This document shows positions 1 through 64,000 of a stretch of DNA of 64,000 nt, piece after piece. The notes under the pieces are model-generated. The model saw only the letters and a list, made by a program, of their open reading frames with translations. It had not been told where the DNA came from and did no database searches. Position numbers and translations under genes: made by a program. The stretch covers positions 192,001-256,000 of the forward strand of contig JAHPZE010000003.1 of the NCBI GenBank assembly GCA_019058365.1. The letters run 5' to 3'. This stretch comes from Promethearchaeota archaeon (lineage in GTDB: Archaea; Asgardarchaeota; Lokiarchaeia; Sigyniarchaeales; SOKP01). How positions within the stretch are numbered: the first letter of the stretch is position 1; each line of letters begins with the position of its first letter.

Positions 1-9316: not shown

Positions 9317-9766
9317 ATGGATATATGGAAAGTTTTTTTAAAATTCTCAGATGGCGAAGCTAAAGAATTAGAACTATTTGACGCTAAAGTATTTTTTGGA
9401 GGATACCTAAAGATAAAAAGAAGTTATTTTAATGCTCTTTTTAAAACAATCAAGATAACTAAAAAATATTTTACACAAAAAGCAATAGAAAAAGTAATAG
9501 GACCTAATAAAGATAACTGGACCCTTAATCCTTGGATGCTAATAATTGTTAAAGATAATGAAAAAAGAAAACCATTTTGGTTTTTCATCAAAAGAGAAAA
9601 AGATCTGTCTGGAATACTTGTCGCTATAGGACCTAAACCATTTGCAGAATTTAATAATAAAAATTTATCAGAAGCAAAACGAGAAATTAAGAGTCTGATA
9701 AATTATATTGTAGCGTATTTAAATAAGTTTAATTGCGTTATTATGCTCCCAAATTACCTTCGCTGA
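9317..9766 (+). CDS. Hypothetical protein
   Basis: 149-aa ORF starting 2 nt after the previous stop. Confidence 0.65.
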   Translation: MDIWKVFLKFSDGEAKELELFDAKVFFGGYLKIKRSYFNALFKTIKITKKYFTQKAIEKVIGPNKDNWTLNPWMLIIVKDNEKRKPFWFFIKREKDLSGILVAIGPKPFAEFNNKNLSEAKREIKSLINYIVAYLNKFNCVIMLPNYLR

Positions 9767-9959
9767 ATTATTACTATCTAAATCAGATTAATCTGATAAT
9801 ATTTTCTTTATTATTTACTTTTAATTGCTAAATTTGATGTTGAAACTTCAGAAAAATACAAAGAATATGCGAAAAATATTAAATTAAATTTTAATTATCA
9901 ATTTTAATATCAGTTAATACAGAAAATAGAACAATTTAAAATTAAATGGCCTATTAATC

Positions 9960-10769
9960 TTGAAGAAACTAAGTGTCAGAGTCATAATCTGCATACTAGT
10001 TGTGAATTTGACCATTATTCCATTCCTTTTTGCATTAAGTGGCTATGGAACAACTGAAGAAATCGATTCTAAGTTCGGAGATACACCAGTAATTGATGGA
10101 TATATTGATCTTTTTTCAGGAGAATGGAATAAAGCCATGAAAGTTCAGATTAATTTAGGAGGTTCACCTCCTAAAGGTTTACCCATTAGTTTGTGGGTTA
10201 TGCAAAATGATTTTAATCTCTATATTGCAGTACAACTTGAATTAGAACAAGGATATCATAATATCACTGAATTTATAGGACTTATTATTTCAAATAGTTC
10301 TTCTAAGGCAAAAGAAGATTTTATCGACGCGAAAATTATTCAATTTTCTAATATTTCAGTGGATAATTTTAATTATTTTGACTATCATATTAACAATAGT
10401 ATTTTTTCTATTGATACTGAAGTTAATGGTAATGGTGCTGCAAATTTGGACGGGGTTACTTCCACATATGAATTTTCTATTCCTACTAAGAATACTCTTG
10501 ATAATGTGGAAGATGTAGTATTAGATTATGGTAATGCCTATGCTTTTAATATTACTTATGGAGATGTACCCATTTATCCAAATGGAATTAAAAAAAGCAC
10601 TACAGTTCTCATAAACCTAATATCATTACCCTCTTCATTACCATCACTTACTAATATAATTTTATTTGCATTTTGTATAGTAGTTTTTAGCATTATAGGA
10701 ATTCTCTACGGGTTTTACATATATAAAATTTTGAGATTGAAAGCATTTATTAAAAGAGTAAAACGGTAA
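9960..10769 (+). CDS. Exported, C-terminally membrane-anchored protein (CBM9/DOMON-like beta-sandwich)
   Basis: N-terminal hydrophobic signal, PVIDG...EW, NLYIAV, YEFSIP, C-terminal TM followed by basic residues, several NxS/T sequons. Confidence 0.7.
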   Translation: MKKLSVRVIICILVVNLTIIPFLFALSGYGTTEEIDSKFGDTPVIDGYIDLFSGEWNKAMKVQINLGGSPPKGLPISLWVMQNDFNLYIAVQLELEQGYHNITEFIGLIISNSSSKAKEDFIDAKIIQFSNISVDNFNYFDYHINNSIFSIDTEVNGNGAANLDGVTSTYEFSIPTKNTLDNVEDVVLDYGNAYAFNITYGDVPIYPNGIKKSTTVLINLISLPSSLPSLTNIILFAFCIVVFSIIGILYGFYIYKILRLKAFIKRVKR

Positions 10770-10770
10770 A

Positions 10771-11187
10771 ATGTCAAAAATTCCTAAACAACAAGAAAAG
10801 GAGCTAAAATCAAAGGAAAAATATCGATCTAACGAAAAATTTGCATATAGATCGGTAGTAATCTCAGCCATTTTAGGAGGAATTTTTTTTATTATATCTC
10901 TCCTCTTTAATACTGGATTTATAACTATTTTTATGAATAAAGATATATTTTGGAATTTTATTGATATCACAATTAAGGTATTAGCTATTATGTTTTTTTT
11001 TTTGTTTATGATAACGAGTATTGGAAATTATAAAGAATTAATTGGTAAACCATTAAATTGGAAAGAATTACTTTTTCTATTCTTGCTTTCTATTGGGCAA
11101 ACTATCTTAAATATTTGGGTTTTTACTTTTACGCTTTTTGGACTTGCAATCATACTAATCTACCTATATATAGTCCAAGAGTTTTAA
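10771..11187 (+). CDS. Small multi-pass membrane protein
   Basis: About 4 hydrophobic segments; 1 nt after the previous stop. Confidence 0.7.
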   Translation: MSKIPKQQEKELKSKEKYRSNEKFAYRSVVISAILGGIFFIISLLFNTGFITIFMNKDIFWNFIDITIKVLAIMFFFLFMITSIGNYKELIGKPLNWKELLFLFLLSIGQTILNIWVFTFTLFGLAIILIYLYIVQEF

Positions 11188-11212
11188 AACAGAACTTTTC
11201 ATAAAGTTAAAA

Positions 11213-11956
11213 ATGGGTTCGGAAATCTTATTCATTGGACATAGAGGAACTAGAACTAGTTTTGATGAAAATACTGTAGAAGCATTTAGAAAAGCTATAG
11301 AATTTGGGGCGGAATATATTGAATTTGATGTCCGGAAAACTAAAGATAAAGAACTTATTATTCTGCATGATTCATCTTTAAATAGAACCACAAATGGCTC
11401 TGGGAAACTAAAAAACTTCAATTATAATGAAATTAAAAAATATAGAACTAAAAATCATAAATGTGCCATTCCACTCTTATCAGAAGTCTTAGAAGAATTA
11501 AAAGGAGGAATAAAGTTTATAATTGAGTTAAAAGAAGATGATTTAACTGATGGAATTCTAGAAATAGTTAACAATTTCAATATATTTGAAGAATGTATAT
11601 TTAGTGGGAGAAATTTAATAGATTTACAAGAAATTAAAAAGATCTATCCAAAAAGTAGAATATGCTATAATCTTACTAAAGGAGTGGGTTTCAAAATCAA
11701 AGATTTTTTGAGATTAGGGAGATTTAAACAATTAGAATTTAAACCAGATTTAATAAATCTACGGTCAAATCTAATATCTTCAGAATTTATTGAAATTTGC
11801 CATAATAATAATATTAAATCTTTAGCATGGGACTTTATCTCATATAAAAATCCAATATTTCAGATTAAATCTCTAATTAATTTAGGTATTGATGGGATTT
11901 TATTTGATAATCATAGAAATATTACAAAAATTAAAAGCTGGGTTAGCTCAACTTAA
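11213..11956 (+). CDS. Glycerophosphodiester phosphodiesterase
   Basis: GHRG, ENT, IEFDVR.TKD, ILHD..LNRTT, IELK, GIDGILFD. Confidence 0.93.
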   Translation: MGSEILFIGHRGTRTSFDENTVEAFRKAIEFGAEYIEFDVRKTKDKELIILHDSSLNRTTNGSGKLKNFNYNEIKKYRTKNHKCAIPLLSEVLEELKGGIKFIIELKEDDLTDGILEIVNNFNIFEECIFSGRNLIDLQEIKKIYPKSRICYNLTKGVGFKIKDFLRLGRFKQLEFKPDLINLRSNLISSEFIEICHNNNIKSLAWDFISYKNPIFQIKSLINLGIDGILFDNHRNITKIKSWVSST

Positions 11957-14013
11957 TTATCTATCTTAATCCTTGAAATCCCATTAGGTAAATATAAAAT
12001 AATTTCATCTATAGATAATAATTTAACCCAAATTCTTAAATCTTTATCAGTGTTTTTTATAAAAAAAGATTTGATCTCTTTAGCTAGTTTTCCTTTGGTA
12101 AAACCACTTGATTTTGAGGGTATAATATTTACTACATATTTAGTTTGCTTTTTTATTGCCGATTCCGGACCAGAAATGATTTTTGGGTAAAAAGCTTTAC
12201 TTATTTCAGTTAAATCCACTTTTAAATCAATAATTTTTAATCCTATTGTCAATTCAGTCTTTGCATTTTTAATAAAATTCTTTTTACCAGAAATAATAAA
12301 AGACCCTTTCGGTAAAAACTCACCTGAAGGAGGACTTTTTGAAATTTGATTTGGGTGTACATAAAATATATCAACAACGCCCCAGTTTTCTTTCCATGCT
12401 CTTGAATAACTTGCTACAAAATCAGCAGTTTCCTGAATAGTATTTAATGGAATTTCTTTATCTTCTGTGTTTTTAATTACTACTAATGGAGAGCCAGGGA
12501 AGTTAGTATGAAATATTAGATCTTTTGCTTCGATATAATTTTTAAAAATAGTTTCATTCGAACTAGCATCTCTTCCACCGATAATTAGAAACCCATCAGA
12601 AGATATAAACCATCTATACTTCTCATACCATTTTTTCTTTGGCTTTTTAATGAGGAAATCAACTTCGGCTTCAATTAACTCTTTTTCAAGTTTTAAATTG
12701 TCAATTTTCTTTTTAGTTTTTTCAATAGCGATTATAGTTCCTTGTATTTTTTTCTCAGCTTTTTTACCCTTGGAGTATATATAATTAGCATTTTGTCCAA
12801 TACTTTTTTTTAAGTCAATGTAAACATTATAGTCATTAACTCTTATTAATAGTTGATTAGTTGAAGGAATCACTTTTTCGTAGAATTCCGTTCCATTTAA
12901 AGATCCCAACTTTGCAGTTTGCAGTTTATTATTAATTTCTTCCCATTGATAACCTTTTTTTTTTGCTTCCAATATTACAGAATATAATTTTTCTAACGAA
13001 TTTAAATTAGTGTATATTGTTTCTCCAATTTCGTAATATTTTTTCTTTTTAATCTTAAGCTCCTCAAGATATCCCTTTTGATTTTGTAAAATTTTTTCTT
13101 GAGATTTAATTTGATCATCAATTCTTTGATCCTTTGGACTCTTTAAGGCTTCAGAATCTATTTTAGAAAAAAATTCATCAACAGCTTCATTAAATGTAAC
13201 AAAATGTTTTTTATCGTAATCTCTAAGGATTTCAAGATTAAAAGGAAGTACAGATATTTGATTCTCTTGTTGATCAAAAATGATTTGAGCATCAATTTTG
13301 CCAAATAATAATTGATTTCTTAAATTTTTAAAAGAATCATATAAATTTTGGTATTCTTCATCAGAAAGGTTTTTTCCAAGAAGTTTTTTATCAATTTTTC
13401 CTCTATGACATATTTCTTCACTATATAAACCAGATATGTGGATATTTCTTGAAAGATCTCTCACAATTTCAATTTCAGAGTTTTTAAATAAATCTTTAAA
13501 ATCTTCTTTATTCAACGTAATAAAATTCTTTCCTTGACTTTTAGGAAAAAAATATTCTTTTTTAGCAAGGAGCTCTCTCTCTCTAAATATTCTATATTTT
13601 TTTGCAATTTTAATAATATTATTTTCATCGATAAGGAGAAAATTTCCCTTATTAAATAATTCTATTACAAATTTCCAAGGTTTATTTTCCTTATTGCTTA
13701 ATTCGATTATGATGATTCGATCAAATTGGTGTTGGGAAATTTTTAATATCCTACGATTTCTTAAAAGTTTTCTTAAAGATCCAATATATTGACTGGGATA
13801 ATTTGGAACAGGATAATCATAATCTGTTAAATTTATCCGAGAATCTTTTTTAATAATTAAATTTTTCTTTCCAAAATTAGTATTGATTTTAATTATCAAT
13901 AAATCTTCTATTTCATAGATATTTAATATTGTACCATTAGTCAATATTAAATCTAATTCTTTGACAATAACAAATACGTCAAAATTAGAAAATTCTTTGG
14001 TTATATTAATCAT
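11953..14013 (-). CDS. rqcH: Ribosome quality-control factor RqcH/NEMF (NFACT family)
   Basis: LRKLLRN, QFDRII, ELFNKGN, WYEKYRWFISSDGFLIIGGRDASSNE, SKSPPSGEFLPKGSF. Confidence 0.93.
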   Translation of the reverse strand: MINITKEFSNFDVFVIVKELDLILTNGTILNIYEIEDLLIIKINTNFGKKNLIIKKDSRINLTDYDYPVPNYPSQYIGSLRKLLRNRRILKISQHQFDRIIIIELSNKENKPWKFVIELFNKGNFLLIDENNIIKIAKKYRIFRERELLAKKEYFFPKSQGKNFITLNKEDFKDLFKNSEIEIVRDLSRNIHISGLYSEEICHRGKIDKKLLGKNLSDEEYQNLYDSFKNLRNQLLFGKIDAQIIFDQQENQISVLPFNLEILRDYDKKHFVTFNEAVDEFFSKIDSEALKSPKDQRIDDQIKSQEKILQNQKGYLEELKIKKKKYYEIGETIYTNLNSLEKLYSVILEAKKKGYQWEEINNKLQTAKLGSLNGTEFYEKVIPSTNQLLIRVNDYNVYIDLKKSIGQNANYIYSKGKKAEKKIQGTIIAIEKTKKKIDNLKLEKELIEAEVDFLIKKPKKKWYEKYRWFISSDGFLIIGGRDASSNETIFKNYIEAKDLIFHTNFPGSPLVVIKNTEDKEIPLNTIQETADFVASYSRAWKENWGVVDIFYVHPNQISKSPPSGEFLPKGSFIISGKKNFIKNAKTELTIGLKIIDLKVDLTEISKAFYPKIISGPESAIKKQTKYVVNIIPSKSSGFTKGKLAKEIKSFFIKNTDKDLRIWVKLLSIDEIILYLPNGISRIKIDN

Positions 14014-14085
14014 ATTATGTTTAAATCCTTATTTATCAATAATATATAATGATTTTTATAATAAATAATATTTATAATAATAATT

Positions 14086-14526
14086 ATGGGAAAGCGCAAG
14101 AAGGTAGATATTAAAAAAAGAAGACATAAATTACTAAGAAACAAGAAGAAAGAACTACAGAAAAAGACAATTCAAACTGAAAAAAAACCATTAACAATTT
14201 TGGATCTTCGATTAGAAAAGGAAACAAAGTTATATTGGATTCGGGCACTTACTGGAGCGTTAAGTGCAATCATAGGAAGACTTCTATTTGGATTAATAGG
14301 GTGGTTTATGTTTCTATGGATGCTAATTTGGTGGTTCTTATTTCCTTTCGTAGTTAGTTTTATAATTTATAATTATGAATATGATAAAGAAGAGTGGAAT
14401 TGGAAAAATATAATTCTTCCAGGTATAGGTATGTTTTTCTTCTTGTTTATGATTTTCGGTGTTTTTTTTCATACAATACTTAATTTTATACCGAAATTTT
14501 CATCAGTCCTAGAGTTATTTCTATAA
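14086..14526 (+). CDS. Three-TM EMC6/Rab5ip(OPTI)-like membrane protein
   Basis: Basic N-terminus, then LYWIRALTGALSAIIGRLLFGLIG... and a final TM GIGMFFFLFMIFGVFFHT; resembles the EMC6 pattern. Confidence 0.6.
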   Translation: MGKRKKVDIKKRRHKLLRNKKKELQKKTIQTEKKPLTILDLRLEKETKLYWIRALTGALSAIIGRLLFGLIGWFMFLWMLIWWFLFPFVVSFIIYNYEYDKEEWNWKNIILPGIGMFFFLFMIFGVFFHTILNFIPKFSSVLELFL

Positions 14527-14543
14527 GAATAATCTTTTCATCT

Positions 14544-15050
14544 TTATAATTGTATTCTTTGTATTATTTTTTTCTCTTTCTTTTCTTTTGAAGTAAATAC
14601 GATTTCTTCTAGTTTGTAAATCCTTTCACAATATAAGCACTGAATTTTTAAAGGTTTTCCTTCAAGAACCATGAACTCAGTTGATATGGGTTCTTTTTCT
14701 GAATTTGAAATGCATGTTTCATTGATACATAATATTAATTTTTTAATTGTTTTTGGAAGTTCCACTTTTTTCTTTTCAATGACTTTATAATTTTCAATTA
14801 AAGAAATTGTAGCATTAGGAGATAATATAGATATCTGTTGCATTTGTGTTTCATTCAAAAAAACATTCTCAATTTTTATTATATCTTTTGTTTGATATTT
14901 CTTTGATGAAACATTAACTCCAATGGTCATTAAATTTTTAGATTCATCAATACCAGTAAGATTGAGAATTGTTAAAGCATACCCCGCATCTATATGATCA
15001 ATAACAGTACCTTTAGATATTTTATCAATTTTTAATTTTTCTTCTAACAT
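14544..15050 (-). CDS. pyrI: Aspartate carbamoyltransferase regulatory chain
   Basis: GTVIDHI, KDIIKIE, PNAT, C-x-N-x-x-C-I-S and CLYCER zinc ligands. Confidence 0.95.
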   Translation of the reverse strand: MLEEKLKIDKISKGTVIDHIDAGYALTILNLTGIDESKNLMTIGVNVSSKKYQTKDIIKIENVFLNETQMQQISILSPNATISLIENYKVIEKKKVELPKTIKKLILCINETCISNSEKEPISTEFMVLEGKPLKIQCLYCERIYKLEEIVFTSKEKKEKKIIQRIQL

Positions 15051-15115
15051 TTCCTTAAAAAAAAATTACCTTAATTGAAAAAATTTTTGATAATTTCAAA
15101 ATAAAATGATTTTCT

Positions 15116-16186
15116 TCATAATAATGGAATTGAAATAAAAAATAAAATGGCTGACAAAAAGAAATTATAAGATAAATTGTCATCAATCTCTAAATCTAAA
15201 TAATCCAATAATCCAATTATCAATGCGCCCACTAAGGGAATTAAAAAGAACCCTAATAAGCTAAATCGACAAAAACTTCTTAGCAAATATAATAAAACCA
15301 ATCCAGATATGAAGGCAATAATAATACCAGAAATTAATCCTTCATAGGTTTTATTTGTTTTTCTAATTCTTCTGAGGCCTATAGTCCTACCTATTAAATT
15401 AGATGTTATATCTCCAAAAATAGACATCACCATTGAAGTACAAATGATTACTGGACCTATTGGTTGAATTAATCCATAAATAATTATTATCGAAAAACAT
15501 CCAATACTCATTGAAATGTGAGGTCCTAACCTTAAATGTAATTCTTTTTCTCTTAATAATTGATTGACTGGTTTTAAAGGGTACATCTCAGGTGTTAATA
15601 TTCTTACTATATCAGCAGTTAATAAACCTAATAAGGAAATTCCAACTAAAAAAATTACCAAATTTTGTGTAAAAACCATTATATCCCCTCCAATATGAAA
15701 TAACTTTGAAATGAAATCAGGTATGTATTCTAAAATATATACAAAAAAATTTTGGATTAAAAATCCAAGTGTAAAATAAAAAAAAACAATTCCTAAAACC
15801 ACTAAATGTGTTAATTTTCTATATATATCAAATTTAAGAGGGAGTTCTGTAAATGATGGTGGTTCACTCTTATTCCCTCTATATTTAACATTTTTAACTC
15901 TATGTTTCTCTCGAGAAATGAAAAGATAGAAGAGAGGAAGATAAAAACCAATAGAGCCGATTAGTAAAATATTAAATGGAAAAACTAAGAATTCTTTATT
16001 GGAGAGGTTTAAAAATTTTTTCAGTATGAGATTAGCTGTAATTGACGTTATTAGAATAAACCCGTTTGCTAAATTATTTATAAATGCCCCCTTTTCTTTA
16101 TTTTTTCTTGCTAAATACGTAATATACAAAATAATAAACCCATAAGTATACAGAATACTAACAATTATTATCGAAAAAATATTCAA
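15116..16186 (-). CDS. CTP-dependent polyprenol/diacylglycerol kinase family membrane protein (dolichol/phytol kinase, Dgk1-like)
   Basis: RKLTH, GD..S.LIG..IG, KTYEG, IDDNL, many TMs. Confidence 0.82.
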   Translation of the reverse strand: MNIFSIIIVSILYTYGFIILYITYLARKNKEKGAFINNLANGFILITSITANLILKKFLNLSNKEFLVFPFNILLIGSIGFYLPLFYLFISREKHRVKNVKYRGNKSEPPSFTELPLKFDIYRKLTHLVVLGIVFFYFTLGFLIQNFFVYILEYIPDFISKLFHIGGDIMVFTQNLVIFLVGISLLGLLTADIVRILTPEMYPLKPVNQLLREKELHLRLGPHISMSIGCFSIIIIYGLIQPIGPVIICTSMVMSIFGDITSNLIGRTIGLRRIRKTNKTYEGLISGIIIAFISGLVLLYLLRSFCRFSLLGFFLIPLVGALIIGLLDYLDLEIDDNLSYNFFLSAILFFISIPLL

Positions 16187-16406
16187 TAACGACCAAACTC
16201 ATGAAATTTTAATATTTAAAGGTTTTATTTTTTTTAATATTTTCTTGATGACTAAAGAGTTAAAATATAAAAAAAAATAATTGACATTTATTGATTAAAG
16301 CCAATTCTTCTGAGAGTAAAGTCTTTTGAAATGTTTGAGATTTTTAAATCCTTTAATAAAGTTATAGAAAGAGATAATTAAAATATAATAAAAAGTATAA
16401 AGAGAG

Positions 16407-16811
16407 CTAGCGCCCTTCAAAAATTTTATAGAGATTTTTTGCCGCAATTCTCATTACTTTTACAGTCTTCATTAGTGTATCAATTATAGTTCCAGCGCAT
16501 ACAATCACTAATCTTCCAGCGTTAGTAATAACAATATAACCATTTTCTGCTCTTACTATTATCTCACTTAAATCTTCTTGGAATAAAGTCTGGATTGTTG
16601 ATCTCCCCGTCATTAACAATGCGCTAGCGAGTCCGCAGAATTGGTCCCCGTCAACATGATATTGTGGTAAAGCAGAGAAAGCAATTTGATATCCTTCAAA
16701 ACTTACAAGTGCGATTGCTTCAATATCTGCATTGGAGGTTATAAATGTAATTTGAGGACTTATTTTTTCGATATCATCTTGATTGATTCCTAAATCAGAC
16801 CCAAATTGAAT
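16407..16811 (-). CDS. Roadblock/LC7 domain protein (probable ATT start at 16811; track ORF covers only 16407-16619)
   Basis: Open frame extends upstream: IQFGSD...NADIEAIALVSFEGYQIAFSALP...DQFCGLASALL...LSEIIVRAENGYIVITNAG, a full roadblock fold; AAGGTG SD about 8 nt upstream of ATT. Confidence 0.85.
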   Translation of the reverse strand: MQFGSDLGINQDDIEKISPQITFITSNADIEAIALVSFEGYQIAFSALPQYHVDGDQFCGLASALLMTGRSTIQTLFQEDLSEIIVRAENGYIVITNAGRLVIVCAGTIIDTLMKTVKVMRIAAKNLYKIFEGR

Positions 16812-17234
16812 AAATCCACACCTTTAGTGCTTTTAGGTTTTATAAATATTATTATAATTATAATAATTTTTATCTTATTATATTTTTATTTTTAACATTT
16901 GAAGTTTCTTTTAGGTTGAAATTAATAAAATAAGACCTAAGATTTAATATAACGTTCTAACTAGGATATTGATCTCTTCTATGATTATTCTTATAAATCA
17001 CAATTTGTAAATACCTAAAAAAATATCTAATATACTATTCAACAAAATTATCTTAACCCTACTATAATATTTTTATACAAGTACTTTATTTACTATTCAA
17101 AAGTAAATTTTAATATTTTATAATCTTAAAAATATTTAACGCAACCTTTGAGTTTTTTTAAAGGGTTTGTGAATGAAATTTTTATACTTAAAATTAATTG
17201 ATTAATAATTACGAGATATTAATGAAATCAGATT

Positions 17235-19541
17235 ATGATAACCACACGTGAATCTATAAGTTATCAGTACTCATTGATTTTTGGATATGCGTCTCCAAAT
17301 GATGTTGTTGTTGGAGATGTAATTGGTGTTGGAAGGCTAACGAGAAAAAAAGTGAATGAACTATCGCAAGAAGTTATTAAATATTTAACAATGTATAATG
17401 CGATTTTAAGGGATTATACAGGAGCTGAACTATTTAGTATTGAGTTTGATTTATACAACGTTGATGAAAAAAGTGCTCGAATTAATATTTACCCAAAATC
17501 AATGATATTCATACCAGGTAAATTTAAGGACTGTGAAAGTCTATTGCTTGCTTTAAAACCTGAGACTGGGGTTTTAGATATACATAAATCTAGAGAATCA
17601 TTGAATAATATAAGTAAACTATTTTTTGAAGTAGAAGAGTTTTCTAATCGCCCAGAATTAAGGAAAGAAAATAAAGAACAAGTATATGACAAATTTGCTA
17701 CTAGATTTAATAAAAAACTTTATGGAGAACTAGTCGAAGATAAATGGAACAAGAAATTGATTGGTTTAAGTAAAACTCTGCCAACAGAAAAAGAAATGTT
17801 GAATACATATGCTAAGGTTATCTCTAACGTTGAGGTTTTATGGTATAAAAAACCAATGGAGATTAAATTTTTAAATCCGAAATTTCAAAAATTTAAAGCA
17901 CCTTTTAGTGGGCAACAAGCTATTGAACATCTTAAGTTTTCAATATCCGAACCAAGTGCTAATTTTATTGTAGACAAGACTTTAGATTTAGGCACTAATC
18001 TAATTAATTTAGCAAATACCGGAACTTTAGATGAATCTCAAGATGAATTAATTATTTTTATAATTAATCATATTAACCTTAAGATAAGAGAATATATTGA
18101 ACCTCAAACAGCAGAATGGCTTGTATCCAATGTAAATAAGTTATTAAATGATTTACAAGAATTTTTAAATAAATTTTTAGAATATTCTAGGAATTTCCTC
18201 GGTACCGGTGAAATGGGGAATTTAAATGAATTACTTCGCAAATATGAACATTTTATATTAAATAAAGCAAAATTAGAAGGCGAAAATTTCGAGAATATCT
18301 GTAAAATAACAGAAAAATTTATCGAACAATCAATAACTCAAAAAGAAAGTTTGCGAATAATAGAATTGAGTTCTGTTTTCAACTATTTTTCAGAAATTAT
18401 CAATGCAAGTCTTAATTTAATTAGAAAATCACTTCCAAAATATCTTTCTTATCGTCGATTAAAAACTCGAACTATAGAATTGATAGAAAATTTAGAGGAA
18501 AAATTTAATCAGGAACAAAAACCAGCAAAGGTTTTAGGGCAGAAATTAATAAGAAAATTTAAAGAATTTCTTTTTAACCAAATTGAAACACACTCAATTA
18601 TACTAAGAAAGGATCTTAAATTTAATGAAAAAGAACTCATAAATGAGTTTAATTTGTTAGTGAATAAGAATGCTGACATTTTTTTTAACGAAGTAGCTTT
18701 AAATATAGATGATTTAGTATCTTTTGCAGAAATCCAGATGGAATCCAATATAAATAGTATAAGTAATCACATAGAAAAATTTAAAAAATTTTCAAGAGAA
18801 TTAAACTATTTATTAAGCTACGTTCTAAGGCATTCTACGATAAGCCGTTATATTAAGGAAGAACCTGATAAGGAAATCAGTGATCCTGTAACATTTTCAA
18901 ATAGATTTCATAGATTTTTAGAAAAGAGAATTGGAGGTATAAATTTAGAATGGAAATTTTATATACTTGAGTGGATTAAAGATTATTCTAAGAAATATCT
19001 TAAACCAGAAGAACAAAGAACGTGGACATTAACGGAAGTATATGATGATTTTATTGGATATTTTGAAGAGAGAGAATTAAATGAGCAAAAAATCGAAAAT
19101 TTCTTAAAATTCTTAGATAATTACATTCCAAAATTAACAAATCCCGAAGAGAGAAAATTATTGCTTGAATTTTATAAAAATTATGAACTTAGTATTGATA
19201 TCAATATTGAATTTCCAAAGTACATCAAAAATAGTATTAAAAATGAGTTAAAGAATCTAAATCCACAATTGGAAAATATCCTTCCTTTTAATTATTTTTA
19301 TCTAAATGAGGATGAGACCTTCTACAATTATGTTAAAAATTCAGAATTAAAATACTTTTCAAAATTAATTCCAAGACCTTTAACTATAACTTTAAAACAC
19401 ATTTTAACAAATGAAGAAAAAGAATTATTTAAAGGAGAGCTTTTTCATGTAATAGATTTCAAATTTTGGCACGATAATGCTAGATTTGAATTATCAGATA
19501 ATTTTAATGAAGTTTATAGAGAATGGGTGAGAGATTTATGA
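17235..19541 (+). CDS. Large hypothetical protein (768 aa, mostly helical)
   Basis: Long ORF, no recognised motif. Confidence 0.8.
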   Translation: MITTRESISYQYSLIFGYASPNDVVVGDVIGVGRLTRKKVNELSQEVIKYLTMYNAILRDYTGAELFSIEFDLYNVDEKSARINIYPKSMIFIPGKFKDCESLLLALKPETGVLDIHKSRESLNNISKLFFEVEEFSNRPELRKENKEQVYDKFATRFNKKLYGELVEDKWNKKLIGLSKTLPTEKEMLNTYAKVISNVEVLWYKKPMEIKFLNPKFQKFKAPFSGQQAIEHLKFSISEPSANFIVDKTLDLGTNLINLANTGTLDESQDELIIFIINHINLKIREYIEPQTAEWLVSNVNKLLNDLQEFLNKFLEYSRNFLGTGEMGNLNELLRKYEHFILNKAKLEGENFENICKITEKFIEQSITQKESLRIIELSSVFNYFSEIINASLNLIRKSLPKYLSYRRLKTRTIELIENLEEKFNQEQKPAKVLGQKLIRKFKEFLFNQIETHSIILRKDLKFNEKELINEFNLLVNKNADIFFNEVALNIDDLVSFAEIQMESNINSISNHIEKFKKFSRELNYLLSYVLRHSTISRYIKEEPDKEISDPVTFSNRFHRFLEKRIGGINLEWKFYILEWIKDYSKKYLKPEEQRTWTLTEVYDDFIGYFEERELNEQKIENFLKFLDNYIPKLTNPEERKLLLEFYKNYELSIDINIEFPKYIKNSIKNELKNLNPQLENILPFNYFYLNEDETFYNYVKNSELKYFSKLIPRPLTITLKHILTNEEKELFKGELFHVIDFKFWHDNARFELSDNFNEVYREWVRDL

Positions 19542-21925
19542 TTAGTGGAGTAAAAAGAAAAAAAACCGCAGTTGAAAGTACTTATAGATTTTTTCAAACT
19601 GTTGACTTAATTATATCTCATTTTAAAAGGGAAGCTGATAAAAATAAAATTTTTGAACTTATTGGTAAGAAAAATAGTTTTGATGATTTACTAAAAGCTA
19701 CCGCGACTATTCATATTTATCACAGTTTAGGAATCCGAGTTCAAAAGTTATTAGATAAAGACAAATTTACTTTCGATTCAACTAAGAATTTAGAACTTAC
19801 AGAGAAAAAGGTGATTAATGAGGAAGTTGATTTACTATTAAAAAACTCATTAAATTTAGAAGTAAACCTCCTCAACAAGATAATTGATTTAGAAAATAAG
19901 ATTATTTCTTTTTTAATTGAAGAGAGAAAGGAAACTCTCCAGAATATTGAAAGAGAGAAATTAATAAAGGATATTGAAGGTCAAATTGAACAAGAATTAC
20001 AAGAAATCATATTGAACTATCCCCCATTCTACTTTTACGATTTAATTGGTGATTTGATTGGACTTAATGATGAAATTAAAAAAGAAATTTTAGAGGAATC
20101 TGCTGCTTTTAAGGATATTTCTGTCGAATTAGAGAAAAAACTTGAGTTGGAAGAAAAAGAAGATAAATTCATAGAATTAGCGACATTGGACAGGCTGATA
20201 GATAAAATACGTACACAATTCGAATTTAAATCATATAAAGAATTACAAATTCAAGCAATGCCCATAAGAATGATAAAAAGAAGAGTATTAGAATATAATT
20301 TTAACCGATTTCCTATTTCAATACCCGGTTTGAAGGTATTCATGGAAGCGAATAACCTAAAAAAAGACCTTATTTATAAAATTGAAAATGCTCTTAAAGA
20401 AAAAATCGATTATGAACAATTTGAGGCAAAAATCCTTAGTTTTTTAAGATTAGCGTTAATTAAAAAATTAAAAGAGAACCCGAATGATTTTATCTATTTT
20501 CTACAAAGCATAAATGAATGTGGTTTTGAAGATATAATTTATATATTACAAAAATATGGGGTTTACAATATTTTACATTTTTTAAATGTAGATGAAGATT
20601 TAACAGAAAATGTTAAAAAAAATATGGTTAGGTATAATATAAAAAAATTAGATATTATATCATTAAATGATACTAAACAAAATTTAATATATTTAGCAAA
20701 AAAGGCGATTTCCGAGCAGAATATTCAGAATGTCAGAGAGATTTTTGAAAAATCTGAAAAAATCTCTGAATTTGACCTATTAGAAATTATAACCCTAGAT
20801 ATAAATAAGGATCCGGATTTAATAAGATTTTTAGAAGAAAAAACTGGAACTAATATTAATGATTTAAGGCAGTATATTAGGAAAAAACAAGCAATTGATA
20901 AAGTTTTTTTATATGAACTGAAATTAAAAAATTACTCTCACTTATTATTTATCTTAGAGTTCGAAGATATTATCAATGAATTAGCAAAGGATATTTTCTT
21001 TTATATCTTATCCAAAATTTTAAGACAGCTTAGTAGGATAATTGAGGTTTATCTTAAGGTTTCTAACGATAGATCATTATTTTTATTAGCATTAAAGAAA
21101 ATGGGGGGAACAACTGATTCAGAAGAATGGATAAATGTAAAAATAGAAGAGTTGATCATTAAAAGAATAAATAAAAGACAAGAAGAATTAGTCATAGTAT
21201 TTGACGCAAATAATCAACCCTTCTTAGTTAATGGATTTATTTTGGCACGGTTGATGGAATTATCTTTAAAAGAAGCGATTGCTGTTCTAAAAAACAATCC
21301 AAGTCCTATATATGAAGATATAGCTCAATTAAAGTTAAAGTCAGATATAATATCTCCAATTTCATACTGCATTGGATATGATATAATTAAAAGAATTGAA
21401 AAATTTGAAGAAAGTCGAAAATCAGAAGTAGAGCAGATAATTGAATTTAAAGAAAAAAAAAAAGAGGAAAAAGCTAAGAAAATACGTGAAGTGCAAGAAT
21501 TAAGTACTTTAAATTGGATTGAACGTAGAATCACAAGTTCACTAATGAGAATTAATAGTCCTGGGATTAACCCAAATCAGTTATATTGGCAAGAAAAAGA
21601 TACGAAAATAGCTACTGATAATATAAAACTTCATAGTGAATTAAAAGGTGATCCAATTGAGCTAATAAGTCAATTTTTTAATTTTGCCGTAGAAAAAATT
21701 AGAAATTTAACTCCAGATGTTAAGTTACCCAATTATGAAAAAATTATGAATAATGTGAACGATATTACTGAAAAATTATTAAATGTACGACTTGGTAGAA
21801 CTCCTACCCCCGAGGAAAAAAAAAATTTACTTGATGGAGAAAGGTATGAAATTGGTAATCAAATTGCTGGAAAAATTGGGCGCTTATTAGATAAAGCATT
21901 ATATATAAAATTTAAAAGTAGATAG
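19538..21925 (+). CDS. Large hypothetical helical protein (~795 aa), translationally coupled to the upstream gene
   Basis: ATG at 19538 overlaps the upstream TGA (ATGA), preceded by GGTGAG; the track start at 19523 is an alternative. Confidence 0.8.
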   Translation: MISGVKRKKTAVESTYRFFQTVDLIISHFKREADKNKIFELIGKKNSFDDLLKATATIHIYHSLGIRVQKLLDKDKFTFDSTKNLELTEKKVINEEVDLLLKNSLNLEVNLLNKIIDLENKIISFLIEERKETLQNIEREKLIKDIEGQIEQELQEIILNYPPFYFYDLIGDLIGLNDEIKKEILEESAAFKDISVELEKKLELEEKEDKFIELATLDRLIDKIRTQFEFKSYKELQIQAMPIRMIKRRVLEYNFNRFPISIPGLKVFMEANNLKKDLIYKIENALKEKIDYEQFEAKILSFLRLALIKKLKENPNDFIYFLQSINECGFEDIIYILQKYGVYNILHFLNVDEDLTENVKKNMVRYNIKKLDIISLNDTKQNLIYLAKKAISEQNIQNVREIFEKSEKISEFDLLEIITLDINKDPDLIRFLEEKTGTNINDLRQYIRKKQAIDKVFLYELKLKNYSHLLFILEFEDIINELAKDIFFYILSKILRQLSRIIEVYLKVSNDRSLFLLALKKMGGTTDSEEWINVKIEELIIKRINKRQEELVIVFDANNQPFLVNGFILARLMELSLKEAIAVLKNNPSPIYEDIAQLKLKSDIISPISYCIGYDIIKRIEKFEESRKSEVEQIIEFKEKKKEEKAKKIREVQELSTLNWIERRITSSLMRINSPGINPNQLYWQEKDTKIATDNIKLHSELKGDPIELISQFFNFAVEKIRNLTPDVKLPNYEKIMNNVNDITEKLLNVRLGRTPTPEEKKNLLDGERYEIGNQIAGKIGRLLDKALYIKFKSR

Positions 21926-22099
21926 AAATCAATTTGAAATTAACAAAATTTTGAGTACAAATATAATGCTTATAATCTTTTTCATTTTCTCTTTTTAACA
22001 ATATTAGTTTTGAACAACTTGTAGGAAATAATAAAGATATTAAAAGATTCATTATTTAATCTATATAAAATTAAATTAGAAAATACGGATTATATTCTT

Positions 22100-22375
22100 A
22101 TGGTCTTAATATTTTCATGGATTAAGAAAGAGTTAATCTATATAAAAGATTCTCTCACTGAAATTATTAAAGCGATAATTCTCGTAGCTTTAGCATCTTC
22201 AGGTATAGCATTTGCTTTATTACTCCGATATTTAGGATATAATGGGACAATAATCACATTTGTTGGGATTGTAGCAGAATTTATCTCTTTATTCATTTGT
22301 TATTTCTTATTTCGTAATTATTTGAAATCAGAGGAAAAAACTGAATCCTCTAAACCAAAGGGAAAGAAAATCTAG
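22100..22375 (+). CDS. Small 2-TM membrane protein
   Basis: Two hydrophobic helices and a basic tail. Confidence 0.65.
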   Translation: MVLIFSWIKKELIYIKDSLTEIIKAIILVALASSGIAFALLLRYLGYNGTIITFVGIVAEFISLFICYFLFRNYLKSEEKTESSKPKGKKI

Positions 22376-22387
22376 TTAATGAAAAAA

Positions 22388-23110
22388 TTATATAAAATTT
22401 TCCCAAGGTCTTTCATCAATTCGTTGGGAGATTAAATAATCTTTAACGTCAATTTTTAATATATTAGGATCATATTCCCAAGCACCTTCTTTATTAAATG
22501 AAATACATCTAAGTTTTTCAATATTAAATTTAGACTTAATTAAAAAACCATACATAGACACTTGTGGTAAAGAAAGTAAAAAATTACCCTCCGGTTTATA
22601 ATCAATTACTTTAACTATATCATTTTGAATTTGAATTAAATCAATATGTCCCGTAATTATATTTTTTTTCTGGGCATTCCAAATTGGAACTTCTATAGCT
22701 ATAGCATCCTTATCTTTTATCAAAATATTTTTTAAAATAGGTTCATGTCCTGGTGCTCCAGGGAAATTATTAGCTTGATAATTCTCATAGACTTTTTGAG
22801 CATACTTTGGTAATTTCGAATTAGAATCATGATACTGAATTTTATTAGATCTAATAAGATTTTTACTAAAACTTCTAATAAAAGTATTTTTAATACCTCT
22901 AATTTTAAATTGAGATACTCTTGGAAATTGCTTTGTATTAAATAGATTGTTGGGGATTAATCCCTCTAAAACCTTCTTAAAATGGTCTTTAAGGCGATTT
23001 AATTCTTCTCTGTTAGAAGTTATTTGCAAATATTTTTCTCTATGGTGTGTTTTATTCCAATTAAAGGAATAGGGAATATTTTGATGAATAAAAATTTTTT
23101 TCTTAAGCAA
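22388..23110 (-). CDS. PD-(D/E)XK nuclease family protein (RecB/Cas4-like catalytic core)
   Basis: H...E-VP...GHIDL...VIDYKP...QVSMY motif series. Confidence 0.8.
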   Translation of the reverse strand: MLKKKIFIHQNIPYSFNWNKTHHREKYLQITSNREELNRLKDHFKKVLEGLIPNNLFNTKQFPRVSQFKIRGIKNTFIRSFSKNLIRSNKIQYHDSNSKLPKYAQKVYENYQANNFPGAPGHEPILKNILIKDKDAIAIEVPIWNAQKKNIITGHIDLIQIQNDIVKVIDYKPEGNFLLSLPQVSMYGFLIKSKFNIEKLRCISFNKEGAWEYDPNILKIDVKDYLISQRIDERPWENFI

Positions 23111-23578
23111 GCTTTATACTCTCTAAAAATTTACCAATTCTATATAATACAATTAATATAAGTCTTAAATTTAATTTAAGAATTTTATTTATTAAAAAGA
23201 ATATATTAACAATTTATTAATTTCTTAAGAAATGTTTGCTCAATTTAGCTTATTTAAATTAAATTAATGTGTTTTTTAAAGGATTCTATTAAATTTGAGG
23301 AAATTAGACTTTTTCCTTTACAAGCTATTTTACAAATAGAAAATTTACAATTAAATATCTGTTAATTTCAAATTAAATTAATAGAATTCTTTGATTCTTT
23401 AAAGAATCTTTTGCAAAATCCTTAGGGTTAAATTTGAATTAACCATAAGCTTTTTAATGAAAAATTATAATCTTATATTTAGGCTTAGTAAATAAAGAAA
23501 AATATTGTTTTCTAAGTATTCAAATTAACATGAAATTAAATCTATTTCAAGAAATAAATCATTAGAGATGTTAATTCT

Positions 23579-24064
23579 ATGGATCATGATTATAAAAAAG
23601 ATAATCCTAAAAAGAAAATCAAAGTCAAGGATAAAGAAGAATTAACCCTATCGTATAAAAAAGAAGAATTTCTTGAGCATTTCCCATACCTGATAAAAGA
23701 GATATCTGAAAAAACAAAATCAATAGAAATAAATTCAATTAATTGTCAAATTGAGCAAATTCATAAAGAAAAGTTTCAGATTTCAAAAAATGATTACCCA
23801 AATGAGCTATATAATCCGGGAGCGATTGATTTTATCAGAAGATGTTCAAGCAAAAAGGATGCAATTAATATACTAGATTATTTAATGAAAAGAAATGAAA
23901 TTAATAAGGAAGATTATAAATCTTATAAGAATATTATTTCACAAAAAGGGGGGTTAGAACGAATTATTAACGAGAGTGGTGGTTTAAAAAAACCTGGATA
24001 TTATATGAGAAAATATTATAAAAAGGATATGAAAAATCAAAAATTAAATAGTAATGAGGATTAG
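23579..24064 (+). CDS. DUF2095 family archaeal protein
   Basis: F...FP.L..EI, YNPGAIDFIRRC...DAINILDYL.KRNEI, KKPGYY. Confidence 0.75.
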   Translation: MDHDYKKDNPKKKIKVKDKEELTLSYKKEEFLEHFPYLIKEISEKTKSIEINSINCQIEQIHKEKFQISKNDYPNELYNPGAIDFIRRCSSKKDAINILDYLMKRNEINKEDYKSYKNIISQKGGLERIINESGGLKKPGYYMRKYYKKDMKNQKLNSNED

Positions 24065-24072
24065 CATCATTT

Positions 24073-24145
24073 GACAGATGATGAACTTATGACAAAGCTA
24101 GCTGCTTGCTCGGTAGCAATGACGTTGTCGCCCCAAACTGATGTC
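24073..24145 (+). ncRNA. C/D-box sRNA (2'-O-methylation guide)
   Basis: Terminal stem GACA/TGTC, box C ATGATGA (24078-84), D'-like CTAG (24098-101), C'-like ATGACGT (24119-25), box D CTGA (24138-41), 12-13 nt guides; GC-richer than its flanks. Confidence 0.85.
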
Positions 24146-24160
24146 TTAACTTATTGTTAA

Positions 24161-24409
24161 CTATTTATTTAATCTTTTTCGAAAAAGAACTCCCTTCTCA
24201 GATAAAAAATATTCATCATTATTTTTTTTAATAAGACCTAAATCGAATAAAACTGGGATTCTCCCATTTATGCATGATATTGGTAACCCAGAAAATAATT
24301 TAATTGTCTCGTAATTTTTTGCCCCATTATCGATCGCAACCAGTATTTCAATTCCCATATAACCTAAAATATTCTTTAAATCTTCTGAAGTTTCTTCTTC
24401 ATTAGGCAT
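24161..24409 (-). CDS. Small winged-helix protein
   Basis: HTH-like helices followed by L.DLGLIKK...YFLSEKG wing. Confidence 0.7.
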   Translation of the reverse strand: MPNEEETSEDLKNILGYMGIEILVAIDNGAKNYETIKLFSGLPISCINGRIPVLFDLGLIKKNNDEYFLSEKGVLFRKRLNK

Positions 24410-24477
24410 TATAAATCGTGTGTTTGTAAATTTTATTAAAGAACAAATTCCAATATCTACGTTTTTTTTAATTATTA

Positions 24478-25734
24478 TTATTTTTGTGTGATTTTCTTTT
24501 TTTTAGAATTTTTTTTTCTCGTATTTTTTAAATTAGATTTATTTTCTTCTATTGGAAGAACTATTTCTTCTTCATTAAATTCCTGTCCTTCTTTAAGTTT
24601 GGTGGAGTATTTATTTGCAACTACAGGTTCAGATTCCTTTGGTAAAAGTTTCCTCATCCATTCTGGAAAAGCAGTTGTAATTTGCAAATTGGTTTTCAAA
24701 ACAATATAAGTCTCACCATTATAATTTAATTCTTCAATGACATCATATTTCTTTAAAAAATCAATATTTTCCATTAAGGAATCTAAAGATTTTTTTGAAA
24801 CTAGTTTAGGTAATTTATCTTTTGAAATTAACCCATTTCTTAATTCTGAAAGGACATTATATTTTTTCGAATCCGCCATTATTTGAAATAAAGTAAAAGC
24901 ATCTTCTTTTATTTGTTCCTTAGTTTTCTTTTCATATTCACTATAGTATTCTTGGACTTTAGGAAGGAGTAGTTCTATCAATTCTGGCTTATCATCAATA
25001 TACTCAATGACACTATCGGGTGGTATCCTTTCAGCGTTTACTTCTTTTAATAAAAGTACATATTTCTCTACTAAACCTATTTGGTTAATAAAAATAAATT
25101 GTTTATCGACTAAAGTATCAATAATCTCATTAAAATCTTTTTCTGGAAACTTCTCAATATACCATTCTCTTAACCATTCTAACGGGATTGGACCTTTAGA
25201 CAACTTTTCTAATGTCTTGAATATATGTTTATCATTTAATAAAATAGCTATTTTCTCTTCTTCTGTTTTTTCTCTTGTATCTTCAATAATTGCCCAATAT
25301 AAATTATTTACCCAAGCTTCTATTAAGGATTCATTTTTAACTATATTCTCCTGATCATCTTCATCAAAATTATTTATATCATTTATATAAAATGCTGTAA
25401 AAATTTCTTCATTTGATTGCAATCGTTCTGAGAATTCAGTGCATAGAATTGATATTTTTTCTTCAATTTCAAGAGGAATTTGTTGGTCAAGAATAATTGA
25501 AACCATTAACATTTCTTTATTTCCTCGCGCCCAATCTGAATGAATCTCAAAGTAATAATTCATTGATTTTAGATTTTCAAAAGAATGAGTAAAAAAGCCC
25601 TCACTAAATTGTTGATCCATGATGTTAGCTACTTTACCTGATAATTCCTTTTCTAAGATATTCCTTGGGTAAGAATAAAACACTAATGGACCAATTTTAC
25701 GATGAAAATATGATAAGACGACGATAGTTTTCAA
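24478..25734 (-). CDS. Longin/uDENN-like N-terminal domain protein with C-terminal winged-helix-like repeats (NPRL2/folliculin-like architecture)
   Basis: LSYFHRKIGPLVFYSYP start, FEIHSDWARGNKEMLMVSIIL, two wHTH-like segments. Confidence 0.6.
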   Translation of the reverse strand: MKTIVVLSYFHRKIGPLVFYSYPRNILEKELSGKVANIMDQQFSEGFFTHSFENLKSMNYYFEIHSDWARGNKEMLMVSIILDQQIPLEIEEKISILCTEFSERLQSNEEIFTAFYINDINNFDEDDQENIVKNESLIEAWVNNLYWAIIEDTREKTEEEKIAILLNDKHIFKTLEKLSKGPIPLEWLREWYIEKFPEKDFNEIIDTLVDKQFIFINQIGLVEKYVLLLKEVNAERIPPDSVIEYIDDKPELIELLLPKVQEYYSEYEKKTKEQIKEDAFTLFQIMADSKKYNVLSELRNGLISKDKLPKLVSKKSLDSLMENIDFLKKYDVIEELNYNGETYIVLKTNLQITTAFPEWMRKLLPKESEPVVANKYSTKLKEGQEFNEEEIVLPIEENKSNLKNTRKKNSKKKKITQK

Positions 25735-25942
25735 TTAATGAATCTCCATTACGAATTCTATATTAGATAACAAGAACCGCTCTTTTTTTCTGTTTAACCT
25801 AAAATAAATTAATATTGAAGATTATATATTATTAAAGATAAATAAATTTATCTTAACTCCACATCTAATATCCTAGGATAATTAATATAAGCAATCAACT
25901 TAAATTATTTTAATGAATTAGTGATAAAATGAAAATTTAATA

Positions 25943-26698
25943 ATGAGCCCCATAAAATTAATTGGATTTGATTTGGATGATTGTCTTTTTGACTCAACGG
26001 GATTATCTGAAAGAGCTAGAATTAAAGGGCTTTATGCAATGATTGACCTAGGCTTAAAAATAGATAAAAAGAAAGCAGCTCAGATATTAGGTGAAATAGT
26101 GAGAGAATACGGTTCAAATTCCTCGAAACATTATAATCATTTCCTAAGAAGACTGAATCAGATGGAGGAAAGCGTTGAATTTCTCTCATATAATGATCGA
26201 TATAAATATATTGCTGGTGCTGTTATGGCATACCATGAAGAAAAAGTAAATTCAATACAATTATACGATGATGTAGAGAAAAGCTTGAGTAGATTAAAAG
26301 ATTTATCTATTAAAACAGCAATTATAACAGATGGAATCCCGATAAAGCAATATGAAAAGATTTTAAGACTTAAAATTGATAAATTAATTGATTTAGTAGT
26401 TATTTCAGATGAAATTGGGATTAAAAAACCTAATCCAGATCTATTCTATTACTGTTTAAAAAAATTTAGAGTTAAAGGCCAAGAAACAATATATGTAGGG
26501 GATCGTATTGATAAAGATATAATTCCTGCTAACTTAAACAATATATATAGTGTATATCTTCATCGAGGAGGAAAGTATGACAGTTATGAAAAAGATATAA
26601 AAATCCAAGATAGTTTTAAACCTGATTATGAAATCTCCAATTTAAACGAATTATTTGATATAATCGATGAGATTAACAAAAAAGGGTCTAAAGGTTAA
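25943..26698 (+). CDS. HAD-superfamily hydrolase (TIGR02253-like)
   Basis: FDLDDCL, ITDG, KKPNP, VGDRIDKDI. Confidence 0.92.
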   Translation: MSPIKLIGFDLDDCLFDSTGLSERARIKGLYAMIDLGLKIDKKKAAQILGEIVREYGSNSSKHYNHFLRRLNQMEESVEFLSYNDRYKYIAGAVMAYHEEKVNSIQLYDDVEKSLSRLKDLSIKTAIITDGIPIKQYEKILRLKIDKLIDLVVISDEIGIKKPNPDLFYYCLKKFRVKGQETIYVGDRIDKDIIPANLNNIYSVYLHRGGKYDSYEKDIKIQDSFKPDYEISNLNELFDIIDEINKKGSKG

Positions 26699-26706
26699 TC
26701 TATAAG

Positions 26707-27522
26707 ATGAAAGTGGCTTGTATTCAACCAACAATATTTGAAAACAGAACTAAGTGTTATAACGAAATTGAACTAATATTAAGAGAATTATTAGAAGAAC
26801 ATAAAATTTGTGATATTATATGTTTACCAGAAAGATGGGTTCCTTTTTTTAGAGATTCAACTCAAAATTTTCAAGACCAAAAAGGCGACGATTATACTTT
26901 TATTAAAACTTTAGCCAAGGAATACAATATTAAAATTTTATCGGGAGCAATCTGGGAGAAAAGAATTAATTCAAAAAAACCTACTATAACTTGTTACTTT
27001 TTTGATGAAAACGGTGAAGAAATCGGTAGGCAAGATAAAATCCACCTTTATGCTTACGAACGCGAACATTTCGAGTCAGGTAAAGAATTAAATGTATTTA
27101 AACTTGATAATTCCCATTATTTTACAATTCTTATTTGCTATGATATGGCTTTTTTTGAAACACCTCGATTAGCTATCGAAAACGGTGCAGATATATTGTT
27201 TTCACCGACACAAATAAGAGCTGATGGAATGGAAAATTGGAAAGTCTATCTAAAAGCCCGTGCTCTCGAAAACAGAGTACCTATTGTGGCTTGCAACACT
27301 TTTGGCAAGTTTATGAAAAGAAAATTCCTAGGTAATAGTAAAATCATTTCTTTCCATGAAGGCTATATATCCCCATCAAAATTAAAGATTGTAGAAGGAC
27401 CAAAAAATTCAAGAGGATTTATTTTTGACAATGTCGATTTAAATTTTCCAAGAAAATTAAGAGCAATTCGCTTTAAAGAACAAATTGATAAAAATAAAAT
27501 AAAAGTCAAAACAATTAATTAA
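26707..27522 (+). CDS. Carbon-nitrogen hydrolase (nitrilase superfamily)
   Basis: LPE, KIHL, ICYD catalytic triad; ARALEN. Confidence 0.92.
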   Translation: MKVACIQPTIFENRTKCYNEIELILRELLEEHKICDIICLPERWVPFFRDSTQNFQDQKGDDYTFIKTLAKEYNIKILSGAIWEKRINSKKPTITCYFFDENGEEIGRQDKIHLYAYEREHFESGKELNVFKLDNSHYFTILICYDMAFFETPRLAIENGADILFSPTQIRADGMENWKVYLKARALENRVPIVACNTFGKFMKRKFLGNSKIISFHEGYISPSKLKIVEGPKNSRGFIFDNVDLNFPRKLRAIRFKEQIDKNKIKVKTIN

Positions 27523-27546
27523 TAAAACATATTCTTGTAATTTGAT

Positions 27547-28503
27547 ATGAATGGTTCAAAAGAATTAAATAAAATCCTATTTTGTGGTTTAGAAAATGGT
27601 GGAAAAACTTCAATTTTGCTATTATTAGATAAAAAATTTAGTTTATTACCTGTAGTTAAACCAACTATAAAAGCAAAAAGAACCTTCTATACAAACTCAT
27701 TATTGGGAACCTCAATTGCCCGTTGGGATTTAGGTGGTCAAAAAAATTATAGAAAAATATATTTGGGTAATAAGAGCAAATATTTTACAGATATGCAATC
27801 AATATTCTATGTTATAGATATCCAAGCACCTAAAAAATTTGAAGAATCATTAAAATTTCTTAAAGATATTATTAATATAACCTCAGAGTCACATCCTGAA
27901 AATTTTCAGTTATTAATATTACTCCATAAATACGATCCTGACATAAAAAATAAGAAAGAAACTTTAGATCATATTAATTACCTAGAAAATATAATTTCAT
28001 CTACCATTAAGGAAGTTAAGTTTTCTATTTTTAAAACCTCAATATATGATGAACCAAGTCTATTGAAGGCTTTTTCTGATGGTGTTTTTTATGCAACACA
28101 TAAATCTAAAATGTTTGAAACTTTATTGAAAGAATATATGGGTAAAACTTACAATAGTTCTATGCTTCTACTTGATCAAAATTGCTTTATAATTGCTAGT
28201 AGAACCACAAATGAAAGTTATCAGAAAATTTGTGAAGCTATTGCTCCAAGATTAACTCAAGCATTAGAAAAATTAGAGGAATGGGATATAAATACAATTG
28301 ATATTGTAACAAATATAGAATTTCCAGAAAAACAATCAGAATTCCAAAAAGAGGGAATAATCTTTCTTAGAAAATTAGATATAAATAAAACGAGATTTTA
28401 TTTAATCGCACTTTGTTTAAATAAAAAAGTGAAAATTAAATCATATGAATATTTACCATTGTTAGCAAATAATTTAAAAAATTTACTAGAGAGTTTTGAT
28501 TAA
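27547..28503 (+). CDS. Rag/Gtr-like small GTPase with C-terminal roadblock-like domain
   Basis: G1 GLENGGKTS, G2 PT, G3 DLGGQ, G4 HKYD, G5 TSIYD; C-terminal SMLLLDQNCFIIAS roadblock pattern. Confidence 0.85.
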   Translation: MNGSKELNKILFCGLENGGKTSILLLLDKKFSLLPVVKPTIKAKRTFYTNSLLGTSIARWDLGGQKNYRKIYLGNKSKYFTDMQSIFYVIDIQAPKKFEESLKFLKDIINITSESHPENFQLLILLHKYDPDIKNKKETLDHINYLENIISSTIKEVKFSIFKTSIYDEPSLLKAFSDGVFYATHKSKMFETLLKEYMGKTYNSSMLLLDQNCFIIASRTTNESYQKICEAIAPRLTQALEKLEEWDINTIDIVTNIEFPEKQSEFQKEGIIFLRKLDINKTRFYLIALCLNKKVKIKSYEYLPLLANNLKNLLESFD

Positions 28504-28684
28504 TTTTCAACTAAAATTTAAAATTTATAATTTCTACATTTGTCCTTTCTTATAATTTTAATTCTAATTGGCAATTAAATCCTCAATTTTTTTAAAAAAA
28601 ATATAGTTTAATTTTACTTTTAGTTACCTCTCTGGGGGGTTTAAATACTTGTGATTAAAATCAATTTAAATAAAGGTTTAAAAT

Positions 28685-29878
28685 ATGATTGTAAGATCTA
28701 ATGTGAATAAATATTATGCAGGGCCTAAGGCTCTATTTGACTCAGATTATATTCCCCCCCACATATTATATAGAAAAAAAGAAGAAAATTCCCTCTTTTC
28801 GATTCTAAATGACTCAATTTCTGATGAGTTTAATCTCAATATAATTTATCAAGGAATTAATGGTATTGGAAAGAAAGTAATAGTTAATAAAGTATTGAAT
28901 GATCTATTAAACCAAAATAAAGATTTCGTTAAAATTAATAAAATTTGTGTGGATTGTAAAAAAAAAACCCCAGAAGAATTAATTTTTTTATTGTTAACCA
29001 AAATAAATGGATTATCAAATCTAAACTTTGATGTTCGATACGTATTAAATTCAGAGATATCTCACTTATGGAATATGTTTAAATTCATTTGTAGTAAAAA
29101 TGATTCTCATTTATTTTTTATATTTAATAACATCGAATATTTAGAACCCGAAATTTTTAAAAAGTTCTTACAATTTGGCAAAGAATCGAATATAACTCTA
29201 ATATCTACTGTAAATAAAATTATACAACCAGGAACAATGGAATTATTCTCTGAATTTGATTTTAAAAAAAAATTGAATTTTTATAATTATCAAGAGCTTT
29301 ATTCTATTCTTAAACAAAGAGTATTACTAAGTTTTTCACATGAAATAGATAGAAACCTAATTAGATATATAACAGATTTAATCTGCGAGCAATATGTACC
29401 AGTTCCGGGTAAAGGAATTGAAATCCTTCGAGATTTATATCCAATATTAAAAAACAAAAATACTTTAGGAAATTTTGAAGTATTAGATATTTGTCAAAAT
29501 GAATTTGATTCTTTTCAAATTTCTGATGAGTTTAGCATGATTAATTATCTTTCTGAAGAAGATATATTAACAGTAATATTTTTAGATAATTTTTCAAATT
29601 ATTTTACTAGCAAAAATAAATATTATATTTCTATAAAAGAATTACACGAATTATATGAAATTTCTTGCGAAAATTTGGAATATGAAAAAAATATTAATGA
29701 ATTTTGTAAAATAATTGAAGAACTTATGAATATTGGAGTTATAAAGCCATCAAAAAGAACAATTCATAAAAATTGTACTCATGAAAGTTTTAATGGTGTA
29801 AATTATGATTCCTTCTTTATATTAATGAATCCTAAACAAATAAAGGTAATTATTGATGCAATTTTTAGCCAGTGTTAA
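28685..29878 (+). CDS. Divergent Cdc6/Orc1-family AAA+ protein with degenerate ATPase motifs
   Basis: LFDSDYIPPHILYR..E, QGINGIGKK, VDC, Y..QELYSILKQR, C-terminal wHTH (ELY...C...F..IIEELMNIGVI). Confidence 0.8.
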   Translation: MIVRSNVNKYYAGPKALFDSDYIPPHILYRKKEENSLFSILNDSISDEFNLNIIYQGINGIGKKVIVNKVLNDLLNQNKDFVKINKICVDCKKKTPEELIFLLLTKINGLSNLNFDVRYVLNSEISHLWNMFKFICSKNDSHLFFIFNNIEYLEPEIFKKFLQFGKESNITLISTVNKIIQPGTMELFSEFDFKKKLNFYNYQELYSILKQRVLLSFSHEIDRNLIRYITDLICEQYVPVPGKGIEILRDLYPILKNKNTLGNFEVLDICQNEFDSFQISDEFSMINYLSEEDILTVIFLDNFSNYFTSKNKYYISIKELHELYEISCENLEYEKNINEFCKIIEELMNIGVIKPSKRTIHKNCTHESFNGVNYDSFFILMNPKQIKVIIDAIFSQC

Positions 29879-30049
29879 ATAGTTCTAAAATTTAAAAGTG
29901 TTTTTTTTAAATTTTAGAAAAAATCTCATTTCAAAGCGATTCCAAAAATCGGAAAATGTAAAACAGATTTTTTTAATAAGATATCTTATATATTTATAGG
30001 TATAATCACACTATTTTTTTATTAATATAGGTAAAAATGGAGATAAATT

Positions 30050-33000
30050 TTGACTCATATTAAAAAAATTTCTATGAGTGGTTTCAAATCTTTTGGAGAT
30101 CGAACAGTAACTATCAAACTTTCAAGCGGATTCACATGCATCGTTGGACCAAATGGGGCAGGTAAATCTAATATAATAGACGCCCTATGTTTCTCGTTAG
30201 GTAGGTTAAGCAAAAAAACTATGAGAGCAAAAAGTCTAGAGGATCTAATCTTTGCTGGTTCACGAGGAAAAAATCCCTCCCAAAGAGCTTCTGTTACATT
30301 ATATTTTGATAATTCTGATAATGTTTTTCCAGGAGTGACTGGTGATTTTGAGATTACTCGTGTTATCAAGAGGGGTGGTGGTGGGGGATATAAAATGAAT
30401 GGAAAAAAAGTCACTCGCCAACAAATACTTAACGCTTTAGCCGCAGCAAATATTGATCCTGATGGTAGTAATCAATTCGTATTACAAGGAAAGATAGTCG
30501 AATTAACACATATGAATCCTGAAGATCGTAGAAAATTTATTGAGGAATTAATAGGACTTCAAAAATACGATGAAATGAAGGATGTTACTTTAAAAGAATT
30601 AGAAAAAGCAGAAAGAGATTTAGGACAATTTGAAGCAATCTTCAAAGAAGTATCCACCCAACTGAAAAAAGTTGAAAAAGAAAAAAATGATGCTTTAGCT
30701 TGGAAAGAATTGGATGAACAAATAAATTTTTTAAACTCACAGTTAATTGCCTTGAAAATTTCAAAATTAAGAGAAGAGGAAGATGAACTAGAAAAAAAAG
30801 TTGAAGTTTCTTCAAAAATCGTTGAAGAACTGCAAGAAAAAATAAACCGGCAAGAAGATGTATTAAAACAAGAATCTCTTGTTATGGATAATATCCAAAA
30901 AACTATTACTGACAAAGAAAAAGAAAGAGAGCAAATAACCGAAAATATAACTCAAATAAAAACTCAAATATCTTCAAGTCAAACGACTTTAGATTTAGAT
31001 AAAAAATCTATCGATAAATTAACTAAAGAAATTGAATCCTTAGAAAGTCAACAAATGAAACTTGAGGAAGGACAGACTTTTGATTCATTAATAGAAAGTG
31101 CATCAAAGGAAATTTCAGAAAATGAAGATCAGATTGAAGAAGCTAAAAAAGAAATTGAAAAGAGGCAACAAAACCAAGCTGAACTAGACCTTAAAATAAA
31201 AAATAATGAAGATGAAAAATCCCTTTTTAAAGCAGAAATATCCAAAATACAACAAAGTGTATCATCTAATAATGCTCAAATTAAGGTCTTAAGAGGAAAT
31301 GTAAAAAAAAATGAAGAAAAGAAGGAAAAATTAGAAAACGAATTACAAAGGCTAAAAAAAGATGCTGAAAGTATCGATGAGGCTATTGAAGCAACTAAAA
31401 AAGCAGAATCAGAAATTAGAAATAGAATAAACGACTTAAATATCAAAATTTCTAAAGAAAATCAAAATCAAAAAGATCTAGAAAATAATATTAACTCCAT
31501 CCAATCAGAAAAAAATCAATTAAATTCTAAATTGGCAAATTTTCAAGCTACCTTATCCTCTATAAGTACAGAAATTAAAATGAATCGTGAAAACATACAA
31601 GAATTAAATGAAAAGAAAACGTCTATAGAGGAAAAGATTACAGATTTAAGTAAAGGTAAAGATGCTGAAAAAGCAGTAAAAGAATTACTGAGTGAAAATG
31701 AAACAATTAATAAAGATTTAATCGATTTAAAAGCAAAATTAAAACAAGAAAATTCAGTCTATAGGAAGAATGAACAAGATTTAGAATTATTGAAAATGAA
31801 GAAATATTCTTGTGAATCAGAAATCAGTGATAATAATGCAAAGATTGATAATATTAATACAGAACTAAAAATTCTTACAAAAGAATTAACAACATTGGAC
31901 CGAGAAAAGAATAATTTAGCGTTGCATGTAGATACCTTAAATAAAAATCTTACAGATATTACAAGTTCCACTGAAAAGTTTATAATTAAAAAGGATAATG
32001 TACAAAGACGTTTAGAGGATCTTTCTCAAGAAAAAGAAAATTTAATAAAAAAAATTGACTCTTCTGAGGAAGAGTACGAGAAAAATACAAAAGATATTAC
32101 AGGAATTCTCCAAATTTTAAATATGCTCACCCAGAATATTAATATCTCAGTTGAATCTATTAAGGGTAATATACAACAATCGAATGCAGAGGCAATTGAA
32201 TCTTCAGCAGAAGATTTTAAAAAGTATATATTAGATATCATTGATATTATGAAAACAGTAGAGGATATTGGTGAAGATACAGATAAATCTACTGAAATGA
32301 CAGAAATGCTAAGCTCTATTATGCAAACTTTAAAAATGTTCACAGATAATGCTGATGACACAATTAATCAATTAATCGATAAAGTAAAAGAATCCGCCGA
32401 CATTGAAGTACAAAGTTCGACCTCTACATTTGATAGTTTTGTTCAAGATTTAATGGAAATTCTCGAAAATGTATATCTTTCTTTAAGAAAACTAACTATG
32501 TCTAAAAGTCAAGAACTATACAAACAATTGGAAGATATTTCAGATACTATTAAATCTCAAACCGATGATTTTAACAAAATTGAGAATCAATTAACTGAAA
32601 GTAATATCCAAGAAAAACACTTATCTGAAAATCTTTCAGTATATAATAAAAGACTTAATGAAATTGATAAAAGAAATACTGAATTAACTGAAAGAATTAA
32701 AAAAGGAGAAAACGAGATTAATGAAAGAGAGAAGATAATCAAGAACAGACAATCAGAAGCTAACACCTTGGATAATGATATAGAGAAATTAAAAGAATTA
32801 AAGGATACATATTGGGATAACCTTTCTACAATTCAAGATGGTATTGATAAAAAACAAAAAGACTCAGAAAATCTGAGAGAAAAATTACAAGAATTGCATG
32901 GAATTCAGAATTTATTTGATAATATTGCTGAAATCGATGATAATATAGAAAAATTGAATAGCACTATTGGAGAAAAGAAAAATTTAATTATAAATACAGA

Positions 33001-34501
33001 AGAAAATATTAAAAATATTCAAGAAGAGCAAAACTCATTACAAAAAAAGATTGATGACCTTGTTCTAAAAAAACAGAATTTCTGGGAAATAACAGAGAAA
33101 TTTCGAAAGCAAATCGAGGATGAAAATAAAGCGCTTGAAGATATAATGGATCGCTTAAGAGCGCTTGAAAATGTAATGAGGATTATCAACTCTATTGAAG
33201 ATATTAAAAAAGAAAATAGTGATGCTAAAAATAGCGTTGAAACTTGCTTAAAGGATATTGAAGGATTGAATTCTCAGGTTGAGGAAATCCAAAAGAATGT
33301 AGATCAAAAACAAGAAGTAATAGATTCTTTAAGAAATGAAAAAATAGAAGAGTTAGAATCACAGAAAGCTGCCCAGAAGAAATTAAACAAATTGAATAAA
33401 GATTTACAGAAATCTCAAGGGAAGTTGAATGAGTTAAATAAAAATAAAGAAAGAGAACAAAAAATTATTGGGTTACATCAAGATATAAAAGATACGGAAG
33501 AACAGATTGAATCAATAATAAAAGAATTAGGTAATTTTAAAGAAATTTTAGATAGTGAAAATGAAAAGAAAAACGAGAAGCAAAAGGAAATTGATAAGTT
33601 TACACAAGAAAAAGATGAATCATGGAAAAAGCAAAAACAATACCAGAAAATTATAACTGACTTAAAATCAGATCTCTCTATGGAGAATTCTAAAATCAAC
33701 AATTTCGAATCAAAGAAGATAATGTGCACCGATCAAATTGAAACTTTATTCCAACGCTCTAAAGAATATGGATCATTACCTCCAATAACTGACGGACTTT
33801 CAGAACCAGAATTACAATCAGATATTGTAGAAAAAACGCAGAAGAAAAAAGCTCTTGAACCTGTGAATTTAAAAGCAATTGAACAATATGACACTGTAAA
33901 AGAAAGATTTGATGAGATAGATATGAGACGACAAACAATACAAAGAGAAAGGAAATCAATTCTGGACGCCATTGATAAAATTGAATTAGAAAAGACAAGA
34001 ACATTTATGAAAGCATATCACGAGATAAATAGAGAATTTAGTAGGATTTTTCAAAAGCTTAGTCCTGGTGGTTCAGCAAAAATGATTTTGGATAGACCAG
34101 ATAAGCCATTTGAAGGAGGTGTTAGCATAGAAGCAAGACCAAGAGGTAAAAAAATCAGTTCATTAGAAATATTAAGTGGTGGTGAAAAAACATTAGTAGC
34201 TTTATCTTTTATATTTGCTATTCAAGAATTTTATCCTGCGCCGTTTTTCGTTTTAGATGAGATCGATGCAGCCCTCGATGGTCCTAATGTCCACAGAGTC
34301 TCCATGCTGCTGAGAGAATTCTCCACACAATCACAATTCTTGGTTATAAGTCATAGAGAAGAGAATATTGTAAACGCAGATAGGATATACGGTGTATCCA
34401 TGCAGCAGTCTGGAATTACAGATATTTTTAGTGTTAATTTGGAGGACGAGGCAAAACGCATTTTAGAGCTTGAAGATATCAAGCCAAATATTACAGAATA
34501 A
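30050..34501 (+). CDS. smc: SMC-family ATPase (condensin-type heads) lacking a canonical hinge
   Basis: GFKSF, Walker A GPNGAGKSNIIDA, Q-loop FVLQG, PVNLKA, LSGGEK, VLDEIDAALD, ISH; about 1100-aa coiled coil. Confidence 0.93.
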   Translation: MTHIKKISMSGFKSFGDRTVTIKLSSGFTCIVGPNGAGKSNIIDALCFSLGRLSKKTMRAKSLEDLIFAGSRGKNPSQRASVTLYFDNSDNVFPGVTGDFEITRVIKRGGGGGYKMNGKKVTRQQILNALAAANIDPDGSNQFVLQGKIVELTHMNPEDRRKFIEELIGLQKYDEMKDVTLKELEKAERDLGQFEAIFKEVSTQLKKVEKEKNDALAWKELDEQINFLNSQLIALKISKLREEEDELEKKVEVSSKIVEELQEKINRQEDVLKQESLVMDNIQKTITDKEKEREQITENITQIKTQISSSQTTLDLDKKSIDKLTKEIESLESQQMKLEEGQTFDSLIESASKEISENEDQIEEAKKEIEKRQQNQAELDLKIKNNEDEKSLFKAEISKIQQSVSSNNAQIKVLRGNVKKNEEKKEKLENELQRLKKDAESIDEAIEATKKAESEIRNRINDLNIKISKENQNQKDLENNINSIQSEKNQLNSKLANFQATLSSISTEIKMNRENIQELNEKKTSIEEKITDLSKGKDAEKAVKELLSENETINKDLIDLKAKLKQENSVYRKNEQDLELLKMKKYSCESEISDNNAKIDNINTELKILTKELTTLDREKNNLALHVDTLNKNLTDITSSTEKFIIKKDNVQRRLEDLSQEKENLIKKIDSSEEEYEKNTKDITGILQILNMLTQNINISVESIKGNIQQSNAEAIESSAEDFKKYILDIIDIMKTVEDIGEDTDKSTEMTEMLSSIMQTLKMFTDNADDTINQLIDKVKESADIEVQSSTSTFDSFVQDLMEILENVYLSLRKLTMSKSQELYKQLEDISDTIKSQTDDFNKIENQLTESNIQEKHLSENLSVYNKRLNEIDKRNTELTERIKKGENEINEREKIIKNRQSEANTLDNDIEKLKELKDTYWDNLSTIQDGIDKKQKDSENLREKLQELHGIQNLFDNIAEIDDNIEKLNSTIGEKKNLIINTEENIKNIQEEQNSLQKKIDDLVLKKQNFWEITEKFRKQIEDENKALEDIMDRLRALENVMRIINSIEDIKKENSDAKNSVETCLKDIEGLNSQVEEIQKNVDQKQEVIDSLRNEKIEELESQKAAQKKLNKLNKDLQKSQGKLNELNKNKEREQKIIGLHQDIKDTEEQIESIIKELGNFKEILDSENEKKNEKQKEIDKFTQEKDESWKKQKQYQKIITDLKSDLSMENSKINNFESKKIMCTDQIETLFQRSKEYGSLPPITDGLSEPELQSDIVEKTQKKKALEPVNLKAIEQYDTVKERFDEIDMRRQTIQRERKSILDAIDKIELEKTRTFMKAYHEINREFSRIFQKLSPGGSAKMILDRPDKPFEGGVSIEARPRGKKISSLEILSGGEKTLVALSFIFAIQEFYPAPFFVLDEIDAALDGPNVHRVSMLLREFSTQSQFLVISHREENIVNADRIYGVSMQQSGITDIFSVNLEDEAKRILELEDIKPNITE

Positions 34502-34607
34502 TGAAAATATTTCATAGAGGTAGGTAATAATTTCAAAAAATGAACACAATTCAGTTGAAAAATATAATTTTAAAGAATGGACTGTAAATGATTTAAGGGA
34601 ATTTGCA

Positions 34608-35537
34608 TTGAAAAACAATATTAAAATTCCTTCTAAATCTAAAAAAAAGGATATTATTGAATTACTTCAAAATATAACATCTAATCCTGATTTCGTTGAT
34701 CGATCCTTAGAAGAAGAAATGAAAGAGCCCGAAGTAGAATTAATTGCTGAGTTTGATGATGATGAGGATCTTGCATTATTGAGAAAAGAGAAAACTGAAT
34801 TGAAATTTTGGCAAAAACCACCCTTTTCAAGTCTTTTAGATACAGAATTAGCAAAAGAATCCGATATAGCTTTTTATGATTTATCAAAATTAGTAGAAAC
34901 TTTTTTTGATAATATGCTACATGAAGAATTGATTAATTATAAGATTTCTGGAATTGCACTTAAAACATCGGCATCTTTACATCATTACAAAATTTCAAGT
35001 ATAATAAAAGAAGAGGAACAAATTCAAAAAAGAGAAGAATTAGAAAAATTCAGACAAAGTCATTCTAGATCAATCCCAAAAGCATTACCTCAGCCAATCT
35101 CCCCTAAAATGCAAATTGCTACCAAAGATGAATTATTTGATGCTATGCGGTCAGCTATTATTGAAGTTATGCAGAATCAAGAAAAACTAAAAAGAAGAAG
35201 AATGCGAAGAGAAGAACTTAAAGATCAAAAGATCCAAATGAAGTCTAAAGCCCAATTACCCAAAGAACTCTTAAAACATATTAGTGGAAAGGAGCAAACA
35301 GTTGAAGAATTGCATGAATCATGGTATAATCGAATAAAAGCTACAATCAATTTAAACAATAAAGAGACTAGTATTTATGATTTAATGAATATTATTAAAA
35401 ATGAAGAAAAAAGTAGTATAGGGAGGAAGTTTTCATTAGTACGTATGTTTTTAGCTTTATTGTTTTTATCTACTGGAAGTAAATTAAACTTATCTCAAGA
35501 GGAAGATTTCCAAAATATTTTAATCGATATTAGTTAA
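34608..35537 (+). CDS. scpA: Kleisin ScpA
   Basis: PPF..LLD...YDLSKLV..F...INYKISGIAL..SA.L...K N-domain; C-terminal FLALLFL...KLNLSQEEDFQNILI wHTH; lies between smc and scpB. Confidence 0.85.
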   Translation: MKNNIKIPSKSKKKDIIELLQNITSNPDFVDRSLEEEMKEPEVELIAEFDDDEDLALLRKEKTELKFWQKPPFSSLLDTELAKESDIAFYDLSKLVETFFDNMLHEELINYKISGIALKTSASLHHYKISSIIKEEEQIQKREELEKFRQSHSRSIPKALPQPISPKMQIATKDELFDAMRSAIIEVMQNQEKLKRRRMRREELKDQKIQMKSKAQLPKELLKHISGKEQTVEELHESWYNRIKATINLNNKETSIYDLMNIIKNEEKSSIGRKFSLVRMFLALLFLSTGSKLNLSQEEDFQNILIDIS

Positions 35538-35578
35538 AAGTAAATCCTATAAAAATTATTATTAAAAGTGGTGAGAAT

Positions 35579-36535
35579 TTGGAGGAAAATTCGGATGAAA
35601 AAACTAACGAGAAAATAGAAAATAATACTGAAGATGTTCTTAATAAAGAAAATATTGAAGTAATTGAAGAAGAAATTAAAGATGTAGAAAATGTTGTTAA
35701 AAAAGAATCTAAACAAATAGATTCAAATGTATCAATAAAAGAAATTGAAGGCGAGATCATTGAGGAGCTAGAAACAGAATCAGAAGATATTGAAAAACAA
35801 GAATTTATTGAAGAATTAGATCAAGAACCAGAAAATCTACTAATCGAAGAATTTATAGTTGAGCAAAATGTTGAAGATACAACAAATATGCATGAAGATG
35901 CGTTAGAAGGCACAATAATTGATGAAAGCGTATTAGAACTTGATGAAAAAGCTCTTCATCGAAATTTTATTGAAGCGGCTCTCTATGCAGCTGGAGGGCC
36001 TTTAACAATAGAAGAGCTATCAAATAAATTAGAATTTCCTAAAAAAGAAGTTGAGAATTTAGTAAATGAATTAGCTTTTGGTTATTTAGAACGTGTTACA
36101 TCACTAATCATTGCACAAATTGGAGATAGGTATCAAATGCAGATTAGACCAGAATATACGGAAAAAATATCAAAATTTGCTAAAGGAGGAGCAATAGCGG
36201 AAAGATATTTAAGAACTTTAACAATTATTGCTTTAAAGCAACCGATCTTAAAATCAATGGTTATAAAATTAAGGGGTAGTGGAGCATATGAGCATGTAAA
36301 GTACCTTTTAGATAATGAATTCATAAACGCTGTAAAAAAAGGAAGATCTCAAGAATTAACTACTACAGATAAGTATGCTGAAATGTTTGGGTTGCCAAAA
36401 GATATAAGACAAATGAAACAAGTTATGGTTACTCAATTGGGACTAGAAGAAAGGGGTAAAAGTGAGTCTTCAGGTGAAATTGAGAAAGTGGATCAAGGTG
36501 AACCTATGAGTGAAAATGAAGAAGGAGAAGAATAA
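35579..36535 (+). CDS. scpB: KITE subunit ScpB with long acidic N-terminal extension
   Basis: IEAALYAAGGPL, YQMQIRPEY, LRTLTIIALKQPI, KLRG, TTDKYAEMFGL. Confidence 0.92.
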   Translation: MEENSDEKTNEKIENNTEDVLNKENIEVIEEEIKDVENVVKKESKQIDSNVSIKEIEGEIIEELETESEDIEKQEFIEELDQEPENLLIEEFIVEQNVEDTTNMHEDALEGTIIDESVLELDEKALHRNFIEAALYAAGGPLTIEELSNKLEFPKKEVENLVNELAFGYLERVTSLIIAQIGDRYQMQIRPEYTEKISKFAKGGAIAERYLRTLTIIALKQPILKSMVIKLRGSGAYEHVKYLLDNEFINAVKKGRSQELTTTDKYAEMFGLPKDIRQMKQVMVTQLGLEERGKSESSGEIEKVDQGEPMSENEEGEE

Positions 36536-36550
36536 ATTTAGAAATCCTTT

Positions 36551-39157
36551 TTATTTAAAGTAATAAACTGTAATATTCAGATCTTCAACATGTTCTATTA
36601 AATCTGGCTTCTTTTTAATTGATTTTTCTAATGTTTTCCCAATTACCTCTAAATCATTTATTCTGATGGTATTTTTTATATCTTCTTTTAGGCTCTCAAT
36701 ATTTTTATGTTGATCTATTTCTGTTATTAAAATTATTTTCTCAACGCTCTCATTCAAAGGTATTTGAAGTTTTGATTTTAACATCCTTAGAGATTTTATG
36801 ATTTCAATACCTAATTTACCTTGTTCAGCTAATGCTTCTGATATATGATCATAAGGTTCTGGCCAATTTTCTAAGGTTATAGACTCTAAGTCCTTAAATT
36901 GTTTATATAAATTAAAATATATTTCTTCTGAAATGAAAGGCATTATAACTGAAGAAATAGTTAATAATTTATAAAAAAGGTTTAAAGCATTCTTTAAGGA
37001 AATTTCTCTTGTTTTTTTATCTTCAACATAAAATTTATACTTTATAGCTTCAATATAATTATCGCAGATTTCACTCCAAAAGAAAGTACGAAAAATCATC
37101 ATAGCTTCATGCCAATTATACCCATCAAAAAGATTTGTGATTAAATTTAAATTTTTATTAAATTCTGAAAAGAAAAAGCTATCTATACTCGAAAAAGCCT
37201 TAGGATCTATTTTAATATCATTTAATTTTATCTTAGTTAAATTTAAATATAAAAATCTATATGCGTTCCAAATTTTAGTTAAAAATCTCGAAGCTCCAAT
37301 TAATTGTTCAAACCTCCTGCGATATTTTTTATTAAATTTATCTTCTGGAAGTTTTTCCATTTCCTTCAAAATAATTTCATTTGATACAGGCTGTTTGTTT
37401 TGCAGATCTATCCAAGTGAATTCAAAGGGATAATCATCTCCAAGGGTTCCCATCGCAGTCCAGTATCTTATTGAATCGGCTCCAAATTCAGGCATGACTT
37501 CCTCTGGTGCAATAAAGTTTCCCAAACTCTTTGACATATGCCTTCCATCCGGACCAGCAACCATCCCGTTAATTAATGCTTCATAAAAAGGAGCTTTTCC
37601 GGTTAAAATTTTACATCGAAATAATGTGTAAAATAACCAAGTTCTTATAATTTCATAACCTTGTGGACGATGAACTTTTGCATTCATATAAGCTCTTCTA
37701 AAGAATTCAGCATCTTCTGTCCATTTTGATATTTCTAAAGGTGTAAGACTTGAGTCAATCCAACAATCACAAACATCTTTTTCACCTATAATATTTTTAC
37801 TTTTGCATTTTGGACACTGTTTAATCGGTGGTGAAATTTTCACAGGATTTAATGGTAAATCATCTCTTTTAGGTGGTATAATCTCACCACAATCCTTGCA
37901 ATACCAAAATGGTATAGGTGTACCAAAAAAACGTTGACGTGAGATCACCCAATTCCAATCTAAACCTTTTGCCCAATCTATTAATCTTTGTTTTTGTTTT
38001 TCTGGATACCATTTCATTAATTCTCCAGATTCAATAATTTCACTTGTAAAATCCTTAACATTAATAAACCACTGATATATGGGTAAATATTCTATAGGTT
38101 TCCGACAAGATGATCGTTCTGAATGCACAATGATACTATGTTCATAATCTTCAATTTTTTCGATTAATCCCAATTTATCAAGATCTTTAACAATTTGGTC
38201 TCTTGCTTCCATAATTGTTAAACCTTGATATTTAGAATTTTCATTCATATGCCCATCTTCAGTAAAAATTTGGATCTCATCCAGATTATATTCAAGTTTC
38301 CACTTTATATCCATTTCATCACCATAAGTACAAACATAAACAATGCCAGTACCAAAATTCATATCAACAGTGTTATCCATATAAACTCGAACAGCACGGC
38401 TTGTAAATGGAATTTCTATTTCAGAAGCAGAAATATCATAATAACGATCATCATTTGGATGAACCATAACAGCAACACAAGCTTCCATGTATTCAGGGCG
38501 TGTAGTAGCTATTGTAATAAATTCATTTTCTCTCCCTACAATTGGCAGTTTTATGTACCATAATTTTCCAGATTCATCTTGATAACCCACTTCTGCTTTT
38601 GCAACAGATGTTTCACAATTCACACAGAAATGAGTTGGAAATTTATCTCTATAAAGCATACCTTTTTCATAAAAATCTAATAGTGAGAGTTGAACTTTTC
38701 GTTTATAATCGTCATTCATTGTTCGATATGTATAATCCCAATCTGTTGAATATCCTAACTCATCCAATTGTCTTGTCATATTTATAATATTGTTTTCTAC
38801 CCATTCTCTACATTTCTCTAAAAAGTTTTCTCGATCATCTTTACTTACACCATAATTTTTTGTTACTGCTAATTCAACAGGTAATCCATGACAATCCCAT
38901 CCTTGGGGGAAATATACATTTTCTCCTCTCATTCGATGGTATCTTGCTACAAAATCTATCCAAGCGTAATTTAAATACTGTCCTATATGCAATACTCCAC
39001 TAACAAATGGGGGTGGTGTATCTATAGTAAAAATTTCATCTTCTCGGTTCTCATCAAAAGCATATATCTTCTTATTTTTCCAATATTTTATCCATTTCTC
39101 TTGAATTACTTTAAAATTAAATCTTTTTGGATAAGTTGTATCTTGTGTCATTTTCAA
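36551..39157 (-). CDS. valS: Valine--tRNA ligase
   Basis: IDTPPP..SGVLHIGQ (HIGH-like), GWDCHGLP, ATTRPE, WNWVISRQR, HMSKS (KMSKS-like). Confidence 0.96.
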   Translation of the reverse strand: MKMTQDTTYPKRFNFKVIQEKWIKYWKNKKIYAFDENREDEIFTIDTPPPFVSGVLHIGQYLNYAWIDFVARYHRMRGENVYFPQGWDCHGLPVELAVTKNYGVSKDDRENFLEKCREWVENNIINMTRQLDELGYSTDWDYTYRTMNDDYKRKVQLSLLDFYEKGMLYRDKFPTHFCVNCETSVAKAEVGYQDESGKLWYIKLPIVGRENEFITIATTRPEYMEACVAVMVHPNDDRYYDISASEIEIPFTSRAVRVYMDNTVDMNFGTGIVYVCTYGDEMDIKWKLEYNLDEIQIFTEDGHMNENSKYQGLTIMEARDQIVKDLDKLGLIEKIEDYEHSIIVHSERSSCRKPIEYLPIYQWFINVKDFTSEIIESGELMKWYPEKQKQRLIDWAKGLDWNWVISRQRFFGTPIPFWYCKDCGEIIPPKRDDLPLNPVKISPPIKQCPKCKSKNIIGEKDVCDCWIDSSLTPLEISKWTEDAEFFRRAYMNAKVHRPQGYEIIRTWLFYTLFRCKILTGKAPFYEALINGMVAGPDGRHMSKSLGNFIAPEEVMPEFGADSIRYWTAMGTLGDDYPFEFTWIDLQNKQPVSNEIILKEMEKLPEDKFNKKYRRRFEQLIGASRFLTKIWNAYRFLYLNLTKIKLNDIKIDPKAFSSIDSFFFSEFNKNLNLITNLFDGYNWHEAMMIFRTFFWSEICDNYIEAIKYKFYVEDKKTREISLKNALNLFYKLLTISSVIMPFISEEIYFNLYKQFKDLESITLENWPEPYDHISEALAEQGKLGIEIIKSLRMLKSKLQIPLNESVEKIILITEIDQHKNIESLKEDIKNTIRINDLEVIGKTLEKSIKKKPDLIEHVEDLNITVYYFK

Positions 39158-39183
39158 TCCTTTTCAACTTTATAAAGATAGAA

Positions 39184-39284
39184 TGGACCTGACGGGAATT
39201 GAACCCGTGACCTCTTGAATGCGAATCTTGTAATTAAGCATGTTACTTAATCTATCAAGCGATCTTCCACTGATCTACAGGCCC
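39184..39284 (-). tRNA. tRNA-Ala(CGC) with a 29-nt intron at 32/33 (plus-strand 39225-39253)
   Basis: Acceptor GGGCCTG/CAGGTCC-A with G3:U70, D arm GATC-AGTGGAA-GATC, spliced anticodon arm CTTGA-TTCGCAT-TCAAG, T arm ACGGG-TTCAATT-CCCGT; BHB core CTTG/CAAG. Confidence 0.92.
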
Positions 39285-39371
39285 AACTATAATTATATTA
39301 TATTTATATTTTTAAAATCAGAATTACTAAAATTTTTTATTGTTTTTCTTAGAATTTTTAAAAAAATAAGA

Positions 39372-41750
39372 TTAATATTCAGTTCGGGCAATAATTTCAT
39401 CTTGCGCATTTTTTGATAATTCTGTAAAATAAACAGAATATCCTGCGACTCTTACAACTAAGCCTCTATAATTATCAGGATTTAGTTGAGCATCAAATAG
39501 AGTTTCCTTTCCCACAACATTAAATTGTACTTGATAACCACCTTCGGGTTGAAAAAAAGTTCTAAGAAGTGGATTCAAAATTTCTGTATTTAATGTATTT
39601 GGATGAAAAGCTAAAATCAATGAATTACCATTGGTCATTAACTCATTATTGAGTTTTTTTATTGAATTGAGAATGGCTGTTGGACCCTTTTTATCCAAAC
39701 CACTTGTTGGACTTAGACCATTTGAAAGAGGTTCTGTTTTTCTTCTACCATCTGCTGAAGCTCCTGTGAAAACACCAAATGCTAAATGAAATGTTGTGGA
39801 ATAAATTCCGGGATTAAATATCCCCCCTCTATAATTTGAATGCTTTGAAATTTCTTCGCAATAAAATTTTGCGACCTCTACCGCAATCTGATCAACATAA
39901 TCGTCATCATTTCCGAATTTCGGTACTTTGTTAACAAAATATTCTCGCCATTCTGTTCCTTTTTTTCCTTGATAAACACCTCTGAAATTCTTTGCAAGCA
40001 TTTGAACTAAATCTTCAAATGATATGATTTTATCTTCAAAAACAGTTTTCTTAATTACAGCAAGACTGTCTGCAACTGTGGCTAAACCAATTAGCTGTGG
40101 TCCTGTAAAATTATAAATCGCACCACCTTTAGTTATATCAAGACCACGCTCTAAACAATCATCTATAGTTGCAGATAAAAATGGTTGTGGTGTAAGTTCA
40201 GCAATTGCTTTATCAAGAAAATACATCGTTTTTACCATGTAATCAATGAAGAATTTCACTTGATTCTTAAAAGCATCCCAAATATCTTCATAAGAATTAA
40301 TCTCTCTATCATTTTTAAGTCCGTAATCTTTTCTAGTCAACATATCGACTCCATTATTCAATGCTAATTCTAAACATTTTACAACATTAAATTGGTTAGC
40401 ATTTGTTGACCCAAATGATTTATATGGATGTTGAGGTTCAACACATCCTATTGGTGCATATTCGCGAGCATCTTCTAAAGTAAAACCGCGGTTAATAAGA
40501 CCAGGGATCATAACTTGGTCATTAAATAGGGCAATACTAGCACCCTTTTTTATCGATTCTCCAACTTTCAATATAAAATCATCTGATGTATCTTTATGAA
40601 TTCTAACACAAAAAGTTGGCTGGACAGTCTTTATATGAGTATATGCATCCAACATTATCAAAGATAATTCATTTGTAGCATCTTTTCCTTCGCGATCTAT
40701 CCCCCCAATTACTAAATTTTCAGCAATAGGAGGCCCTTCGACAGCTACTACACCTTTTGAAATGACATAATTCCATAAGGTAGAAATTTTAATAAAAAAG
40801 CATTCAATAAGAAATTGAACTTTTTCTTTTGTAATATTTCCCTCTTTTATATCTTTTAAATAATAGGGATATAGATACTGATCTAAGCGCCCTATTGAAA
40901 TGGCAAAACCACCATCTTCTAAACCAGATATTAGATGAGTAAAATAAATTAATTGTATAGCTTCTTCAAAATTATTTGGCTTATTTTGAGAGATTTTCTC
41001 ACAAATTTTAGATATGTCAGAGAGTTCTTCTTGACGTTCAGGATTCTGTTCATTTTCAGCCATTTCTCTCATTAAAACTGAAAATCTCTGTATGAATCTC
41101 TTAGCCGCATTTAATAGAATGATCACTGACTCAAAAAAAGTCTTTTTATTGTTATCATCGGAAAATTTTTTTAAATTCTCTCTCGCTTTATGAATTAAAC
41201 CATTTATTCCATTTTTTAAAACATTTTCATGACCTGGAAAAAAATGACCAATTCCACTAGAGAGTTCAACATCTACGGCAAAAACGAGTTTTTCCATGAT
41301 ATCTCTCAAATCTGAGTCTAAATGTGATTGAAACCGCTCTTGCACAGTAATTTCCTCATCTTTCCAATAAGGAATTATTTCTTCTTTTATAAATTGTCTT
41401 TCTTCATTTGTTAAGAAAAGTTTCTGGACAGGACGAGTATCATAATTATCAATATCTTGTTCTATTGTATCTATTCGAGCTTCAGGATATATGGGAGTTC
41501 CTACAAATTTAGTACATCTATTCCCAACAATATATTCCTCGTCCCATACTTTTATTGTCATATTTGTTAAAAAATAGTCCATAGCTTTCGCAAATCTAAT
41601 AATTGGGTTCTTTCCTTTAGTTTTTTTATAGGAATCTGTAAATAATTTAGCTCTTTCGACACATATTTCATGTGGTGCCTTTATAAGCTTGTTTTTCATT
41701 CTTAAAATGCGTTCTTTATAGTTTGAAATGGTTATTTGTTCCAATTGCAT
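39372..41750 (-). CDS. Glycyl radical enzyme (PFL2/dehydratase-type)
   Basis: SIGRLDQYLYPYY, single-Cys loop PIGCVEP, PKFGNDDDYVD, C-terminal VVRVAGYS. Confidence 0.92.
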   Translation of the reverse strand: MQLEQITISNYKERILRMKNKLIKAPHEICVERAKLFTDSYKKTKGKNPIIRFAKAMDYFLTNMTIKVWDEEYIVGNRCTKFVGTPIYPEARIDTIEQDIDNYDTRPVQKLFLTNEERQFIKEEIIPYWKDEEITVQERFQSHLDSDLRDIMEKLVFAVDVELSSGIGHFFPGHENVLKNGINGLIHKARENLKKFSDDNNKKTFFESVIILLNAAKRFIQRFSVLMREMAENEQNPERQEELSDISKICEKISQNKPNNFEEAIQLIYFTHLISGLEDGGFAISIGRLDQYLYPYYLKDIKEGNITKEKVQFLIECFFIKISTLWNYVISKGVVAVEGPPIAENLVIGGIDREGKDATNELSLIMLDAYTHIKTVQPTFCVRIHKDTSDDFILKVGESIKKGASIALFNDQVMIPGLINRGFTLEDAREYAPIGCVEPQHPYKSFGSTNANQFNVVKCLELALNNGVDMLTRKDYGLKNDREINSYEDIWDAFKNQVKFFIDYMVKTMYFLDKAIAELTPQPFLSATIDDCLERGLDITKGGAIYNFTGPQLIGLATVADSLAVIKKTVFEDKIISFEDLVQMLAKNFRGVYQGKKGTEWREYFVNKVPKFGNDDDYVDQIAVEVAKFYCEEISKHSNYRGGIFNPGIYSTTFHLAFGVFTGASADGRRKTEPLSNGLSPTSGLDKKGPTAILNSIKKLNNELMTNGNSLILAFHPNTLNTEILNPLLRTFFQPEGGYQVQFNVVGKETLFDAQLNPDNYRGLVVRVAGYSVYFTELSKNAQDEIIARTEY

Positions 41751-41860
41751 CTATACCCCTAAATATTATTAATCATTCAGTTTAATTAAAAATATAATTA
41801 TTTTGTCTAATAAACGTTTTTATTTTATTTTTTTAAAAGATTCTGGAGAATTTCTAAGAT

Positions 41861-42697
41861 TTAAATAAATTTCATTAAATGATTTTTAGTTTCGGGTGAA
41901 AATAATAGACCATCTTTTTTATCATCTTTAAATCTTTTAATAGCTACATCTAAATATTCTTTATTCAAGTCAATTCCAATGAAGTTTCGGTTCAAAATAC
42001 TACATACAATCCCAGTAGTACCTGACCCCAGAAAAGGGTCTAATACCCAATCACCCTCATTCGAAGAAGATGATATTATTCTATTTAATAATTCTAGTGG
42101 TTTTTGAGTTGGATGTTTACCAAATTCTTTTTCATCCTTAGGTATTAAAGGAATTGACCAAACACTCCTCATTTGTTTATCCCTATTTTTCAATTTATCT
42201 TTAGGGTTATTCCAAACCTTCATTTTCTCATAATTAAATGTGTGGTTTGAGTTTTTTGATTTACGAGTCCATAATACTATTTCATGACTATGTGTAAAGT
42301 ATTTACATGATAAATTAGGTGGAGCATTCGGTTTATACATAACAACATCATTAATAATATCATAACCATTTTTCTCTAATAGATAACCCACTTTGTATAT
42401 AATATGTAAAGTTCCTGAAACCCATAAGCTACCATTCTTCTTTAAAATTCTTCTGCTAGCTTTTAACCAAGAATCTGTAAAATTAATATCTTCATTGAAA
42501 CCTTTCGATTTATCCCATTCCCCTTTATTAACTGAAACCATCTTGCCTGATTTACATGTCACTCCATCATTTGATAAAAAGTAGGGGGGATCAGCATAGA
42601 TTAAATCAAATTTATTACTTTCAAATTGATTCAGTATGTCTAAAGCATTTCCATGATACAAAATAAAACTTTTCTCTTCAAAATAAGGATTTATCAT
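41861..42697 (-). CDS. Beta-class N6-adenine DNA methyltransferase, DpnA/M2.DpnII-like (probably GATC), orphan
   Basis: ADPPYFLSN.G...G.MVSVNKGEWDK, PNLSCKYFTHS.E, GKHPTQKP, LDPFLGSGTT. Confidence 0.88.
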   Translation of the reverse strand: MINPYFEEKSFILYHGNALDILNQFESNKFDLIYADPPYFLSNDGVTCKSGKMVSVNKGEWDKSKGFNEDINFTDSWLKASRRILKKNGSLWVSGTLHIIYKVGYLLEKNGYDIINDVVMYKPNAPPNLSCKYFTHSHEIVLWTRKSKNSNHTFNYEKMKVWNNPKDKLKNRDKQMRSVWSIPLIPKDEKEFGKHPTQKPLELLNRIISSSSNEGDWVLDPFLGSGTTGIVCSILNRNFIGIDLNKEYLDVAIKRFKDDKKDGLLFSPETKNHLMKFI

Positions 42698-42858
42698 GTT
42701 AAAGTAAATTTATCTCTGAAATTATGTATAATTCAATCGAACTGGTTAAGAAAATATAATATCTTTTAATTATTAACTTTAAAGTTTAATATTAACAAAC
42801 ACTTAATATTCATGTAAGAAAATCGTTAACTTATTCAAAATGCATTAGAGATTTAAAT

Positions 42859-43800
42859 ATGATAAATAAACAAAGATTTGAAGAGTTATTTAGCCAACAT
42901 GTTATTAAAGACATTTCTGAAGAACAAATTGATATAGTTCTTTCAGGACAATATGGTAAAGCATTAGAATTATTAAGAGATGCAGAGGCAACTGGATTAT
43001 TTCCTGCTTTAGTTGGCCCTCCGGGAGTTGGAAAAACTATTTTATGTCGATATTTTGCTGGTCTAAGGGCAAAAGAGAAGAAAAATAAGAGTTTTTATTG
43101 GTTAACTATGGATGAGAGTATAAAACCTTCTCATTTTGTTGGATCTTTTGATCCAGCAATTACATTAAAGAAGGGATTTGTATTAGAAGCTTTTAACCCC
43201 GGGCCATTATTAAATGCAATGCTAGAAGGAGGTACTTTCCTAGCTAATGAAATTAATAGAGCTACAGAATATTCTCAAAATACATTACTAGAGCCCCTAG
43301 AGGAAGCTTCTATAGGTATTCCCCACTTAGGGCGAATAAGAGCAGATAACGATTTTTTCTTTATATGTGCGATGAACCCCGAAGAATTATCAGGAACTCA
43401 TCGCTTATCTGAAGCTTTAAAAGATAGAATAAAAGTTTGGATCAAATTAACCTACCCAGATAAATCCACAGAATTAGATATCATAAGAATAAATCTACCA
43501 GAACATTTCATTATTGAAGAATCTGAATTAGAATTAATTTATTCAATTATTAAAGAAACTAGACAAAATAAAATCGATATTGAAATACCCGCTTCTATAA
43601 GAGCCGGAATTGCTATTGCTAAATTATTAGCAAGAAAAAGACTAGTAGAAAAAGAAAAAAAAGTGAAAGAAAAAGAATCTGTATATGTTTATCTCTCAGA
43701 AATTGCCCGTCATGTTTTATTGGGAAGTTTAAAACCTAAACCCGGAGTAAAAGTCGAAAATATTATAGAGAATATTATTCATAAGACCTTAGGAGGGTAA
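42859..43800 (+). CDS. MoxR-family AAA+ ATPase
   Basis: GPPGVGKT, GPLLNAM, LANEINRA, MNP, LSEALKDR. Confidence 0.9.
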   Translation: MINKQRFEELFSQHVIKDISEEQIDIVLSGQYGKALELLRDAEATGLFPALVGPPGVGKTILCRYFAGLRAKEKKNKSFYWLTMDESIKPSHFVGSFDPAITLKKGFVLEAFNPGPLLNAMLEGGTFLANEINRATEYSQNTLLEPLEEASIGIPHLGRIRADNDFFFICAMNPEELSGTHRLSEALKDRIKVWIKLTYPDKSTELDIIRINLPEHFIIEESELELIYSIIKETRQNKIDIEIPASIRAGIAIAKLLARKRLVEKEKKVKEKESVYVYLSEIARHVLLGSLKPKPGVKVENIIENIIHKTLGG

Positions 43801-43805
43801 AATTA

Positions 43806-46295
43806 TTGGGAGTTTTTCCTGAAAACCCATGTGAATTTAGTGTGGAGTTTATTAGAAGGATGAGAAATCATCCAGATATAATCCAAATGCCCTCTCCACG
43901 GCAAGTCTTATCAATACCAAATTTAATCGTATCAAGATATTATCGTAAAGGATCTATTACTCCAAATGATTTTATTGAAATTAGTACTGTTACCTCGTTT
44001 CCAGATAATCAAAATTTAGCGAAAGACATTGCCTTTGAGATTCTCTTTCCAAATTACAAGAAAGACTTAGTGAAATCATTCTTTGTTGAGGGTGAGAATG
44101 ATAATTTTGAGGATGAAATGAAAAACTCTGAAATCAAATCGGAATTAGACCAATTGCAAGATATTATAGATGAGATCGAATTTTCAAAATCATTTGATAC
44201 AGACATGATTCAACAATTAGAAGCGTTTATGGAACAATTAGATCAAAAAAGGTATGAAGAACCATATAAATCAGCGCTTAATTTCTTTAATGATGATTCT
44301 GAGTTATATAAAGAAGAAATAACCTCATTTGAAAAATTGCTTGAAGAAGCAAGGAACCGAATGCTACAAAAAATAAATTCTTTAGATCCTAAGGATCTTA
44401 AAGCTGGTACTAACCTAGGATTAAATGAATTAGTGCAACAACAATCTTTAAGAGAATGGGAAAAAGTTACTAGTAAAGCTTTAAATAATCGAAATATTGA
44501 GAATGATTTAAAAGAATTGTTAAAATCAGGAAGTTTAGAAGATTTACTTCAATCTTTGAAATTTTTAAATGAAACTAATGCCATTTCTAAGGAACAATTA
44601 GAAAGTCTAAAAAAAGAACTTCAAAATAAGATTGGTAATTTAGATCAATTATTTCAATCGGCAAAACACTTAGGTGAAACTCCCAATTTTGATCATAATC
44701 AAGTTTTAAACAATAGTTTAAATCAATCTTCATTTGAACATAACTTCAATTTAGCAAATTCACTTGACCAATTTTTTGGCACTAATCTAAGAGGTTCATT
44801 ATTAGATACTTTTGATCAACAGAATAAAAATTCCCAAATGAGTCTTTCACTTGAAACTTTAACAAAAACTGCATTTACAAACAAATCATGGAATTCGCTA
44901 TTTAATCAAGCATTAAAGAATGCAATAAAGGAAGCAAATTCTCAAAATAAAAAGAATGAGGCTTTTAAATCACTTACACATCAATTACAACAACTAATGA
45001 ATAGTTGTCAAAATATGCACTGTAGTCAAAAAATGGCTCAAAACATTCCAAATCTCATGACTTTAACTTTAGACTCTTGCGACACCCCCTCCCACCTAAG
45101 AAATGCAACCGAATTTTTAAGAAAAATAGGTTTAAACCCAACATCAGAAGATATTGAAAAGATTGGAAAGAAACTTCAAATGCCTGAGGATGAAATTTTT
45201 GAATTAGTTGAACCCACTTATCAATTGTTAAAAAAATTAGTGGAAAATAAAAAAGCAGATTTTCAAAGGTTAAGTAATTTAATGAATCAAATTCAAGATC
45301 AGTTAAATTATGAGAGGATAAAAGAATTAACTGCTAGTGCGTTAGCTTCTGATAATAGAGATGCTTTAGGAGCATTAGGAAATTTTAATTTAAGTGATGC
45401 TTTAAAAAGTGCTCAACAAATTGGAGGTCAAGAAGGCGAGAATAAGATGATTTCTTGTTTATCTGCTGGTAGTGGAGAAAATTTACTTAAACAATGGTTT
45501 ATTCATCGCAAAAATCTGCCAGAAACAACTAAACAACAAGTTAAAGAATTAGCAAAAAAAATGTTAATTGAATTAGGCATTTATTATTCACGAGCACGTT
45601 TAGGCAGTTCTACAACAGGACCGATCCCAATTAATATAGTAAGACCTTATTCGATTGGGGATGATTTTGAAAATATTGATCTTGAAGAAACGCTTTATAA
45701 TATATTAGAAAAAGGTAAAAAATTAGATCATATTGAATATGACGATTTTTATGTTTATGAAACTGCTAAAGGGCTTCGAACTACTTGTTTTGAACTAGAT
45801 ATTTCAGGTAGTATGACGGGGGATAAACTTGCTTATATGAGTATCTGTGTAACGATGTTATGTTATGGAATGCGTAAAGATGAACTTGGAATCGCTTTTT
45901 TTGAATCAAATACTCATGTTTTGAAAGGATTGGATGAAAAAAAAGATCTAGAAAAATTAGCAGATGAGCTACTTTCTGTTACTGCCCAAGGGGGAACAAG
46001 AATACAAAGTGCCGTTGAATGGGCAAATAAACAATTCAAGGAACACTCTAATTCACGTGAAAAATTAAACGTATTGTTTACTGATGCTGAACTTTTCGAT
46101 ATTAAAGAAGCTCTGGTAGAATTTAGGAAAATGCGCTCTTTAGGTGTTGATTTCATATTAGTGTGTCCAGAAGCTTCGTATAACTTAAAAGAAGCTAAAA
46201 AAATAGTAAAAGTTGCTGGAGGACAATTACTCACTATAAAAGATTGGAATGAATTTCCAAAATTAATTTCAGAAATAATTAAATCAAGATTTTAA
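43806..46295 (+). CDS. Large VWA-domain protein (MoxR partner)
   Basis: C-terminal MIDAS DISGSM, GGT, FTD; IDLEETL pre-VWA motif. Confidence 0.88.
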   Translation: MGVFPENPCEFSVEFIRRMRNHPDIIQMPSPRQVLSIPNLIVSRYYRKGSITPNDFIEISTVTSFPDNQNLAKDIAFEILFPNYKKDLVKSFFVEGENDNFEDEMKNSEIKSELDQLQDIIDEIEFSKSFDTDMIQQLEAFMEQLDQKRYEEPYKSALNFFNDDSELYKEEITSFEKLLEEARNRMLQKINSLDPKDLKAGTNLGLNELVQQQSLREWEKVTSKALNNRNIENDLKELLKSGSLEDLLQSLKFLNETNAISKEQLESLKKELQNKIGNLDQLFQSAKHLGETPNFDHNQVLNNSLNQSSFEHNFNLANSLDQFFGTNLRGSLLDTFDQQNKNSQMSLSLETLTKTAFTNKSWNSLFNQALKNAIKEANSQNKKNEAFKSLTHQLQQLMNSCQNMHCSQKMAQNIPNLMTLTLDSCDTPSHLRNATEFLRKIGLNPTSEDIEKIGKKLQMPEDEIFELVEPTYQLLKKLVENKKADFQRLSNLMNQIQDQLNYERIKELTASALASDNRDALGALGNFNLSDALKSAQQIGGQEGENKMISCLSAGSGENLLKQWFIHRKNLPETTKQQVKELAKKMLIELGIYYSRARLGSSTTGPIPINIVRPYSIGDDFENIDLEETLYNILEKGKKLDHIEYDDFYVYETAKGLRTTCFELDISGSMTGDKLAYMSICVTMLCYGMRKDELGIAFFESNTHVLKGLDEKKDLEKLADELLSVTAQGGTRIQSAVEWANKQFKEHSNSREKLNVLFTDAELFDIKEALVEFRKMRSLGVDFILVCPEASYNLKEAKKIVKVAGGQLLTIKDWNEFPKLISEIIKSRF

Positions 46296-46301
46296 AAAAG
46301 A

Positions 46302-48656
46302 ATGGTAAAAAAATCAATATCAAGTCTTATAATTGAGAAATTTGGTTTAAATTTATATCAAAAATCACTTAAATTTCTTACAAGTAAAGTTAATATTATT
46401 GAAATTCAAGAAGATCCAATACTAATTAGAAGTCTTATTTTAGATTATGAACGTGAATTTCATCTTATAATTGATAATAGGAATAATGAAATTTTTCATG
46501 ATTGTCCCGCTTTTCTTATTCATTCAGAAAGAGAAAAAAAAATTTGCATTCATTTAATAAAATTGTTATTAGTTATTAGAGATTCCCTTGCTCAAAAAAT
46601 CATAGAAGATTTCAACAAATATAATTTGACTTCAGAAGATTTAGGTTCAAAGAAGAAAAGTAAGAACTTTAAGTTATTAGCAAATCTTTGTTTTGAAAAA
46701 AACAATTGTGTAGAAGCATTAAGTTATTTGAATAAAGCAGTTATCAATCAATTCGATAGTGAAAAAATTGTAGAATCGTTCTTGAATACAGCAATTAATA
46801 ATAATTTATTTATTGAATTCTTTGAATTTTTAGAGAATGGGTATGAAAATGAATTAGAAAATTACTTTTTGAACTTCAATGATAATATCGAAAGAGGGTT
46901 TAAAAGATTTTTAAATACAATACCAAGCTACTCGTTTTTCAACATTCTTAAAATTATTGAATCTATCGATAAAATATCAGAATTTAAAGATATTTCTTTT
47001 ATTGCTTCATATTTCGATAAATTAAAGGAGTTAGTAAATAGTTCCGATTTAAACTCTAAATATTTTTCAATTTATTTTATAAAAAAGAATTATGAAAAAT
47101 TAATTATGAAAAATCAAGCATTTAAGGACTTAATTTCTGAAGCTCAACTAAATTATATAAAAACCAAACTATTAACATATTTTTTTTCTGAAATTGATAA
47201 TTTCTGCATAATCGAGAAATTAAAATTATTGAAAAAGCAATTTAAAGTAATAAATATTCCAAAAGAAAAATTCTATGATAAGTATAAGAATTATAAAATA
47301 GAAGTTCAAGAATTGGAAAGAAAAGTATATCTCAAAAAATTTGCATTTTTAAAGTTACTGATTGAAAAATATAACATAAAAAGAACAAAAGGAGAATTTA
47401 AAAAAAAAAGAAATACTTATGTTGTAAAACACGATGAAGCTAATTTAAAGAATCCTGTTTATAATTATATTATTTCTCGCATTGGCTTTTTTGGATTAAA
47501 TGATCAGACTATAAAATCTTCCGAAATTGGCATCAATTATTTCATAATGAAAGAAATATTTTTAGATGATTTAAGCAGTTTTCAAGATGTGTTCTATTAT
47601 AGACAACAGTTTTGGGGTGAATTGGATAATTATGAAATAAAATCAATTGAAGGGTTAACTTTATCGAGTGAAAGTATAGAATACAGTTATGATGTTGAAC
47701 ACGAATTTTCTGATGATGTAATGATTATAGAATGGAATTTGGCAAATAAACCAATTCAAGGAAGTATAATCAATGCATACAGTTCTCAAATTATAATTCC
47801 TGATTATAATAACCCACTTTTTCATGATTTAAAACCATTTGATTTGTGTTATTGTAAAAAAACTCCTGTAAAAATTGAGAGTAACATAATTAAAACTGTA
47901 AATGTAATTAAAAAATGCTCATTTAAAGAGGCTATTGAGAATATTTCAAAAGGAATGGAATTCATAGAAGGATATTACAGATTATCATTAGTTAAAGCAG
48001 TACTAAATAAAGAAATTGATCCATTTTACGCTCATGAAATAGTAGTTAATAACCAAAATAGAGTTTTTGTCCCTAAATACAATGCTTTCATTAAGGCTTT
48101 TAACGAATTTTTATTTGACTTTATCTTTAAAGAAAGAGATTATATCTTTGAAGAATTAATAACAAGTGTTGAACATAATACTAATCAAATTTTAACTTTA
48201 TTAAATTTGAATAATGAATTAGCAGGGTTAGATTTGCCCTACAATGAAATTTTAAAGGATTGTATTTATCCAAATGTTAAATTAAAAGAGTTCAAATCAA
48301 GATTTTTAAATAAAATCCATTCCATTATAAAAAATATTTTAAAAGAACGTGAACTTGGAACCACAATCTTTTTTGACTTGAAAAAATTACGGCATACTCC
48401 ATTCTTTAAATACTCTAATGAAATTCTTGAAATTAGAAAAAAAGAATTTGAATCTATAGAAATTCACAGATTTATTGATAATAATGAGGTGCTTTATGAG
48501 ATATCTGAAATTTATAAGACATATTATGGTAAAAAATTCTTAAATATTCTTCAAGTAAAGGATCTACTAATTTTAAAACCCGAAAAATTTAAAAAATTTC
48601 ATGATATAAGTTCAAAATTAAATCTAAATGTTAAGATTGTAAATTTAGACAATTAA
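46302..48656 (+). CDS. SWIM-type zinc-finger protein with large helical C-terminus
   Basis: HDCPAF...KKICIHL (HxC...CxH SWIM variant); third gene of the MoxR-VWA operon. Confidence 0.7.
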   Translation: MVKKSISSLIIEKFGLNLYQKSLKFLTSKVNIIEIQEDPILIRSLILDYEREFHLIIDNRNNEIFHDCPAFLIHSEREKKICIHLIKLLLVIRDSLAQKIIEDFNKYNLTSEDLGSKKKSKNFKLLANLCFEKNNCVEALSYLNKAVINQFDSEKIVESFLNTAINNNLFIEFFEFLENGYENELENYFLNFNDNIERGFKRFLNTIPSYSFFNILKIIESIDKISEFKDISFIASYFDKLKELVNSSDLNSKYFSIYFIKKNYEKLIMKNQAFKDLISEAQLNYIKTKLLTYFFSEIDNFCIIEKLKLLKKQFKVINIPKEKFYDKYKNYKIEVQELERKVYLKKFAFLKLLIEKYNIKRTKGEFKKKRNTYVVKHDEANLKNPVYNYIISRIGFFGLNDQTIKSSEIGINYFIMKEIFLDDLSSFQDVFYYRQQFWGELDNYEIKSIEGLTLSSESIEYSYDVEHEFSDDVMIIEWNLANKPIQGSIINAYSSQIIIPDYNNPLFHDLKPFDLCYCKKTPVKIESNIIKTVNVIKKCSFKEAIENISKGMEFIEGYYRLSLVKAVLNKEIDPFYAHEIVVNNQNRVFVPKYNAFIKAFNEFLFDFIFKERDYIFEELITSVEHNTNQILTLLNLNNELAGLDLPYNEILKDCIYPNVKLKEFKSRFLNKIHSIIKNILKERELGTTIFFDLKKLRHTPFFKYSNEILEIRKKEFESIEIHRFIDNNEVLYEISEIYKTYYGKKFLNILQVKDLLILKPEKFKKFHDISSKLNLNVKIVNLDN

Positions 48657-49855
48657 TTCTTATTATAATCTTCAAATTGTAATTTTCCATAAACAGCATC
48701 ATGACCTGGTATAAACCAGAATTTATCTTTCCGTATTTTACAAATTGCTTCCTTTAGATCCTCAGGGATTCCATCAAAATTACTCTTTCCTTCCCATATT
48801 GCATATTCGCTGCAATTTTGTGCAAGCAATCTTTGATATATTGATATGTTCCCTCTATCATATACAGATCCTCCTAGAACAATTGAAATTAAATCCAATA
48901 AGGGGACAATATACTGAAAATTTAATTTGAAAAGATTTTTTTGATCACTTAATTCTTGAACTCGAGCTAATACACCTTTAGTAAGTTTTTTTTTACAGAA
49001 AGGACAAATGTCAATATTAAGTTTAGGACTGCAGAAATAATCTTTTTTGTCAATGTGTCGTTCTGATCTATGGCCATCATAATAATATTTGTCCTGTGAT
49101 GGTTTAAACTCATAAGTCTTAACAATTTTATTTTTTCTAATCGAATCGATTAAGTTTTGGTAATTAAGTTTATTCAAATCAAAAATTGTAGCCTCTCTTC
49201 CTAATCTATGAAAATTGGTAGAATGACTGTCAGAATTAGATATTATAGAAACTTTGTTAAACTCTGAAATACCTCTGATCATTAATGGATCTGCACTTAA
49301 TCCCGTTTCAATAGAATTTATATAATTTATTCCAGTTCCTAAAGCATCTTCCATCGTATTAAAGTGAGAGATATCTCCAAATAACCCAAAATATGGGGTA
49401 AATATGTGAGCAGGTATTATCTCAATATCCTTATCTATTGATTTTAAATTAAAAATAAGCTTTTCTGGAGAATTATAAATTTTGGGTCTCCCTTCTTTAG
49501 CTAGGTTGCCAAATTGTGAAAATAATTCAATCGATTCTTCTACTTTTTCAAAATTTGGAAAAAGAATAATGAAATGAACTTTTTTGATTTTTGAATTGTT
49601 TTTCCAAATAGCTTCAACTTCAGTTTGTAATATAAAATTAACATCTGGCACTTTTGGAGTATAGAAAATTCCGTTTGAAGTTTCTATTAAATTACTTTTT
49701 AATTCATTTAACCATAATGGATGAAGACAATCACCCGTTCCAACTAATTGAATCCCTTTAATACTACAAATATAAGCTATTTTAAAAGTGTTAATGTTTT
49801 TACTTGCTCCTGCTGAGAATTTACTATGAATGTGTAAATCACAAATCTTATACAT
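48653..49855 (-). CDS. Endonuclease Q family (PHP domain)
   Basis: DLHIHSKFS, GTGD, PAHIFTP, ETGLSAD, SNSDSHS, RLGRE, CPFC, GV..RV.EL, PGHDAVYG. Confidence 0.88.
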   Translation of the reverse strand: MYKICDLHIHSKFSAGASKNINTFKIAYICSIKGIQLVGTGDCLHPLWLNELKSNLIETSNGIFYTPKVPDVNFILQTEVEAIWKNNSKIKKVHFIILFPNFEKVEESIELFSQFGNLAKEGRPKIYNSPEKLIFNLKSIDKDIEIIPAHIFTPYFGLFGDISHFNTMEDALGTGINYINSIETGLSADPLMIRGISEFNKVSIISNSDSHSTNFHRLGREATIFDLNKLNYQNLIDSIRKNKIVKTYEFKPSQDKYYYDGHRSERHIDKKDYFCSPKLNIDICPFCKKKLTKGVLARVQELSDQKNLFKLNFQYIVPLLDLISIVLGGSVYDRGNISIYQRLLAQNCSEYAIWEGKSNFDGIPEDLKEAICKIRKDKFWFIPGHDAVYGKLQFEDYNKN

Positions 49856-50091
49856 CTTTCTAGAGTTGATTTTATTGAAACTTGTTATACTTTTTCAATC
49901 AATTTATTTAAAATCATAAATAAAATTAGAATTAAAAATAAATATAGATTAAGTCCGCATTAATGGTAATTCTTATTTAATAATGAAGTTAGAAAATATT
50001 TTTCTAACAGTATTTTTATTATTTAGCATAAATTTTATTTACGTAGAATCTGAAAGTTTAATTGATAACAATTAAACAAAATTATAAACAT

Positions 50092-51372
50092 ATGAAAAAA
50101 AATAATTTCCAACACCCATCAAAAGATATTGTTGAAAGTAAAGGTACTATACTTAGAGGAAAAACAATCTGTATGTGCTTAACAGGTTCGGTAGCTGTAA
50201 TATCTTCTCCAATTGTAGCTCGAGAACTTATGAGAATGGGAGCGGATGTATTATGTGTTATGTCTAAAGCTGCAACAGAATTAATAAATCCATCCTTAAT
50301 GGAATGGGCAACAGGAAATAAAGTTATTACTAAATTAACTGGAGCTGTTGAACATGTTTATCTTGCGGGGGATAGACCTAGAAGTGTAGGGAAAGCTGAT
50401 TTAATTTTAATATGCCCCGCAACTGCTAATACAATTTCAAAAATTGCACATGGAATTGATGATACGCCAGTTACAACAGTAGCATCAACAGCATTTGGAT
50501 CTTCTATACCAATTGTAATTGTCCCTGCTATGCACGAAAGTATGTACAAACATCCCATCTTAGAACAGAATGAGATGAAATTGCGTAATTGTGGTGTTGA
50601 TATCCTAGGTCCTAGGATTTCCGAAGGAAAAGCTAAAATCGCTAGAATTGATGATATAATTGATAGAGTAATTGATTTATTAATATCTAAGAAAGATTTG
50701 GAAGGAAAGAAAATACTTATAACAGCTGGGCCAACTAGAGAAGCAATAGATGCAGTTCGGTTTGTTTCAAACAAATCATCAGGAAGAATGGGTATCGAAT
50801 TAGCTAAAGAAGCTTCTGCTAGAGGCGCTGATGTATTATTAATTGCCGGAGAATGTTCGGTAAAACTTCCAGATTATATAAACATTAAACACGTTGTTTC
50901 TATTGATGATTTTATAAAAACTGTTAAAGAGGAAATCTCATATAATAATTATGATTTTTTCATTTCATCAGCAGCTATAAGTGATTATAAACCAGTTGAA
51001 TGTATTGAAGGAAAAATATCATCTGATAATGTAGAAGAATTGCATGTTAATATGACTTTAACACCGAAGATAATCGATGTTGCAAGAAAAAAAGATTATA
51101 ATTTATTTATTGTTGCATTTAAAGCTGAAACAAATGTTTCTAAAAGTGAATTAATTGAACGTGCGTATAAAAGACTCGTTAAATCTGAAGTTGATTTAAT
51201 TGTGGCAAATGATATTGGTCGAGATGATATTGGTTTTCGCAGTAAATACAATGAAGTATTTATTATTGATAAAAAAAAACATATTACTCATGTAGAGAGA
51301 AATACTAAAAGGTATATCGCATCTAAAATAATTGATGTAGCTATAGAGACCTATCAAACGAGAAATTCTTAG
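50092..51372 (+). CDS. coaBC: Phosphopantothenoylcysteine decarboxylase / phosphopantothenate-cysteine ligase
   Basis: TGSVA, PATANTISKIA.GIDD, PAMH, TAGPTREAIDAVRF.SN.SSG.MG, AAISDY, FKAET; ATG at 50092 preferred over TTG at 50062. Confidence 0.95.
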   Translation: MKKNNFQHPSKDIVESKGTILRGKTICMCLTGSVAVISSPIVARELMRMGADVLCVMSKAATELINPSLMEWATGNKVITKLTGAVEHVYLAGDRPRSVGKADLILICPATANTISKIAHGIDDTPVTTVASTAFGSSIPIVIVPAMHESMYKHPILEQNEMKLRNCGVDILGPRISEGKAKIARIDDIIDRVIDLLISKKDLEGKKILITAGPTREAIDAVRFVSNKSSGRMGIELAKEASARGADVLLIAGECSVKLPDYINIKHVVSIDDFIKTVKEEISYNNYDFFISSAAISDYKPVECIEGKISSDNVEELHVNMTLTPKIIDVARKKDYNLFIVAFKAETNVSKSELIERAYKRLVKSEVDLIVANDIGRDDIGFRSKYNEVFIIDKKKHITHVERNTKRYIASKIIDVAIETYQTRNS

Positions 51373-51631
51373 ATTTATAGTATAGAGTCTATTTTAAAGA
51401 CTTATTTTGAAGACTCATCAACTTTTTTTATAATTTATAACCTAATGATAATATTTAAATATTAAATTATTTACTCTAAGAAATGAAGAAAAAATTAAAG
51501 TTTGAGCAGATAAAGAATACCTAGAAATTAGAACTAATGGTAAAGATTGTATTATTTTAATAATTAGTTTAGGAATAAAAGTATATATATTAATAATTTG
51601 TTTTAATAAAGATTGATTAAGAAATTACTTT

Positions 51632-54600
51632 TTGAGTGCGTTTAAAATTACATCGAAAGAAGAAGGAAAAATCAAACAAGGAACCATCGCAGAATATATG
51701 CGTAAGAGGACACAATTAGTAGGTTTTGAATTTGGGTACTGGAAACATGTGCAATATTGTAGTGAGTTCCTGGACAATGCATTAGATGCCATTGAAAGTT
51801 TTCAATGGAAACAATTAAAAAAAAAAGATTCCAAAATCAAATTTTCTTTGGATCAAGAATTATTTTTAGAAAAATTCTCTATTCTTGAGGCTGCAAAGGA
51901 AGAAAAAAGATCTCAGCACTTAGATAATGAAGCAAAACATACTTTAATGCAAGAATTCTGTATTGAATCCACGGAATCCGATAATACTATTACTCAAGAA
52001 ATAGAAATTAGAGAAGAAGAATCTGGAGAAATAATTGATAAAGAAGAATTAGAAGTTGAGGAGGAAGTCAAAAGAATAATTGATGATATGCAAGAGATCA
52101 TTAAACCTGTTGAATACATTATTGATGTAGAACCTATCGTAATTGTTCGTCTCACGGAATATGAAGCTGCTTCATTTTTAACTTCTGAAATTAGCCAGAA
52201 AAATATCATGAGCTTCACTTTTGAAATATTTGATAATGGCACGGGAATGTCAAAAATTGATTTAAAAAAATTTGGAGGATATCTTGCCTCCTCAAAATCT
52301 ATGGAATTAAAACAAACTAGAGGAAGTCAAGGATTCGGTGCACCAAGTGCTTTTAGTGATGCTCAAAACACAACTGGTAAACCAGTTGTTACAGTTTCAA
52401 AATCAAGTGACCAAGTATATGCTACTTGCTCAGAATTTTTCACTACATCTAAAAATGAGAAAAAATATTTAATTCATCCAACTGAAATTGACAGTCCCTT
52501 TTTACATGGTACTTACATCAAATTAAATTATCTAAATGTAAGATATGTTAGGGGATATGTTGAAAAATATATCGAAGAAACAGCATTTATGAATCCTCAT
52601 GTTACGCTTATTTATATTGATCCCTTTGGAAAGGAAAAAATTTATCGAAGATTAGCTACTTCTTTCCCACCCGAACCTAAATATGCCAAACCTCATCCCT
52701 CGTCTACTAATATAGGAGATCTACAGGATTTAATTACAAAATCAGAAAATAAATCTATATCGGCGTTTTTACAAGATAATTTTGTTAGAATGAGTTCAAA
52801 AATAGCTAAAGAAATTGTAGATATTGGTGAACGAGATTTACAAGACAAATTAAATTTACTAATATTAAAAGATGGTTTTGTAAATGTAGCTAAGAAAAGA
52901 ACAGATCAAATTTATTTCATGCGAGATGAAAAAAAAATATATGGGCGTTCTACTAAACCACGAGACAAATTAATGATTTATCAAGTTGAATCAGAAGAAC
53001 TTAAAGAAAAATATTGGGATTTCATTTCAAATTATAACAAATATATTAGAGATTATGAAAAAATTAATAAAGAGATAAAGAAATTAAATGCCCAAATTGA
53101 AAAAACAGTAACTAAAAAAGAAATAACAGTTATCGAAAGAGAAATTAAAAATTTTTTAAAAAAAATTGAGGATGTCAGAAAAGAAAAGGATAAAACTAAG
53201 GAAAATTTAAATCTTTTATTTAAAAATGCCAAGGATGGATTGATTGAGCAAAAAAAATTTAAGAATAGAACAGATTTTGAAGCTTTAGTTAATGAGGTTC
53301 GATTATCTAAAGTAAAACCTGTTGACTTAACAAAGGAGCAATTTAATTCTCTATTCCTTGCTTTCAAATCAATAAAATATATGACCCCCCCAACAGACAC
53401 AGCAATTCCAGTAGGAGAATCGATTTTAGAGAATACTTTAATTAAAGAAATTGGCTTAAAAATTTCAGATAATATCGATGACTTTGATATACCTATCGAT
53501 ACAATTAGCCAAACAACTGAATTATTATCTGATGAAAAAAAGAGCATGTTATTAAAAGAAGATTCAGAAGAACTTATTAATTTAAATTCTGAAATATTGG
53601 GAACTATTGATATTATCGATAATAGTTTTGATTACCAACAAGTAAAACAAATAATTGAAGATACTCTTAGCTTTTCTGATATTGACTCTATAGAAAGCTA
53701 TCATGATGTATTTGACTATTTCCTTGAAACTTTTACAAAAGATAATGATTTTGTAGCAGCAGAAACAAGAGCACCTACAAGCGGAAAAGGTTTAGCATAT
53801 GTAGTTGAAGCAGTAATGGCCTATTCCAGAAGTATTGAAGTACCAAAGCGATCAAGAGATGTTTTATCGAGGTTTGTAAATAGGACACCGAAATTGAGAG
53901 ACAGTGCAGATTGTGCTATAACAAAGGCAGTTCAATCAGTCAATTGGAAGAATTATAATCTTGAAACATATGATAATAACTTGCCAAGAGGGCCAATAAA
54001 ACTATTAGTTAATGTTTCTGGACCATTTGTCCATTTAATGTTTAAATCACAATCAAAAAATGCCCTAGCTGATGATGAAGATTTAATTAAAGAAATAAAA
54101 TATTGTCTCGAAGCAATAGGAAGAAGATTACGAGTTTATATCAATAGAAGAGCTAGTATGCATAAAAGTGAAAAAAGAGCTAGTTTAATAGAGAAATATA
54201 TTCCTACATTCGTTAAGAGCGTATATAATATCGCATTTCGGGGGGAGAGTAAATATAAATCAAAATTGGATGTTAAAGAAATTGAAGATTTAATGAAGGG
54301 AGCAATAGGCAAAAAGCCAGTTCCAGTTATTATACAAGATTTAAAATCCGAAAAACCTGAAATTAAAGAAATAGAAATTAGAAAAGAAGAACCAAAGGAA
54401 GTTGAGACCCTTAAAGAAGAGATTGCTATTAAAAAAGAAATTCCTATCGAAAAACCGAAACCAAAAATAGATGTAATTTCTAAAAAAACCTTACTTAACT
54501 GGACTGTAAGTGAACTCAAAGATTATTGTAAAGAGCATGATATTATAATACAATCAAAAGAAAGGAAAAATGAGATTATTAATAAGATTTTAGACTCATT

Positions 54601-54958
54601 TTCTTTTGAGAGAGTTATAGAGAAACCAGGAAAAATTGAACCTTTGATTTCAGAAATCATTATAGAAAAGCCAAAACCTTTAATAACTTCTGCTAAGGAA
54701 AAGCCTATATCAACTATAATTCAAAAAATACCTTCAAAACCAAAATCAACTCAAACTACATTACCTATTATTACTACTGATAAAATCGTTTCGGTGTTAT
54801 CAACCGAGTGGCAAACCATAAAACACCTTATTTTTAAATTAAAAATTAAAGATATGATGGATGCTCGATACCTTCAATTGAAATTAAAAGAGCTAGAACG
54901 TAAAGGAGAAGTGTTAGTTGATGTTAAAATGGGTAGAAAACATTGGAAATTGAAATGA
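51632..54958 (+). CDS. top6B: DNA topoisomerase VI subunit B with large insertions and C-terminal extension
   Basis: EFLDNALDA N-box, DNGTGM, SSK...QTRGSQGFG, HGT, NPH, KPHP, RFVNRTP, VNWKNY; adjacent to top6A. Confidence 0.93.
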   Translation: MSAFKITSKEEGKIKQGTIAEYMRKRTQLVGFEFGYWKHVQYCSEFLDNALDAIESFQWKQLKKKDSKIKFSLDQELFLEKFSILEAAKEEKRSQHLDNEAKHTLMQEFCIESTESDNTITQEIEIREEESGEIIDKEELEVEEEVKRIIDDMQEIIKPVEYIIDVEPIVIVRLTEYEAASFLTSEISQKNIMSFTFEIFDNGTGMSKIDLKKFGGYLASSKSMELKQTRGSQGFGAPSAFSDAQNTTGKPVVTVSKSSDQVYATCSEFFTTSKNEKKYLIHPTEIDSPFLHGTYIKLNYLNVRYVRGYVEKYIEETAFMNPHVTLIYIDPFGKEKIYRRLATSFPPEPKYAKPHPSSTNIGDLQDLITKSENKSISAFLQDNFVRMSSKIAKEIVDIGERDLQDKLNLLILKDGFVNVAKKRTDQIYFMRDEKKIYGRSTKPRDKLMIYQVESEELKEKYWDFISNYNKYIRDYEKINKEIKKLNAQIEKTVTKKEITVIEREIKNFLKKIEDVRKEKDKTKENLNLLFKNAKDGLIEQKKFKNRTDFEALVNEVRLSKVKPVDLTKEQFNSLFLAFKSIKYMTPPTDTAIPVGESILENTLIKEIGLKISDNIDDFDIPIDTISQTTELLSDEKKSMLLKEDSEELINLNSEILGTIDIIDNSFDYQQVKQIIEDTLSFSDIDSIESYHDVFDYFLETFTKDNDFVAAETRAPTSGKGLAYVVEAVMAYSRSIEVPKRSRDVLSRFVNRTPKLRDSADCAITKAVQSVNWKNYNLETYDNNLPRGPIKLLVNVSGPFVHLMFKSQSKNALADDEDLIKEIKYCLEAIGRRLRVYINRRASMHKSEKRASLIEKYIPTFVKSVYNIAFRGESKYKSKLDVKEIEDLMKGAIGKKPVPVIIQDLKSEKPEIKEIEIRKEEPKEVETLKEEIAIKKEIPIEKPKPKIDVISKKTLLNWTVSELKDYCKEHDIIIQSKERKNEIINKILDSFSFERVIEKPGKIEPLISEIIIEKPKPLITSAKEKPISTIIQKIPSKPKSTQTTLPIITTDKIVSVLSTEWQTIKHLIFKLKIKDMMDARYLQLKLKELERKGEVLVDVKMGRKHWKLK

Positions 54959-54967
54959 GGTATAAAA

Positions 54968-56155
54968 ATGGCGAAAAAGCAAAATAATAATGTTTACGAT
55001 TTACGAGCAGCAAAAGATTTATACTTTGAATATTTAGAAAGAGGAAAAGAGATAAAGGAAATTGATCTTCCACCAGATACAGTAAAGATTGATGATCTTA
55101 GTAGAAAAGAAATGTTTAATAGATTGTATAAATTAGTCGATAAAGTTCTTGAAAAGATTTATACAACTGGAAGACCATCAATTGAATTGCCTTCTAGATC
55201 AAGTACAAATATCATTTGGGACGAAGAAAATGATCTATTATTACTTGGTAAACAAATAATGGAAAAACAATTTCACTCACTTACTAGTGTAGCAGATATC
55301 ACTAGACTAATGAGAGTATTAGAGGTTGTCTATGAACTTCTAAATGAAGATATTCATGCAACAAAAAGGGAAGTCTTCTATACTGATGTTAATTTGTTTC
55401 AAGAGCAAAAAAATAGCGATAAAAGTATTGAAGATGCTGCAACAATGTTATATACAACTAGAAATTCAACTCATATTGTAGCAGCTCCAAAAGGTACATG
55501 TGTAGGACGGTTAAGAATTCGCGATAGAAATGATATTATTGATTTAGAAGGATTAGGGAGTGGTGGGTGGACAATTTCACCGATGCTTGATAATATTGAG
55601 ATAATTGAGTCCGACGCGGAATTTATTCTTGTAATAGAGAAAGATGCTGCGATGATGCGCTTGGCAGAAGCTAGATTTTGGAGAAAATATCCTTGCATCC
55701 TAATAACAGCTCAAGGTGTTGGAAATGTTGCAGTAAGAATGTTTTTAAAAAGATTAAGTAAAGAATTAAATCTTCCAGTATTTAGTTTAGTTGATAGTGA
55801 TCCTTATGGTCATTATATTCACTCAGTATATTTAAGAGGTTCTAAAAGGTTAAGTTATGAATCACCTTTTCTTGCTACACCAAATATAAAACTTCTAGGA
55901 GTATTAACGAGAGATTTGGATAAATATAAAATCCCTCAAGAAGTCCGGATTAAAATGAATAAACAAGACGAAAAACGTACCAAAGATTTACTAAACGAAG
56001 ATTTCCTAAAAAAAAATAAAGCTTGGGAAGATGATCTTAAGTTAGCTCTTAAACTCAAAATAAAAGCAGAAATTCAAGCATTTGCATCTCATGGATTTAA
56101 ATTTTTAACGGATAAATACTTACCTGAAAAACTCACAACAGGTGATTGGATATGA
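54968..56155 (+). CDS. top6A: DNA topoisomerase VI subunit A (Spo11 homolog)
   Basis: TKREVFY catalytic Tyr, VIEKDA, DSDPYG TOPRIM, KAEIQA. Confidence 0.96.
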   Translation: MAKKQNNNVYDLRAAKDLYFEYLERGKEIKEIDLPPDTVKIDDLSRKEMFNRLYKLVDKVLEKIYTTGRPSIELPSRSSTNIIWDEENDLLLLGKQIMEKQFHSLTSVADITRLMRVLEVVYELLNEDIHATKREVFYTDVNLFQEQKNSDKSIEDAATMLYTTRNSTHIVAAPKGTCVGRLRIRDRNDIIDLEGLGSGGWTISPMLDNIEIIESDAEFILVIEKDAAMMRLAEARFWRKYPCILITAQGVGNVAVRMFLKRLSKELNLPVFSLVDSDPYGHYIHSVYLRGSKRLSYESPFLATPNIKLLGVLTRDLDKYKIPQEVRIKMNKQDEKRTKDLLNEDFLKKNKAWEDDLKLALKLKIKAEIQAFASHGFKFLTDKYLPEKLTTGDWI

Positions 56156-56664
56156 GAATCTTTAAAAAGAAAGATGGCGGAATCGTACAATTAATCGATA
56201 AAGATGATATGAAGGAATGGCCGATTGAATTACCTTTACTTTTCATCGAATATATAAGAAATAAACAATTAGAAAGTTATGGGAGTGCTAAAAAGGATGT
56301 TGAGTCATATCTCGATGAAATTATGACAGACGTAGCAATCCCAGGATTAGTGAATGTTTTAGAAGGAGATGATAACGAAAAAATTATACTAGCTCTAACT
56401 CGCATTGAAGAAATTTCAAAAAAAGATATTGAAATGGCGAAACCAATAAAAAAATATCTGAATTATCTTCTAGAAAAAAACGATAAACAGATTGTGAATT
56501 TAGCTCAGACCATTTCAAAAAATTTTACTAATGCTGAAAGAAAGAAAGAATTAGCACAAAAGAGGAAATATATGCGCGAAAAAGAAAATTTATTCCTAGA
56601 AGGCAAAATTAGTGGAGAAGAATATGCTAAAGCGAGAAAAGAATATTTAACTTTAAAAGAGTAA
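56152..56664 (+). CDS. Hypothetical protein with HEAT-like core and SHOCT-like C-terminus, coupled to top6A
   Basis: ATG overlaps the top6A stop (ATGA) with AGGTGA SD; C-terminal LEGKISGEEYAKARKEYL. Confidence 0.7.
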   Translation: MRIFKKKDGGIVQLIDKDDMKEWPIELPLLFIEYIRNKQLESYGSAKKDVESYLDEIMTDVAIPGLVNVLEGDDNEKIILALTRIEEISKKDIEMAKPIKKYLNYLLEKNDKQIVNLAQTISKNFTNAERKKELAQKRKYMREKENLFLEGKISGEEYAKARKEYLTLKE

Positions 56665-56674
56665 TATCAATCTT

Positions 56675-57349
56675 ATGAATTGGGAAAATGAAAAAGACAA
56701 TTTTCATAATTTCATATTAAATAATAAAATTATTGGATTTTTTAAAGAACCTCTTAGATTAAAATCAGGTAGACTATCTTCCTGGTATATAAATTGGAGG
56801 AATATAGCTTCCGACGTTTACTTACTCGATCAATTAACTGATTATATTCTTTTATTTATTGATTATTTAGGTTTAAACCCGAAATGTTTTTATGGTGTTC
56901 CAGAAGGAGCGACAAAATTAGGTATTATTACACAATATAAGTGGGCAAGAAGACAGAAAAATTATAATCCTGGATGTTACCCTTTGTCTATGGGTAGAGG
57001 TAAACCAAAAGAACACGGAGATCCGAAAGATAAATTTTTTGTTGGAATACCTAAAGGAGAAATTATTATTCTTGAAGACGTAACAACAACAGGGGAATCT
57101 CTAATTGATACAATTAAGAGATTGAAAGAAGTAAATGTGAGAATAATTGCTGCTATTGGATTAACAAATAGAAATGAAAAAAGAGATGATGGAAAGAGTA
57201 TTGAAGAGATAGTAAAAGAACAAAATGTCCAATACTATGCAATGAGCAATGCAGTTGATTTATTACCCAGAATTAATATGAATAAAGATATCAAAAATCA
57301 CATTGAAGAATACTTCAAAAAATATGGGACTCAACAAATTAATCTATAA
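56675..57349 (+). CDS. pyrE: Orotate phosphoribosyltransferase
   Basis: LKSGRLSSWY, R.KPKEHG, ILEDVTTTGES PRPP-binding motif. Confidence 0.88.
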   Translation: MNWENEKDNFHNFILNNKIIGFFKEPLRLKSGRLSSWYINWRNIASDVYLLDQLTDYILLFIDYLGLNPKCFYGVPEGATKLGIITQYKWARRQKNYNPGCYPLSMGRGKPKEHGDPKDKFFVGIPKGEIIILEDVTTTGESLIDTIKRLKEVNVRIIAAIGLTNRNEKRDDGKSIEEIVKEQNVQYYAMSNAVDLLPRINMNKDIKNHIEEYFKKYGTQQINL

Positions 57350-57386
57350 TATTTCCTAAATATCTCCAGTTTAAATTAAATAGAAC

Positions 57387-57947
57387 TTAGAAAAAATCTC
57401 TCCATATTTTAATAAGATTGTATAAATAAGTGTAAAGTAATTTTTCAGAATTTGTTAATCTTCTCTCATCCTCTAAAGATAATTCCGCCATAGATAACTT
57501 TAATAGTTTTAATAACCGACTATCAATTATATTAGAAGTATATGAATTATATCTATCCAAATCTATTTTGGGTTTATTTTTTTTTATTACTTCATTTTCC
57601 ATAAACCTTTTAAATTCTTTTATCTTATTTAAAAAAGAATTATCATTTCTTTTGATTAATTTAAGATCATCTCTCTCACCTATAGCATAACGTTGAACAT
57701 CAATGTTATCACATTTTTCTGTCGAAGCAACTTTTAAAATATCTTTTTCTATAAAGGGTATTACAGAGAATAACTTTAATCGATATTTTTTACCTTTCTC
57801 AAAGGGACCGAACGATTCTCCTAATAGAGAAAAACCTTCAAAATCCTTTATGCATTCCGTAATAATAATTTCATTTTTAAAGGCAAAGTTTAACCTACTC
57901 AAAGAACCTGTAAATCGTTCTCCAATTACTTCCAATAATAATTTCAC
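57387..57947 (-). CDS. GINS23 (Psf2/Psf3-like) replication factor
   Basis: B-domain first (GESFGPFEKGKKYRL), then helical A-domain ending RL.KLL...LTNSEKLLY..L...IKIWR; close to mcm. Confidence 0.72.
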   Translation of the reverse strand: MKLLLEVIGERFTGSLSRLNFAFKNEIIITECIKDFEGFSLLGESFGPFEKGKKYRLKLFSVIPFIEKDILKVASTEKCDNIDVQRYAIGERDDLKLIKRNDNSFLNKIKEFKRFMENEVIKKNKPKIDLDRYNSYTSNIIDSRLLKLLKLSMAELSLEDERRLTNSEKLLYTYLYNLIKIWRDFF

Positions 57948-58041
57948 CAGATTTAATATATTAATAAGTCTTTATATACTATACAATAGTAATTCAAGAG
58001 AAATAAACATATTATTATTCTTTTAATAAATTAAAAACCTC

Positions 58042-61000
58042 GTGAAAATTTTGGTTATAGAAATAATACTGCTTATCGTCTTTATCATCTTCTTTTTAAT
58101 TGGATTTTATATAATATATAAACAAGTTGCGTTAGTTAAAAAAGGAGAATTAAGTAATAAAGATCGATTCCAGTGTTTATTTTACGGAATTATCTTCAGT
58201 TTGTCTATCCTGGTAGTTTTTACTGTTGCTGTTATTTTTACTGTAAGAACCCCTGAACTTTGGAACCCTGAAACTACACCCCCAGAAGTCCATCCTCTAG
58301 CATTATTAATACCTTTTATTTGTTGCTTAATTTATTTAACATTTTATCCAATAATAGATTTCCTTTTTATTGCTCTAAGTAAAGAATCAGATGAAGGATT
58401 AACACCTTTTCATAAATTTATAAGAAATAAGATTATTAATCAATCAAGTAATAAAATTATTAATGTTCTAATTGCTCTAGTTTTTTTTCTCTTAATTTTT
58501 GTTCTCCCTCCTATTTTATTGTCAATATTAGGCTTACCTTTTATAGTGATTTGGGTAACATGGAGTCTTGTTTACCCACTAATGATATTAACTTTTTATG
58601 GGTCTAAAGGATATATTGCTGGACTTTCAGATGCTTATTATCATATTCCTGATGTAAGAAGATCAACTTTTCTTAATTTTGAGAATACCAAGAGAGGTTT
58701 AAACCAATTCAAATCGGAACCGGGATATTATATTATCTTAGGTTTAATGATTTTTGTATTTATATGGGCTTGGATTTCACTAATCCAGACTATAAGTTTC
58801 TTTTTTACAAGAACATTAGCAATATCGACTATGTCCTCAGCTTTTGTATTTGTAACTTTATTTTTTGGTATTATAGGATATTTTACACGTTTTTGGGGAA
58901 GAAAAATAAAATATCGCGGTATTGATATTTATTTTGCTGCCTATTTAATGGCTTCTATAGGTATCAATGTTCTAGTTAATTTCTTAATTGTGAATCCTAA
59001 TAAATTGTATTATACTTTTAATTTATGGACTATCACTAATCAAATCGTTCCAAATTATGTTATGTTTGCTTGGGCTGCTGTTATTGAAGAAATTGTATTA
59101 GTAATTTTTACTTCATACTTTTTTTTAGCAAGAAATAATGAATTTATTACTAATATTAAATATTCTAAAATTACTAAATCTGGCCAAATTTTTGATCCAA
59201 TTCCAATATTCAATTTAATTAAACATCGTAATATTAAAATAAGAAAACTTGCGGAAGAAACATTGATATTGATGTTTGAAAGAATTCCTTTAAAAAATGA
59301 AATAAATCTTAATAATTGGAAATTTAAAAATTCCGTGTTAGATGGCATATGTGAATATGATGCAAATTCAAGAGAAATTTGTATAAAAATATTAATTCAA
59401 TTAGAAAAAGATGTTCCAGAGAAAATATTACCTTGGATAATAGAAGCATTAGAATCTCCTAATTACGATAAATGTATCCCTATTACAAAAACACTTCTAA
59501 ACGCAGATATAGATTTCGTTGAAAAAATACCTAAAGATTTAATTATTAACTTAATTGAAGATTCAGAATGGAGATTAAAATTATTGGGAGTAAAAATTTT
59601 AAAAAGACTGTTAAAGAAAAATAATGATTTGATTCATAAAGTTAATATTAAAAACTTAATAAACAACCCAAATAGTAAGGTTCAAGTCGAGATTCTAAAT
59701 ATTTTGGCAGAATCTTCTTATGTACTTCCTATTGATACTATAATTCAAAAAATATTTCATATTAATAATGAAATTAGCGCGGCAGCAATTAAAAATCTAA
59801 AAAATCTTGACCACAAAGATATTGATAAAAAAATGATTTCTAAAATTATTCCTCTGATGAAAGATCCATCTAGTTCTGTAAGAGCTTCAATTTATGAGGT
59901 ATTAGCAAAAATAGGTAAATTTAGAAAAAATAATATTCCAATTTTGCCTCTCTTTGATGGTTTAACTGATTCAAATGAAAAAACTCGACAAGCAGCCATA
60001 AATGTATTGGAAAAATATTTTAAAGAGGAACCCGGGTTATTAGATATTGACAATATAGTTAATAAAGTCGATCCAAATAATTATGAGGTATTAAATAGCT
60101 TTGTTTCACTTCTCGGAAGATTATGGAAATATAATCCTGATAAAATATTGACTTTTTTTTTAGTATTTATAAAATTCGAAAATAAACAATTAAGAGAAAA
60201 TATTTCAAATATTTTAATAGAGAATTATAAAAACAACCCTGATTTAATAGTTCAGAATTTAATTAAGATCCCAGATATTACGAAATATCTAACAAAGGGA
60301 ATTATATCACAAACAATAATCAAGATTGGTAAATCAGATCCAGAAAATATAATTCTAAGCTTAATAAATTATCTTAATGATGAAAATGATGATGTAAGAT
60401 TAAATGCTCTTAATTCAATAGATGGATTGATTGAAGAATTTGTTAATTATAGTAATTTGAAACCAATCCTATTACTATTACGGAAAGACAAAAACAAACA
60501 AGAAAAAAAAACCGCCTCAAGTATTATTTCAAAAATAGCTCAAAAAGATTCTTCTCTGATAAAACCATATATGTCTGAATTCTTACAGATATTAATTAAA
60601 CAAGAATTATCTGTAAGAATTGTACTTACTAAATCTCTATTAGATATTGCTAAAGATTCTCCAGATATCATTCCAGTCCAAGAAATTCTAAATTTTCTTG
60701 ACGATCAAGATTCATTTATCCGTGAAACTAGTGCGAAAATTCTGGGGTATATAGGATACAAACTTCCAATTTCTGTTATAGATGTTTTAATTAACAGAGC
60801 ATCAAATGATGATGAATGGATTGTCAGAGAGGCAGCTGTTACAAGTTTAGGAGAAATAATTAATCATGTTGATGATAAGGAAAAAATCATTGAAAAACTG
60901 GTTTCTTTGCTTAATGATGAGCAAAATTGGGTTCGGAGGTCGGCTTTGAATATTCTATCAACTATTAAAGAAGTAAATAATTCTCATATTTCTTTTAATG

Positions 61001-61395
61001 ATTTAAGAAATAATTTAAAGAGCACTGATCCAAAAGTTAGAGAAGCTTCAGTGGGATTAATTCGAATTTACAGTAATCAAATCGAAGAAATTTTTAATAA
61101 GATAGTGATATTATTAGAAGATGAATCAAAAGAAGTAAGAGCTAAAGCTATTAATAGTTTTGTTGAAATTATACAAGAAGTAGGACTTAACCAGATATTA
61201 TCAAAATTATTGCAAAATTTAAGTGATGAAGGTTCTATAGAAACCCAGCGTTCTATTGCACTAATTTTAGGACGAACTGTCAAATATGAGGATAAAGAGA
61301 TTAAGAAACGAGTCATTTCTCTTTTAAAAATAAGATGTGAAATGAGCCAGGATCCTATTATTTGTGCGACCCTACAACAACTAAAAGAGCTTTGA
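58042..61395 (+). CDS. Polytopic membrane protein fused to a long HEAT-repeat solenoid
   Basis: About 9 TM segments in residues 1-365, then repeated L.D....VR..A...L HEAT units (DSEWRLK, DPSSSVRAS, DENDDVRLNA, DDEWIVREAA, DEQNWVRRSA). Confidence 0.85.
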   Translation: MKILVIEIILLIVFIIFFLIGFYIIYKQVALVKKGELSNKDRFQCLFYGIIFSLSILVVFTVAVIFTVRTPELWNPETTPPEVHPLALLIPFICCLIYLTFYPIIDFLFIALSKESDEGLTPFHKFIRNKIINQSSNKIINVLIALVFFLLIFVLPPILLSILGLPFIVIWVTWSLVYPLMILTFYGSKGYIAGLSDAYYHIPDVRRSTFLNFENTKRGLNQFKSEPGYYIILGLMIFVFIWAWISLIQTISFFFTRTLAISTMSSAFVFVTLFFGIIGYFTRFWGRKIKYRGIDIYFAAYLMASIGINVLVNFLIVNPNKLYYTFNLWTITNQIVPNYVMFAWAAVIEEIVLVIFTSYFFLARNNEFITNIKYSKITKSGQIFDPIPIFNLIKHRNIKIRKLAEETLILMFERIPLKNEINLNNWKFKNSVLDGICEYDANSREICIKILIQLEKDVPEKILPWIIEALESPNYDKCIPITKTLLNADIDFVEKIPKDLIINLIEDSEWRLKLLGVKILKRLLKKNNDLIHKVNIKNLINNPNSKVQVEILNILAESSYVLPIDTIIQKIFHINNEISAAAIKNLKNLDHKDIDKKMISKIIPLMKDPSSSVRASIYEVLAKIGKFRKNNIPILPLFDGLTDSNEKTRQAAINVLEKYFKEEPGLLDIDNIVNKVDPNNYEVLNSFVSLLGRLWKYNPDKILTFFLVFIKFENKQLRENISNILIENYKNNPDLIVQNLIKIPDITKYLTKGIISQTIIKIGKSDPENIILSLINYLNDENDDVRLNALNSIDGLIEEFVNYSNLKPILLLLRKDKNKQEKKTASSIISKIAQKDSSLIKPYMSEFLQILIKQELSVRIVLTKSLLDIAKDSPDIIPVQEILNFLDDQDSFIRETSAKILGYIGYKLPISVIDVLINRASNDDEWIVREAAVTSLGEIINHVDDKEKIIEKLVSLLNDEQNWVRRSALNILSTIKEVNNSHISFNDLRNNLKSTDPKVREASVGLIRIYSNQIEEIFNKIVILLEDESKEVRAKAINSFVEIIQEVGLNQILSKLLQNLSDEGSIETQRSIALILGRTVKYEDKEIKKRVISLLKIRCEMSQDPIICATLQQLKEL

Positions 61396-61555
61396 TTTTT
61401 TAATTTTTCTTTACAAAATAATCAACAATAATTTAATAAATCTTACATCAGTCTGTTTTTTTAATATTTCCTTATTTTCTCTTTAATAAAATATGGTATT
61501 AATATTACGAATTAAAAAATCACCAAGAATATTTTAGGTATATCAATAAAAATTT

Positions 61556-63694
61556 ATGTGTTTTGCCATGACAACACCTTTGCCAAGTCCAAGTCAACCA
61601 ATTAATAAAGTTCAACGCTTTGAGGATTTTTATCGTTTATTTCAAGAAAAACCAGGTGTATATAAGTATCAAGATCAAATTAATGATATTTACGCAAAAG
61701 GAGGAAATACTCTAATTATTCTTTATGAAGATTTATTGGCAAGTGAACCAGATTTAGCTGAATTGCTAAAGCAAGATCCTGAAGCTTTACTTGAAGATGC
61801 TATAGACGCATTTAAAAATTTATTAAAATTTCAGGGATCAAAACTTTCTATTCAAAATTATTTTGTCAGAATAACCACTAAAGATAAAATAAGCACTTTA
61901 TTTATCCCTCTAAGAGGATTAAGAGCAAAACATATTAGTACCCTAGTTTGGTCTAACGGTATCTTAGTTAGATGTTCTACCATAAGACCTAAGATAATAA
62001 AAGCTTCATTTGAATGCAATATATGTGGAGCTCAATTTGATATTATTCAATTAACTTCGAGAATTAGGTGGCCTAAATTTTGTGTAAACAAGAGATGTAA
62101 AGCAAGAGCACAAACAGATTTTAGACTTTTATCAAAAAGTTCAGAATTTATTGATTGGCAAAGCGTCATGATTCAAGAGATACCAGAAGATTTGCCAGCT
62201 GGAAGAATTCCTAGATCAGTTCAGGCAATTTTAACACATGATTTAGTTGATACAGTAAAACCTGGGGATAGGGTCAAATTGATGGGAGTTTTTAAATCGG
62301 TTTTAGCCCAGTCGACTAAAAGTAATAATTCTACATTATTCAAGACTTTTTTTGATATTAATTTTATAGATCCTGAAGATAAATCAGAAGATACTATTGA
62401 TCTCTCCAAAGAAGATATGAAGAAAATTGAAGATCTATCAAAAGAACCATTTATACAAAAAAAAATCGCAAGATCAATCGCTCCGGATATATATGGAAGA
62501 GAAGACCTTAAAATTGCTTCAGCATTAAGCTTATTTGCAGGGACAAGGAAGAAGAAACCCGGAGGTGGTTATAAAAGAGGTGATATTCATGTGTTATTTG
62601 TGGGAGATCCAGGAACTGGAAAATCAGAGATATTGAAAAGTGCCATAGAGGTATCTCCACGAGGATTGTATACTTCTGGGAAAGGTTCCACCGCTGTAGG
62701 TCTAACCGCGGCTGTGATAAAAGATACTGAAACAGGCCAAATGAACCTTGAGGCAGGAGTTGTAGTATTAGCAAATGGAGGTGCAGCTGCTATTGATGAA
62801 TTTGATAAAATGGATACTGCAGATAGATCTGCACTCCATGAGGCAATGGAACAACAAACCGTAAGCATTGCAAAAGCTGGAATTGTTGCCACATTGAAAG
62901 CTCAAACAGCGATCATAGCGGCAGCTAATCCATATTCAGGAAGATATGATAGATATAAAACACCTACTCAAAATATTCGCTTACCGCCTTCTCTATTATC
63001 ACGTTTTGATTTAATTTTTATAGTTGTTGATAAGCCTAACCAAGCAGATGATGCTCAAATGGCTGAGTTTATATTAAAAAATTCCATGATGAACTCAGAA
63101 GAAACACTTGAAGAAAATGATACTTCTATAGCACCCATCTCAAGAGATCTTCTGAAAAAATATATTAAACACGCTAGAAGGACATGTAATCCCGTTTTAT
63201 CTGACGAAGCTAAAGAAAGAATAAAAGAATTTTATCTTGACTTAAGAGGCCAATATGACAGTGAAGATGCAATCATATCGATTTTAGCAAGAAATTTAGA
63301 TGCTCTAGTAAGGCTTAGTGAGGCTTATGCTAAAATGGCGTTAAGAGATAATGTACTTAAAGAAGATGTTGAAGAAATAATTAAATTGTTCAAGAGATAT
63401 CTTAAAGACACTGGTTATGATGAAACAACTGGAAAAATTGATATGGACAGAATTTTTGTTGGTCAATCTAGAACTAATCTAAATAAATTAGAAACTATTA
63501 TGAATAGATTGAAAGAGATCTTTGAAGAAAATAATTGGAGAGCACTTGAAAAATCTAATGTTATTCAAATTTTAGAGTTAGAAGAGAGTTTAGATAAAAA
63601 ATTCATAGAAAACGCTTTAGATGAGCTAATAAAAGAGGGAACCTTATACGAGCCAAAAAGTAACCAAATTAAATTTACAAATAAAATAGAATAA
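61556..63694 (+). CDS. mcm: Replicative helicase MCM
   Basis: Zn finger, IQEIPE.LP.GRIPR, GDPGTGKS, GLTAAV, IDEFDKM, ALHEAMEQQ, AANP, LSRFDL; no intein seen. Confidence 0.97.
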   Translation: MCFAMTTPLPSPSQPINKVQRFEDFYRLFQEKPGVYKYQDQINDIYAKGGNTLIILYEDLLASEPDLAELLKQDPEALLEDAIDAFKNLLKFQGSKLSIQNYFVRITTKDKISTLFIPLRGLRAKHISTLVWSNGILVRCSTIRPKIIKASFECNICGAQFDIIQLTSRIRWPKFCVNKRCKARAQTDFRLLSKSSEFIDWQSVMIQEIPEDLPAGRIPRSVQAILTHDLVDTVKPGDRVKLMGVFKSVLAQSTKSNNSTLFKTFFDINFIDPEDKSEDTIDLSKEDMKKIEDLSKEPFIQKKIARSIAPDIYGREDLKIASALSLFAGTRKKKPGGGYKRGDIHVLFVGDPGTGKSEILKSAIEVSPRGLYTSGKGSTAVGLTAAVIKDTETGQMNLEAGVVVLANGGAAAIDEFDKMDTADRSALHEAMEQQTVSIAKAGIVATLKAQTAIIAAANPYSGRYDRYKTPTQNIRLPPSLLSRFDLIFIVVDKPNQADDAQMAEFILKNSMMNSEETLEENDTSIAPISRDLLKKYIKHARRTCNPVLSDEAKERIKEFYLDLRGQYDSEDAIISILARNLDALVRLSEAYAKMALRDNVLKEDVEEIIKLFKRYLKDTGYDETTGKIDMDRIFVGQSRTNLNKLETIMNRLKEIFEENNWRALEKSNVIQILELEESLDKKFIENALDELIKEGTLYEPKSNQIKFTNKIE

Positions 63695-63732
63695 TTTAAT
63701 TCTTTTAAATTATGTTTAAAATAGGGTTATTT

Positions 63733-64000
63733 TTAATAGAACACTTTTACTGCTTCTTCTGAGATAAGTTTAAATACTAATTCAACATTTTCTCCTGTTT
63801 TTGCAGATGTTCGAATAATTGATATAGCATTAATTTTCTTTTCTAAAGAAAAAATCTCCTTTTCACTTAATTCTGTTCCTAAATCATTCTTATTTGCGAG
63901 TAGAATAATTGGAGCCTGTGCGCAGTATTGTTTTACATCAGGAATCCAGAATTTTTCAATTTGATCGAATGTGTTTCTACGTGTTAAATCCCCAACAATA
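63733..64000 (-). CDS. Rab/Ras-like small GTPase, C-terminal part (5' end outside the window)
   Basis: Manual translation: IVGDLTRRNTFDQIENSWIPDV...PIILLANKNDL (G4)...RTSAKTGENVELVF (G5)...VKVFY*. Confidence 0.88.
   Translation of the reverse strand, partial: IVGDLTRRNTFDQIEKFWIPDVKQYCAQAPIILLANKNDLGTELSEKEIFSLEKKINAISIIRTSAKTGENVELVFKLISEEAVKVFY

Follow-up and report, generated by a model that had tools for sequence, protein, structure and literature searches.

The hinge is viewed as universal in SMC-kleisin machines, in which it serves for dimerization, offers a surface for DNA binding and has been proposed as a gate for DNA, and the length of SMC arms is thought to be tightly tuned. The locus described here, from a genome of the Lokiarchaeia, encodes an Smc of 1483 residues in which no hinge is detected, next to genes for a kleisin and for a ScpB-type kite protein. 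It raises the question of whether such a complex can dispense with the hinge, and of what stands in its place. The reading proposed here is that smc, kleisin and scpB form the operon of a condensin-type complex specific to one lokiarchaeal lineage, which is likely (probability of about 0.72). It is very likely that a hinge-less Smc-kleisin-ScpB complex is real and functional. There are no experimental or expression data for either statement.

The smc locus and its products

The smc gene lies at 30050-34501 on the forward strand (positions are those of the window, the whole stretch of 64,000 nucleotides that was analysed; the span includes the stop codon), as do the two other genes and all the features given below. 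Its start codon is TTG, in register with the methionine of the orthologues. The kleisin gene follows after about 25 nt. The open reading frame listed for this ScpA-like protein occupies 34608-35537 and starts with TTG; the full conserved frame spans 34527-35537 and begins at about 34527 with ATA/ATT, and its upstream part encodes a SAP/HeH/Ish1-like motif (Ish1, E 1.2e-5). The scpB gene (35579-36535) comes 41 nt after the kleisin gene. The surrounding genes are housekeeping genes (tRNA synthetase, PFL, GTPase).

The N-terminal half of the ATPase head (residues 1-170, 30050-30559) carries Walker A and the Q-loop and matches SMC_N over residues 3-138 (E 1e-34). The C-terminal half (residues 1291-1483, 33920-34501) carries LSGGE, Walker B, the D-loop and the H-loop, and is supported by motifs, HMM and PDB matches. 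All these motifs are legible in the translation, and the head columns are almost invariant in 109 orthologues (entropy of 0.1-0.7 in the N-terminal half and 0.1-0.5 in the C-terminal half). When the long Smc is used as a query, PDB Smc heads match with E-values from 7e-121, for the Pyrococcus Smc head 5xei, to 1e-94, and eukaryotic SMC2, SMC1 and SMC3 with E-values of 1e-57 to 1e-45. The head is nearest to the Smc of Pyrococcus and B. subtilis and to SMC1-4, not to the SMC5/6 type, and the partner is of the ScpB type.

The Pfam matches of the protein are limited to SMC_N and P-loop families. TIGR02168 gives 620 bits, which exceeds its cut-off of 567, and TIGR02169 gives 622 bits, below its cut-off of 729; the whole-protein match to these models is broken into 4-6 pieces. 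The models for ASRP (168 vs a cut-off of 300), Rkd4 (21.5 vs 860) and Rad50 (110-117 bits vs 700-1087) all remain under their cut-offs. By its heads, arms and partners, the long protein is a condensin-type Smc, although it lacks a hinge.

ScpB is firmly identified by PF04079 (E 4e-32) and TIGR00281 (93.5 bits, above cut-off). It is a long form, in which an acidic N-terminal extension of about 125 residues is added to the ScpB winged helices. The kleisin taken as a single protein has only weak C-terminal matches to ScpA and Rad21 (E 0.003-0.01), and PF02616 is matched by 8 of 21 orthologues. A profile made of 21 rows matches the ScpA N-domain (6ivh, E 1e-3) and then the C-terminal winged helices of Scc1/ScpA (6qpw, 1w1w, 5h66, 5xg3), in the correct order. 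The kleisin gene adjoins the long smc wherever this was checked, and adjoins scpB in all 28 of the fetched loci that contain scpB. Its identity is likely; the individual E-values behind it are weak (1e-3 to 7e-2), the profile and synteny add to them, and no binding data are available. The source genome, which is 100% complete by marker genes, carries one ScpB and one ScpA-like gene. The first-pass annotation, made from sequence alone, had described condensin-type heads (which held, from the ATPase motifs, TIGR02168 and the PDB matches) followed by kleisin and kite genes (which held too, with weaker profile evidence for the kleisin).

The complex resembles canonical Smc-ScpAB (B. subtilis, Pyrococcus; Pfam PF02463 with PF06470, PF02616 and PF04079) in its head motifs, its full arm segments and its adjoining kleisin and ScpB kite. 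It differs by the absence of a hinge, by a length of 1483 vs about 1160-1210 residues, by arm modules of about 97 residues and a duplicated acidic tip, by the SAP/HeH-like N-terminus of the kleisin and by the acidic extension of ScpB.

The region that replaces the hinge

The hinge domain PF06470 has no match in the long Smc at E<=1 in a Pfam search, and the alignment of the apex to 25 canonical hinges with hhalign has a probability of only 0.05%. An HMM of canonical Smc covers residues 2-507 (HMM 2-507) and 970-1470 (HMM 683-1182); the hinge positions of the model, 508-682, are unaligned, and 462 helical residues (508-969) occupy their place. There is no CXXC hook in the middle of the chain, the five cysteines being at positions 30, 47, 588, 1066 and 1226. 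Residues 600-900 include three glycines only, and no proline is present between residues 171 and 1243. The AlphaFold2 (AF2) model of residues 590-950, based on a 74-row alignment, consists of two unbroken long helices joined by a turn of 4-5 residues, without strands, and the model of residues 664-826 again shows two helices, a turn of 4-5 residues and no strands. Foldseek (against the PDB) and VIA-align return only generic long helical hairpins (cytoplasmic domains of chemoreceptors, dynein stalks, pieces of Smc, MukB and Rad50 arms) and no specific relative; a Z of about 10 is the background level for helical models in wide structural searches. The hinge of the long Smc is replaced by an all-helical insert of 462 residues, made of extra coiled coil and an acidic hairpin tip, whose fold is that predicted by the model.

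It could be objected that divergence has made an existing hinge unrecognizable, or that the gene is an artefact of assembly or annotation. Nothing was found in support of this explanation, which leans solely on the universality of hinges. It is opposed by the all-helical models and by the failure of both HMM and profile-profile hinge matches. Independent assemblies, three of them single-contig genomes, have yielded more than 100 orthologues of full length; chance or misassembly is therefore excluded as the source of the hinge-less frame, and the objection as a whole is all but ruled out within the reach of these computational tools.

The arms comprise a canonical and an additional part on each strand. 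The N strand matches the whole N-arm of canonical Smc over residues 171-507 (30560-31570; canonical HMM, hhalign E 8e-25), and the C strand matches the canonical C-arm over residues 970-1290 (32957-33919; canonical HMM, hhalign E 7e-23). The extra coiled coil of the N strand (residues 508-675, 31571-32074), not found in canonical Smc, starts where the hinge would and is built of modules of about 97 residues; AF2 predicts it as helical, with a pLDDT of about 94, from residue 590 onward. The extra coiled coil of the C strand (residues 813-969, 32486-32956) is delimited by AF2, the HMM gap and the repeat self-match. The N strand matches itself at a shift of 97 with E 3e-22 (5e-7 for the reversed control) and the C strand at a shift of 98 with E 3e-20 (2e-7 for the control). 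The repeat signal of canonical Smc arms is no better than that of the reversed control (3e-13 vs 3e-14), and the modules of about 97 residues are therefore specific to the long Smc.

The strands of the arm are about 572 and 543 residues long, compared to about 335 in canonical Smc, i.e., about 1.6 times longer or about 230 more residues per strand; without the tip, the arm amounts to about 490-505 residues. The lengths of natural prokaryotic Smc arms fall in modes up to 515 residues, with a period of about 91 residues (PMC5344682). The AF2 hairpin and the Foldseek and VIA matches to Smc and MukB arm fragments are those of an antiparallel, intramolecular arm.

The tip itself (residues 676-812, 32075-32485) is a conserved, acidic, helical element in the place of the hinge, defined by entropy, composition, AF2 and the lack of similarity to hinge profiles. 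It is a tandem duplication: unit 1 (residues 678-737, 32081-32260) and unit 2 (residues 749-808, 32294-32473) align in hhalign over 60 columns with a probability of 97.5% (E 6.9e-12), compared to 0.3% at most for control segments of the arm. They are separated by an acidic apex turn (residues 738-748, 32261-32293; AF2 loop 743-747), the only non-helical stretch of both AF2 models. Conservation is higher in the tip than in the arm on either side (entropy of 0.4-0.9 vs 1.3-1.8 in 109 orthologues), and residues 676-846 are net acidic (D+E about 20% vs K+R 9%). The tip has 2.5-3.2 conserved apolar positions per heptad, compared to 1.2-2.0 in most arm windows, and their coherence as a single seam is poor. 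A compact four-helix bundle was considered for the isolated tip and rejected, since AF2 kept the extended two-helix hairpin. In the long construct the pLDDT is 65-77 in the tip and 94 in the arms; the low value may reflect a missing partner or merely an uncertain model, both of which are possible.

The tip domain is also found in a family of head-less proteins of about 1040 residues in genomes of family f2 of the same order, in one or two copies and with a lysine-rich tail; this head-less protein was not found in the source genome or in family f1. Its stronger conservation compared with the arms, its internal duplication, its many conserved apolar positions and its presence in the head-less family suggest that the tip is a functional module.

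The claims of the first-pass annotation that the chain has no hinge, no CXXC and a helical middle (PF06470, hhalign, cysteine positions, AF2), and that its arms are longer, were thus all borne out. A hinge match, a central alpha/beta fold or the lack of orthologues with the same apex had been named beforehand as refutations. None was encountered, and orthologues with the same apex are plentiful.

Distribution and relation to other SMC complexes

The long hinge-less design is present in 67 of the 75 sampled genomes of the order (60 of 68 in f1, 7 of 7 in f2), with smc frames of about 1475-1510 residues and the kleisin and ScpB genes alongside; all frames counted with the tip range from 1475 to 1535 residues. 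The tip is absent from the other Asgard families sampled, save for two outlier bins, and matches only 33 clusters (at 50% identity) among 1.84 billion proteins. The earlier suggestion of an Asgard machine must consequently be narrowed to one order of the Lokiarchaeia. Within that order the long Smc is nearly universal, single-copy and in fixed synteny, whereas canonical Smc is patchy: the canonical hinged protein is kept in genera g3, g6, g8, g9, g10, g12 and g13 and was not found in g1, g2, g4, g5, g7 and g11. Genomes matching the cultured Lokiarchaeum ossiferum and Prometheoarchaeum syntrophicum carry both proteins.

The canonical hinged Smc of the order (e.g., P0162; P0168, named P. syntrophicum; P0169, named L. 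ossiferum) belongs to the same superfamily, occurs in the same organisms and has an adjacent ScpB. It differs by its length (1192-1206 residues), its strong hinge (E 5e-32), the size of its ScpB (196-197 residues) and its absence from the source genus. The long Smc is a distinct paralogous complex, beside a canonical Smc with its own short ScpB in related genera, and it is the only Smc-ScpAB-type complex in the source genus. No strong hinge match exists in the source genome. The first-pass annotation had proposed a search for a second, hinge-bearing SMC there; only one is present, a divergent third paralogue with small neighbour genes of its own in a separate operon. SMC5/6-related archaeal SMC complexes and a duplication of SMC complexes in TACK and Asgard archaea are known, and Asgard genomes with multiple SMC-kleisin-kite operons, and hints of a third complex, have been described (PMC8665677; bioRxiv 10.1101/2024.01.07.573240); the divergent second operon of the source genome is of this kind. 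The heads of the long Smc are of the canonical type, and the hinge passages of these two studies do not mention hinge loss or long arms.

In a tree of the heads, which does not include eukaryotic sequences, the long Smc proteins group apart on a long stem, and the place of their clade among canonical archaeal Smc is unresolved. A recent duplication of the resident canonical Smc within the order was rejected, as the AU test rejects a joint clade (p 1e-6); the tested group was chosen after the tree had been seen, and the stem of the clade is long.

The complex could alternatively be no chromosome organizer at all, and act as a Rad50-like repair tether or as a defence or plasmid-restriction SMC of the Wadjet or Lamassu kind. 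In favour of this, the hinge-less apex and long arms recall Rad50/SbcC and RecN, in which heads are also carried on an antiparallel coiled coil with a helical apex and no globular hinge; the PADLOC models mad3, LmuB and JetC match the long Smc; and the cultured relatives retain a canonical Smc as well. Against it, the PADLOC and Rad50 matches reflect generic head and coil similarity and are far under the Smc scores (62 bits at most for JetC). The long Smc has no CXXC, no nuclease gene and no Mre11/SbcD gene adjacent, and has kleisin and kite partners instead. It is nearly universal across the order as a single-copy gene, its synteny is fixed, its neighbours are housekeeping genes, and it is the sole ScpAB-type complex in genera devoid of canonical Smc. 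Identity with Wadjet JetC or Lamassu LmuB was rejected, the matches being only partial ones to head or coil and the kleisin and ScpB having no PADLOC match. This alternative is very unlikely.

Marine actinobacterial SMC homologues with SMC-type heads and coiled coil, and neither hinge nor zinc hook, were reported in 2025 (PMC12153180). They differ from the protein described here in that they are bacterial and known from ocean metagenomes only; their partner genes are not described in the relevant text. No description of the long hinge-less Smc was found in the full-text literature searched, which left out subscription journals and supplementary texts.

Proposed mode of action and significance

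The preferred reading is that of an ATP-driven chromosome organizer, which would entrap DNA or extrude loops. The kleisin would connect two Smc chains at their heads, and their tips would pack together as a helical bundle at the opposite end; the resulting rod or ring would be about 80 nm long rather than about 50 nm. Closure by tip-to-tip self-association is as likely as not: the inference has no basis beyond conservation and composition, and AF2 shows a monomeric hairpin. The first-pass annotation had proposed that the chains dimerize through another helical apex or have an open or monomeric tip. The data are compatible with this, apex dimerization being only inferred. Since the tip is net acidic, DNA binding as in hinges is unlikely, and a different mode of action is therefore possible. 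The DNA-binding role of the hinge may have been dropped, or may have shifted, e.g., to the SAP/HeH-like N-terminus of the kleisin.

The tip could also function without self-association. The chains would then be joined at the heads only, or the tip would dock on another protein or fold back onto the head module, giving an open V or a ring closed by a partner. This is supported by the AF2 runs, which give a self-contained hairpin with two homologous units packed within one chain, and by the head-less protein, a possible partner in f2. However, that protein was found neither in the source genome nor in f1, the family in which the tip shows its strongest conservation, and the conserved apolar positions are more numerous than a two-helix seam requires. 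Moreover, Smc-ScpAB is established to work by topological entrapment of DNA, of which an SMC-kleisin complex with an open apex would be incapable. A tip that does not self-associate is unlikely.

A bolder interpretation is no more than possible: the duplicated tip would have taken over the whole role of the hinge, as a novel and autonomous module for closure or tethering. It would zip the two arms into a ring, or link complexes tip to tip in the manner of Rad50 hooks and bridge distant DNA. The preferred reading gains plausibility from B. subtilis Smc with a Rad50 zinc hook in place of its hinge, which has been described as a functional chimera, provided that the arm length conforms to the periodic pattern (PMC5344682). 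That chimera is artificial and bridged by metal, whereas the long Smc is natural, has no cysteine motif and has lengthened arms.

A complex that, across one order, keeps the heads, kleisin and kite and has a helical hairpin in place of the hinge is a natural experiment on which functions of the hinge are dispensable and on how arm length scales. The system is tractable, as the genomes matching both cultured Lokiarchaeia hold the hinge-less and the canonical complexes, and the tip is small enough to be expressed separately. If the bolder interpretation is true, many Lokiarchaeia would run a hinge-free complex with arms of about 80 nm as their only condensin-type motor, and SMC-kleisin machines of a lineage close to eukaryotes would be shown not to require the hinge.

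A long Smc with heads but no hinge

The smc gene (30050-34501), whose TTG start aligns with the methionine of the orthologues, encodes a protein of 1483 aa. It is followed, in the same orientation, by a 309-aa ORF (34608-35537) and by scpB (35579-36535, 318 aa), in a window with a G+C content of about 27-30%. According to Pfam, the long Smc contains SMC_N and P-loop families, the second product gives weak matches to ScpA (E 0.003) and to the C-terminal domain of Rad21_Rec8 (E 0.01), and the third is firmly matched by ScpB (E 4e-32). Among the NCBIfam models, TIGR02168 scores 620 bits (cut-off 567) and TIGR02169 622 bits (cut-off 729), with matches split into 4-6 pieces, and the scores of the Rad50, ASRP, RecN and arcadin models are all far under their cut-offs. 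The complete set of ATPase motifs is visible in the translation. The solved structure closest to the heads is that of Pyrococcus Smc (5xei, E 7e-121), followed by B. subtilis Smc and, after bacterial Smc, by eukaryotic SMC2, SMC1A and SMC3. The condensin-type heads and the adjoining kleisin and KITE genes described in the first-pass annotation are thus supported by the motifs, TIGR02168, 5xei and the Pfam and profile matches.

Two other ORFs lie upstream of smc. The nearer one (28685-29878 (+), 397 aa, 171 nt 5' of smc) matches no Pfam family at E ≤ 0.001, and is probably a mere neighbour because it is absent upstream of the long smc gene in the closed genome G213. The other (27547-28503 (+), 318 aa) is a small GTPase that matches the Gtr1/RagA family (E 4e-24). 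GTPases of this eukaryote-like kind are typical of Asgard genomes.

The long Smc has no hinge. The Pfam hinge family PF06470 gives no match, even at E ≤ 1, as the first-pass annotation had expected. A profile of canonical archaeal Smc, built on about 100 sequences, aligns with the long Smc on both sides of the middle (positions 2-507 with residues 2-507, and 683-1182 with 970-1470), but its hinge positions, 508-682, have no counterpart; residues 508-969 (462 aa) occupy their place. When a profile of the apex based on a 74-row alignment is compared with 25 canonical hinges, the probability of a match is 0.05%. AlphaFold2 predicts that residues 590-950 form two unbroken helices, residues 591-742 and residues 748-949, linked by a turn of five residues; pLDDT is about 94 for the parts that belong to the arms and 65-77 over residues 680-820. 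The tip alone (664-826) is again predicted to be a two-helix hairpin (mean pLDDT 83), and fold searches return generic long hairpins only. The middle of the protein contains no CXXC motif, residues 600-900 include three glycines and residues 171-1243 no proline.

One strand of the arm spans residues ~171-742 and the other residues 748 to ~1290, which gives lengths of ~572 and ~543 residues versus ~335 in canonical Smc (~1.6 times longer). Assuming a coiled-coil rise of ~0.15 nm per residue, we calculate an arm span of ~80 nm, compared to ~50 nm for canonical Smc. The absence of a hinge and of CXXC, the all-helical middle and the longer arms had all been proposed from sequence alone, and all held. 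The arms contain modules in tandem. When each strand is aligned with itself, off-diagonal matches appear at shifts of 97 (N strand, E 3e-22, 311 columns) and 98 residues (C strand, E 3e-20), versus 5e-7 and 2e-7, respectively, at best for reversed-sequence controls. The same test applied to canonical arms gives nothing beyond their own control.

Kleisin and ScpB partners

The second gene can be assigned to the kleisins, although every single E-value is weak. Indeed, the first half of a profile based on a 21-row alignment of orthologues matches the N-terminal domain of ScpA (6ivh, E 1e-3), its last 70 positions match the C-terminal winged helices of Scc1/ScpA (6qpw, 1w1w, 5h66, 5xg3, 5xns, 4i99), and 8 of the 21 orthologues individually match PF02616. 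The kleisin gene adjoins the ScpB gene in all 28 fetched loci that contain the latter.

Conservation of the kleisin frame extends 5' to ~34527, about 80 nt ahead of the listed TTG and immediately past a stop codon, to the position where the orthologues have their methionine. No ATG, GTG or TTG is present at this frame start (window 34503-34650), where the codons are GTA ATA ATT. With the upstream residues, a SAP/HeH/Ish1-like motif is complete (Ish1 E 1.2e-5), so that either a non-canonical start codon is used or the motif is truncated; both are possible. The orthologues from family f2 of the same order have a lysine-rich tail where this motif sits.

ScpB carries an N-terminal extension of ~125 residues (35579-35950) very rich in Glu and Asp, which is lacking in the ScpB (196-197 aa) encoded beside canonical Smc in related genomes.

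Distribution and relation to other SMC complexes

At least 170 relatives of the apex are found in a protein collection clustered at 90% identity, nearly all of 1474-1487 aa and none with a hinge annotation; among 1.84 billion proteins, the apex matches only 33 clusters at 50% identity. Among 301 genomes of the phylum, the tip was found in two families of the window's order (60 of 68 and 7 of 7 genomes, frames of 1475-1535 aa) and otherwise only in two outlier bins, both outside the order. Two other families of the order have the kleisin as well. The long Smc gene adjoins the kleisin gene in the single-contig genomes G312 and G307, which match, with 100% identity over 400 residues, proteins named for Lokiarchaeum ossiferum and Prometheoarchaeum syntrophicum, respectively.

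One outlier (G193, family f24) has a long hinge-less copy that is 31% identical (C70:3571-4314), and the other (G205, family f7) has three fragments on three contigs, up to 78% identical. These copies may reflect mis-binned contigs or horizontal transfer. No strong hinge match was found in families f24, f7, f16 and f22 either.

A hinge family search detects a canonical Smc (~1200 aa, hinge E ~1e-33) as well in genera g3, g6, g8, g9, g10, g12 and g13 of the order. G213 has a short ScpB (196 aa) after its canonical Smc (hinge E 5e-32), and the kleisin and the long ScpB after its long Smc; the long set is a complex paralogous to the canonical one. A strong hinge is found in none of the 21 genomes of the window's genus; there, and in g2, g4, g5, g7 and g11, there is one weak match only. 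By marker genes, the window's genome is 100% complete; it has a single ScpB gene and a single ScpA-like gene, and a strong hinge is missing. Its sole hinge match (24-29 bits) belongs to a 1155-aa SMC of divergent sequence encoded on a different contig (C34:282532-285879, or L010:6479-9946, (-)), which is all that the proposed check for a second hinge-bearing Smc returned. The gene of this divergent SMC is preceded by a 416-aa ORF and followed by ORFs of 215 and 171 aa (L010:5818-6465 and 5286-5801) without Pfam families. This operon probably represents the second kind of archaeal complex known from published work, which is related to SMC5/6, but the assignment is tentative.

The head-domain phylogeny proposed earlier was computed with 40 sequences (quick IQ-TREE, mixture model). 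The long Smc proteins form a single clade (support 100) with a long stem, outside a well-supported clade that includes the order's canonical Smc, but their placement among archaeal Smc is unresolved. A clade uniting the long and resident canonical Smc is rejected by an AU test (p 1e-6), with the caveats that the grouping is post hoc and the branches are long.

Duplicated SMC-kleisin-kite complexes are known in TACK and Asgard archaea (PMC8665677; bioRxiv 10.1101/2024.01.07.573240), and hinge loss is not mentioned in the relevant passages of these papers. For marine Actinobacteria, one report describes a clade of 'hinge-less' SMC proteins (PMC12153180). As for the suggestion of an undescribed machine, no description of the Lokiarchaeal long Smc was found in the literature searched, which excludes most subscription journals.

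The tip and its proposed role

The tip (residues 676-812) is acidic (D+E ~20%, K+R 9% over residues 676-846) and, relative to the arms, enriched in Ile, Met, Phe, Tyr, Ser and Thr. Its conservation exceeds that of the coiled coil on either side, and it has 2.5-3.2 conserved apolar positions per heptad, versus 1.2-2.0 in most arm windows. The tip consists of a unit duplicated in tandem: residues 678-737 can be aligned with residues 749-808 (probability 97.5%, E 6.9e-12; arm controls ≤0.3%), and the AlphaFold2 hairpin places these homologous units antiparallel, packed against each other.

A head-less protein of ~1040 aa in f2 genomes (L013:5997-9122 (-) in G213; similar ORFs in G282, G089 and G285) has one or two copies of the tip domain (tip profile E 1e-20 to 4e-29), together with a middle part rich in beta structure and a histone-H1-like tail rich in Lys and Thr. 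Pfam gives nothing significant for it, only a weak HC2 match (E 0.012), and no such protein was found in the window's genome.

The Smc-kleisin-ScpB set is conserved and under purifying selection; its ATPase motifs are intact and a hinge is lacking. Closure without a hinge is plausible, since B. subtilis Smc with the Rad50 zinc hook in place of its hinge has been termed a functional chimera, and the distribution of natural arm lengths has several modes, reaching 515 aa, with a periodicity of about 91 aa (PMC5344682). The first-pass annotation had proposed dimerization through a different helical apex, or else an open or monomeric tip: the helical apex held, and the association of the tips, which would close the far end, remains an inference. 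It is based on the conservation of the tip, its excess of apolar positions, its duplicated, antiparallel-pairing unit and the occurrence of the module in another protein. Since DNA binding is unlikely for an acidic tip, the contacts made by hinges would probably be lost or replaced, possibly by the SAP/HeH-like N-terminus of the kleisin. The long-Smc set is the sole condensin-type complex of the window's genus; by inference, and without demonstration so far, it would organize the chromosome in the manner of Smc-ScpAB.

Follow-up and report, generated by a model that had tools for sequence, protein, structure and literature searches.

A Lokiarchaeal condensin-type SMC protein carrying a duplicated helical unit at the position of the hinge

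The window, a stretch of 64,000 nucleotides of Promethearchaeota DNA, holds a condensin-type smc gene followed by scpA and scpB, the gene order also found for hinged Asgard SMCs, and the features of the locus are listed in Table 1. The other neighbours are a cdc6-like gene and valS, and an Mre11/SbcD gene was not found beside smc among the window neighbours checked. Homologues carry the names Promethearchaeota or Lokiarchaeia, and the hingeless genes are annotated as 'SMC'. The ATPase head is split, and across 123 orthologues its Walker A, Q-loop, signature, Walker B/D-loop and H-loop show no or almost no variation. The protein scored above the cut-off of TIGR02168 and below that of TIGR02169, reached 27 bits against a cut-off of 408 with the RecN family model TIGR00634 and stayed far below the cut-off of the Rad50 models. 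SMC_hinge was not matched in the domain search, the hinge motif Gx6Gx3GG is absent from the 1483 residues, and CxxC is absent from the whole SMC, the apex being without any cysteine. In the apex, Pfam and NCBIfam gave helical families only, all sub-threshold. Since both PF06470 and Gx6Gx3GG are lacking, the protein was filed as a derived variant and not as a canonical Smc-ScpAB member. An assembly artefact or frameshift was ruled out by the same open architecture in more than 100 genomes and in three complete ones.

Table 1. Coordinates of the smc-scpA-scpB locus in the window, with the parts of the SMC protein, and of related non-SMC genes elsewhere.
Feature	Position	Strand	Remarks
smc	30050..34501	+	1483 aa; condensin-type ATPase heads, without hinge; SMC_N, TIGR02168 620 bits (cut-off 567), no PF06470
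N-terminal head	30050..30559	+	about aa 1-170; Walker A aa 33-41, Q-loop aa 145-147; boundary approximate
Arm N-strand	30560..32095	+	about aa 171-682; modules of ~97 aa, breaks start at aa 341, 439, 536 (nt 31070, 31364, 31655)
Apex unit 1	32096..32260	+	aa 683-737; helix A, small-residue zone near aa 711-716, helix B
Acidic turn (variable length) and start of helix C	32261..32308	+	aa 738-753; protein midpoint
Apex unit 2	32309..32473	+	aa 754-808; helix C, small-residue zone near aa 782-787, helix D (to about aa 815)
Arm C-strand	32495..33949	+	about aa 816-1300; 90-aa modules anchored at aa 921, 1011, 1101, 1191
C-terminal head	33950..34501	+	signature aa 1375, Walker B/D-loop aa 1402-1410, H-loop aa 1433-1435; boundary approximate
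scpA (kleisin)	34524..35537	+	open frame from 34524, first common start 34608; weak N-terminal HeH/SAP-like motif in the window's family
scpB (kite)	35579..36535	+	long acidic N-terminal extension
Two-module non-SMC genes	L068:4997-8122, L070:4981-7746, L063:2903-6442 (P0179, P0138)		present in MK-D1 and H. repetitus

The ScpA of the window is below the Pfam cut-off, yet it aligns with Asgard ScpA. Its HeH/SAP-like motif is sub-threshold (best E 7e-5 in the window's family), and in the other families of the order the kleisin N-terminus is lysine-rich or C2H2-like instead. The scpA frame stays open for a further 84 nt ahead of the first common start, and the motif lies within this part (34524-34700), so a non-standard start codon is probably used. 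It may be speculated from sequence that the HeH/SAP-like or lysine-rich kleisin N-terminus is a DNA binder. The acidic extension of ScpB comprises about 125 residues (35579-35960) and is present also in orthologues and in the kites of sister orders. The Cdc6/Orc1-like gene directly upstream of smc (28685-29878) is degenerate and is kept in the window's family and not in the other families of the order. Further upstream are a Rag/Arf-like small GTPase (27547-28503) and a protein that by eye looks longin/DENN-like (24478-25734), typical Asgard eukaryotic-signature genes. Some Promethearchaeaceae carry a large divergent gene upstream of the hingeless smc with a gelsolin-like-looking start, judged from the first residues only (L006:257-3001, L007:10594-12999).

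The first-pass annotation had described the apex, which lies where hinged relatives carry the hinge, as a tandem duplication of a 71-residue helical unit around an acidic turn at the protein midpoint, and both claims hold. In the reading frame 30050-34501, nucleotides 32096 and 32309 correspond to codons 683 and 754, and residues 683-737 align ungapped with residues 754-808 at an offset of 71, with 13/55 identities and a BLOSUM62 score of 77, while the turn at residues 738-749 encloses the midpoint at 741.5. None of 2000 shuffles of the apex reached its best self-score of 80 (mean 28.8, maximum 61). A score of at least 77 was obtained for 4.7e-5 of 363,160 pairs of 55-residue arm windows, the arms themselves holding real repeats. 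In profile-profile comparison (192 modules) the two halves matched with a probability of 98.65 and E 4.6e-16 over 59 columns, and arm segments at offset 71, used as a control, mostly gave E > 1e-3, with exceptions that overlap the arm repeats. An apex half had no match to arm segments elsewhere in the SMC in the profile comparison. No 213-nt repeat is left at the DNA level, which indicates that the duplication is old.

Higher conservation of the apex than of the arms had been predicted, and this was seen clearly within the family, where identity is 59-85% in the apex vs 37-60% in the flanking arm segments, and only moderately across the order, with conservation of 0.40-0.42 in the apex against a mean of 0.32 and a maximum of 0.46 in the distal arms. 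Each unit has a small-residue zone at its middle. The third heptad position is hydrophobic in all four apex helices (0.48-0.72 vs at most 0.33 in nine arm segments, which were longer, so that the arm registers are blurred), and conserved hydrophobic columns make up 0.31-0.33 in the apex helices vs an arm mean of 0.19. So broad a hydrophobic face needs more than two helices. The apex is acidic, with 11 K/R vs 26 D/E, and the tip helices have net charges of about -5.5 and -3.7.

The fold predicted from a single sequence by AlphaFold is a closed up-down four-helix bundle that turns at both small-residue zones (pLDDT 81), whereas prediction with an alignment of 109 sequences gives one long, plain antiparallel hairpin that turns at the acidic loop and keeps its helices continuous (pLDDT 82, pTM 0.42). 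Both models share the helix pairs A-D and B-C and are all-helical, which agrees with the earlier proposal of a fold unrelated to the canonical hinge. What sets them apart is an opening at about 711/782, the difference to be expected between a closed monomer and its swapped form. Covariation (mean-field, 186 modules) is underpowered at an effective depth of about 60 and too weak to choose between the models; it mildly favours the hairpin register, e.g. at 733-757 and 737-755, gives no clear contacts between the zones at this depth, and contains 3 fold-back pairs of helices A and B where about 9 were expected. Prediction of a complex of two copies of residues 640-870 with alignment scored 0.00 in two runs against a mark of 0.42, a mark missed also by a third of solved homodimers, so that this prediction counts neither for nor against a dimer. 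Of the pseudo-two-fold bundle with head-to-tail dimer interfaces proposed in the first-pass annotation, the axis stands, and in the hairpin register it passes near 711/782, at the small-residue zone. The dimer is a candidate, and for its geometry head-to-tail pairing is one of three compatible arrangements. The loss of the hinge across the order, the paired arm modules and the non-SMC proteins with the module, all described below, had escaped the first-pass annotation.

Structural comparisons of the apex gave generic likeness. The closed model had no Foldseek match in the PDB at E <= 0.001 and superposed on p130Cas FAT (Z 15.1, rmsd 2.4, 132 aligned) and on an alpha-catenin M fragment (Z 14.5, rmsd 1.9, 120 aligned), but Z values near 15 are tied with those of designed bundles. 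The hairpin model superposed on ordinary SMC arms with Z about 11. VIA-align and Atlas structure searches yielded helical matches of a generic kind, among which neither RecN nor a hinge chain was prominent, the apex profile matched PDB sequences at best with E 0.011 to designed proteins, and the Atlas feature search gave one unnamed, uninformative cluster at 0.79. Chemoreceptor cytoplasmic hairpin dimers are the geometric analogue of the open model and the vinculin, catenin and FAT four-helix bundles that of the closed one, in each case at 5-15% identity, tied with designed proteins and with no sequence relation.

The arms are built of modules of 97-98 residues on the N-strand and 90 residues on the C-strand (profile E down to 3e-13 and 1e-12). 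Three Sigynarchaeal orthologues of 1296-1299 residues (L064, L065 and P0145) lack exactly 97 residues on one strand and 90 on the other, and arm length per strand is about 410 residues in Sigynarchaea and about 500 in the window SMC. Homology to hinged Asgard SMCs reaches about residue 510-546 and restarts near 982, and about 165 hinge residues have given way to about 465 residues of extra arm and apex. Hingeless SMCs measure 1296-1505 residues vs about 1190 for canonical ones, and canonical Smc has about 330 residues per arm strand (~47-50 nm). At 0.1485 nm per residue, the arms would here be roughly 75 nm and not 50 nm. The mean arm step of 93.5 residues lies between the 91-residue viability period and the superhelical period of about 99 residues of Bacillus Smc (PMC5344682). 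Selection would still be acting on the head-to-tip phase, and the simplest explanation for this is a partner that holds the tip.

The apex profile was found in 125 of the 151 genomes of the class, covering all four families of the order, and in none of 7 genomes from sister orders. Orthologues of the hingeless SMC are present in Promethearchaeum syntrophicum MK-D1, Ca. Lokiarchaeum ossiferum and Ca. Harpocratesius repetitus. Outside the order, 2 of 225 genomes of the phylum sample (G193, G205) had matches, probably on misbinned contigs since the bins are fragmented and the matches score like order members. These hingeless smc genes in bins of other Asgard classes are L013 (G193:C70) and three different copies on the G205 contigs C234, C256 and C278. 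The SMCs of other Asgard lineages have about 1190-1220 residues. A strong canonical hinge was found in 26 of 151 genomes of the order, and in 0/52 and 0/42 genomes of the two largest genera. These hinged SMCs form a separate paralogue clade and often lie beside a divergent kite with no kleisin, a second and unlinked kleisin being encoded elsewhere; MK-D1, H. repetitus, L. ossiferum and some others have such a hinged SMC with its own unlinked kleisin. Genomes with the hinged paralogue hold three SMCs, counting one that is SMC5/6-like. Loci of this patchily kept condensin-type SMC are L046:3177-7393, L048, L049, L050, L085 and L103:4467-8060. The window genome is 100% complete with 6.6% contamination, and its sole other SMC is an SMC5/6-like protein of 1155 residues with a weak, divergent hinge, in a clade distant from the hingeless SMC in the head tree. 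No other condensin-type SMC and no ScpA-type kleisin besides the adjacent one were found in this genome. In head trees of Asgard sequences only, the hingeless clade is placed within the hinged Asgard SMCs with a support of 85-94 and a long stem (0.80), and this nesting suggests that the hinge was lost secondarily.

We infer that the complex is the main Smc-ScpAB condensin of the order, that it derives from a hinged ancestor and that it works like Smc-ScpAB. In the preferred reading, held at a probability of about 0.62, two apex hairpins would pair into a four-helix bundle that stands in for the hinge. In favour of this reading are the near-invariant catalytic motifs, the conserved operon, the missing hinge and hook, the location of the module at the hinge site, the wide hydrophobic face and conservation of the apex, the scarcity of hinged condensins in the order, the paired arm steps that agree with the Bacillus periods, and the direct coiled-coil dimer of RecN. 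The hinge would have been lost and the duplicated 71-residue unit would have taken over dimerisation, each chain ending in a hairpin of about 55 residues in which unit 1 runs up and unit 2 runs down, with A paired to D and B to C. The extra hydrophobic stripe of the hairpin would be buried against the hairpin of the second SMC. Because the units are homologous and antiparallel, a pseudo-two-fold axis makes the tip half and the base half of the hairpin equivalent but inverted, and because of this equivalence side-by-side pairing and head-to-tail pairing with swapped halves would bury similar surfaces. Side-by-side pairing, as in chemoreceptor tails, would suit the Smc rod and is slightly preferred, and head-to-tail pairing, the arrangement of the first-pass annotation, would resemble RecN, whose dimer geometry is antiparallel. 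Together with ScpA and ScpB the heads would close the ring, and their ATP cycle would be the usual one, with arms of roughly 75 nm. The apex, being acidic, is probably a structural clasp and probably without a DNA-binding site.

Against dimerisation speak the single-sequence model, which buries the same hydrophobic face within one chain, the negative charge of the tip helices, which could oppose tip-to-tip pairing, the alignment model, which is an uninterrupted hairpin at a pTM of 0.42, the covariation, with its mild preference for the hairpin register and no clear contacts between the zones, and the moderate margin of apex over distal-arm conservation across the order. The apex could instead be a closed monomeric four-helix bundle of vinculin/catenin/FAT-like topology that closes off the arm and serves as a docking site for another protein, while only heads and kleisin, or a weak contact between bundles, would hold the two SMCs together. 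This is regarded as unlikely. The turns of the single-sequence model at the small-residue zones and its superposition on FAT and catenin bundles are in its favour, as is the recruitment of the apex module into non-SMC proteins (see below), which is typical of interaction domains, but both helices remain continuous in the 109-sequence model, the fold-back pairs of A and B are not enriched in covariation, and the Z values are equalled by designed bundles. A ring-type Smc-ScpAB with tuned arm length, moreover, normally requires a distal dimer contact (PMC5344682).

A further reading takes the apex for an ordinary coiled-coil turn lacking any distinctive surface, which would make the repeat a by-product of the duplications that lengthened the arms. 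The alignment-based model is indeed a simple hairpin that superposes on ordinary SMC arms, and the arms did grow by duplication, but no homology links the arm modules to the apex unit, which has a wider hydrophobic face, exceeds its flanks in conservation and moved as a whole into other proteins. This explanation is very improbable. Rather improbable, too, is a repurposed complex that serves as a long tether or cytoskeleton-linked ATPase and does not extrude loops, with a hinged paralogue or the SMC5/6-related complex organising the chromosome. The long stem of the hingeless clade, the hinged SMCs with their own unlinked kleisin in MK-D1, H. repetitus, L. ossiferum and some others and the SMC5/6-like SMC of the window genome would fit such a change of function. 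The hingeless gene, however, still lies in the kleisin-kite operon of its ancestors and is present almost throughout the order, against 26/151 genomes for the hinged paralogue, the heads and the head-proximal arm are strongly conserved, and the HeH/SAP-like or lysine-rich N-termini gained by the kleisin suggest DNA binding.

With Smc-ScpAB the complex shares the ATPase heads, the head-proximal arm, the smc-scpA-scpB operon and the position among hinged Asgard SMCs; it differs in the lack of the alpha/beta hinge, the duplicated helical apex, the modular arms and the extended N-termini of kleisin and kite. RecN is likewise an SMC-family ATPase without a hinge and dimerises directly via its coiled-coil region (PMC5128194), but has about 550 residues and a short, rigid arm, lacks kleisin and kite, and acts in repair. 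A Bacillus Smc chimera, Smc(Zh), with the Rad50/SbcC zinc hook in place of the hinge is functional and keeps the periodic dependence on arm length (PMC5344682); it too has a non-hinge element at the arm apex, but is engineered, whereas the Lokiarchaeal apex is natural and without CxxC. Hinge loss as such has a precedent in marine Actinomycetes, from which Sussfeld et al. 2025 (PMC12153180) describe a clade of SMCs with a true SMC head that are hinge-less and hook-less, without CxxC. These proteins are bacterial and environmental, unlike the Lokiarchaeal one, and as none was retrieved when 1.84 billion representatives were searched with the apex profile, independent loss of the hinge is likely. 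The SMC-kleisin-kite cluster of MK-D1 is given as an example in the Supplementary Text of van Hooff et al. (10.1101/2024.01.07.573240); by its gene order it is most likely the hingeless one, and the word 'hinge' is absent from these supplements. The hingeless Lokiarchaeal SMC was not described in the literature searched, which covered few subscription journals, and within the same scope the duplicated apex, the matched arm modules, the retained operon and the order-wide spread are without precedent.

The hinge counts as one of the features that define an SMC protein, and in several models of loop extrusion and loading it binds DNA or acts as a gate. Throughout this order, intact heads, kleisin and kite are combined with an acidic helical tip, and in most of the sampled genomes a strongly hinged condensin was not found, which favours models in which arms and heads do the work. 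The order offers a natural test of whether an SMC needs a hinge at all, and a natural counterpart of both Bacillus engineering results, with the hinge replaced and the arms changed in steps of one superhelical period on both strands. The question is testable, since MK-D1 and L. ossiferum, both in culture, carry the genes, and the parts are suited to expression. Caution is called for with head-only phylogenies of SMCs from eukaryote-related archaea, which contain a protein of very different architecture.

The apex module was also found outside SMC proteins. The search of the 1.84 billion representatives gave 43 matches, and, weak chance matches aside, the ones looked at belonged to the order; P0156 and P0158, which match the profile weakly, were taken as chance helical matches, as were LeuRS-like ORFs in L075/L076. 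A non-SMC family of 920-1290 residues in Promethearchaeaceae has two complete apex modules about 255 residues apart, together with DUF11-like (Ig-like) beta domains (an Atlas lead with scores <0.9), a coiled coil and a histone-H1-like lysine-rich tail. The N-terminal 266 residues of the two-module protein align with SMC residues 647-872. A search of the window's genome gave no member of this family. The first module is acidic and the second has a basic tip (+1.8, +7.0), which hints weakly at heterotypic side-by-side pairing. It is conceivable, though unlikely, that a hinge-free condensin organises Lokiarchaeal chromosomes with its ring closed by a pseudo-symmetric helical clasp that switches between fold-back, side-by-side and head-to-tail states, perhaps as a gate or to join complexes into chains, with DNA binding perhaps shifted to the kleisin N-terminus and the clasp perhaps bound or regulated by the two-module protein. 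One genome, in a bin with 8% contamination, encodes a small-GTPase fusion of 878 residues (L078:1033-3669) with one and a half SMC-like apex modules, a beta domain and a C-terminal zinc ribbon.
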